From positions 1 to 32,000 of the forward strand of contig JAWCFL010000005.1 in the NCBI GenBank assembly GCA_038858525.1: a stretch of DNA of 32,000 bases, in the 5' to 3' direction. The notes beneath the pieces were generated by a model that saw only the letters and a program-made list of their open reading frames with translations, made no database searches and was not told the origin of the DNA. The translations under genes were made by a program, and so were the position numbers. This stretch comes from Candidatus Jordarchaeales archaeon. Its GTDB lineage: Archaea > Asgardarchaeota > Jordiarchaeia > Jordiarchaeales > Freyrarchaeaceae. Of the stretch, positions 1 to 32,000 are shown piece by piece. Positions within the stretch are counted from its first letter, which is position 1. Each line of letters begins with the position of its first letter.

Positions 1-83
1 AGGCTCGGGGAGACACCACCCCAGAAAACCCATAAAGAAAAGGAAAAGATGAAAAAACACGAATACCACAACGGTGGTCCTTC

Positions 84-854
84 TTGAATAAATGTAAGCT
101 ACTTCTTTATCCCTCTTTAGACGAGGCTATTCGCGTAGTCGACGAGGCTATGAAGAAAGGATTTTTACTGTTACTTGTTGGGTTATGCAGAGTTGATTAT
201 AGAGGTCGGGCAAGCTCTTCCCTAGACTGGGGAGAAAGACTAGTGATAATTAAGAGAGATGGTAGTATCCTCGTTCACAGAGCATGGGACGCTCAACCAG
301 TGAACTGGCAGCCTTCCGGCTCTGTTTTGCAGCCGTTAATCCAGGGGAGAAGCTTGACCATTAGGGGTGTCAGGCTTAAGCCTAGGGAATCCCTAGAAAT
401 CGAGTTTGAAAAAGTGTTCAGCATTCTCACTATAGATTTGATTGATGAGGCGGAGTTCGCCATGCATGCAAGTGAGAAAGACATGCAGAGAGCGGTTATG
501 GCTAACCCTGAGCTCATTGAGGAAGGTTTAAAGCCAGTAATAAAAGAGAAAGAAGTTGAGCCTGGATTCATAGACGTTTATGCTATCGATAAAGAAGGAA
601 ACATCGTGGTTGTTGAGCTTAAAAGAAGGACGGCTACCAGCGAGGATGTACTCCAGCTTTTAAGTTATGTAGGGGAAGTTAAAAAGCGTAGTGGTGGACG
701 CGGTGTAAGAGGCATCTTAGCAGCCCCCTCAGCTTCTAGAAAAGCTCTACTTCTTTTAGAGAAGCACGGGCTAGAGTTCAGGACGCTTACTCCCCAGAAA
801 TGCGCCGAGTTCGTCAGAGCTTCCTCCTCAAAGAGAATTACTGATTTCTTTTAG
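84..854 (+). CDS. nucS: Endonuclease NucS/EndoMS (mismatch-specific endonuclease)
   Basis: YRGRASSSL, GERLVIIKRDGSILVH and PVNWQP N-terminal motifs; PD-(D/E)xK core (GFIDVYA...VVELKRR); C-terminal PIP-like KRITDFF; TTG start after GGTGG SD. Confidence 0.95.
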   Translation: MNKCKLLLYPSLDEAIRVVDEAMKKGFLLLLVGLCRVDYRGRASSSLDWGERLVIIKRDGSILVHRAWDAQPVNWQPSGSVLQPLIQGRSLTIRGVRLKPRESLEIEFEKVFSILTIDLIDEAEFAMHASEKDMQRAVMANPELIEEGLKPVIKEKEVEPGFIDVYAIDKEGNIVVVELKRRTATSEDVLQLLSYVGEVKKRSGGRGVRGILAAPSASRKALLLLEKHGLEFRTLTPQKCAEFVRASSSKRITDFF

Positions 855-1410
855 TGTAAAGAGACCTTCCATGGGAATCTATGGCGACAACTAGGGGACC
901 GAAGGATTTAACTTCAAAAATCCATAAGGCCTCCGGCATACCCAAATCCATCCACTCGACTCCAACAATACCCTTAATTTTTGAAGCCGCTAAAATGCCG
1001 GCTCCACCAGGAAAGGCCGCATAGACTGCTCCGTGATGTTTCATAGCGTCAATAGTCGCGCTCCCCATTCCTCCCTTACCAATAATCATTCTGACCCCGA
1101 GACGACTGATAATAAGTGGTTCGTACTCTTCCATTCTGAGGCTCGTAGTAGGGCCTGCAGAAACGACCTCCATTTTTTCTTCATCAAATTTAATTATGGG
1201 TCCACAATGATATATGACGCCTCCCCTCAAATCTACTGGGATAGGCTTACCAGCCTTAATATACTCCACCATTCTCTTATGGGCTGCATCTCTAGCTGTA
1301 ATCACAACTCCTGAAAGAAACACTATATCCCCAATTTTCAGCGACCTGACATCCTCCTCGAGTAAGGGCGTCCTCAGTTCTTTACCCAATTTTTCTTTTC
1401 CAGTTTTCAT
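838..1410 (-). CDS. Fe-S hydro-lyase beta subunit, class I fumarate hydratase / L-tartrate dehydratase family
   Basis: TARDAAHKR, IYHCGP, SAGPTTSLRME, MIIGKGGM, DLGMPEALW, VAIDSHG motifs; 4-nt overlap with the alpha subunit gene. Confidence 0.9.
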   Translation of the reverse strand: MKTGKEKLGKELRTPLLEEDVRSLKIGDIVFLSGVVITARDAAHKRMVEYIKAGKPIPVDLRGGVIYHCGPIIKFDEEKMEVVSAGPTTSLRMEEYEPLIISRLGVRMIIGKGGMGSATIDAMKHHGAVYAAFPGGAGILAASKIKGIVGVEWMDLGMPEALWIFEVKSFGPLVVAIDSHGRSLYTKRNQ

Positions 1411-2267
1411 TCAAACCACCATTTCCCTTCGGGATCGATCTTAACCTTCGCTCTCCTTACAACGTAACAGTTAAACAGGACAGCTACCGGGTATGATGCA
1501 GGATGACGGTGTGCGACCTCAATGTTTACCCCTATCGCTGTAGTTCTTCCCCCAAGTCCCATGGGCCCTATCCCCGTCTTGTTAACCTCTTCAAGTATTT
1601 CGTTCTCCAGTTGTGCTACTCTCGAGTCGCTATTCCTTTCCGTTATTGGGCGCATGAGCGCCATCTTAGCTAGCATCATAGCGATGTACGCTCCTCCACC
1701 CACGCCAATGCCCAAAACCACTGGAGGACACGGTCCTCCTCCAGCCATTAGCACCGACTTTAGGACGCACGATTTAACTTCATTTAATCCATCACCTACT
1801 GGAAGAAACGTTAGCACACTTGCATTATCAGCTCCCCCACCTTTAGGAAAAACTGTTATTTCAACGTAGTCGTTATCGCTCGGCTCGACCTCGATCCACG
1901 GCACGTTGACGCCAACGTTATTGCCGCTATTCTCGCCAGTTATAGAGTCGACAGCATTGGGCCTTAAAGGCACTTCACGCGTTGCCTTAATGGTAGCCCC
2001 TAGTATAGCTCTCCTGATTCGATTAGCATCAGCGGCTCGTGGTAAACGTACATGAAAATAGAGCATGCCTGTATCTTGGCATACCGGCAACTTTTTCTCC
2101 TCTGCTAACCTTATGTTTTCTATCATGGCTTCGAGCTGCATTTTAGCTACCTCATCGTGCTCCTTTTTCAGCGCTTCTTTTAAAGCGGACTTAACGTCGG
2201 GTGGCACTGTGGAAACCGCTTTTCTAATCCCCTCGATTATTACTTTTTCAAGTTTTTCCTCGTCCAA
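1407..2267 (-). CDS. Fe-S hydro-lyase alpha subunit, class I fumarate hydratase / L-tartrate dehydratase family
   Basis: PVCQDTG, LRPNAVD, PKGGG, GPCPP, GIGPMGLGG, HRHPAS motifs; TTG start after GGTGA SD; substrate not resolvable by eye. Confidence 0.9.
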   Translation of the reverse strand: MDEEKLEKVIIEGIRKAVSTVPPDVKSALKEALKKEHDEVAKMQLEAMIENIRLAEEKKLPVCQDTGMLYFHVRLPRAADANRIRRAILGATIKATREVPLRPNAVDSITGENSGNNVGVNVPWIEVEPSDNDYVEITVFPKGGGADNASVLTFLPVGDGLNEVKSCVLKSVLMAGGGPCPPVVLGIGVGGGAYIAMMLAKMALMRPITERNSDSRVAQLENEILEEVNKTGIGPMGLGGRTTAIGVNIEVAHRHPASYPVAVLFNCYVVRRAKVKIDPEGKWWFE

Positions 2268-2372
2268 TTTATGTCACCGTGAGCGTTGTTCACTCTTGAA
2301 GGTGTTAGTGAACCTTAAAAGAGTATTTGAAGTATTGATTTCACAGGGTATTTTTCACGTGGAGGGCTTCCT

Positions 2373-4058
2373 TTGAGTCTGGAGGAAAAAGTGGACCTAG
2401 TAGTCAAGAGAACTGGCGTTTCGAGAAAGGAGTTGCAGCAACTTATAGAGAAGAAAAAGAAAGAGATGGGTGGCTTAATTAGTGATGAAGGAGCCTTACA
2501 TCTCGTTGCAAGAGATCTTGGAGTAGCGTTTTCAGAAATAGACGAGTATAAGCCTGTTAAAGTTTATGTAAAGGATTTAAGGCCGGAAATGCGGAGCGTC
2601 ACCATCACGGGAAGAGTAAACAGAATTTACCCTGTAAGGGAGTTTGAGAAAAGGGGGGTTAAAGGCAAGATCGCTAGCATGATCGTGAGTGACCTGACGG
2701 GAGATATCAGGGTAGTACTATGGGGAGATCACGTTGATCTCGTGGAGAAAGAGAAGATAAGAGAAGGCATGATAATACGCGTTATTAAGGGATATATTAA
2801 GGAAGGATTAAAGGGGGAACTTGAGGTTCATGTAGGTAAAGGAGGAAGCTTAGAGATTGAACCAGAGGGCATCGATGACAAAGAGTATCCGGTAATTGAA
2901 AAAAGATTGGTTAAGCTTGGCGACCTTGTGCCCGAAATGCAGGATGTAGACGTAGAAGCAACCATACAGAAGATCTACCCGACAACTATTTTTAGTAGAG
3001 AGTCAGGGGAAGGAAAGAGAAAATCAGTAATTCTCTCCGATGAAACAGGGAATGTGAGAGCGATTCTCTGGAATGAAAGTGCTGAGCTTGTAGAGGAAGC
3101 TAAAGAGGGCGACGTGCTGCGAATAGAGGGCGGCTACACGAAGCTAGGCCTTCAAGGCGACGTGGAACTTCACGTGGGAAAACTTGCGCGAATAACTCTC
3201 AAGCCAACCAAGGAACAAGATAAAAAAAGAACAGTAAAACTGAATGCTCTAGAGCTGGGAATGTCAGCGGTGGATGTGGAGGGTAGGGTCGTCGAAATTT
3301 CCAATGTCAAAGAGTTTGCTAGGAGTGATGGAACAACGGGCACACTAGCTTCTCTTGTTATCATGGATGAAACTGGAAGCGTCAGAGTGGTTGTATGGGA
3401 CGAGCAAGTCGAAAACGTGATCGACGCGGAACCGGGCGACATACTGAGAATTAAGGGAGGATATACTAAAACGGGAATGAAGGGTGAAGTAGAAGTTCAC
3501 GTGGGCCGTTTCTCAAAGATCGAGCTTATTTCTCCCGAAGAACAAATTCTTCAGGTAACTCCAAAAAGCACTCCTCCACGTAAATTTCTCTTTCAATTGG
3601 AGAACGATGAGTTCGTCGAAGTTAGAGGAACCATAAGGCGCCTTCTGCGTAAGAAAGTGGTTTATGAAACATGCCCCACTTGTAGTAGAAGATTAAACGG
3701 CAATGGATTATGTGTTATGTGCGGGAAAGTCGAACCAGTGTTATCTCTTACAGTCAACGCGTTAATTGACGATGGGACTGCCGTTGCAAAGGCTCTTTTC
3801 ACAGGAAGAGAAGCCGAAAAGCTTCTAAACATGAGGGCTAAGGAGGCGTTCGAAATTGCGAAGAAGGAGGGAGATGAAGCTGCTCCACTAAAAATGAGAG
3901 CATATGATATAGAAGGAAGAGAGCTGATTTTAATGGCTAAATCAGTCCTTAACCCTTCAACAGGGAAAATCACGCTTAAGGTCTACTCATTTAAGGAGGC
4001 GAATCCAAAAGATGAAGCCGAAAAACTTCTTTCAAGCATCGAATCAGTCAAACAATAA
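2373..4058 (+). CDS. rpa: Replication protein A (ssDNA-binding): N-terminal helical domain, three tandem OB folds, C-terminal OB fold with Zn finger
   Basis: Three repeated OB units (D.TG.VRVVLW...GD.LRI.GGY.K.G..G.VE.HVG); CPTC...CVMC Zn finger; N-terminal GGLISDEGALHLVA. Confidence 0.9.
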   Translation: MSLEEKVDLVVKRTGVSRKELQQLIEKKKKEMGGLISDEGALHLVARDLGVAFSEIDEYKPVKVYVKDLRPEMRSVTITGRVNRIYPVREFEKRGVKGKIASMIVSDLTGDIRVVLWGDHVDLVEKEKIREGMIIRVIKGYIKEGLKGELEVHVGKGGSLEIEPEGIDDKEYPVIEKRLVKLGDLVPEMQDVDVEATIQKIYPTTIFSRESGEGKRKSVILSDETGNVRAILWNESAELVEEAKEGDVLRIEGGYTKLGLQGDVELHVGKLARITLKPTKEQDKKRTVKLNALELGMSAVDVEGRVVEISNVKEFARSDGTTGTLASLVIMDETGSVRVVVWDEQVENVIDAEPGDILRIKGGYTKTGMKGEVEVHVGRFSKIELISPEEQILQVTPKSTPPRKFLFQLENDEFVEVRGTIRRLLRKKVVYETCPTCSRRLNGNGLCVMCGKVEPVLSLTVNALIDDGTAVAKALFTGREAEKLLNMRAKEAFEIAKKEGDEAAPLKMRAYDIEGRELILMAKSVLNPSTGKITLKVYSFKEANPKDEAEKLLSSIESVKQ

Positions 4059-4668
4059 AGAATCAGTCAAAACAGAAACGACTTGTCCATCTTGCGGTGG
4101 AAAAGCAATAATAACTCAGACAAGCGTCGATGTACCCTTCTTTCACGAAGTGCTACTAGTAACTGTTAAATGTGAAAAGTGCAATTTTAAGTTAAGTGAC
4201 GTGATAAATATGAAATTCGGTAAACCTATAAGGTTTACTTTTCAAGTAAAAAACCCACAAGACCTCACAGCTAAAGTCATTAGGTCCACAACAAGCACCA
4301 TAAGAATCCCGGAGCTTGGTGCGTTATTAGAGCCCGGTCCAGCGTCTCAACCATTCATAACAAACGTGGAAGGCGTCTTACACCGCTTTCTGGATGTTGC
4401 GCAAACACTTAAGAATTGGTCTACCACCCCCCAACAAACACAGAAATGCCAGCAAGCAATACAAAATATCCAAATGGCAATAGAAGGACAAATAAGCTTC
4501 ACTATTATCCTAGAAGACCCGTTTGGAAACGGAATGATAATTCCCCAAGACCAAGAAAAAATCACGATCGAGGAGCTGTCTGAAGAAGAGGCAAGCAAGT
4601 TAAAGACAGGACCCTACATCGTACTAAAACCCGAAAAAACGCGAGAAACCCCGCAACAGGAAGATTAA
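4012..4668 (+). CDS. ZPR1 zinc-finger domain protein (archaeal single-module type)
   Basis: CPSC...CEKC, VPFFHEV, IRIPELG..LEPGPAS..FITNVEGVL, ILEDPFGN; overlaps the RPA 3' end by 47 nt and has no later in-frame start before the Zn finger. Confidence 0.9.
   Translation: MKPKNFFQASNQSNNKESVKTETTCPSCGGKAIITQTSVDVPFFHEVLLVTVKCEKCNFKLSDVINMKFGKPIRFTFQVKNPQDLTAKVIRSTTSTIRIPELGALLEPGPASQPFITNVEGVLHRFLDVAQTLKNWSTTPQQTQKCQQAIQNIQMAIEGQISFTIILEDPFGNGMIIPQDQEKITIEELSEEEASKLKTGPYIVLKPEKTRETPQQED
4041..4071 (+). repeat. 12-bp direct repeat GAATCAGTCAAA (4041-4052 and 4060-4071), 19-bp period, at the RPA/ZPR1 junction
   Basis: Read directly from the sequence. Confidence 0.85.
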
Positions 4669-4883
4669 ACGCCACCAGCATAACTAGAAAACGCCCGGCT
4701 TAACCAGCTTCCCCCACCACTTAAGTATAATGCTAAAGCAACAATTATTACCACTAAAACCGCAATAGCAACCACAACATAGGGGCTAAACTTCACACCA
4801 ACACTTTCATCCTCAAAAAACCTTATGAGACCTGCACTTGTCGCAGGAAGAGGAGCTTCATCGCCGCGCTTCTTCTTGGACAA
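4665..4883 (-). CDS. secG: Preprotein translocase subunit Sec61-beta (SecG-like)
   Basis: P.TSAGLIRFFED motif followed by a single TM helix (SPYVVVAIAVLVVIIVALAL); TTG start with GGAGG-type SD. Confidence 0.9.
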   Translation of the reverse strand: MSKKKRGDEAPLPATSAGLIRFFEDESVGVKFSPYVVVAIAVLVVIIVALALYLSGGGSWLSRAFSSYAGGV

Positions 4884-5204
4884 AAACCAACCCCTCCGAA
4901 AATTAACTTGCTATATAACAGAACGTTAATGACTCGTTAAAATACTTTCGCCCTCACCCTCCTCATTTAGTGCTTTTTCTCTTAATGAGCAACTCTCCCA
5001 GCGGCATATAACTTGTTCACCTGAGCTACAACAGAAAAGAAAAATGCTTCTCATAAAATCGTTTGCATCAAACTTCTTCAAAACCAAGTAGGAAAAACCA
5101 TTAATTGTGCGGCAGGGTACGAGATCAAGAAAAACTTTTTAAAATAGTAGTGCGTTAGCAATCACAATAATTTAAGTAATTCTGACGATGAGTGGTGGCT
5201 GCTA

Positions 5205-5933
5205 ATGGGCAAGAGAATACTAGTTCAGAGAAGAGGAAGAGGTACTCCTACTTTTAGGGCACCGACCCACAAGCGTATAGGCGAAGTAAAGTATAGACTT
5301 ACGAGCGGTGATGTTGTTGTACGTGGTAAGATAGTTGCCTTACTTCATGAGCCGGGTCGGGGAGCCCCAGTTGCTAAGGTAAAGTTTGAAGACGGTTTGG
5401 AGCAAGTTATGCTTCCCCCAGAGGGGATCGCGGTAGGACAAGAGGTGGAGGTTGGTGCCGGCGCTTCATTAAAAGCTGGGAACGTTCTTCCTCTCGGAAG
5501 AATACCTGAGGGAACCCCTATTTACAACATAGAGGGTCTCCCCGGAGATGGAGGAAAGTTTGTGCGTTCCTCCGGAACATATGCCACCATTCTTTCTCAC
5601 ACTCCGGAGAAAACGCTCGTTCTTCTTCCATCAAAGAAAGTTAGAGCCTTTGACCCAAACTGTAGAGCAACAATAGGCATAGTTGCGGGTGGAGGACGCA
5701 TAGAGAAGCCCTTCGTCAAGGCTGGAAAGAAGTACTACTTGGCTAAAGCGAAAGGGTGGGTGTGGCCCAGAGTAAGAGGCGTAGCTATGAACCCTGTCTC
5801 TCACCCGCATGGTGGAGGAAGTCACCAGCACCCAGGACAGCCGACCACTGTATCTAGAAACGCTCCTCCTGGAGCAAAGGTAGGTTTAATAGCTGCGAAA
5901 AGCTCCGGACGTAAAAGAGGCAAGAAAAAGTAA
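5205..5933 (+). CDS. rpl2: 50S ribosomal protein uL2
   Basis: MGKRILVQRRGRG, HEPGRGAP, WPRVRGVAMNPVSHPHGGG, PPGAKVGLIAA. Confidence 0.98.
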   Translation: MGKRILVQRRGRGTPTFRAPTHKRIGEVKYRLTSGDVVVRGKIVALLHEPGRGAPVAKVKFEDGLEQVMLPPEGIAVGQEVEVGAGASLKAGNVLPLGRIPEGTPIYNIEGLPGDGGKFVRSSGTYATILSHTPEKTLVLLPSKKVRAFDPNCRATIGIVAGGGRIEKPFVKAGKKYYLAKAKGWVWPRVRGVAMNPVSHPHGGGSHQHPGQPTTVSRNAPPGAKVGLIAAKSSGRKRGKKK

Positions 5934-6025
5934 AGGAGGGAGATTACCTCTTCAATAACATGTCTTCCCTAATTCAAAGCTTCATGTTCATCATTTATTG
6001 ATTCAACTATTCGAGGGAGAAACGT

Positions 6026-7141
6026 ATGGGACATCGAAAGTATCATGCTCCGAAAAGAGGAAGTTTGGCATATCTGCCTAAAGGTAGGGCGAGCAGACCT
6101 GTTGCTCGCGTCAGAAACTGGCCCTTATACTCAGGACCAACCACGTTGTTAGGCATGCCCGGTTATAAGGCAGGAATGACTCATACCATAATAGTTGACA
6201 ATAGGAAAACTAGCCCGTATTATGGGAAAGAGCTAGCTCTTCCAGTAACTGTTCTAGACACTCCTCCACTTACTGTTTTCGCTGTTAGAGCATACGAGAA
6301 CACTCCTTACGGTTTGAGAACGCTGAGCGAGGTCTGGTCACCAAACTTATCAAAGGACTTAGCTAGAAGTATCTCATGCAGGAAACTTTTCGAGTACAGC
6401 GCAGAAGAAAGGCTGGAAAAGTTCAGGAAGAATCTTGACCGCCTATTAGCCTACATTGACCGTATTAGTGAAGTACGCGTTTTAGCTCACACTCAGCCTA
6501 GACTGGCGTCTGTTCCGAAGAAGAAGCCAGAAGTTTTAGAAATAAAAGTCGGAGGCGGTAATGGTCCCAAGGATCTTCTTCTTTACGCTTCCCGCTTCTT
6601 GGGGGAAGAACTTTACGGATACACAGTAGAGAAGCTTGGAGGAGACTTATCCAAGTTGGGTCAAGCAACTAGCACCATTAGCATTAGAGACGTGTTTAGT
6701 GAGGGCGATTACGTCGACGTCATCGCTGTGACAAAAGGGAAAGGATTCCAAGGCCCAGTTAAGCGTTGGGGAGTACGAATTCTGCAACACAAATCCAGAA
6801 AAACCAAGAGAGGTGTCGGAACTCTAGGCGCTTGGCACCCAAATCGTGTACCATACACGACGCCACGCGCTGGACAAATGGGATACCATCAGAGAACGGA
6901 GTATAACAAGTATATCCTAAAAATAGGGAACGTTAATAATGAAGGCGAGGACATAAATCCAAAAGGCGGATTCGTAAGTTACGGCCTAGTGAAAGGCGAC
7001 TATGTAATACTCCTTGGGAGTGTACCCGGGCCAGCTAAACGCTTGGTTTTCATGCGCTACCCCATAAGGCCGTCGCTGAAAAAGTTTGAAGAGGTGCCGA
7101 TGATCTCTTTCATAAGCACGGAATCTAAGCAGGGTGTGTAA
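6026..7141 (+). CDS. rpl3: 50S ribosomal protein uL3 (carries an insertion of about 22 aa)
   Basis: PKRGSLAY, GYKAGMTH, DVIAVTKGKGFQGPVKRWG, RAGQMGYHQRTEYNK. Confidence 0.98.
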   Translation: MGHRKYHAPKRGSLAYLPKGRASRPVARVRNWPLYSGPTTLLGMPGYKAGMTHTIIVDNRKTSPYYGKELALPVTVLDTPPLTVFAVRAYENTPYGLRTLSEVWSPNLSKDLARSISCRKLFEYSAEERLEKFRKNLDRLLAYIDRISEVRVLAHTQPRLASVPKKKPEVLEIKVGGGNGPKDLLLYASRFLGEELYGYTVEKLGGDLSKLGQATSTISIRDVFSEGDYVDVIAVTKGKGFQGPVKRWGVRILQHKSRKTKRGVGTLGAWHPNRVPYTTPRAGQMGYHQRTEYNKYILKIGNVNNEGEDINPKGGFVSYGLVKGDYVILLGSVPGPAKRLVFMRYPIRPSLKKFEEVPMISFISTESKQGV

Positions 7142-7143
7142 TC

Positions 7144-7962
7144 ATGAATGCGGGCAAAGTGAACCTTTACAACCTTAAGGGTGAAGCTATAAGAAAAATC
7201 TCTCTGCCAAGGGTCTTCCTCACACCTATTAGGCCGGACATCATAAAGCGCGCGGTTCTCTCCATCCTAAGCGTTAAACGTCAACCTTATGGTGTCGATC
7301 CCATGGCAGGAAAGCGGACAACAGCGGAATCGTGGGGTACCGGCCACGGGCTGGCTAGGGTTCCAAGAGTTAAAGGCCACCGCTACCCGGCTGCGGGGAG
7401 AGGCGCATTCGTCCCTATGGCTGTAGGCGGCAGAAGGGCTCATCCACCGAAATCCGAAAAAGTCTTCCTTGAAAGAATAAACAGAAAAGAAAAGAAGCTT
7501 GCTACCTGTTCAGCTATAGCAGCAACAGCGAAGCCAGAGCTCGTAAAGAGCAGAGGGCACCGCATCGATAGCATACCTGAAATACCATTAGTGGTCACGG
7601 ACGATATTCAAAAACTGAGAAGTGCTAAAGAGTTCAGAGAAGTACTAACCGCTCTTGGATTATGGAGTGACGTTTTGCGCGCTAAACGACGTATGGGTAA
7701 AGTACGCGCTGGAAAAGGAAAAATGAGAGGACGGAGAAGAAAAAAAGCACGTAGCGTCCTTGTAGTCGTTGAGAAAGATGAGGGAGTATTTAAAGCTGCC
7801 AGAAACTATCCCGGAGTCGACGTAGTCCTTGTTAGAAACCTTAACGCCGAGCTGCTAGCGCCTGGAGGACACCCGGGAAGGCTAACCCTTTGGTCCGAAT
7901 CCGCCCTAAAAAATCTAGATAAACTTTTCCCTGTCAGGGAAGGCCTCCTGCTAACTCAATAA
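7144..7962 (+). CDS. rpl4: 50S ribosomal protein uL4
   Basis: IRPDIIKRAV, AESWGTGHG.ARVPR, GGRRAHPP, RAGKGKMRGRR, LLAPGGHPGRLTLW. Confidence 0.98.
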   Translation: MNAGKVNLYNLKGEAIRKISLPRVFLTPIRPDIIKRAVLSILSVKRQPYGVDPMAGKRTTAESWGTGHGLARVPRVKGHRYPAAGRGAFVPMAVGGRRAHPPKSEKVFLERINRKEKKLATCSAIAATAKPELVKSRGHRIDSIPEIPLVVTDDIQKLRSAKEFREVLTALGLWSDVLRAKRRMGKVRAGKGKMRGRRRKKARSVLVVVEKDEGVFKAARNYPGVDVVLVRNLNAELLAPGGHPGRLTLWSESALKNLDKLFPVREGLLLTQ

Positions 7963-8377
7963 CTCGTTATTCCATCCCTTTTCTTTTTATCCCCTTAGTA
8001 GATTTTAAAGCAATGTTTTCATTTTAGATTAATCTAAGTTTTTCATTTGTTCCTTTTTTACTTTGAATAGCCTTTAGCTGCCTCTAAATGAATGAAGCGA
8101 GAGGTTCAAGTCTAACATTCGTCTTGCTGGTTGGTGTCGGAAGCCATCGAAGACGCAACCGACAAAGGAAGGGAAGAAATGAAAACCTGTAAATTCTATA
8201 TATTAAGTATTAAGTATCAATCCGTCTCCTATATGTAGCAGTTCTCTTCTGGAATCTAACGAAAGAACAAAAAATGTTAGGCGCAACCAGTTTTTTGACA
8301 TTTAGATTCTTCTATGTTTGTCTTGTAACTTTTTTATATGTTTTATTGGAAAGAAGAATTTGTGGGGGGTGAAGTTT

Positions 8378-9493
8378 TTGAGGAGAGTTAGTGTTGGTAT
8401 AATTGGATGCGGTCTCATGGGCATGCATCACGTGGTTGCACTTAAAAGCTTACGTGAAGCTGGCATTCTAGACATAGATTTTAGGGCGGTAAGCGACGTT
8501 GATGAACCGAAGATGATGCGTTTTGCGCGGGCTTATCATTTCGCTAAATCTTACACTGATTGCTTCAGGATGCTGGATGATGGAGATGTTGAAGTCGTTT
8601 TTGTGTGCACACCAACGAAGTATCATAAAGAGCATGTATTGGGAGCAGTGAACGCTGGAAAGCCTGTTTTATGCGAGACCCCCTTAGCAGTTAGCTTGGC
8701 TGACGCAAAAGAAATGCTTAATTTCGCAGAGCGGAAACATGTTAAGGCTCAGATTGGCCTTGTCCTCCGTTTCCATCCAACTCTAAACTACATTGCAGAT
8801 GTTATTTCTTCAGGAAGGCTGGGGGAAGTGCTAAGCGCTGTCTTAAGGAGCGACCAAGTTTTCCCTGTTGGTGGTTTCTATGTTAGTGACTGGAGAGGTG
8901 ATCCTTCGCCTTCAGGAGGTGGCGTTCTTCTTGAACGTTCCATACATGACATGGATATCCTAAGATGGCTTCTAGGGGTGCCAACGTACGTTTATGCAAC
9001 ATGTACCCATTACACGGAGAAAAACGTGGAGCGATTAGTGGGCATGACGCTGGAGTTTAAGTGCGGCGCTTTAGCATCAGTAGTTAGCGTTTGGCACAAG
9101 ATGCCGCTACGTCTATCGGAAAGGAGCTTGACAATATACTGTGAGGAAGGATTTGTTCAATTAAACCTTGGCACGATGGGTGAGCTAGCCTATTTACAGT
9201 CTAAGGGGGAGGCTGAAAAATTAAACGTGGATGCGATATTTATTGGTTTCCTAAAACGGATTGGGCTAAAAGCATCCCCTCTCCTGGTTAGGTATGGAAC
9301 GGGAGAAAACTTTTATCTAGAGGACTACGCTTTTCTTCGGGCTGTGGTAGAAGACAGAGAGGTTTACCCTGACTTTAGGCATGGAGTTGAGGCACAAGAA
9401 CTAGTAGAAGCAGCTTACATTTCAAGCAACAATAATGTTAGGGTAAGTCTCCCATTAAAAGAAAATAGGTTTAGAGAAACATTGCACTTCTAG
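8378..9493 (+). CDS. Gfo/Idh/MocA family oxidoreductase (EKP motif changed to ETP)
   Basis: IIGCGLMG Rossmann motif, VCTPTKYH, CETPLA, GGGVLLERSIHDMD; start moved from 8318 to TTG 8378 because of the GGGGTGA SD. Confidence 0.85.
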   Translation: MRRVSVGIIGCGLMGMHHVVALKSLREAGILDIDFRAVSDVDEPKMMRFARAYHFAKSYTDCFRMLDDGDVEVVFVCTPTKYHKEHVLGAVNAGKPVLCETPLAVSLADAKEMLNFAERKHVKAQIGLVLRFHPTLNYIADVISSGRLGEVLSAVLRSDQVFPVGGFYVSDWRGDPSPSGGGVLLERSIHDMDILRWLLGVPTYVYATCTHYTEKNVERLVGMTLEFKCGALASVVSVWHKMPLRLSERSLTIYCEEGFVQLNLGTMGELAYLQSKGEAEKLNVDAIFIGFLKRIGLKASPLLVRYGTGENFYLEDYAFLRAVVEDREVYPDFRHGVEAQELVEAAYISSNNNVRVSLPLKENRFRETLHF

Positions 9494-9497
9494 AAAA

Positions 9498-11090
9498 TTA
9501 TTTGGCTTCCATGGTATGCTTATATCCTCTCGCCACTAATGCCTTATTCGCAGCGTTAATTATCGCTTGAACGGACGCCATAACTATGTCTCCATCCGTT
9601 GCCCTTGCTACATACATTGCTCCATCTTTGTCCCTCAACTTTACTGTGACGAAGCCTAACGCATCCGTTCCACCTGTTATCGCTTCTAAGTTATATTCTT
9701 CCAAGTTCATCTCCTGAAACTCTTTGACTGCATTTTGAAGGGCGTTACATGCCGCGTCCACGGGACCTACACCTATAGCTGATGCAATCTTTTCCCTGTC
9801 GCCAACCCTAATTCTCACTGTAGCTGTTGGTGTTATGCCTTTCCCTGTTACAACGGTGAGCTCCTCAAGTTTCAAAACTCTTTCCTTCTCCGCTACCCTG
9901 CCTACTATGTCTTCAACTATTGCCACTAAGTCCGCGTCCGTGACCGCTTTGCCTTTATCACCAATCTCTTTTACTCGTGCCAGTATTTCCTTTATTTGCT
10001 CCTCAGTTACTGATATTCCCATATGTTCCAGCTTAGCCTTAAGCGAGTGTCCTCCTGTGTGCTTACCTATAACTATCGCTTCTTCAACTACGCTTGTTCT
10101 CTTGCGTCCTATAAGCTCAGGGGTTAATGGCTCGTACGTGAGTGGGTTCTCAAGCACGGCATGTGCATGGATTCCACTTTCGTGCTTGAATGCGTTGGCT
10201 CCTATTATGGGCTTGTTGGGTTGAAGCCTGACCCCTGTCAATCGTTCAACAAGCTTCGACGTCTCGTAGATGTACGTTGTTTTGATGTTCGTCATTACAT
10301 GATAGAGAGCGAAAAGAGACATTACCACTTCTTCCAGTGAAGCGTTACCAGCTCTTTCTCCGATGCCGTTTACCGTAACATGAACCTGTTGTGCTCCCTT
10401 CTCGACAGCCGCCAGGGCGTTTGCCGTCGCCAATCCAAAGTCGTTATGTGTATGCACTGATATTATAACTCCGGGTTTAACGGCTTTCTTAATTTCTTCA
10501 ACTATGTGCGCGTACGCGCTGGGGATGGTCGCTCCGACCGTGTCAGGAATGTTTATCACGTCGGCTCCAGCATCGACAACGCTACTATATACTTTTTTCA
10601 AGAATTCCAGATCGCTCCTGGTAGCATCTTCCGCTGAAAACTCAACTTTCACGCCGTGGCTCTTAGTATACTCTACCGCCTCAACCGCTTTTCTCAGAAC
10701 CTCGTCGGGGGTCATTTTAAGCTTATATTTCATGTGCAACTCGGATGTAGCTATGAAAATGTGCACTCTATCTACGTCGCAGTCAAGTGCAACATCTATG
10801 TCCTCACGGCTAGTACGAGCTAGAGCACATATCTCGGGTCCAAGCCTCATACCTGCTATATCCTTAATGGCCTTCTTCTCTCCCTCAGAAACAACAGGCA
10901 TCCCTGCCTCTATTACGTCGACGCCCAGCTTGGCCAGCTGCTCAGCCACCTTCTTCTTATCTTCAAAAGTTAGAGCGACGCCGGGCATCTGTTCGCCATC
11001 ACGTAAAGTCGTATCGAAGATATAAACTCGCTCAGGCAAGTTGGCTTGTTTTAACGCGTATCTTATATACGGACTAACGAAGAACTCCAT
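9498..11090 (-). CDS. leuA: 2-isopropylmalate synthase (archaeal LeuA/CimA family) with C-terminal regulatory domain
   Basis: FDTTLRDGEQ, IEAG.P, HIFIATS, SAEDATR, IPDTVG, HTHNDFGLATAN, GIGERAGN, AFKHESGIH, GVGPVDA; citramalate synthase not excluded. Confidence 0.85.
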   Translation of the reverse strand: MEFFVSPYIRYALKQANLPERVYIFDTTLRDGEQMPGVALTFEDKKKVAEQLAKLGVDVIEAGMPVVSEGEKKAIKDIAGMRLGPEICALARTSREDIDVALDCDVDRVHIFIATSELHMKYKLKMTPDEVLRKAVEAVEYTKSHGVKVEFSAEDATRSDLEFLKKVYSSVVDAGADVINIPDTVGATIPSAYAHIVEEIKKAVKPGVIISVHTHNDFGLATANALAAVEKGAQQVHVTVNGIGERAGNASLEEVVMSLFALYHVMTNIKTTYIYETSKLVERLTGVRLQPNKPIIGANAFKHESGIHAHAVLENPLTYEPLTPELIGRKRTSVVEEAIVIGKHTGGHSLKAKLEHMGISVTEEQIKEILARVKEIGDKGKAVTDADLVAIVEDIVGRVAEKERVLKLEELTVVTGKGITPTATVRIRVGDREKIASAIGVGPVDAACNALQNAVKEFQEMNLEEYNLEAITGGTDALGFVTVKLRDKDGAMYVARATDGDIVMASVQAIINAANKALVARGYKHTMEAK

Positions 11091-11222
11091 CCCTCTGCAA
11101 ATTTGTAACCTCCACTCGTTTTTAGAAAAACCTCTTTAGAGAATTTTGAGACACCGGCTTTTTAAACATTAGGGATTCCCTTCCAAAATAAAAGAAGTAA
11201 AAACGAGGAGTGCGTCATCGAC

Positions 11223-11573
11223 TTAGGGAGCTTCATTCACGCTTTTATTTATGTACTCTGTTAGTTTCCAGCAGTGGTTTGGCGATATGGGTTGCCCCGC
11301 GCCGCAACGGGAGATTTGTGTACAAGTAAAACAAGGGCATCCTCCTAGCGTATCCCATTTTACTTCGACTTTTTCCTTTGCGTTGGCAAAAAGCCTGTAG
11401 GTCCATCTTCCCTTATATAACTCTTTCATTCTCCGCACAACCCCTCTTTTCTCAAGTTTCATAGCTATTCTTGAACCTTCCCTGCTATTTACCCCCAATT
11501 TTCTCCACAAATCGCTCTGAAGGAGTCCTCTTTCGCCTGCCTCTAATATAATCTGATAGGCTTTCTCTTCCAT
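11223..11573 (-). CDS. tfeB: Transcription factor E beta subunit (archaeal RPC34/RPC6 homologue): wHTH plus Fe-S domain
   Basis: GLLQSDLWRKLG..SREGSRIAMKLEKRG wHTH; C-terminal PCFTC-x5-C-x10-C, matching the RPC6-type four-Cys cluster motif (..ISP..C..L..(Y/W)). Confidence 0.8.
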   Translation of the reverse strand: MEEKAYQIILEAGERGLLQSDLWRKLGVNSREGSRIAMKLEKRGVVRRMKELYKGRWTYRLFANAKEKVEVKWDTLGGCPCFTCTQISRCGAGQPISPNHCWKLTEYINKSVNEAP

Positions 11574-11740
11574 TTGGGACCCCTCGAGTCAACATGGACT
11601 CGCTTCCCCTAAAAAACTTTTAGGGATTAAAAACAAACTCGTCGCCGTCACTTTCTTCTCGTAGCATTACCGATTCAGCGTCTCTATGTGTGCTTTAGCT
11701 AGTTGACAAGTGTCTTCAAACATCATTCTTGCCTTCCGAA

Positions 11741-13126
11741 TTAAAGGGTAGCTAGCATAAGGATGTCGTTTACATTAGTGCCTGTTGGTCCAGTAATTAT
11801 GAGCCCATCATTTATCTTCTCAAAGAAACTTGTGGCGTCATGTCTTCGCAAGTAATCTTCAGCTCTGATTCCATGCTTTTCTCCTTTCTCTACAGTTTTT
11901 CCATCTACAAGGGCTCCTGCAGCGTAAGAGACACCATCCAAGCCGTCAGTGCCAAAGCTAACCACAAAAACGTTTTTTAATCCTGATATTTTTAGGGCTG
12001 CACTTAAAGCAAGCTCCTGATTTCTCCCACCAATCCCAGCATTCTCACTTATGGTTACCGTCGTTTCGCCACCCATCACGATTAAAGCAGGTCTTTGAAG
12101 CGGCTCTTGATTTAACGCGACGCTTTTAATTATCCCCGCCGCCAAGCAGCCGACTTCCCTCGCCTCGCCTTCCATGTGTGTAGTTAGGATAAGTGAGTGC
12201 ACCCCTCTTTTGTTAGCTTCATTGGCCACTGCAGTGCACGCCCCCCTATTCGTCGCCACAAGAATATTCTGAACCCTTTTGAAAACTGGGTCGCCAGGCT
12301 TCAATGTCTCCTCAACTCCTCCTTCCGCCCCCCTGATAAGCCTCTCTCTAACTCGGCTTCCACATTTATCCCATACTCCATATGTCTTCAGAACATTTAT
12401 GGCATCCGAAAAGGTTGTTGGGTCCGGCGCTGTTGGCCCTGAAGCCACGTCCTCTAGCCTGTCACCTACAACATCGGACACTATTAGACTTATGACACGT
12501 GCAGGATAAGCCATTTTTGCTAGCAGTCCACCTTTAACCTTTGAAAGATGTCTTCTAACAACGTTGATCTTTCCTATGTCCGCTCCGCTCTTGAGGAGGG
12601 CGGCTGTAACTTCTTGAATGTCTTGAAGTTCTACACCATCGGCTGGGAGAGTTAGCATAGCTGAGCCGCCACCCGAAATCAAACATATAACGAGGTCATC
12701 TTTTCCTGCTTCCTCCAGCAGTCCAACAACCGCTTCTGCTCCCCTAATGTTCTCTTCACTTGGGACAGGATGTGCAGCCTCAAAAAGTCGAATAAATCTC
12801 GTGCTGAACATGTTTGAAGTACCCTTTTGTATGCAGACAGCGCCATCAACTATTAATTCTCCTAAGATCTCCTCTAAGGCTTCTGCCATAGCGCCACTCG
12901 CCTTACCGGCTCCTACAACATAAATGTTCTCGACGTTTCGCAGAGGTATGCGCTCACTAAATACAGTTAAGCATTCATCATTAAGCTTCACAGACTTCCT
13001 AATGGCGTCTCTCGGGTCGGAAACGCTTATGGCAAGCTCCACTAGGTCCAGGAGCAAGCTTCGCTTATCCCCCTCCTCATCTTCCAAGAGCTTTTCACGA
13101 TTCTTCACGATAATTCTTACCGCCAT
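11741..13126 (-). CDS. gck: Glycerate 2-kinase (GckA/TtuD, MOFRL family)
   Basis: VVGAGKAS, AAHPVP, LISGGGSA, RRHLSKVKGGLLA, SDVVGD, ASGPT, GGETTV, GGRNQEL, GTDGLDG, TGPTGTNVND. Confidence 0.93.
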   Translation of the reverse strand: MAVRIIVKNREKLLEDEEGDKRSLLLDLVELAISVSDPRDAIRKSVKLNDECLTVFSERIPLRNVENIYVVGAGKASGAMAEALEEILGELIVDGAVCIQKGTSNMFSTRFIRLFEAAHPVPSEENIRGAEAVVGLLEEAGKDDLVICLISGGGSAMLTLPADGVELQDIQEVTAALLKSGADIGKINVVRRHLSKVKGGLLAKMAYPARVISLIVSDVVGDRLEDVASGPTAPDPTTFSDAINVLKTYGVWDKCGSRVRERLIRGAEGGVEETLKPGDPVFKRVQNILVATNRGACTAVANEANKRGVHSLILTTHMEGEAREVGCLAAGIIKSVALNQEPLQRPALIVMGGETTVTISENAGIGGRNQELALSAALKISGLKNVFVVSFGTDGLDGVSYAAGALVDGKTVEKGEKHGIRAEDYLRRHDATSFFEKINDGLIITGPTGTNVNDILMLATL

Positions 13127-13137
13127 TTATTCTCCCT

Positions 13138-14538
13138 CTAAAATATTAGTGAGACCTCCTCAAGCGCCCTCAGAACCCGCCTTCCCCTCTGTGTCAATTT
13201 GAAGTACTTTCTCCTTCCCCTATAATATTCCTCGATGAGTCCCCTCTCCTGAAGCTCTCCTAGATGCTGGTAAACTGCCTGAATCGAGAGACGCTTGCCG
13301 ATAGACTTCCAAATTTCGTAACCGTACGACTCGCCGATCTCTAAAAATCTCAGTATTTCGAACTTTGTCTTAAAACCCCCCCTAGACTTCACCCCCCTTC
13401 TTCCACCATCTGCCAGCGCGTCTATAATGTACGGGTCCTTCAAGCCGCTTGCCGTGATGAGACAGACCGCAACTTCTGAATGGTCAATAAATCCTTCATC
13501 CTTCATCTTTCTGAGACAGGCAACCGATGCGGCGCTTGCCGGCTCCGAGAATATCCCCTCAGCTTTAGCTAGGAGCTTTTCAGCCTCTATTATCTCCCTG
13601 TCGGTAACCGTGACTATAAAACCGCCACTCTCCTCAACTGCTCGGGCCGCTAGCAAACCGTAGGCGGGCATCAGAGAAACGAGAGGGGACGCTGCTGTTG
13701 CAGGCTTCTCAACTCTTCTAACCCTAACTTTTCCCCCCTCATTGATTAAAGTGGCACATCCATCCGGCTGAACCAGAACCATCCGGGGAATATGATCCAC
13801 CACGCCGAGAGTTAAGCACTCCTTGACGCCCTTCCAAATAGAGTAAGCCGTATTACCTGTTCCTGTAGGGACTATTATCACGTCAACATTCCTGCAAGCC
13901 TCTAAAACTTCATGAGAAATGGTCTTCTGAGCTTCAACAGATAGGGGGTTAAGCTCCGGCGTGGCTTGGTAGTATCCGTCAGCGGCCCTTTCCGCCTCAG
14001 CTATCGCGTCATCTATAACGTCTCCACTTCTCACTATATGGCCGCCGTAAATGTACATTTGAGCCAGCTTACTCACGTTAACGTTTCTTGGAGTTATGAT
14101 CGTGCATTTAATTTTTGCTTTAGCACAGTAAGCAGCAGCTGAGGCACCAAAGTTCCCGTACGAGGCACAAATCAACTTTTTTGCGCCAACGTCAAGGGCG
14201 TTAGAGACAATCAGGGAGGCCGCTCTGTCTCTGTAAGAGTTTGTCGGGTTAGCTGTCTCGTCTTTAAGTAAAACCTTTCCTCCCCCCATCGCCTCGGCAA
14301 GCTCCTTTGCCTCCCTAAGCGGTGTGCCTCCCTCCCCCATGCTCACAATGTTCTCCTCGCTAATCGGAGGAAGGATTGGACGATACCTCCACATGCCACG
14401 CCTGTCGCTGTAAGGTAATTTGATCTCCAAGTAATCATAAACATAGTCAAGTATACCCCCACACTTGTCGCATCTCGCCACAGGCGGAAACGGTTTCTTC
14501 TCGCTTCCGCACAACGTGCACCGTAGGTCAACGTTCAA
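13138..14538 (-). CDS. Threonine-synthase-like (fold-type II PLP) protein with catalytic Lys->Arg, N-terminal Zn ribbon and C-terminal winged-helix domain; putative transcriptional regulator
   Basis: CTLC...CDKC; MWRYR, SMGEGGTPL, KDETANPTNSYRDR, EPASAA, SGLKD; PadR/ArsR-like tail (ILRFL..GESYGYEIWK...VYQHLGELQERGLI...RKYFKLT.RG); likely TTG start at 14538 after GAGGGGG (ORF track starts at 14559). Confidence 0.85.
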   Translation of the reverse strand: MNVDLRCTLCGSEKKPFPPVARCDKCGGILDYVYDYLEIKLPYSDRRGMWRYRPILPPISEENIVSMGEGGTPLREAKELAEAMGGGKVLLKDETANPTNSYRDRAASLIVSNALDVGAKKLICASYGNFGASAAAYCAKAKIKCTIITPRNVNVSKLAQMYIYGGHIVRSGDVIDDAIAEAERAADGYYQATPELNPLSVEAQKTISHEVLEACRNVDVIIVPTGTGNTAYSIWKGVKECLTLGVVDHIPRMVLVQPDGCATLINEGGKVRVRRVEKPATAASPLVSLMPAYGLLAARAVEESGGFIVTVTDREIIEAEKLLAKAEGIFSEPASAASVACLRKMKDEGFIDHSEVAVCLITASGLKDPYIIDALADGGRRGVKSRGGFKTKFEILRFLEIGESYGYEIWKSIGKRLSIQAVYQHLGELQERGLIEEYYRGRRKYFKLTQRGRRVLRALEEVSLIF

Positions 14539-14612
14539 CTTAATCCCCCTCGCACACAACTTTATTAGGAGTTCGAGTTAACATAAAGGTTGCTTTAGCG
14601 CAGGTGATCCGT

Positions 14613-15149
14613 GTGAAAGCCACTTTAGCAAGGCAAGTTTCACGCTTACTATTTCAACTGGAAGAGCAGGACATTCAACTTATCATACTGAAGTCCACGC
14701 CAAGGCTTGATCTAGGGGGGGATGAAGCCATAGGTCCCTTTAATGAGGGCGAAGTGGTCACGCTTCCAGCTTGGCAGGCGCTTCATTTGGTTAAAGCTGG
14801 ACTAGCTAAATTCCGGAACGATGAACCTATCAACCTAGCTGAGCTTTACGATTGCCTTTGGAAAGAAGAGCGCCAAGCAGCACTACAACCTCTCCCGAAA
14901 AACTTCCTCCTCCGCCTAAGGTTCTTCATCGAAGCTTCTCCTGACGATGAAAAGAAGAAAATATCTTCAGTATTTAGGGATCTCATGTGTCGAAGACTAG
15001 AGAAAGTAGTTAAAGCAGCACTCAGGGCGAGGCAAAACATGAAAGCAACTGAAAACATGCTCCCCGAGGAAAAAGTGCTTTACTCTGAGCTCGCATCAAA
15101 CATAAACGAGTGGCTAAGCGTGTTGCATAAGTTTTTAAACATAGAGTGA
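14613..15149 (+). CDS. gins23: GINS complex subunit, Gins23 (Psf2/Psf3-type, B-A domain order)
   Basis: N-terminal GPF..G.V.LP.W.A..L B-domain, then helical A-domain (LQPLPKNF, RRLEKVV, LPEEKVLY); directly upstream of mcm; likely GTG start at 14613 after GGTGA (ORF track starts at 14604). Confidence 0.8.
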   Translation: MKATLARQVSRLLFQLEEQDIQLIILKSTPRLDLGGDEAIGPFNEGEVVTLPAWQALHLVKAGLAKFRNDEPINLAELYDCLWKEERQAALQPLPKNFLLRLRFFIEASPDDEKKKISSVFRDLMCRRLEKVVKAALRARQNMKATENMLPEEKVLYSELASNINEWLSVLHKFLNIE

Positions 15150-17236
15150 CCTTCTTCAATCAAGGAAAGGTGCTCGTCATGCAGTTAAACCCCCAAGCTA
15201 GGTTCGAAGCTTTTTTAAGAGAGTACCGTTCAGCTCTGGGAACCCCCACATATATAGAAAAGATAAAGCAGTTAACCGTGAGCGGCTCCAGAAGCCTTAT
15301 AGTCGACTTCAATAACCTAGTCGCATTCGACCCGGAGCTAGCCCGGATGACCCTGGAAAACCCTGACCGCTGCCTTCCAGCTGCAAATCGAGCACTCAAA
15401 GAGATTCTGGAAGAAATGGATTCGGAATACTTGGACAAAGTCGAGAGAGTGTACGTTAGATTTTCAAACTTCCCTGAAAAGTACTACGTTCCTCTAAGAA
15501 AACTTAGGGCAGAACATATAGGGAAACTAATAGTGGTTAATGGAATTCTCGTGAGAGCAACCGAAGTAAAACCCCGCCTCACCGAAGCCATCTTTAGGTG
15601 CCGCAGGTGCGGGGAGCTGATGTCCATCCCCCAAGAGGAAAGAGTGCTCGTTACGCCCGTAGAATGCACGAACCTTAACTGCAGGCGTAAGGGGCCATTC
15701 GACCTTGTAGTAGAAGAGTCAACTTTTATTGACTGGCAGAAAATAAGGATGCAGGAGAAGCCGGAGGATCTCCCGCCAGGCCAGCTACCGAGGGGTATAG
15801 ACGCCATACTCACAGATGACATAGTCGATGTTGCCCGGCCCGGGGACAGAGTTACTCTAATTGGGATTCTCAGACCTGTCCCTGAAAGCCTCGTGGGGAA
15901 GCGGGCGAAGCTCGTAACCTTCAACACCATACTAGAAATTAACAACATAGAGGTTGTAGGAACAGAAGCAGAAAAGCTTGAGATAAGTGAAGAAGACGAG
16001 CAAAAAATAAAGCAACTATCCCAGGACCCATACGTGACGCAGAAAATTATTCGTTCTATAGCCCCAAGCATCTATGGTTACGAGCAGATCAAGGAGGCTA
16101 TAGCTCTCCTTCTCTTCGGAGGAGTACCCAAAGAGATGCCCGACAAGCACAGGATCCGCGGAGACATAAACGTGCTACTTCTCGGAGATCCAGGAGTAGG
16201 AAAATCACAGATACTGCAGTACGTGGCTAGGATAGCTCCCAGAGGGCTCTACACTTCAGGGAGAGGCGCCACAGCAGCAGGTTTAACTGCTGCAGTAATG
16301 AAAGACCCTGACAGCGGAACAATGCTTCTCGAAGCCGGGGCTCTTGTCTTAGCAGACCAGGGTGTTGCGTGTATCGACGAGATGGACAAGATGCGCGAGC
16401 AGGACCGCGTCGCCCTGCATGAAGCCATGGAGAGCGGCATGCTATCAATAGCTAAAGGTGGGATAGTGGCGACGCTTAACGCTAGAACATCCATTCTAGC
16501 TGCGGCAAACCCGGCTTTGGGACGTTACAACCCATACAGGCCTCCCTCAGAGAATTTCAGTCTACCGCCAACCATACTTTCAAGGTTTGACCTTATCTTC
16601 GTGATGATAGACAAACCTGCTAGAGAGCATGACGAGAAAATGGCTGACCACATACTTCACCTTCACCGTGAATACTCTAGCGAGGAGCCGCCACCAATAC
16701 CTCCCGATTTACTGAGAAAGTACATTGCTTATGCTAGAAAAAACATTAGGCCGCGTCTTTTGCCTGATGCTGTGGAAAAGCTACGCGCCTTCTACCTCGA
16801 AATGAGAAGCAAGGGGGAGCAACCCGATGCCCCAGTTCCTATCACGGCGAGGCAGCTTGAAGCACTGGTAAGGCTGGCGGAGGCTAGGGCGAAAATGGCT
16901 CTGAGAAATGAAGTCACAGCTGAAGACGCTGAGGCAGTCATCAGATTGATGAAAGCATCTTTACAACAAATCGGACGTGACATAGAATCAGGCCTCTTCG
17001 ATATAGATACAATATACCTCGGTAGCCCGAAAAGCCAACGTGACAAGATGCAGGTTATCCTCGACATAATTAGCGGCTTAGAAGCGGAACTAGGTGGACC
17101 AGTGCCTGTTGAACGAATAATAAGTGAGGCGGCAGCGGAGAACATAGACAGGAAGTTCGTTGAGAAAGCATTAAACAGGTTCCTAAGCGATGGCCTACTC
17201 TTTGAGCCAAAGCAAGGATACGTGAAACATGCGTAA
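15146..17236 (+). CDS. mcm: MCM replicative helicase, no intein
   Basis: CRRC...CTNLNC Zn finger, QEKPEDLPPGQLPR, GDPGVGKS Walker A, CIDEMDKM Walker B, SRFD Arg finger, ITARQLEALVRL; alternative ATG start at 15179. Confidence 0.98.
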   Translation: MTFFNQGKVLVMQLNPQARFEAFLREYRSALGTPTYIEKIKQLTVSGSRSLIVDFNNLVAFDPELARMTLENPDRCLPAANRALKEILEEMDSEYLDKVERVYVRFSNFPEKYYVPLRKLRAEHIGKLIVVNGILVRATEVKPRLTEAIFRCRRCGELMSIPQEERVLVTPVECTNLNCRRKGPFDLVVEESTFIDWQKIRMQEKPEDLPPGQLPRGIDAILTDDIVDVARPGDRVTLIGILRPVPESLVGKRAKLVTFNTILEINNIEVVGTEAEKLEISEEDEQKIKQLSQDPYVTQKIIRSIAPSIYGYEQIKEAIALLLFGGVPKEMPDKHRIRGDINVLLLGDPGVGKSQILQYVARIAPRGLYTSGRGATAAGLTAAVMKDPDSGTMLLEAGALVLADQGVACIDEMDKMREQDRVALHEAMESGMLSIAKGGIVATLNARTSILAAANPALGRYNPYRPPSENFSLPPTILSRFDLIFVMIDKPAREHDEKMADHILHLHREYSSEEPPPIPPDLLRKYIAYARKNIRPRLLPDAVEKLRAFYLEMRSKGEQPDAPVPITARQLEALVRLAEARAKMALRNEVTAEDAEAVIRLMKASLQQIGRDIESGLFDIDTIYLGSPKSQRDKMQVILDIISGLEAELGGPVPVERIISEAAAENIDRKFVEKALNRFLSDGLLFEPKQGYVKHA

Positions 17237-17321
17237 CACGAAAAAGCGCGAGAAATCATGCACTAAAAACTCAAGGAAACCTCCCCATCCCTTTTATCTT
17301 TAAGGAAATTGTAAAAAGAAA

Positions 17322-17335
17322 ACGTTAATTAACGT
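17322..17335. promoter_or_regulatory. Perfect 14-bp palindrome ACGTTAATTAACGT over the presumed TATA region of the M24-family gene
   Basis: Self-complementary by direct reading; follows an A-rich BRE-like tract; about 37 bp upstream of the start codon. Confidence 0.5.
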
Positions 17336-17371
17336 CTCATCTTCTACTCCTTTCTTTTAGAGGTGGTTTCG

Positions 17372-18547
17372 TTGAGTTCGCCTGTTAGCATTAACTTCGA
17401 GGCTAGACTTAGAAAAATTAGAGGAAAGATGGAAGAAGAAGGCATCGATGTGATCGTTGGCACACGTCTTCGGACATTAGGCTACGTTACTGGCGCCTTC
17501 ATTCCCTGGAGAAGTGCGGTGATAATACCCTTACACGGTGAGCCTGAAATCTTCACGATACTCTTAGATGTTGAGAGGGTGAAGGATGACAGCTGGATCA
17601 AAAATGTTAAGGCATGGGGTCCGGCTGAGGGAATGTACTTAGAGCCGTTGATTGCTGACTCGATCAAGCGTCTCGGGTATGATAAAGGTAGGATAGGCGT
17701 GGAATACGGACAGGAATGGATTCTTGCTTCAGGACATATTCTCGCCTCCGAATATGACAATTTGAGAAAACTGTTGCCTGACGCTGAGTTTAAGAACGCT
17801 ACGCCATTAATTGACAAACTAACCCTCTACAAGGAGCCAGAAGAGATCAAGCTTCTCAGGAGGGCGTCAGAGATAACTGACGTTGGTCAACAAGCAGTTA
17901 AAGACTCCTTAGAGGTTGGAATGACTGAGACCGAAGTCGCCGGGATAGCGGAGTACGCTATGCGAAGAGCAGGTAGCGACTGGGCTTGGACGTTAACCGG
18001 AGGACAGGAGATAGCATCAGGGTACAGGACGGCCTACGCTTGGGGAGGATGCACCCCTGCATCTGATAAGATAATTCAGCCAGGAGACAACGTGCTCGTC
18101 GACCTTCATGCCATGTACCGCCTTTACTATGGAGACCTTTCCCACAACTATATTATGGGACGCCCATCAGAAGAACAAAAAAAGCTTTCTGATGTCTTTG
18201 TTGAAATATCATACACCGTAATAGACGAAATGCAGCCAGGAGCGAAAATAGGGGAAATTGCGAAGAAAGCCCTTAAAGTCGCAGAGAAGCATGGATATGG
18301 CAGCAACGTCCTCTTTGGCTTCGGCCACGGAATAGGCGGCGTAGGTAACGAGTCATACCCCCTCATACTAGACATGCCACCTTGGAGCGACATGGAACTC
18401 GAGCCCAGCATGGTTGAAATAGCAGCAGTTGTTCTGAACAAGCCCAATGTTGGAGGAATGAGACTAGAAGCACCAGTATGGATAAAGGAGAATGGCAACG
18501 AAGTTCTCCCGAAAACACCAATAGAGCCGGACTTTATTGAAATATAA
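17372..18547 (+). CDS. M24 (Xaa-Pro peptidase/creatinase) family protein with an altered active site
   Basis: Creatinase-like N-domain; K.PEEI.LLRRA, GMTETEVAG, VLVD, YGD, FGHGIG, GGMRLE; likely TTG start at 17372 after GAGGTG (ORF track starts at 17363). Confidence 0.85.
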   Translation: MSSPVSINFEARLRKIRGKMEEEGIDVIVGTRLRTLGYVTGAFIPWRSAVIIPLHGEPEIFTILLDVERVKDDSWIKNVKAWGPAEGMYLEPLIADSIKRLGYDKGRIGVEYGQEWILASGHILASEYDNLRKLLPDAEFKNATPLIDKLTLYKEPEEIKLLRRASEITDVGQQAVKDSLEVGMTETEVAGIAEYAMRRAGSDWAWTLTGGQEIASGYRTAYAWGGCTPASDKIIQPGDNVLVDLHAMYRLYYGDLSHNYIMGRPSEEQKKLSDVFVEISYTVIDEMQPGAKIGEIAKKALKVAEKHGYGSNVLFGFGHGIGGVGNESYPLILDMPPWSDMELEPSMVEIAAVVLNKPNVGGMRLEAPVWIKENGNEVLPKTPIEPDFIEI

Positions 18548-18770
18548 CAATGATATTGTTCCGTTGATTTGCAAAAAGAACATGTTTTACCAAGTATCTA
18601 ACTTTTATCGTTCTTTTTTCTTTTGGAAATTGTCTCACCTTTTGCGCTACGCCATTAATTTTGTATTGAGACTCAATTTAACGTTAAAGTTTCAACAAAG
18701 AACCTGGAAAACTAAATTGTCCATTAAATTTCTTCCAGAAAAAATAAAATGGAAGTGCTGATTTTTTTCT

Positions 18771-18842
18771 TTAGGGCTCTGATGAAGAAGACTCGGACTC
18801 TGAACTGCATGATGGGCTCACGCAGGGCTCGAAGAGCCCTAA
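18771..18842 (+). ncRNA. Probable box C/D guide sRNA
   Basis: Perfect 10-bp terminal inverted repeat TTAGGGCTCT/AGAGCCCTAA; C box CTGATGA (18779-18785); 14-nt guide; D' CTGA (18800-18803); C' ATGATGG (18809-18815); 13-nt guide; variant D box TCGA (18829-18832); GC-rich island in an AT-rich intergenic region. Confidence 0.65.
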
Positions 18843-18893
18843 TTTACACTACTAAGGCGCTTCCGTCTCTCTGTTAATTCAGGATGGCTGCGA

Positions 18894-19229
18894 TTAGTAG
18901 TCTAGCTCCTTGATCTTCTTAAGAACTCGTGGTTTAACTTTTGCTTTGCTCAGGGGAGTTTCCTCTTCAAATAAGACTTCTTCCTCTTCCTCGGGAGCTT
19001 CTTTCTGCTCCCTTTTGAGGGATAACCCGCATGTCGAGTCCTTCTGTAGCTGTCCCTTGACGCATATGGCATATTTGCATGATGGCCCCTGACATGGGTC
19101 CTCAGCCCACTGACACCATATGAGCTTTCTGTTCCCTGAGTGTACTATCCTCATACTTTTGTTGGCGCACCTGAAAAGCTTGCAGAAGGGCGTACACCGC
19201 TTCGTGCTTGACAAACTCATTAGCCCCAA
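18894..19229 (-). CDS. Small Cys-rich (8 Cys) hypothetical protein with an acidic then basic tail
   Basis: CTPFC...C...C.W..DPC.G..CKYA.C...C pattern; likely metal-binding; lies downstream of ubiX on the same strand; ATG at 19220 may be the true start. Confidence 0.65.
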   Translation of the reverse strand: MGLMSLSSTKRCTPFCKLFRCANKSMRIVHSGNRKLIWCQWAEDPCQGPSCKYAICVKGQLQKDSTCGLSLKREQKEAPEEEEEVLFEEETPLSKAKVKPRVLKKIKELDY

Positions 19230-19284
19230 AACAGAGCTTTCAAAGAACTCAGAAAACTAATTAATAAATAAAATTTACGATCAA

Positions 19285-19851
19285 TCACCCGTCTCTCTCG
19301 CCTTCCCACCTTTTATAGAGGTTGTGTGGCACTTTTAAGACATCGAATATTTTTCCAACAATAAAATCCACTAGGTCTTTCACAGTTTTCGGTGAGTGGT
19401 AGAACGCCGGCATAGCGGGCAATATCACTGCCCCCGCAATCTTAGCCCGCATCATGTTCTCTATGTGAACAAGATTTAGAGGGGTCTCCCGGAGAACAAG
19501 TATTAGGGGCCTGCCCTCCGAGAGGGCGCAGTCCGCCGCTCTTCTTATCAACGTGTCCGCTTGTCCTGTAGCTATCGCTGCCAAGGTTGCCATGGAGCAT
19601 GGAACAATAACTACAGCGTCTACCGGGTACGATCCACTAGCTATTGGTGCTGCCAAGTTATTGTTTTCGAACACTTGCGTAGCTAACTCGTAAAGCTTCT
19701 CTATATCAACTTCGAGCTCGAACCTGATCACTTTCTTGGCGGCATCCGAGATAACCAGAATAACTTCATCCCCTCTTTTCCTTAACTCTTCCAGAAGTCT
19801 GTATGCATATATGGCTCCGCTCGCCCCAGTAATCCCAACAACAACTTTCAC
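19285..19851 (-). CDS. ubiX: Flavin prenyltransferase UbiX
   Basis: VVGITGASGA, APIASGS, VPCSMATLAAIATG, RRAAD, LVLRETPL, PAMPAFYH.P. Confidence 0.95.
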   Translation of the reverse strand: MKVVVGITGASGAIYAYRLLEELRKRGDEVILVISDAAKKVIRFELEVDIEKLYELATQVFENNNLAAPIASGSYPVDAVVIVPCSMATLAAIATGQADTLIRRAADCALSEGRPLILVLRETPLNLVHIENMMRAKIAGAVILPAMPAFYHSPKTVKDLVDFIVGKIFDVLKVPHNLYKRWEGERDG

Positions 19852-21113
19852 GGCGTCTCCTCCCTGAAGTCATCAATTTCCCAGATCGGCCTGAAAAGCC
19901 TCACGGTAACTTCCTCGCCTTGCTCTATGAAGCTTCGGTTTGCTTTTATTTCTATGTAGCCGTGGCTTGATGAAAGAGTTGTTATTGCCTCAGACCCAGT
20001 AGGAGTAGGATAAACCTTTAAGTCATCTTCCTTCCTAAGTATTACAGGCTTAAACTCAAGCCTTCCCTCCTCGGAGAATATTCTAACGCCCGCTCTTGCC
20101 TTGACTTTCATACCTTCACGCGGGGGGAGACGTGACCACTTCCTTATGTAAGGGTCAACTATAACGTAGTAGGTCAAAAGAGCTGAAGTAGGATATCCGG
20201 GAAGCATGAAGACGGGTTTACCTCTATATGATGCTACTACTGTAGGCTTACCAGGCTTCATGGCTAATCCATGAACCATAAAATCGAGTGGCCCCAACTC
20301 TCGCAGAGCAGATGGAACAGCATCTCCAGGTCCCTTAGATGTTCCACCTGAAAACACTACTACGTCACAAGTCGCAAGCGCCTCTCTTAAAGCTCTCACC
20401 AGCATCTCCTTGTTATCCCTTAAAACCCCAATGTAGACTGGCTCTCCTCCTGAAGCTCTAATAGCATTAACCAAAGTGACAGAGTTCACGTCATATATCT
20501 TCCCAAGTCTCAGCTCGTCTCCGAGTTTGATGAGTTCATCGCCTGTGCTCGCGACAGCAACTCTCAGTTTCCCATAAACTCGTACTTTGCCTACACCTGT
20601 AGCTGCTATTGCACCAACATCTTGCGGTGACAGCACCCTTCCTCCTCTAATGAGGACCTCCCCCTTTCTTATATCCCTCCCCGCCTCCACGATATTTTCT
20701 CCAGGCGTTACGGCCTTGTACACGTTTACGTACCCTTCTCTTTCAACGGTATACTCCACCATGACAACAGCATCCGCCCCCTCAGGTATCAGGGCGCCAG
20801 TAGCCACTCTAACACACGTCTTATCTCTCACCTCTGGAGTTTGCTCGTCGCCTGCTTTAACCTCACCCACCACTTTCAAACTCACAGGATTTACCTCTCC
20901 TGCACTAAACGTGTCTTTTGCGACGACTGCATATCCATCCCTAGCCGCCCTCCTAAAATGAGGAACATCAACTGGGGACTTGAAGTCCTCCACCAAAACC
21001 CTCCCCAACGCGTCCCAAATGCCGACCTCCACTACGGGAGGCGTCACGTCAATTTTATCCAGCTTTGAGAAAAGCTCCTCTAGAGAAGTTACCGAGTAAA
21101 ACAGCTCCCTCAC
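19848..21113 (-). CDS. moeA: Molybdopterin molybdenumtransferase MoeA (paralogue 2, no fused PBP domain)
   Basis: RAARDGYAV, ATGALIP.GADAVVMVE, STGDEL, IYDVNS, SGGTS, MKPGKPT, LPGYPTS. Confidence 0.93.
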   Translation of the reverse strand: MRELFYSVTSLEELFSKLDKIDVTPPVVEVGIWDALGRVLVEDFKSPVDVPHFRRAARDGYAVVAKDTFSAGEVNPVSLKVVGEVKAGDEQTPEVRDKTCVRVATGALIPEGADAVVMVEYTVEREGYVNVYKAVTPGENIVEAGRDIRKGEVLIRGGRVLSPQDVGAIAATGVGKVRVYGKLRVAVASTGDELIKLGDELRLGKIYDVNSVTLVNAIRASGGEPVYIGVLRDNKEMLVRALREALATCDVVVFSGGTSKGPGDAVPSALRELGPLDFMVHGLAMKPGKPTVVASYRGKPVFMLPGYPTSALLTYYVIVDPYIRKWSRLPPREGMKVKARAGVRIFSEEGRLEFKPVILRKEDDLKVYPTPTGSEAITTLSSSHGYIEIKANRSFIEQGEEVTVRLFRPIWEIDDFREETP

Positions 21114-21123
21114 GAAATACCCC

Positions 21124-22374
21124 CTAGAAAAAATATTGGAAAAGCTTAACCTTTACTTTCTCTCCCTCGTCAAACCCCTCAATATCTTCGGGGATTTCAA
21201 CTACTCCGTCAGCCCTCGTCATGCTGCTCAGTATGCCTGAACCAGCAGCCATCAACGGAATTGCCACAAGGCCTTTTTCGCTTTCCTCAAGCTTAACTCT
21301 AAGAAAGTCCCGTCTACCAAGTGTAGAGGGGACACGTCTAGTTAAAACGGCCTCAACAACCGGTCTTGGGTCAAGCTTCCTTGCTCCAAGCATTTTCCTT
21401 ATAGAGGGAGCCACAATGCTTTCAAAGGCAATCATGGCTGCTACGGGAAATCCTGGAAGGCAAAAGACGGGTTTCTGGCTTACAAAGAACACCGCTGTCG
21501 GTCCCCCCGGCCTTATGGTTAAGCCATGTGCTACTTTTTTCCCTCCAAACTCCTCCACGATGTCGGACATGTAGTCGTATTTTCCCACTGAGGTTCCTCC
21601 CGAGAAAACTGCCATGTCAAACGTTAAAGCCTTCTCTACCGCAATCCTTAATGCGTTGCGTTCGTCAGGGAAAATACCTAGGTAAACTGGCCTACCACCA
21701 TAAATCCTAGTTAGGGTTGCCAGCACGTGCTCGTTTGACGCGACAACCTGTCCCACTCCCGGCTCTTCGTTTACATCAACAAGTTCGCTTCCAGTCGAGG
21801 CTATGGCGACCTTTGGCTTTACCGCAACGCTTATCTCTCTAATTCCGCACTGAAGCAGCAAGCCTATTTCCTGAGGGCGGATGACGTCGCCGTCAGCAAC
21901 TACAACATCTCCCGCCTTAACATCCTCGCCTTTGCGTGAAACATTTTGAAATGGAGCCACCGGCCTGTAAACGTAAAGATCTCCCTCACTTATTGAAGTG
22001 TACTCCACCATTACGACAGCATTCGCTCCTTTAGGCATGGGTGCCCCAGTGGATATCTGAGCAGCTTCTCCTTTTCTAACTTCAACATCCGGCGTTTTTC
22101 CAACAACGCATTCCCCCACTAGCTTCAGCTTTGCAGGTTTTTCCTGACTACACTTGAACGTATCCTCAGCAACTACGGCGTATCCATCCATCGCGGCCCT
22201 GTCAAAATGAGGGACGTCGCGCTCCGCTTTTATGTCGCCGTAGGCGATGCGTCCTAAAGCTGAAACAGTCGGAACCCTTTCAGGCGGCATCCTGGGAAGA
22301 GCTGGAAGAACTTCTTCTAGAACTTCTTTAAGAGTCCTCCTTTCGCTGAAACCTTTCATTCTTACTGAGCTCAT
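21124..22374 (-). CDS. moeA: Molybdopterin molybdenumtransferase MoeA (paralogue 1)
   Basis: FDRAAMDGYAV, STGAPMP.GANAVVMVE, STGSEL, SGGTSVGKYD, IRPGGPT, LPGFPVAA, GSGILSSMTRADG. Confidence 0.93.
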   Translation of the reverse strand: MSSVRMKGFSERRTLKEVLEEVLPALPRMPPERVPTVSALGRIAYGDIKAERDVPHFDRAAMDGYAVVAEDTFKCSQEKPAKLKLVGECVVGKTPDVEVRKGEAAQISTGAPMPKGANAVVMVEYTSISEGDLYVYRPVAPFQNVSRKGEDVKAGDVVVADGDVIRPQEIGLLLQCGIREISVAVKPKVAIASTGSELVDVNEEPGVGQVVASNEHVLATLTRIYGGRPVYLGIFPDERNALRIAVEKALTFDMAVFSGGTSVGKYDYMSDIVEEFGGKKVAHGLTIRPGGPTAVFFVSQKPVFCLPGFPVAAMIAFESIVAPSIRKMLGARKLDPRPVVEAVLTRRVPSTLGRRDFLRVKLEESEKGLVAIPLMAAGSGILSSMTRADGVVEIPEDIEGFDEGEKVKVKLFQYFF

Positions 22375-22915
22375 TACTTGTTCCCCCCTCTTTGATGTGA
22401 AATGCCAAATGCCCGGCTTCCGGGAGGATTAGCTTGGTTAGCGCGGTATAAACCGCATTTGGTGAGCCAGGAAGGCAAAAGATAGGCGTTCCTTTATACA
22501 CCCCCGCATCAGCCCGCGTGAGCATAGCTGCAGAACCTATCTCGTTGTAGCTTTCAAACCTCAGAAGCTCACCAAATCCCGGAATTCTTTTCTCGAAAAG
22601 CTGACTCAACGCTTCTAAGGTTACGTCTCTTCTCGAAAACCCTGTTCCTCCAGAAGTTACAATCACATCTGCCCCGCTATTCGCAGCACGTTTAACCGCC
22701 TCAATTATCATTTCAGCTTCATCGGGAACAACATCCCGTAAAATAAGCTTGTGGCCAGCCTCTTCAACCAGCCTCCTGAAGACCGGCGTTGTTTCATCAC
22801 TACTTTCTTTTCCCTCTTTCCACTCTCTATAGCGCGTGTCACTTATTATTATGAGAGCAAAATTCAATGATCCTGCATTTTTTCTGTGCTTATGATGCGT
22901 TGGTTCAGGCTTCAC
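22328..22915 (-). CDS. moaB: Molybdenum cofactor biosynthesis protein MoaB/MogA
   Basis: IIISDTR, VVPDE, TSGGTGFSRRDVT, IPGFGELLR, AMLTRA, LPGSPNAV. Confidence 0.93.
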   Translation of the reverse strand: MKPEPTHHKHRKNAGSLNFALIIISDTRYREWKEGKESSDETTPVFRRLVEEAGHKLILRDVVPDEAEMIIEAVKRAANSGADVIVTSGGTGFSRRDVTLEALSQLFEKRIPGFGELLRFESYNEIGSAAMLTRADAGVYKGTPIFCLPGSPNAVYTALTKLILPEAGHLAFHIKEGGTSNELSKNERFQRKEDS

Positions 22916-23358
22916 CCTTTCTCCTCCTTCAGCTTATTGACGACTCGCACCTCCTCTATTACTGTTTCAGGATACTGCCCGTACTCGTCTTTTTCGTACT
23001 GCTTACACATATCCCAAACTACGAGCAAGGCTATGGAGACAGCTGTTAACGCCTCCATTTCGACCCCTGTTTTCCCCACAGACCTAACTGTCGCTTTAAC
23101 CTCAACAAACGAGTCGCCAGCCTCCACATCTATATCCACGCCAGTTATCGGTATCGGGTGGCAGAGCGGTATAAGCTCCGGCGTCTTCTTAGCTGCCAAA
23201 ATCCCTGCTATCTGAGCTGCTGCCACCACGTCTCCCTTATCGATCCTTCCTTCCTTTATCCTCCTCACGGTATCTGTTTTAAGCCTTATTCTTCCTCTTG
23301 CCTCAGCAACTCTTAAAACATCATGTTTCTCCCCTACGTCCACCATTTTTACCTTCAA
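22912..23358 (-). CDS. moaC: Cyclic pyranopterin monophosphate synthase MoaC
   Basis: MVDVGEK, KGDV...AQIAGILAAKKTPELIPLCHPI, KTGVEMEALTA, DMCK. Confidence 0.97.
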   Translation of the reverse strand: MKVKMVDVGEKHDVLRVAEARGRIRLKTDTVRRIKEGRIDKGDVVAAAQIAGILAAKKTPELIPLCHPIPITGVDIDVEAGDSFVEVKATVRSVGKTGVEMEALTAVSIALLVVWDMCKQYEKDEYGQYPETVIEEVRVVNKLKEEKG

Positions 23359-23440
23359 GTATAGACACCTCAGCTAATTAACGTAAGAAATCAGATTTAA
23401 ACCATTTTCATGTATTATTAGCCTAAGACTACTCTGGCGG

Positions 23441-24235
23441 GTGCTACTATTGTTCGTTTTTCAATTTGTGGGTTTAGGCAGGCATGTAGGCAAGACGTCA
23501 ATCATAGTGCAGCTAGTGAAGCTTTTCAGTGAGAAAGGGTTAAGAGTTGGGGTGATTAAACACGGCCACAGCTATGACCCAGCATTCGACTTAAAAAGTG
23601 GGGAAGATGCTAAAGACACTGTAAGGTTCACTGAAGCAGGATCCGTGGTCACGATAGTGATGACGAACAAGTCGACTGTGACCATCACAGCCGTCGGGAG
23701 CCTTGAAAGAGTAATAGAGAATCTCTTAAGCCAAGTGGACGTAGTATTTCTGGAAGGTTTTAAGGAAGAAGAATGTTACCCCCGGATCATAGTGGCGGAG
23801 GCTGTTAGTGATGTTTCCCAACTGCTAACCAGTAACACTATAGCGGTTACAGGAAACGCGGCGGTAGCATGCTACGAGGAACTTAAGCATCATCATCCTT
23901 CACTCAGCATTGCTAAGAGTGCTGAAGAGCTAGCTGAGGTCCTCTACTCTTTCATTATTGAAAAAGTCGTGGAGAAAGTTGGAGGTAAAAGTTGCGGCGT
24001 CTGCGGTCATCCCAATTGTGAAGCGTTCATTGAATCATTAAGAACAGGGAAAGCTAAGCCAACAGCCTGCCCCCAAGTTTCCCCTAGAGTCTCACTGTAT
24101 CTAGATGGAAAACCTTTACCTTTAAATCCGTTCGTTCAGTCAATGATTGAAAACACCTTACGTGGAATGCTGAGATCCCTTAAGGGTGTTGGAAGACATA
24201 AGAGAGTGGAAGTCTTCATATCCTCTCCTCCTTGA
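23441..24235 (+). CDS. mobB: MobB (molybdopterin-guanine dinucleotide biosynthesis protein B) with C-terminal Fe-S domain
   Basis: GKT P-loop, VGVIKH, DTVRF..AG, LEGFK; CGVCGHPNC...CP Fe-S motif; LNPFVQSMI tail; start may be TTG 23450. Confidence 0.85.
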   Translation: MLLLFVFQFVGLGRHVGKTSIIVQLVKLFSEKGLRVGVIKHGHSYDPAFDLKSGEDAKDTVRFTEAGSVVTIVMTNKSTVTITAVGSLERVIENLLSQVDVVFLEGFKEEECYPRIIVAEAVSDVSQLLTSNTIAVTGNAAVACYEELKHHHPSLSIAKSAEELAEVLYSFIIEKVVEKVGGKSCGVCGHPNCEAFIESLRTGKAKPTACPQVSPRVSLYLDGKPLPLNPFVQSMIENTLRGMLRSLKGVGRHKRVEVFISSPP

Positions 24236-24320
24236 ATAACAAGAAACCTAGAATCTGCATCGAGAAGCAACATTTCCCTCCTTAGCTAGTTAGGGAAGGT
24301 TGCCTACTGGAGGGAGTGAT

Positions 24321-25142
24321 TTGCGTTACGCTGTCAAGCTTGCATATATTGGCTCAAACTACTTTGGATTTCAGCGTCAGCCGTCAAAGATTACTGTGGA
24401 AGCCGTCCTCCTCGAAGCGATGCGCAGAGCCGGACTGTTCTCCGACCCTAAGGAAGCTAGATATTCTTCTGCTGGGAGGACTGATAGAGGAGTTCACGCT
24501 TTAAGTCAGGTTGTTGCATTCAATTCAAATGCACCACTCTCCCTCCCAAGAATTAACGCTTTTCTGCCGATGGATGTGCGATGCTGGGCTTACGCCTTTG
24601 TTCCTGATGATTTTAATCCAAGAAGGGATGCAATACTGAGAACTTACAAATACTATGTTGCTTGGAGGGGGGAAGATCTAGACTGCATGAAGGAAGCTGC
24701 ATCACTACTTTTAGGGACGCATGACTTCAGAAACTTCTGTAAGCCTCGCAAAGGCGAGTCAACCATTAGGACACTAAACCAGGTTAGCGTCGAGGCACAG
24801 GGAAAATTACTGTGCTTCACCCTTTCAGCCAAGAGCTTCCTTTGGAGCATGGTGAGAAAGATAGTTTCCGTCTTACTCATGGTCGGGGCGGGATTAAAGA
24901 ACGTCGACTTCGTCTCTTCACTCCTTAATCCTGACCTTAATCCAAGAGAAGGAATAAAGCCAGCTGACCCAGAGGGGCTAATACTCTACGACATAGAGTA
25001 TCCTTTCAGGTTTAAGGTATGTGAAAAAAGTAGAAAACTTCTCATAGACTATTTGAATAAGAAGCTTCACACTACTATTGCTCTTTCATCAGTCTACCAT
25101 GCATTGATAGAAGGTATAACTACTAACTCAAGATTTTCTTGA
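24321..25142 (+). CDS. truA: tRNA pseudouridine(38-40) synthase TruA
   Basis: AYIGSNYFGFQRQP, AGRTDRGVHA (catalytic Asp), GTHDFRNF, FLWSMVRKIV; likely TTG start at 24321 after GGAGTGA (ORF track starts at 24300). Confidence 0.95.
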   Translation: MRYAVKLAYIGSNYFGFQRQPSKITVEAVLLEAMRRAGLFSDPKEARYSSAGRTDRGVHALSQVVAFNSNAPLSLPRINAFLPMDVRCWAYAFVPDDFNPRRDAILRTYKYYVAWRGEDLDCMKEAASLLLGTHDFRNFCKPRKGESTIRTLNQVSVEAQGKLLCFTLSAKSFLWSMVRKIVSVLLMVGAGLKNVDFVSSLLNPDLNPREGIKPADPEGLILYDIEYPFRFKVCEKSRKLLIDYLNKKLHTTIALSSVYHALIEGITTNSRFS

Positions 25143-26379
25143 CCTTTTCAGCGGCTTCCTTAGAGACTAAAAACTCAATAGCCTCTGGCTCGATGCCAAG
25201 CCATTTAACCAACTTTGCCCCAACCTCCGGGTTAGCCTCGATGATGAATTTAATGTAGGGGAGGTATGACAGAAAAGCCTCCTTAGAGGAAACATGACAC
25301 TTCTCACCTACCTTACTGGCTATGCCTCCCAGGGCGTTCCTTCTAGCTCTAGCAGCACTCATATCCTTCACCCAGCTTGGAAACTGGTATTTTGGCGCAC
25401 CTCCTCCACTCGTCTCCCTTGAAAGAGAAACTCCTGCTGACATCAATGCGAAAACATACGATAGTAACCCCCAATGTTGCCTATTCCTTATTCTTCCAAG
25501 AAACACATCTGCCCTAGAAAGAGCATTGTAGGCGTCTGCTAGCTCTTTGGGGTGCTGCATGTGCTGCCACGCGTTTTCGCACATCCACTGCATGAGTAAC
25601 TCGTAGTCCACATCAGACGAGGATGCCGCCATGATCATGCCCTGTGCACTCTTACCATAAAATATCGCTTTAAGCGTATCAAATACGCTTTTCTCTTGAT
25701 CTCTCAATGAGAGAACACCCAAATCATCCATAGTTATGCTTCTCCTCCCCTCAGCCACCATTTGAAGGTCGTTGATAGCAGCCCTCAAATCACCCTTAGC
25801 GTTTTCAGCTATTTTCTTTAGAACTAGCGGGTCAGCATCCACTCCTTCTCTTTCACATATCTTAGCCAAAACACTGGCCACCACGTTAGACCTAATCCTA
25901 TTGTACCTTATAAGTTCACAGAAATCCCTTATGGGAGCAAGCTTGGGGTCCCACGCATCATTGGCAACTAAGATAACCGGATAAACTGTCTTCTTCAGGA
26001 TCTCTACAAGCCCACTTATGCCGCCCTTATCCTCGCTCCCGCTTATCCCGTCAACCTCGTCAACCAGAATAACTCTTTTTCCTCCCTTAACCAGAGAAGA
26101 GAGAGAGGATGCTGCACCCACTGTCCTCCGGATTTCGTCTAAGCTTCTCTTGTCGCTTGCATTCACCTCTACCAAGTCATACCCTAATTCGTTAATTGCA
26201 GCATAAACCGAAGCCGTCTTACCCACGCCGGCAGGTCCCCAGAGGAGGAGCGCCTTAGGTTTCCGATCTGGGTGCCAGTTCAAGATAAACTCGACAACTC
26301 TCTCCGCCGCCTTCCTGTTCTCGACAACCTCACTTACTTTTCTTGGAGCATACTTTTCCGCCCAAAGTAATCTAGACAT
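25123..26379 (-). CDS. rfcL: Replication factor C large subunit
   Basis: WAEKYAP, GPAGVGKT, VEVNASDKR, DEVDGISG, GDLRAAINDLQ; likely ATG at 26379 after GGTGA (ORF track starts at 26394). Confidence 0.95.
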   Translation of the reverse strand: MSRLLWAEKYAPRKVSEVVENRKAAERVVEFILNWHPDRKPKALLLWGPAGVGKTASVYAAINELGYDLVEVNASDKRSLDEIRRTVGAASSLSSLVKGGKRVILVDEVDGISGSEDKGGISGLVEILKKTVYPVILVANDAWDPKLAPIRDFCELIRYNRIRSNVVASVLAKICEREGVDADPLVLKKIAENAKGDLRAAINDLQMVAEGRRSITMDDLGVLSLRDQEKSVFDTLKAIFYGKSAQGMIMAASSSDVDYELLMQWMCENAWQHMQHPKELADAYNALSRADVFLGRIRNRQHWGLLSYVFALMSAGVSLSRETSGGGAPKYQFPSWVKDMSAARARRNALGGIASKVGEKCHVSSKEAFLSYLPYIKFIIEANPEVGAKLVKWLGIEPEAIEFLVSKEAAEKVKKILS

Positions 26380-26383
26380 TTTT

Positions 26384-27358
26384 TCACCCACCAATCTGCG
26401 AGCCTACATAGGCGAACTTTGCAAGAAGAGCGCTGAGCTGAATCTCCTCATCCGCCCCCTCACTCATCCTGAAGTCTATTTCTCCGACAGTATCCGCTAG
26501 CTGAGCCTTCCACCTCTCAGGAATATCTAAGTTGAAAAGTTCCCTATGTATCTGTCTGACAACATCTATTCCCGAGAGCCCATACGTTACTAAGAGGTCA
26601 TGTAACTTTTTCCTAGCTTTCACAAAGTCCCCTTTAAGCGCTAGACCGATCATTTCGCGTACCTCCTCCGGCCTCGCCTTGCCAGTAACCATGAAGACTG
26701 AGTCGGCTGTAACAGAGCCACCTATCGCTGCGGCCGCCTGGAGCGTGTTTATTGCACGCCGTAAGTCTCCTCCACACACGTAAAGGATCGCCTCTATACC
26801 GCTGTCATCCAGCATCACTCCTTCTCTCTCAGCTACGTAGAGAAGGCGCCTTGCCAAATCTTCCTTACTCAGGGGCGAAAACCTGAAAAGTGCGCACCTT
26901 GACTGTATTGGCTCAATTATCTTGCTGGAGTAGTTGACTACAAGTATGAACCTGCACGTTCTAGTGAAGCGCTCCATTGTTCTTCTCAAAGCTTGCTGTG
27001 CCTCTTGGGTGAGTGCGTCAGCTTCATCCAGCACCAGGATCTTAAAGGGTACTTCGCCGAGCGGCATTGTCCTAGCAAAATCCTTAACGATGCCTCTGAT
27101 CACATCGATGCCTCTCGCATCGCTCGCGTTAAGTTCCAGAAAGTTTCCTTGAAAATGCTCTCCGAAAAGATCATGAGCCAAACAAAGAGCCGCTGTGGTC
27201 TTGCCGGTGCCGGGCGGCCCTGAAAAAAGGCAATGAGGCATGTCCTTCTTCTCAACGAACGTCCGAAGCCTAGAGACGATCTCTGCCTGATTCACTATCT
27301 CGCTCAGAGTTCTAGGCCTATATTTTTCAGTCCACATTAATGCTTCCTCGCTCGCCAA
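26384..27358 (-). CDS. rfcS: Replication factor C small subunit, no intein
   Basis: [62 protein letters not shown]. Confidence 0.98.
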
Positions 27359-27430
27359 GCGCCCACCTCCAAACCAGGCAAAATACGAACCATTCTACTC
27401 TAAATTACTTTGCAAAAAGAAAAAGGTTTT

Positions 27431-28345
27431 TCACATGAAAAATCCGTCAATCTTTGTTTTATCCCTGTACGATTCTACTTTTTTATCACTCTGAAGGAAC
27501 TTAAGGATGCTTGCTGCCTCATCAAGCCGCCCCCTGACTCCTCCACTAACCTTTGCCTCGCAAAGTAAAATCACCTTTCCAAGATAGTTTTGTTCCCGTA
27601 ACACTGAAAGAAAGAACATCCAAGGAACTCCTCCCCTCGCAAGGGGGACGTGCTTTTTTTCTCCTCTTCTCGTGGCAACTACCCCTGAAATATGAACAGG
27701 CATCCTATAACCTTTTAGCTGAATGTGGTCGTCTAAAAGCTCCAGGCGCCTTAATATGCCATCCCTCGTAGTTATAAGTCCTCCACGAGCATAGTCGTGG
27801 GCTATATCCCAACATATAAGACACCCAACTTCCCCCGCAATCCTTACGGTCGTCTCAAAGCTGGCGAAGCTCCCCTTCTTGCCTGCAACTTCTGGAGCAG
27901 GCATAGTCACGTATCCATGCTCTTCCCTTACCTTCATGATTTCCCTTAAGAACTCTTTCACATGTTCCTCAGCATTTTCTCCTGCTGGGCCGCAGTGAAA
28001 GGTTAAATGGTTCGCCAACAAGGCTTCACCAAGCTTAAAATTCATTGTAAAGTGAGCTTTAGCCAGCCTCCTTCTCTTAGAACTAGGCGATGAGATAACG
28101 AGCGTGTATGGCGCATGAACTCCAATCATTATTCCTTCAAAGGCCATTTTAGCCTCCTCAGCCTGAGCTAAGGACGGATACATCAAACCTTGGCTTTTAG
28201 GGTTAACGTAAAGCCTACATCTTGAAAACGAAAGCTCAACAGCGCTCAGCCCCCTCTCCCTCAGACCATTAGCGGCTTCCTCTAGCGCCTCTCTCTCGGT
28301 AAACCTTGTGAAAGGAAAACCGGCAAACCCAACCATAACGCTCAA
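27431..28345 (-). CDS. Endonuclease IV-like TIM-barrel protein (AP endonuclease family 2)
   Basis: HAPY, FH.G, PE..GK, D.AH.YARG, H.SG, E..H, .E metal-ligand pattern; C-terminal PIP-like TKIDGFF. Confidence 0.75.
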   Translation of the reverse strand: MSVMVGFAGFPFTRFTEREALEEAANGLRERGLSAVELSFSRCRLYVNPKSQGLMYPSLAQAEEAKMAFEGIMIGVHAPYTLVISSPSSKRRRLAKAHFTMNFKLGEALLANHLTFHCGPAGENAEEHVKEFLREIMKVREEHGYVTMPAPEVAGKKGSFASFETTVRIAGEVGCLICWDIAHDYARGGLITTRDGILRRLELLDDHIQLKGYRMPVHISGVVATRRGEKKHVPLARGGVPWMFFLSVLREQNYLGKVILLCEAKVSGGVRGRLDEAASILKFLQSDKKVESYRDKTKIDGFFM

Positions 28346-28438
28346 CGCTTAAACGCCTCCATACAAAATAGCTCCGTACAAAATAAAAATCACCAAATTA
28401 AATAAAAATCATCTTCGTGACGGAGACTTTTGATTTAG

Positions 28439-28452
28439 GAGAAACCTTTTAA
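28439..28452 (+). promoter_or_regulatory. BRE/TATA promoter of the SRP RNA gene (GAGAAA-CC-TTTTAA)
   Basis: TATA-like TTTTAA at 28447-28452, ending about 24 bp upstream of the 5' end of helix 1. Confidence 0.65.
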
Positions 28453-28475
28453 CCCCATCATCACCCATAATTTAT

Positions 28476-28834
28476 GGGTGGTGGGTCTAGGCGGGCGGCT
28501 AGGGGTCGCCTGACGGGGAAGCTCCTGCTTCCCTTGACCGCAAATCCCCTATATGGCGGGCCGAAAGCCGGCGTGAGGCGTCTTCAACTCGCCACACATC
28601 CTTCACGCTAAGGCAATGAAAACTCGTCCCAGAGGGCTGGCGGTGGCCGTCCGCCCTCCGTAGGGAGGGTGTGTTCGGCCTTTACTAGGGAAAACCGGCT
28701 AGGCCCGGGAGAGCCGTCATGGCCTCGATGGAGCAACCTAACCCTAGACGTGTGGCGCTTCTGGGGGTGCGGGTTCGAGACCAAACGTGAAGGCCGTGGC
28801 GAGGGGTGGCGTCGATCGCCGGGACTCACCACCC
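28476..28834 (+). ncRNA. ffs: Signal recognition particle (7S) RNA with two insertions
   Basis: 12-bp helix 1 GGGTGGTGGGTC/GACTCACCACCC; Alu helix 3 (28493-28511) and helix 4 (28538-28559) with loop-loop pairing TAGGG/CCCTA; helix 5 pairs (CCGGCG/CGCCGG, CTCGCCAC/GTGGCGAG, CCTTCACG/CGTGAAGG); helix 6 CCCTCC-GTAG-GGAGGG; helix 8 CTAGGG/CCCTAG with SRP54 motif TAGG...AGCA. Confidence 0.93.
28712..28729 (+). other. Putative 18-nt BHB-type intron in SRP RNA helix 8
   Basis: Central 4-bp helix CGGG/CTCG, bulges AG|A and AT|G, intron stem GCC/GGC; excision gives CCC-GGGA-GGG-AGCA. Confidence 0.7.
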
Positions 28835-28835
28835 A

Positions 28836-28843
28836 CTTCTTTT
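28836..28843 (+). terminator. Oligo-pyrimidine/U-tract terminator of the SRP RNA
   Basis: CTTCTTTT immediately after helix 1; convergent with the stop codon of the TtuA-family gene. Confidence 0.55.
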
Positions 28844-28844
28844 A

Positions 28845-29780
28845 TCATGATCCACCTATCTCTTCCAGTAGCTGACAGACCTTACACTTTTCACTTGAGG
28901 CTGGTTGTCCACAGTTGGTGCATGTTGAAACCTTCAATTCCTCTTCTTCTGGGATCAGCTGAGTTATCTTCTCGTGAATCCTGACTATGTTGTACTTCGT
29001 TCCCGGCCTTTGAGTTTCTATCTTGTTAATAAATGCCCTCACATCATCTCTATATGCTTCCGCGTGGTAAGGGCATGGTGTTTCGTGGTAACGTATTCGG
29101 TTGAAGTAAGCGTAGAGGACAATCTCTTCTTCTGGGATTTCCCTTAGAGGTTTCACGCGGGGGACAAATCCCTCCACGTTCCTCCGGGCTGGCTTGTTTC
29201 TCAGGAACCGGGTTAAATCTCCTTTAAGGATGTTCATAAGTATTGTTTGTGCTTCGTCGTCTAGGTTATGTGCCGTTGCCACAACGTCTGCGCCTGCTTT
29301 GACGGCTAGAGTGTTTATTGCTCTCCTTCTCAGAACGCCGCAATACGTGCATGCACCAAGCCTCCTCTCGCCTAGAATTTCGCTCGCGGCGCGTATTATT
29401 TCATCTAGCGTCCTCCCGAACAACTCCTTAAATGAAGTCTTCAACCAGGGAACCTGAAGGCGCCTAACCGCTTCTTCTATAATTTCTAAGGATTCATTCC
29501 TATATCCCTCTATTCCCTCGTCCACTGTTACTGCTATGAGCTCACTTTTCGGGAATCTCTCCTCGAGCTTGGCAAGCACATGGAGGAGAACTACACTGTC
29601 CTTTCCTCCTGAGACCGCAACAGCTATTCTACTGTCAGGCTGAAGCATTCTGTAGCGTGAAATAGTCCTTCTAACCCTGATCTCAACGGACTCTGTAAAA
29701 CATCTTCTGCAAAGCACCTCTCCGGAGTAAGGTCGGTAGACAGCTGCTTCGCGTCCACACCGCATACACTTGCTTTCCAT
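28845..29780 (-). CDS. tRNA 2-thiolation enzyme, TtuA/NcsA(Ncs6) family
   Basis: N- and C-terminal Zn fingers (CMRC..C..C; CTNC..CKVC), SGGKDS PP-loop, CTYCGVLRR, HNLDDEAQT, CPY. Confidence 0.9.
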   Translation of the reverse strand: MESKCMRCGREAAVYRPYSGEVLCRRCFTESVEIRVRRTISRYRMLQPDSRIAVAVSGGKDSVVLLHVLAKLEERFPKSELIAVTVDEGIEGYRNESLEIIEEAVRRLQVPWLKTSFKELFGRTLDEIIRAASEILGERRLGACTYCGVLRRRAINTLAVKAGADVVATAHNLDDEAQTILMNILKGDLTRFLRNKPARRNVEGFVPRVKPLREIPEEEIVLYAYFNRIRYHETPCPYHAEAYRDDVRAFINKIETQRPGTKYNIVRIHEKITQLIPEEEELKVSTCTNCGQPASSEKCKVCQLLEEIGGS

Positions 29781-29810
29781 TCTACATCATTCCCGGGGAG
29801 CAGTCTACGT

Positions 29811-31010
29811 TTAGAGGGGAGTAAACCCTGCTACCAGTAGGGGAACTATGAAGTTTAAAGCGAGGAAGCATATGGCTGTGGCTCTAGCTAAGTTCACGAT
29901 GAGCTTTCTTGTTGAAATTCCTTTCCTAAGTATCGAGGTTTTTTTCTCCTCAGCCACAAAGGAGCTTACTACTTCTTGGAGGATCTTGTCTCCGTCGAAT
30001 GCAGGAATAGGCATCATGTTCACTATGGAAACGCTAAATGAAACTATGAACATCCATTGAAGAACCATGTATACGTGGTTTGGAAACATGTGTCCCAGCC
30101 ACCAAGAGCTGGGGTATGGCAGGTAGAATGGTTGCGGGTACAGGATCCCTATATATCCCTTATACGGGGCTTTAGGATTTATTCCTGCTGTGATCGTTAT
30201 CTCTCCCATGCTTGTTGTCAGATTAAGCGTGTCGAAGGGCTTAACGTTTAGAAGGTATATGTCTAAGGCTAATGGTGACCATATTGGGGTTCCATTTATG
30301 GCGAATAGAACAGTTGAGGGGACAAGCTTACCATAGGCGAAGGACTGTGGGTCAACATTTGTTATGACGACGCCAACGGAAGGACCGTACCAAGGTGAGA
30401 TCACTGCTTGAAAGTTAGCTATGAGCAAGAGGGCTATTAAGGCCGTGGCTACGTTTACAGCGGAGCCAGAACTCAATATTCTGAGCTTAGAACGGGTGCG
30501 CACTTTCTCCATGGCTTCTTCATCTATCTCAACGAATCCTCCCGGCAGAAAGAGGAGCAAAAGAACACCCGACGACTTTATGGGTACCCCTTCCGCCCTA
30601 GCTGCTATACCGTGAGCCAATTCGTGGAATGCAAGCGTTACAACTATTCCAACCAAGGCATAGATAAAGCTGAACCATGTAATTGTGATCCCAGGTATTA
30701 AAGGTATCACGGGTGATGCTTGTTGAGGGCGGAAGAACGCGTTCAGCAGGTTTAATGATAACAAGTATACCCCGTAACCTAGGGCAGAGTAGCTTAGTGG
30801 GATGGAAACGTCTCCCATTACGCGCCATGCCCGGGGAGCTTTAAGTGCAGTCTTCGAGAGAAAATTGTTCAGCTTTGTTGTCCTACAGATGAGGAGAAAA
30901 GGAAGAACATTGAAGCCGTATTTTTCGAGGTTAAACATCTTATCCGCGACCATTAATCCGCCCCAAAAAATGAGTAACGCTACGAGAACGAGCTGCCACT
31001 CCGTAAGCAT
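29811..31010 (-). CDS. Site-2 protease family (M50) intramembrane metalloprotease with PDZ-like insert
   Basis: HELAH zinc motif, GGFVE, SGSAVN, NMMPIPAFDG; several TM segments; soluble PDZ-like segment. Confidence 0.92.
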   Translation of the reverse strand: MLTEWQLVLVALLIFWGGLMVADKMFNLEKYGFNVLPFLLICRTTKLNNFLSKTALKAPRAWRVMGDVSIPLSYSALGYGVYLLSLNLLNAFFRPQQASPVIPLIPGITITWFSFIYALVGIVVTLAFHELAHGIAARAEGVPIKSSGVLLLLFLPGGFVEIDEEAMEKVRTRSKLRILSSGSAVNVATALIALLLIANFQAVISPWYGPSVGVVITNVDPQSFAYGKLVPSTVLFAINGTPIWSPLALDIYLLNVKPFDTLNLTTSMGEITITAGINPKAPYKGYIGILYPQPFYLPYPSSWWLGHMFPNHVYMVLQWMFIVSFSVSIVNMMPIPAFDGDKILQEVVSSFVAEEKKTSILRKGISTRKLIVNLARATAICFLALNFIVPLLVAGFTPL

Positions 31011-31025
31011 TTCCTTTCCCTCCTA

Positions 31026-31044
31026 GTCGCTTACAGTAAGCGAC
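31026..31044. promoter_or_regulatory. Perfect 9-1-9 palindrome GTCGCTTAC-A-GTAAGCGAC upstream of the S2P gene
   Basis: Direct reading; lies between an A/T tract and the GGAGG SD, 15 bp upstream of the ATG. Confidence 0.5.
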
Positions 31045-31158
31045 ACCATATTTTTTGAAGTTTCCTATCCGGAAATGCATCTGGATGCTTTTTTAGATAA
31101 ACTTTAATTGTTTTCACGTTGAAAGATCATATCGGCTAAGTCCTCCCGGGGTGCTTTC

Positions 31159-31644
31159 TTGTCTAATGAGAAAAGATTCGAAATAGAAGTCGAAGCAGTA
31201 AAGACTCCGGTAGGTGACGTTCCAACAATCAGGACAGTCGAGAAAATAATTGAAGGAATGAACGTTTTAAGTGAAGACATGAGCGCCCTCTCACTTTCTT
31301 TCTCCGAATCATTGAAGCCTATTACTACTGAACTGAAAAGTGTCAAGAAGTTGATATCGAAAACTGCTGTTTCCTCTGAAGCGGCCATGGAGGCCGTTAA
31401 AAGACTGGAGCGAAAAATAGATCAACTTTCACAGGAGGAAGCTGAAAGGTGGAGTCGTCTCCAGCAAGTCCTTGCACTAATAACGGAAGCACTTAAAGTG
31501 ATTCACAGCGAAGTTAACGAGAAAACCAACAAGGCAACATCGAAAATTGACAAGCTAATAACTCTGCTAGCTCCCCCTCCACCCGCAAAAAGCACCCCGG
31601 CAAAGCCGGAGAAACAGGCGAAGCCCCTTAAAAAAGTTACTTAA
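31159..31644 (+). CDS. Hypothetical protein: short beta N-terminus, long coiled coil, Pro/Lys-rich tail
   Basis: 161-aa ORF with TTG start after GGGGTG SD; heptad-like helices; no family recognised. Confidence 0.65.
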   Translation: MSNEKRFEIEVEAVKTPVGDVPTIRTVEKIIEGMNVLSEDMSALSLSFSESLKPITTELKSVKKLISKTAVSSEAAMEAVKRLERKIDQLSQEEAERWSRLQQVLALITEALKVIHSEVNEKTNKATSKIDKLITLLAPPPPAKSTPAKPEKQAKPLKKVT

Positions 31645-32000
31645 TCTCTTTCTCCGCTGAACAGCGCCTCGTTAAGCCTCACCTTTTCTCCATCCAACCT
31701 TACTATTCCCATCCTTTCCATCCTAGCCAAAAGGAGTCTTACTTGTCCCTCTGAAACCCCCATCGTCTTAGATAAGTCGCCTATCTTACATTCTCCTATA
31801 CTCTTCAAAATAAAATACGGCTTGTAATTAATATCACCTTCTATCAGCTTCTCAAGAGAACCTAGAACATCCTTCAACTTACTCTTCTCTCCCTCTAAAC
31901 CGGAAACTCTTTCCTTCAAGTATGCGACTTCCCCTTCAAGTTCCCCTATTTTCCCCTCTCTGGTAAGTATCTCCCCCCTCAACCTTGAGATCTCTGATCG
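31641..32000 (-). CDS. Partial CDS (5' end beyond the window): coiled coil plus C-terminal winged-helix domain
   Basis: The frame stays open from 31982 to the window edge (RSEISRLRGE...); heptads LEGEVAYLKERVSGLEGEKSKL; wHTH IGDLSKTMGVSEGQVRLLLARMERMGIV. Confidence 0.7.
   Translation of the reverse strand, partial: RSEISRLRGEILTREGKIGELEGEVAYLKERVSGLEGEKSKLKDVLGSLEKLIEGDINYKPYFILKSIGECKIGDLSKTMGVSEGQVRLLLARMERMGIVRLDGEKVRLNEALFSGERD

Follow-up and report, generated by a model that had tools for sequence, protein, structure and literature searches.

PLP is reactive and toxic in excess, and cells therefore control it tightly; in Bacteria this task falls to MocR/PdxR regulators. The closest described regulators are those of the bacterial MocR/PdxR group, in which an N-terminal winged helix-turn-helix (wHTH) domain of the GntR type is joined to a fold-type I aminotransferase-like domain that keeps its PLP lysine. 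In the fold-type II PLP enzymes the lysine of the NPTGSFKDR motif forms the internal aldimine, which arginine cannot do. Typical PadR proteins are small, about 110-180 aa, and their ligand site lies between helices of the PadR protein itself. The regulons of bacterial PdxR include pdxST and pdxU, and regulators of the MocR subfamily have been reported to be absent from Archaea (PMC5320631). Nothing relevant on a ThrC-PadR fusion, or on any archaeal regulator of vitamin B6, was found in the searchable literature.

The window, the whole 32,000-nt stretch of archaeal DNA analysed here, contains a gene whose 466-aa product is named "threonine synthase" in the databases. The gene is most likely a small-molecule-sensing switch with vitamin B6 supply as its probable role, since the encoded protein has lost the catalytic lysine and the substrate-binding residues and carries a DNA-binding domain. 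The features on which this reading is built are the following.

13138 to 14538, minus strand: whole gene, putative ThrC-like pseudoenzyme of 466 aa with a PadR winged helix; stop codon at 13138-13140
14461 to 14520, minus strand: N-terminal zinc ribbon (C7, C10 ... C23, C26) as in archaeal-type ThrC, from conservation in orthologues
13453 to 14346, minus strand: PALP domain (residues 65-362) of a fold-type II PLP enzyme, threonine-synthase-like, Pfam E 5.9e-66
14230 to 14232, minus strand: AGA codon of Arg103, aligned with the Schiff-base lysine (K61 of T. thermophilus ThrC) and non-Lys family-wide
14146 to 14166, minus strand: ASYGNFG (canonical ASTGNTS), with Asn129 kept, T85 replaced by Tyr and T88 by Phe
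13921 to 13959, minus strand: PELNPLSVEAQKT (canonical NSVNP.R.EGQKT), with N154, S155 and R160 replaced by P, E and S
13849 to 13869, minus strand: glycine-rich loop PTGTGNT, the PLP-phosphate loop of fold-type II enzymes; G226 and G228 invariant in 139 sequences
13378 to 13437, minus strand: flexible linker, residues 368-387, AF2 pLDDT below 50
13141 to 13377, minus strand: PadR-type winged helix-turn-helix, residues 388-466, from Pfam PadR (E 2.1e-9) and AF2 topology
13246 to 13284, minus strand: recognition helix of the PadR domain, approximately residues 419-431

The start codon was assigned to the TTG at 14538, which is preceded by a Shine-Dalgarno-like run GGGGG 6 nt upstream; the N-termini and lengths of the orthologues (466-468 aa) favour it over the TTG at 14559. 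The initial annotation had read the motif NPTNSYRDR from a 473-aa frame, with the AGA codon as residue 110, and this agrees with the sequence; in the 466-aa protein the motif is N97-P-T-N-S-Y-R103-D-R105. The partly kept ThrC-like motifs it listed (GEGGTPL, ASYGNFG, PTGTGNT, EPASAA and SGLKD) were all found. The PALP score of 223 bits (cut-off 35) places the protein in the fold-type II PLP-dependent superfamily, and the best matches of the PDB sequence search (2ZSJ, 2D1F and 1UIM) and of Foldseek with the AF2 model (2ZSJ, 6NMX and 1V7C; TM by target 0.83-0.85) were ThrC structures. Within 120 orthologues C23 and C26 of the zinc ribbon are invariant and C7 and C10 are kept in at least 90%; the CxxC...CxxC pattern is common to this protein and the canonical ThrC of the same genome.

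In the AF2 model (pLDDT 88.1) a disordered linker (368-387) is followed by a winged helix at residues 388-465 with the order H-H-H-E-E-H, which agrees with the earlier assignment of some 80 extra C-terminal residues (about 13138-13377) to a wHTH domain. That domain had been described as PadR/ArsR-like: the PadR part stands, as residues 395-457 match the Pfam profile at 37.7 bits, above the gathering score of 27, and the topology is that of a winged helix, while ArsR/HTH_5 gave a weak match (E 0.18). Residues Y405, G406, Y407, W410, A421, Y423, Q424 and H425 of the PadR domain are invariant. The combination of a ThrC-like and a wHTH domain, for which the initial annotation had suggested an HMM search, recurs in relatives: more than 700 homologues were retrieved, and the best 120 all have the PALP+PadR architecture. 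The predicted homodimer scored 0.64 against 0.00 for the best control. In calibration, 20 of 30 proteins with structures solved as pairs of one chain came up to this mark, as did 1 of 23 solved as single chains; since ThrC dimers are solved, the pass may reflect likeness to known structures. At least 50% of the contacts are common to the runs, and the pLDDT of the partner is 84 or more. The modelled interface is ThrC-like, and residue 366 faces its counterpart at the axis, just ahead of the linker.

The replacement of the Schiff-base lysine, from which the annotation had argued for a catalytically dead domain, is conserved: lysine is kept at the K61 position in only 2 of 139 fused orthologues, with arginine in 132, isoleucine in 3 and leucine in 2 (non-Lys 137/139). 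Among representatives of clusters at 50% identity, 69 of the 71 wHTH-fused proteins lack the lysine, whereas 63 of the 66 unfused ThrC-like proteins have it. The residues that take its place in the fused representatives are varied (R15, L18, I15, V5, T5, M4 and others), the full set being R, L, I, V, T, M, F, S, N, A, Y and H. The substrate site is changed as well. By alignment with 1UIM, T88 corresponds to F130, N154/S155 to P194/E195 and R160 to S200; we take T88, N154/S155 and R160 of T. thermophilus ThrC to be the contacts of the O-phosphohomoserine phosphate. In the 139 fused proteins the R160 position is never Arg, the T88 position never Thr, and S155 is never kept. The cofactor pocket is retained: Asn87 (Asn129 here), presumably the contact of PLP O3', is found in 137 of 139 sequences, the glycine-loop Gly in all 139 and the N1 Thr, likewise assumed to contact the cofactor, in 138, and N-P-T-x-S-x-x-D-R is invariant in the fused orthologues. 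The few fused variants with lysine were considered as true enzymes and rejected, because T85, T88, S155 and R160 are absent there too. Judged from these alignments, loss of catalysis is a trait of the family.

An assignment to threonine synthase (EC 4.2.3.1) is therefore contradicted by Arg103 in place of the Schiff-base lysine and by the missing O-phosphohomoserine-phosphate contacts; nor is the protein the sole candidate in its genome. The separate intact thrC that had been suggested as a check is present on contig C25, where a canonical 400-aa ThrC with NPTGSFKDR is encoded directly downstream of homoserine dehydrogenase (hom), and an unfused ThrC-like match was also found in 15 of 17 relatives that have the fused gene. 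The 442-position model NF004170 (PRK05638, a 'threonine synthase' equivalog) takes in the entire fused architecture and covers residues 5-460 with E 3.5e-114, but its score of 381.8 bits lies below the curated cut-off of 421, as does that of TIGR00260 (158.4 against 167.1). The relatives in genomes G026 and G014 pass the NF004170 cut-off and yet have Arg for Lys; thus the name of this model probably mislabels the fused ThrC-PadR family.

The neighbourhoods of the family, which is distributed over Asgard archaea, Bathyarchaeia and other lineages, point to vitamin B6. At 19 loci the gene adjoins an ECF S-component of PF07155 in 10 cases, in all three orientations, and pdxS-pdxT in one. Each of four further diverse representatives has as its neighbour either pdxST (in one case co-directional, in another divergent), an S-component of PF07155 or an entire ECF operon, so that of 23 loci in total 12 lie beside such an S-component and 3 beside pdxST, L028 and L042 among the latter representing one lineage. 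The linkage is a property of the family; in the 32,000-nt window no B6 gene adjoins the regulator itself. The only PDB match of the S-components is 4HZU chain S (E 2e-16), which is HmpT/PdxU2, shown to carry pyridoxamine (PMC4860826), and PdxU and PdxU2 both belong to PF07155 (PMC9997740). By this similarity the neighbouring S-components are taken as HmpT/PdxU2-like, with a B6-type substrate suggested by the same likeness; NCBIfam gave sub-threshold matches only (TIGR04002, FolT family, RibU). The pdxS gene is absent from 6 of 7 genomes with an adjacent S-component and present in G000 (this genome) to G004, G006 and G016. Neither pdxS nor an adjacent S-component was seen in the fused-gene genomes G013, G026 and G029. 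The neighbouring S-component of G006, used as a query, had no match in the present genome, whose sole PF07155 protein is a distant relative encoded behind a DUF4430 gene.

The immediate surroundings of the gene comprise two further features.

11741 to 13126, minus strand: glycerate 2-kinase-type gene (DUF4147+MOFRL), 11 bp downstream and probably co-transcribed
14539 to 14603, no strand: divergent intergenic region of 65 bp, common to the regulator and GINS-MCM

Of the same-strand run described in the initial annotation, the glycerate kinase at 11 bp is plausibly the only gene co-transcribed with the regulator; the next two genes follow after gaps of 167 and 132 bp. A leuA/cimA-type gene lies nearby on the same strand. 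Between regulator and kinase the distance is -4 bp in G002 and, in G004, 14 bp. In order-level relatives the kinase gene is encoded on the other strand, or an ECF-S gene stands between it and the regulator, and for this reason the operon seen here looks secondary. The short promoter shared with GINS-MCM was borne out: the GINS gene begins on the opposite strand at a distance of 65 bp and has MCM behind it. Two TATA-like blocks that face each other, CTTTATG and TAATAAAG, lie in this region and show conservation within the genus. Positions 14539-14603 contain no operator-like palindrome and no TWNAAG-N6-CTTNWA site. The N4 near-palindrome CTAAAGcaacCTTTAT in the regulator's own promoter was rejected as an operator, not being conserved within the genus.

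Candidate operators were found elsewhere. At loci L021, L023, L024 (two), L030 (two; for example TATAAGtttaaaCTTATA) and L031 the palindrome T-W-N-AAG-N6-CTT-N'-W-A is found 20-55 bp upstream of the start of the ECF-S gene. In this genome it precedes pdxS on contig C10 (17970-17987, TTAAAGaaacatCTTTAG), and the same N6 palindrome stands before pdxS in G002, G003 and G004 too; the N and N' positions show paired changes. The background rate of the N6 palindrome is 1.5% per 170 bp. The pattern is short and degenerate, and the several pdxS sites of the genus do not count as independent. Genome-wide there are 20 matches, only two of which are within 150 bp upstream of an ORF, one of these being pdxS. 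A strict 22-nt pattern derived from the pdxS sites of the genus gave a second perfect match at C9:13789, which was treated as chance, as it lies within an 822-aa ORF. Looser palindrome scans (45 and 82 matches, with about 22 expected by base composition in the first) were too unspecific to define a regulon and were set aside. In the L/I subfamily the sequence AATATATARG-N6-CYTATATATT occurs between regulator and neighbour; a matrix built from these operators found no strong site in the present genome and did not single out pdxS, and the operator details therefore differ between subfamilies. The palindrome before pdxS of G006, TATACAA-N8-TTGTATA, was not found near the regulator and ECF-S genes of that genome. 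On these patterns the pdxST promoter, although on another contig, appears a better candidate target than the regulator's own promoter.

The initial annotation's proposal of an enzyme-derived sensor is thus supported by the comparison of sequences. That the protein is a non-catalytic sensor and DNA-binding regulator is very probable, and B6 supply is a likely regulon of the family. The ligand is somewhat more probably PLP or another B6 vitamer than anything else: of the ligands listed earlier (PLP, phosphohomoserine, Thr and Ser), PLP is favoured because the cofactor residues are kept and the gene neighbourhoods concern B6, and phosphohomoserine is unlikely because its phosphate-binding residues are replaced throughout the family. 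Whether pdxST is the target in this genome is evenly balanced. The explanation that we prefer on the whole, with some confidence, is a one-component, B6-sensing transcription regulator and not a threonine synthase. Sequence features, their conservation, the neighbourhoods and the palindromes are observed; that the protein binds a ligand and DNA, and in which direction it regulates, is inferred. Sequence-specific binding by a PadR dimer draws indirect support from the palindromic candidate operators and the homodimer model. In this model the ThrC-derived fold-type II domain, having lost the catalytic lysine and the O-phosphohomoserine-phosphate site and kept the cofactor pocket, would bind a B6 vitamer, most likely PLP, non-covalently, and the protein would dimerise through the usual ThrC interface. 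The flexible linkers would exit beside the two-fold axis, and ligand occupancy could therefore alter how both C-terminal winged helices of the PadR type are seated on the proposed palindromic operator TWNAAG-N6-CTTN'WA, which overlaps promoters of genes for B6 supply. Relatives would have their target next door, either pdxS-pdxT or the HmpT/PdxU2-like S-component; here, where the importer is absent, the pdxS-pdxT operon on C10 may be controlled in trans, probably through repression while B6 is abundant. Giving up the Schiff-base lysine would allow the free pool of PLP, or of another vitamer, to be read reversibly.

Descent of the domain from ThrC would also suit a sensor of a metabolite of the Thr/Ser pathway (O-phosphohomoserine, homoserine, Thr or Ser) controlling amino-acid or C3 metabolism, with the co-transcribed glycerate kinase or the nearby leuA/cimA as possible targets. 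The kinase does follow at -4 to 14 bp here and in 2 of the 3 other sequenced genomes of the organism's family, and the leuA/cimA-type gene shares the strand. This reading is nevertheless rather unlikely: all fused proteins have other residues in place of T88, N154/S155 and R160, the genes that recur beside the family are those of pdxST and of PdxU2-like S-components and not Thr/Ser genes, the kinase operon looks secondary in the light of order-level relatives, and the thrC-hom pair of the genome is located elsewhere. A ligand-independent regulator, whose dead ThrC fold merely holds the PadR domains together as a dimer, would agree with the conserved ThrC interface and with the variable identity of the residue replacing lysine. 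Such a scaffold would not need a conserved pocket, however, and residues outside the interface (N-P-T-x-S, D104, R105, N129, G226, G228 and T362) are invariant or nearly so in sequences down to 46% identity, which makes this explanation unlikely.

The retained pocket, together with the database name and the relatives that even exceed the NF004170 cut-off, could also be taken to indicate an enzyme of altered chemistry, using PLP without an internal aldimine or catalysing another reaction, and possibly bifunctional. We consider this very improbable, as the position of the catalytic base shows no conserved residue, the substrate contacts are lost, canonical ThrC coexists here and in 15/17 relatives, and the protein itself scores under both curated cut-offs. 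A change of AAA to AGA requires a single base, and the exchange might in principle be a private mutation, a sequencing error or the mark of a decaying pseudogene; the probability of this is negligible. The frame is intact, the very same protein is recorded in a cluster whose 9 member sequences come from 8 contigs, all orthologues at 89%, 84%, 75%, 74% and 70% identity have Arg, and the family is under strong purifying selection, the reading being already refuted by conservation in orthologues and cluster representatives.

It seems slightly favoured that the family is the missing archaeal B6 regulator, switching pdxST and the PdxU2-type importer through its PadR domain and misannotated as threonine synthase. 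If this is true, a PLP-enzyme fold was recruited a second, independent time as a cofactor sensor, and the sensor was made by deleting the covalent anchor rather than by keeping it. A widespread and systematic misannotation as "threonine synthase", which would span Asgard archaea, Bathyarchaeia and other lineages, which seems to be built into at least one curated model (NF004170), and which now distorts pathway reconstructions of uncultured archaea, including Asgard, would be corrected. The neighbouring ECF S-components would gain support as archaeal B6 importers, an acknowledged gap (PMC9997740). The candidate would be directly testable, with a single protein, a single class of ligands and a single operator of 18 bp.

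Compared with ThrC of Aquifex (2ZSJ) and T. thermophilus (1UIM/1V7C), the 466-aa protein has the same fold, 36-37% identity, the zinc ribbon, the dimer interface and the cofactor-pocket residues, but its Schiff-base lysine and substrate-phosphate contacts are replaced, and a linker and PadR domain of about 100 residues are added. With the PadR family (PF03551) it shares the winged helix with the GY[ED][IL] signature (SYGYEIWK), the C-terminal helix and palindromic candidate operators, whereas a 370-residue enzyme-derived domain stands ahead of the wHTH. Like MocR/PdxR of Bacteria, it is built as a one-component regulator from a PLP-enzyme fold and a winged helix, and the genes of the bacterial PdxR regulons, pdxST and pdxU, are those flanking the ThrC-PadR family in archaea. 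Unlike in MocR, the wHTH is C-terminal and of the PadR type, the enzyme fold is of type II (ThrC-like) and the lysine is gone; a Pfam scan of the protein with E up to 1 found no GntR or aminotransferase family. The likeness to MocR/PdxR is one of convergence and not of membership, the two systems being analogous and unrelated.

The open reading frame is intact and joins a ThrC-like PALP domain to a C-terminal PadR winged helix-turn-helix (wHTH) domain:

13138-14538, (-) strand, regulator ORF, 466 aa from TTG at 14538
residues 65-362, PALP domain (Pfam, E 5.9e-66)
residues 395-457, PadR domain (Pfam, E 2.1e-9, exceeding the gathering score)

A GGGGG run lies 6 nt 5' of the TTG at 14538, same-genus orthologues start equivalently (466-468 aa), and this TTG is taken as the start codon. 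The initial annotation, which had described a ThrC fold with a Lys to Arg change and a wHTH, was borne out in every particular by the ORF, Pfam and the AF2 model. The Schiff-base motif reads NPTNSYRDR with the arginine codon AGA at 14232-14230, and every other ThrC-like motif quoted there was found; its "residue 110" is the numbering of a 473-aa reading from TTG 14559. The AF2 model, built on an alignment of 120 orthologues (mean pLDDT 88.1), contained a disordered linker at residues 368-387 and a winged helix (H-H-H-E-E-H) at residues 388-465, and its top structural matches were the threonine synthases 2ZSJ, 6NMX and 1V7C (TM by target 0.83-0.85).

A word-index search gave more than 700 homologues of the fused protein; all of the best 120 of these (46-100% identity) carried PALP and PadR domains, were called "threonine synthase" where a name was given, and came from Bathyarchaeia, Freyarchaeota and other hosts, to which cluster members added Lokiarchaeota and Baldrarchaeia. 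The Schiff-base position is non-Lys in 137 of 139 fused sequences (R 132, I 3, L 2, K 2). An exhaustive profile search over 50%-identity representatives found it non-Lys in 69 of 71 readable wHTH-bearing proteins (R15, L18, I15, V5, T5, M4, F2 and singles) and Lys in 63/66 unfused ThrC-like ones, two of the three exceptions resembling fragments or truncated matches. Judged from these alignments, the loss of lysine is a family trait, a private change being ruled out, and what is shared is the absence of lysine; the replacing residue varies, which speaks against a special catalytic role for arginine.

The comparison with Thermus thermophilus ThrC (1UIM, whose numbering is used for the ThrC residues) showed the substitutions K61 to R103, T85 to Y, T88 to F, N154/S155 to P/E and R160 to S. 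We take T88, N154, S155 and R160 to be the residues which bind the phosphate of O-phosphohomoserine in ThrC structures. Throughout the 139 fused sequences the T88 position is non-Thr (chiefly L, M or F), that of S155 is chiefly Glu and that of R160 is never Arg, whereas Asn87, which faces PLP O3' (137/139), both phosphate-loop glycines (139/139) and the Thr facing the pyridine N1 (138/139) are conserved, and N-P-T-x-S-x-x-D-R is invariant. This pattern of replaced and retained residues indicates that neither the substrate site nor the catalytic base survives, while the cofactor pocket is still under strong selection. The few fused proteins that keep the lysine are P0122, representing a 62-member Bathyarchaeota cluster, P0124 (Lokiarchaeota) and the one at 6977-8395 of locus L030; their reading as enzymes was rejected, since T85, T88, S155 and R160 are absent from them too (Bathyarchaeota cluster, Lokiarchaeota cluster and genome G017), and they are regarded as sensor variants. 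G017, which carries one of them, gave no unfused ThrC-like match at E below 1e-60.

The source assembly (2.09 Mb, 92.7% complete) holds five PALP genes, among them the separate intact thrC whose presence had been proposed as a check:

PALP gene 1, the fused regulator
PALP gene 2, 400-aa ThrC with NPTGSFKDR, directly 3' of homoserine dehydrogenase
PALP gene 3, 308 aa, CysK-like as read from sequence
PALP gene 4, TrpB1, followed by a TrpA-like gene, as read from sequence
PALP gene 5, TrpB2, as read from sequence

An unfused ThrC-like match was also found in 15 of the 17 relatives bearing the fused gene. The fused protein is not a threonine synthase: four defining features were checked and none was found in it. 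The fused architecture is nevertheless catalogued as NCBIfam NF004170, "threonine synthase". Two relatives pass its cut-off of 421 bits, L020 6989-8398 (genome G026, 457.6 bits) and L021 6666-8093 (G014, 425 bits), and because both carry NPTNSFRDR the label is probably wrong; the equivalog model thus gives the name of threonine synthase to lysine-less proteins.

A PF07155 ECF S-component was the immediate neighbour of the regulator in 10 of 19 loci (co-directional in 4, convergent in 3, divergent in 3), and these three differing orientations show that the linkage persisted through repeated rearrangement. The pdxS-pdxT pair lay 43 bp 3' of the regulator in one of the 19, from a Baldrarchaeia-type genome. 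Four extra representatives, selected as a diverse set with L, I, T or V in place of the lysine, all adjoined pdxS-pdxT or a PF07155 S-component, in one case a whole ECF operon; one pdxS-pdxT pair was divergent at 78 bp and the other co-directional, the latter in the same lineage as the Baldrarchaeia-type locus. The sole PDB match of the S-components was 4HZU chain S (E 2e-16 and 2e-15), that is HmpT/PdxU2, a protein found to have pyridoxamine bound as its substrate (PMC4860826); PdxU and PdxU2, the S-components known for B6, belong to PF07155 (PMC9997740). It was found that pdxS was undetected in 6/7 genomes having a regulator-adjacent S-component and present in G006, in G016 and in the genomes of the window's family, although the genomes are interrelated and the counts overstate independence.

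Candidate operators were found at several of these loci. In the L/I subfamily AATATATARG-N6-CYTATATATT lies between the regulator and its neighbour (L043, L045, L033, L029, L031), and a related palindrome lies 5' of the regulator-pdxST unit in L042. The Arg subfamily has T-W-N-AAG-N6-CTT-N'-W-A 20-55 bp 5' of the S-component start in L021, L023, L024 and L030, the last two with two sites each. In the source genome, where the identity of pdxS-pdxT was verified, the element precedes pdxS:

C10:17970-17987 (= L035 1425-1442, outside the window), 6-6-6 palindrome TTAAAGaaacatCTTTAG, ending 35 bp 5' of the ATG

Relatives have TTAAAG...CTTTAA (G003), TTGAAG...CTTCAC (G002) and TTCAAG...CTTGAG (G004) before pdxS, and across the four genomes the third half-site base covaries with its partner. 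The element is tandemly duplicated in G002, and TTAAAGaaacatCTTTAG overlaps a second palindrome, CATCTTTAgTAAAGATG. The pattern class has a background rate of 1.5% per 170 bp in the source genome and, for the loci of relatives, of 1.6%; the 2.09-Mb genome holds 20 matches, just two of them at most 150 bp 5' of an ORF, pdxS being one. The only other perfect genome match to the 22-nt TAYTNAAG-N6-CTTN'ARTA, C9:13789-13810, falls within an ORF of 822 aa and is probably due to chance. Overlap of TTAAAGaaacatCTTTAG with the TATA-like ATATATTAAAG suggests that repression at this archaeal promoter would proceed by occlusion. The operator data are suggestive and fall short of decisive; the motif is short, and its refinement drew in part on the pdxS sites.

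The homodimer model passed its controls (score 0.64, best control 0.00), at a mark reached in calibration by 20/30 proteins solved as one-chain pairs and 1/23 solved as single chains, with at least 50% contact agreement between runs and a partner pLDDT of at least 84; since ThrC dimers are already solved, the pass may reflect mere likeness to known structures. The modelled interface is that of ThrC, including the pocket-side loops 96-100 and 364-367, and residue 366 contacts 366 at the two-fold axis just ahead of the linker. Occupancy could thus reach the PadR domains, and it is tempting to speculate that the ligand would alter their spacing or freedom on a palindrome. With the lysine absent, binding would be reversible and would not require the aldehyde form, properties that would be well matched to sensing the pool of free vitamers.

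At the window's own locus no B6 gene adjoins the regulator. MCM-GINS (14604-17236) is divergent from it here and in L016, L020 and L022-L027, nine loci from several families of the phylum; the MCM ORF is far longer in L020 (1504 aa) and L023/L024 (1127-1130 aa) than in the window (696 aa), which suggests inteins. The 65-bp divergent region contains two TATA-like blocks that face each other and are conserved in the genus, and neither the N6 palindrome nor any sign of autoregulation was found in it. In G006, a genome of the same order, the genes run regulator, ECF-S, glycerate kinase; the window's family has no S-component at the locus, and same-strand glycerate kinase follows the regulator at 11, -4 or 14 bp, so that this operon looks like a secondary result of importer loss. 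In L026 (G003, same genus), between 5413 and 6977, glycerate kinase is absent from the syntenic position, and the regulator is followed by no more than a 107-aa ORF and a gap of 1 kb. Within the same-strand run initially proposed, co-transcription is plausible for glycerate kinase (11 bp) alone; the next ORF and leuA/cimA come after intervals of 167 and 132 bp and probably form units of their own:

11223-11573, (-) strand, 116-aa ORF, N-terminal wHTH-like part, weak DUF7646 match (E 5.6e-5)

This ORF, previously named tfeB, has a C-terminal Cys cluster, GGCPCFTCTQISRCG...HCW, and is positionally conserved in G003, G004 and G006. No orthologue of the neighbouring S-component was found in the source genome, which fits a B6 prototroph needing the regulator for pdxST only. 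Its sole PF07155-type S-component (C24:12154-12840, L036 1411-2097, E 1.9e-10), directly behind a DUF4430 gene, is about 26% identical to the regulator-adjacent S-components of relatives and therefore probably transports something else.

We rate the fused protein as a probable enzyme-derived cofactor-sensing regulator, and no publication describing a ThrC-PadR family was found in the literature search. The closest known system by function is bacterial PdxR, a MocR-subfamily regulator with pdxST and pdxU in its regulons; the MocR subfamily is reported absent from Archaea (PMC5320631). The fused protein differs from MocR/PdxR in PLP fold type, in wHTH family and in its reversed domain order, and membership is thereby excluded. 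The PLP lysine, missing here, is presumably kept in MocR proteins.

Follow-up and report, generated by a model that had tools for sequence, protein, structure and literature searches.

The window, that is, the whole 32,000-nucleotide stretch of DNA analysed here, carries on its forward strand (28479–28831) an SRP (7S) RNA gene that matches Rfam family RF01857 over the full length of the model (positions 1–317) at 145 bits (E 1.5e-33), above the gathering score of 96.5 used as the cut-off for membership. It is the only SRP RNA gene copy in the 2.09-Mb, 63-contig genome, which belongs to the Asgard class Jordarchaeia. Two spurious open reading frames, of 74 codons (28608–28832, reverse strand) and 45 codons (28474–28611, forward strand), lie over the RNA and risk being annotated as hypothetical proteins. 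In the 5′ domain of the RNA, on the forward strand throughout, helix 3 (28494–28510; GGCGGC 28494–28499 paired with GUCGCC 28505–28510, loop UAGGG(G)) is followed by an extra helix, termed Hx here (28515–28534), and then by helix 4 (28538–28559; CCGC 28538–28541 paired with GCGG 28556–28559, 14-nt loop); the latter presents the sequence UCCCCU (loop 4, 28545–28550), which pairs with A28501–G28505 of loop 3. Farther downstream, the tip of helix 8 carries an 18-nt bulge-helix-bulge (BHB) insert (28712–28729), which is fitted by the intron scanner and served as its positive control.

The 8-bp stem of Hx is formed by GGGGAAGC (28515–28522) and GCUUCCCU (28527–28534), with seven Watson–Crick pairs and one G·U pair (G28515·U28534), and is capped by the loop UCCU (28523–28526). 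It is framed by U-G-A-C on the 5′ side (28511–28514) and U-G-A on the 3′ side (28535–28537), such that TGAC occurs at both 28511–28514 and 28535–28538, the last C of the second copy opening helix 4. The position between helices 3 and 4, the base pairs and the TGAC flanks agree with the first-pass annotation of this DNA, as does the U-G-U-G-A that is left when 28513–28534 are deleted. The 28-nt piece containing Hx folds at −14.1 kcal/mol, compared with a shuffle mean of −5.3 (z = −4.78), and none of 200 shuffles was as stable; the minimum-energy fold of the full-length SRP RNA includes both Hx and helix 4. Helices 3 and 4 are spaced by 27 nt here (28511–28537), and not joined directly by a short UGUNR U-turn. 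In the Infernal alignment to RF01857, 23 extra bases are treated as an unaligned insertion and forced into the helix-3 loop, at the price of non-canonical and mismatched pairs; judged against the sequences of relatives, this placement is wrong and the placement between helices 3 and 4 is correct. The Rfam model thereby assigns Hx to the helix-3 loop (28503–28525), with scores approximately 40–50 bits below those of canonical Asgard SRP RNAs, and many SRP genes of Asgard family f9 score under the RF01857 gathering score, so that automatic annotation will miss or distort them. The presence of Hx explains both the low Rfam scores and the mis-alignment of these genes.

The full TGAC repeat is peculiar to this genome and one relative from the same family (G004). 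The part that is constant in relatives is U-G-A before the hairpin, found in all 35 distinct inserts of this form (type A), and G-A after it, conserved directly 5′ of helix 4; next to the stem, each side has zero or one variable base (C·U, U·U, A·G, C·C, G·G, or a further Watson–Crick pair). Removal of the hairpin restores a UGUNR turn, as proposed, in this genome and its closest relatives alone; elsewhere it leaves UGAGA. The GA dinucleotides most likely form tandem sheared G·A pairs (G28512·A28537 and A28513·G28536) that would extend Hx to the junction, with U28511 as the sole linker and C28514 opposite U28535. In a second form (type B; Asgard family f19 and two Thermoproteota genomes, L114 and L115), a hairpin of 7–9 bp has 0–1 linker bases and the GA frame is absent, an arrangement that, as read from sequence, is a perfect four-way junction. 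In both forms, helices 2, 3, and 4 and Hx appear to meet in a compact junction that takes the place of the turn, and type B may be an independent origin of the same solution. The pseudoknot is changed too in the type-B RNAs (L089–L091 from family f19, L114, and L115), in which loop 3 reads CUCGGGG or CUCGGCC.

All 35 distinct type-A inserts, as recognized by the UGA...GA frame, fold as a clean hairpin of 4–9 bp with a 3–6-nt loop. The first pass had suggested an alignment of SRP RNAs from relatives as a check, and in such an alignment the hairpin is present and covaries. A covariance model was built from eight equal-length sequences, and 53 SRP 5′ domains were aligned to it; in this alignment, which is fitted to the model's own structure and, because the Hx columns of four genes with a helix-3 insert are misaligned, contains 36 true Hx cases, all six modelled Hx pairs have changed on both sides and 91.6% of cells are paired (pair counts in one example: AU 14, GC 13, CG 10, and GU 2). 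None of 500 shuffles reached the observed scores, and sliding the partners by 1–3 columns reduced pairing to 47–66%. Helices 2, 3, and 4 and five loop 3–loop 4 pairs are 91–100% paired in the same alignment and all covary; helix 3 is paired in 98.5% of cells and helix 4 in 100%, and the loop–loop pairs, which run here from A28501–U28550 through G28505–C28546, are paired at 98% in four cases and 91% in one. Because these helices and the pseudoknot covary around Hx, the Alu fold is kept. With respect to G28505, this base covaries with C28546 of loop 4 (GC 41, CG 7) and fails to pair with C28499 in 12 of the 53 sequences; on these sequence comparisons, it is more likely to belong to the pseudoknot, as its fifth pair, than to close helix 3. 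Neither the loop sequence nor the stem length of Hx is conserved, a variability that is as compatible with a tolerated, structural or even near-neutral expansion on a protein-free surface as with a functional helix or a specific contact.

Genomes were sampled as a set of 41, and then as a set of 151 from the Asgard phylum. The hairpin occurs at the same site in every SRP RNA found in Jordarchaeales (including Freyarchaeia), with differing stems: in three further genomes of family f1 (G002 and G003 from the same genus, and G004 from the same family) and in five of the sister family f2 (G005–G008 and G010), one of them the complete Freyarchaeia chromosome CP147778. The stems in this order are GAGGGGGC/GCUCCCUC, GGGGAAGC/GCUUCCCU, GGAGGG/CCCUCC, GAGAGG/CCUCUU, and GAGAGG/CCUCUC; the two genomes of the order in which the hairpin was not seen (G001 and G009) gave zero SRP RNA matches at all. 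Outside the order, Hx is present in Asgard families f10 (G018), f9 (G037, G046, G061, and further members), and f23 (G088), and in family f19 (G048, G069, and G104) an extra helix is present in the different, type-B form. Hx was not seen in representatives of 19 of the 25 Asgard families with a readable 5′ domain; two of these 19 (f12 and f13) have an insert of approximately 31 nt within the helix-3 loop instead. This patchy distribution shows Hx to be dispensable for SRP function in general. A strict sequence pattern run over 400 Asgard genomes confirmed the order and family f10, and is too strict for the divergent f9 genes, such that it gives no absence data.

A scan of metagenome and genome contigs with a helix-4 pattern yielded 58 loci (37 on metagenome and 21 on genome contigs), which, besides those of Jordarchaeales, are mostly labelled Bathyarchaeia, Bathyarchaeota, or Hecatellales (Thermoproteota). 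The hairpin is present at the same junction in all but five of them, the exceptions being L039/L082 and L043/L049, which have a plain 3-nt linker, and L067, the contig of which starts inside the hairpin. The stems of the Bathyarchaeia-type loci are unrelated in sequence (AAACCC/GGGUUU, GAGGC/GCCUC, GAACCC/GGGUUC, GGGGC/GCCCC, GGGAAGGGC/GCCCUCCC, and others). In a sample of 151 Thermoproteota genomes, the 5′-domain model matched 23, with 13 matches in the long form (81–88 nt); six of the 23 have only the short form (67–68 nt), in which UGUA or UGAA joins helices 3 and 4, so that in near relatives lacking the hairpin only these four bases fill the site. On these sequence matches, Hx is not private to one genome or lineage, and extends over several Asgard families and Bathyarchaeia-type Thermoproteota. 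The labels of three genome records (L072, L080, and L082) conflict with their content: a contig labelled 'Thermoproteota archaeon' has an Alu 5′ domain and a helix-8 insert identical to those of the Jordarchaeales genome G004, and a 'Thermoplasmatota' contig matches a Hecatellales gene over the same regions (Alu 5′ domain and helix-8 insert region). Coarse labelling or mis-binned contigs probably account for these conflicts.

We consider it probable that the hairpin adds a real helix to the Alu domain of the SRP RNA and is kept in the mature RNA. The expansion helix suggested by the first-pass annotation draws support from its conservation, from its covariation, and from the fact that no splice motif fits it, and only its restriction to one lineage has to be given up, given its occurrence in other Asgard families and in Bathyarchaeia-type genes. 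In the canonical Alu domain, as in the structure from Pyrococcus horikoshii, helices 2 and 4 are coaxial, the U-turn connects helix 3 to them, and this turn and the neighbouring helices are bound by human SRP9/14 (PMC4238359). Helix 3 of the canonical archaeal form is held beside helix 4 by the 4–5-nt U-turn (UGUNR) together with the loop–loop pseudoknot. As a self-contained hairpin of 4–9 bp inside the turn, Hx would join helices 2, 3, and 4 at what is otherwise a three-way junction and make it four-way. In type A, the common form and that of this genome, sheared G·A pairs in the U-G-A/G-A frame would extend Hx and leave one unpaired U, and in type B the hairpin abuts helices 3 and 4 with 0–1 linker bases. 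Because helices 3 and 4 and the pseudoknot remain intact, Hx most likely stacks under helix 3, pointing away from the pseudoknot, as strand continuity suggests. Hx would then project from the face that is covered by SRP9/14 in eukaryotes and is protein-free in archaea; a search of this genome for SRP9 and SRP14 homologues found none at E ≤ 1, in keeping with the earlier statement that archaea lack these proteins. The role of Hx is likely to be structural, by rigidifying or extending the Alu fold, and Hx may add a contact to helix 5, the ribosome, or a protein. More tentatively, it is possible that Hx acts as a functional stand-in at the SRP9/14 face, an RNA arm, perhaps with a kink-turn protein, that might clamp the 5′ domain onto helix 5 or touch the small ribosomal subunit in elongation arrest. 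If so, several Asgard and Bathyarchaeia lineages would have solved by RNA what eukaryotes solved with SRP9/14.

Retention has to be weighed against removal of the hairpin as a small intron or processed spacer, in the manner of the helix-8 insert of the same gene, for which the U-turn-like UGUGA that would remain after removal could be cited. We regard this as very unlikely. No bulge-helix-bulge or bulge-helix-loop geometry fits Hx, the stems of which are continuous and have none of the required bulges, and in many Bathyarchaeia-type genes lacking a helix-8 insert, Hx is always present and its frame does not vary. A BHB was defined as two 3-nt bulges on opposite strands with a 4-bp helix between them and at least one further flanking helix; under the strict test, none of 32 sequences has a BHB with cuts that spare helices 3 and 4, and there is no shared position. 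Run on 20 distinct helix-8 inserts (Asgard and Bathyarchaeia-type), the same scanner placed a BHB exactly where predicted in 16, and it recovered the insert of this gene; the earlier failure to fit such a motif to the hairpin is borne out. We know of no other archaeal mechanism for removing such an insert. Two kinds of BHB fit were rejected. The sole good fit here (28503–28525) equals the Infernal mis-alignment and would destroy helix 3; it reflects a fortuitous AGCU palindrome that G002, G003, G004, and family f2 lack. Recurrent weak fits, seen in some Bathyarchaeia-type sequences, join the C-run of helix 3 to a G-run of Hx and would likewise delete helix 3. In the helix-4 pattern scan, in which all contigs obtained were at least 1 kb long, every Jordarchaeales-type contig has the helix-8 insert, and none of them therefore resembles mature SRP RNA. 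No open reading frame spans both Hx and the helix-8 junction. Helix-8 BHB inserts like that at 28712–28729 are not confined to Jordarchaeales, and occur in other Asgard families (L007, L092, L093, and L100) and in Thermoproteota-labelled SRP genes, the Bathyarchaeia-type carriers being L032, L040, L052, L055, L063, and L086; their geometry comprises a central helix of CGGG with CCCG, CUCG, or CUUG, and bulges AGA and AAG or AUG. In the Freyarchaeia-type locus L067 (Ga0068674_1038347), more than 100 inserted nucleotides break helix 8 directly downstream of CCGGUUAGG, in the helix-8 region approximately 150–260 nt past the helix-4 pattern; the inserts of relatives are much smaller, at 17–32 nt.

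Other readings concern the origin of the hairpin or what it might do beyond extending the fold. Its form, an inverted repeat bounded by a 4-nt direct repeat, had led to the suggestion of a footprint left by a recent miniature inverted-repeat element with TGAC target duplication, with an assembly artefact as a further concern, and we give either of these hardly any credence: there is no further copy within three mismatches in the 2.09-Mb genome, the direct repeat is reduced to UGA...GA in relatives, and the feature recurs at the same site in dozens of independent assemblies. A conformational switch, in which the Hx strands would unpair, bind loops 4 and 3, compete with the Alu pseudoknot and so toggle between open and closed states, also appears improbable. 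The complementarities noted in the first pass exist, between GGGGA (28515–28519) and UCCCC (28545–28549) and between UCCCU (28530–28534) and AGGGG (28501–28505), and within Jordarchaeales the 5′ strand of Hx has 4–6 nt of complementarity to loop 4 (5–6 nt in 10 of 11) and the 3′ strand has 4 nt to loop 3; moreover, from family f1 to f2, the stem (GGGG, then GAGAGG) and loop 4 (CCCC, then CCUCUU) change in parallel. The mimicry of the pseudoknot partners is therefore real in this order, but it is not general: complementarity to loop 4 is 1–4 nt in Bathyarchaeia-type RNAs, with stems such as AAACCC/GGGUUU and GAGGC/GCCUC, and 1 nt in family f9, and the Jordarchaeales cases share one ancestor and so count as approximately one to two events. 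Furthermore, the minimum-energy fold includes Hx (−14.1 kcal/mol) together with helix 4, which the alternative pairing would have to cross.

Somewhat less improbable, although still doubtful, is that the UGA...GA-framed hairpin forms a kink-turn-like or k-junction-like site for a protein such as L7Ae, with a role comparable to that of SRP9/14. Such a site would be compatible with a retained helix, to which it would add a partner. Across the 35 inserts, the sequence of the frame resembles a kink-turn's non-canonical stem (a U followed by G-A in the 5′ strand, G-A in the 3′ strand, and a variable 3b·3n position: C·U, U·U, A·G, C·C, or Watson–Crick), and in Sulfolobus SRP RNA a kink-turn within helix 5 is bound by L7Ae (PMC5539422). 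However, the canonical stem of a simple kink-turn is impossible here, since the flanking strands belong to helix 3 (3′ strand) and helix 4 (5′ strand), which covary separately; just one base (U) is free as a bulge, compared with the 3-nt bulge of a kink-turn; type-B RNAs (f19, L114, and L115) carry the helix without the GA frame; and the U and G are simply those with which the ancestral UGUNR/UGAA turn begins.

The U-turn that links helices 3 and 4 is taken to characterize nearly all Alu-domain SRP RNAs, and in eukaryotes SRP9/14 docks on it. Its replacement by a covarying helix across entire archaeal lineages, relatives of the eukaryotic ancestor among them, with the rest of the fold kept, adds a structural class to SRP RNA, and marks a surface at which a lineage-specific partner or ribosome contact might be sought. 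The distinction of a retained helix from the true spliced inserts of the same gene also matters for intron annotation in these genomes. A review of 81 archaeal SRP RNAs assigns UGUNR to the connection of helix 3 with helix 4 and describes departures from the motif, its erosion, and eroded small domains, with no extra helix mentioned (PMC2905702); in the literature on SRP RNA in Asgard archaea and Bathyarchaeia, on L7Ae and kink-turns, and on the Alu U-turn, we found no description of this helix. Hx would therefore appear to be a new variant of a known RNA, one that is widespread rather than private.

In comparison with the canonical archaeal Alu domain (PMC4238359; PMC2905702), helices 1–5 and the loop 3–loop 4 pseudoknot are present and covary here too, likewise without SRP9/14, whereas the 4–5-nt UGUNR turn is interrupted or replaced by a 4–9-bp hairpin and the junction would be four-way, not three-way. 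Short inserts at conserved positions are also known from the BHB introns of Asgard SRP RNA genes, in part in the same genomes, and from the permuted SRP RNA of Thermoproteus (PMC4731332); the Asgard BHB inserts have a splice motif and vary widely in length, whereas Hx lacks one, varies little in size, and keeps a constant frame. With the L7Ae-bound kink-turn of Sulfolobus, Hx shares a tandem G-A signature in an archaeal SRP RNA, although the former is a simple two-strand kink-turn in helix 5 near motif 5e and the GA pairs of Hx would lie at a multi-helix junction (PMC5539422). The stem-loops in helix 8 of Basidiomycota SRP RNA and the fungal helices 9–11 are, like Hx, lineage-wide additions inside a conserved element, and are retained in the mature RNA, as we infer for Hx; unlike Hx, they are eukaryotic, lie in the S domain or helix 5, and are accompanied by changes in Srp54 (PMC4605306). 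Of these cases, the retained helix-8 stem-loops of Basidiomycota are the nearest precedents for Hx (PMC4605306).
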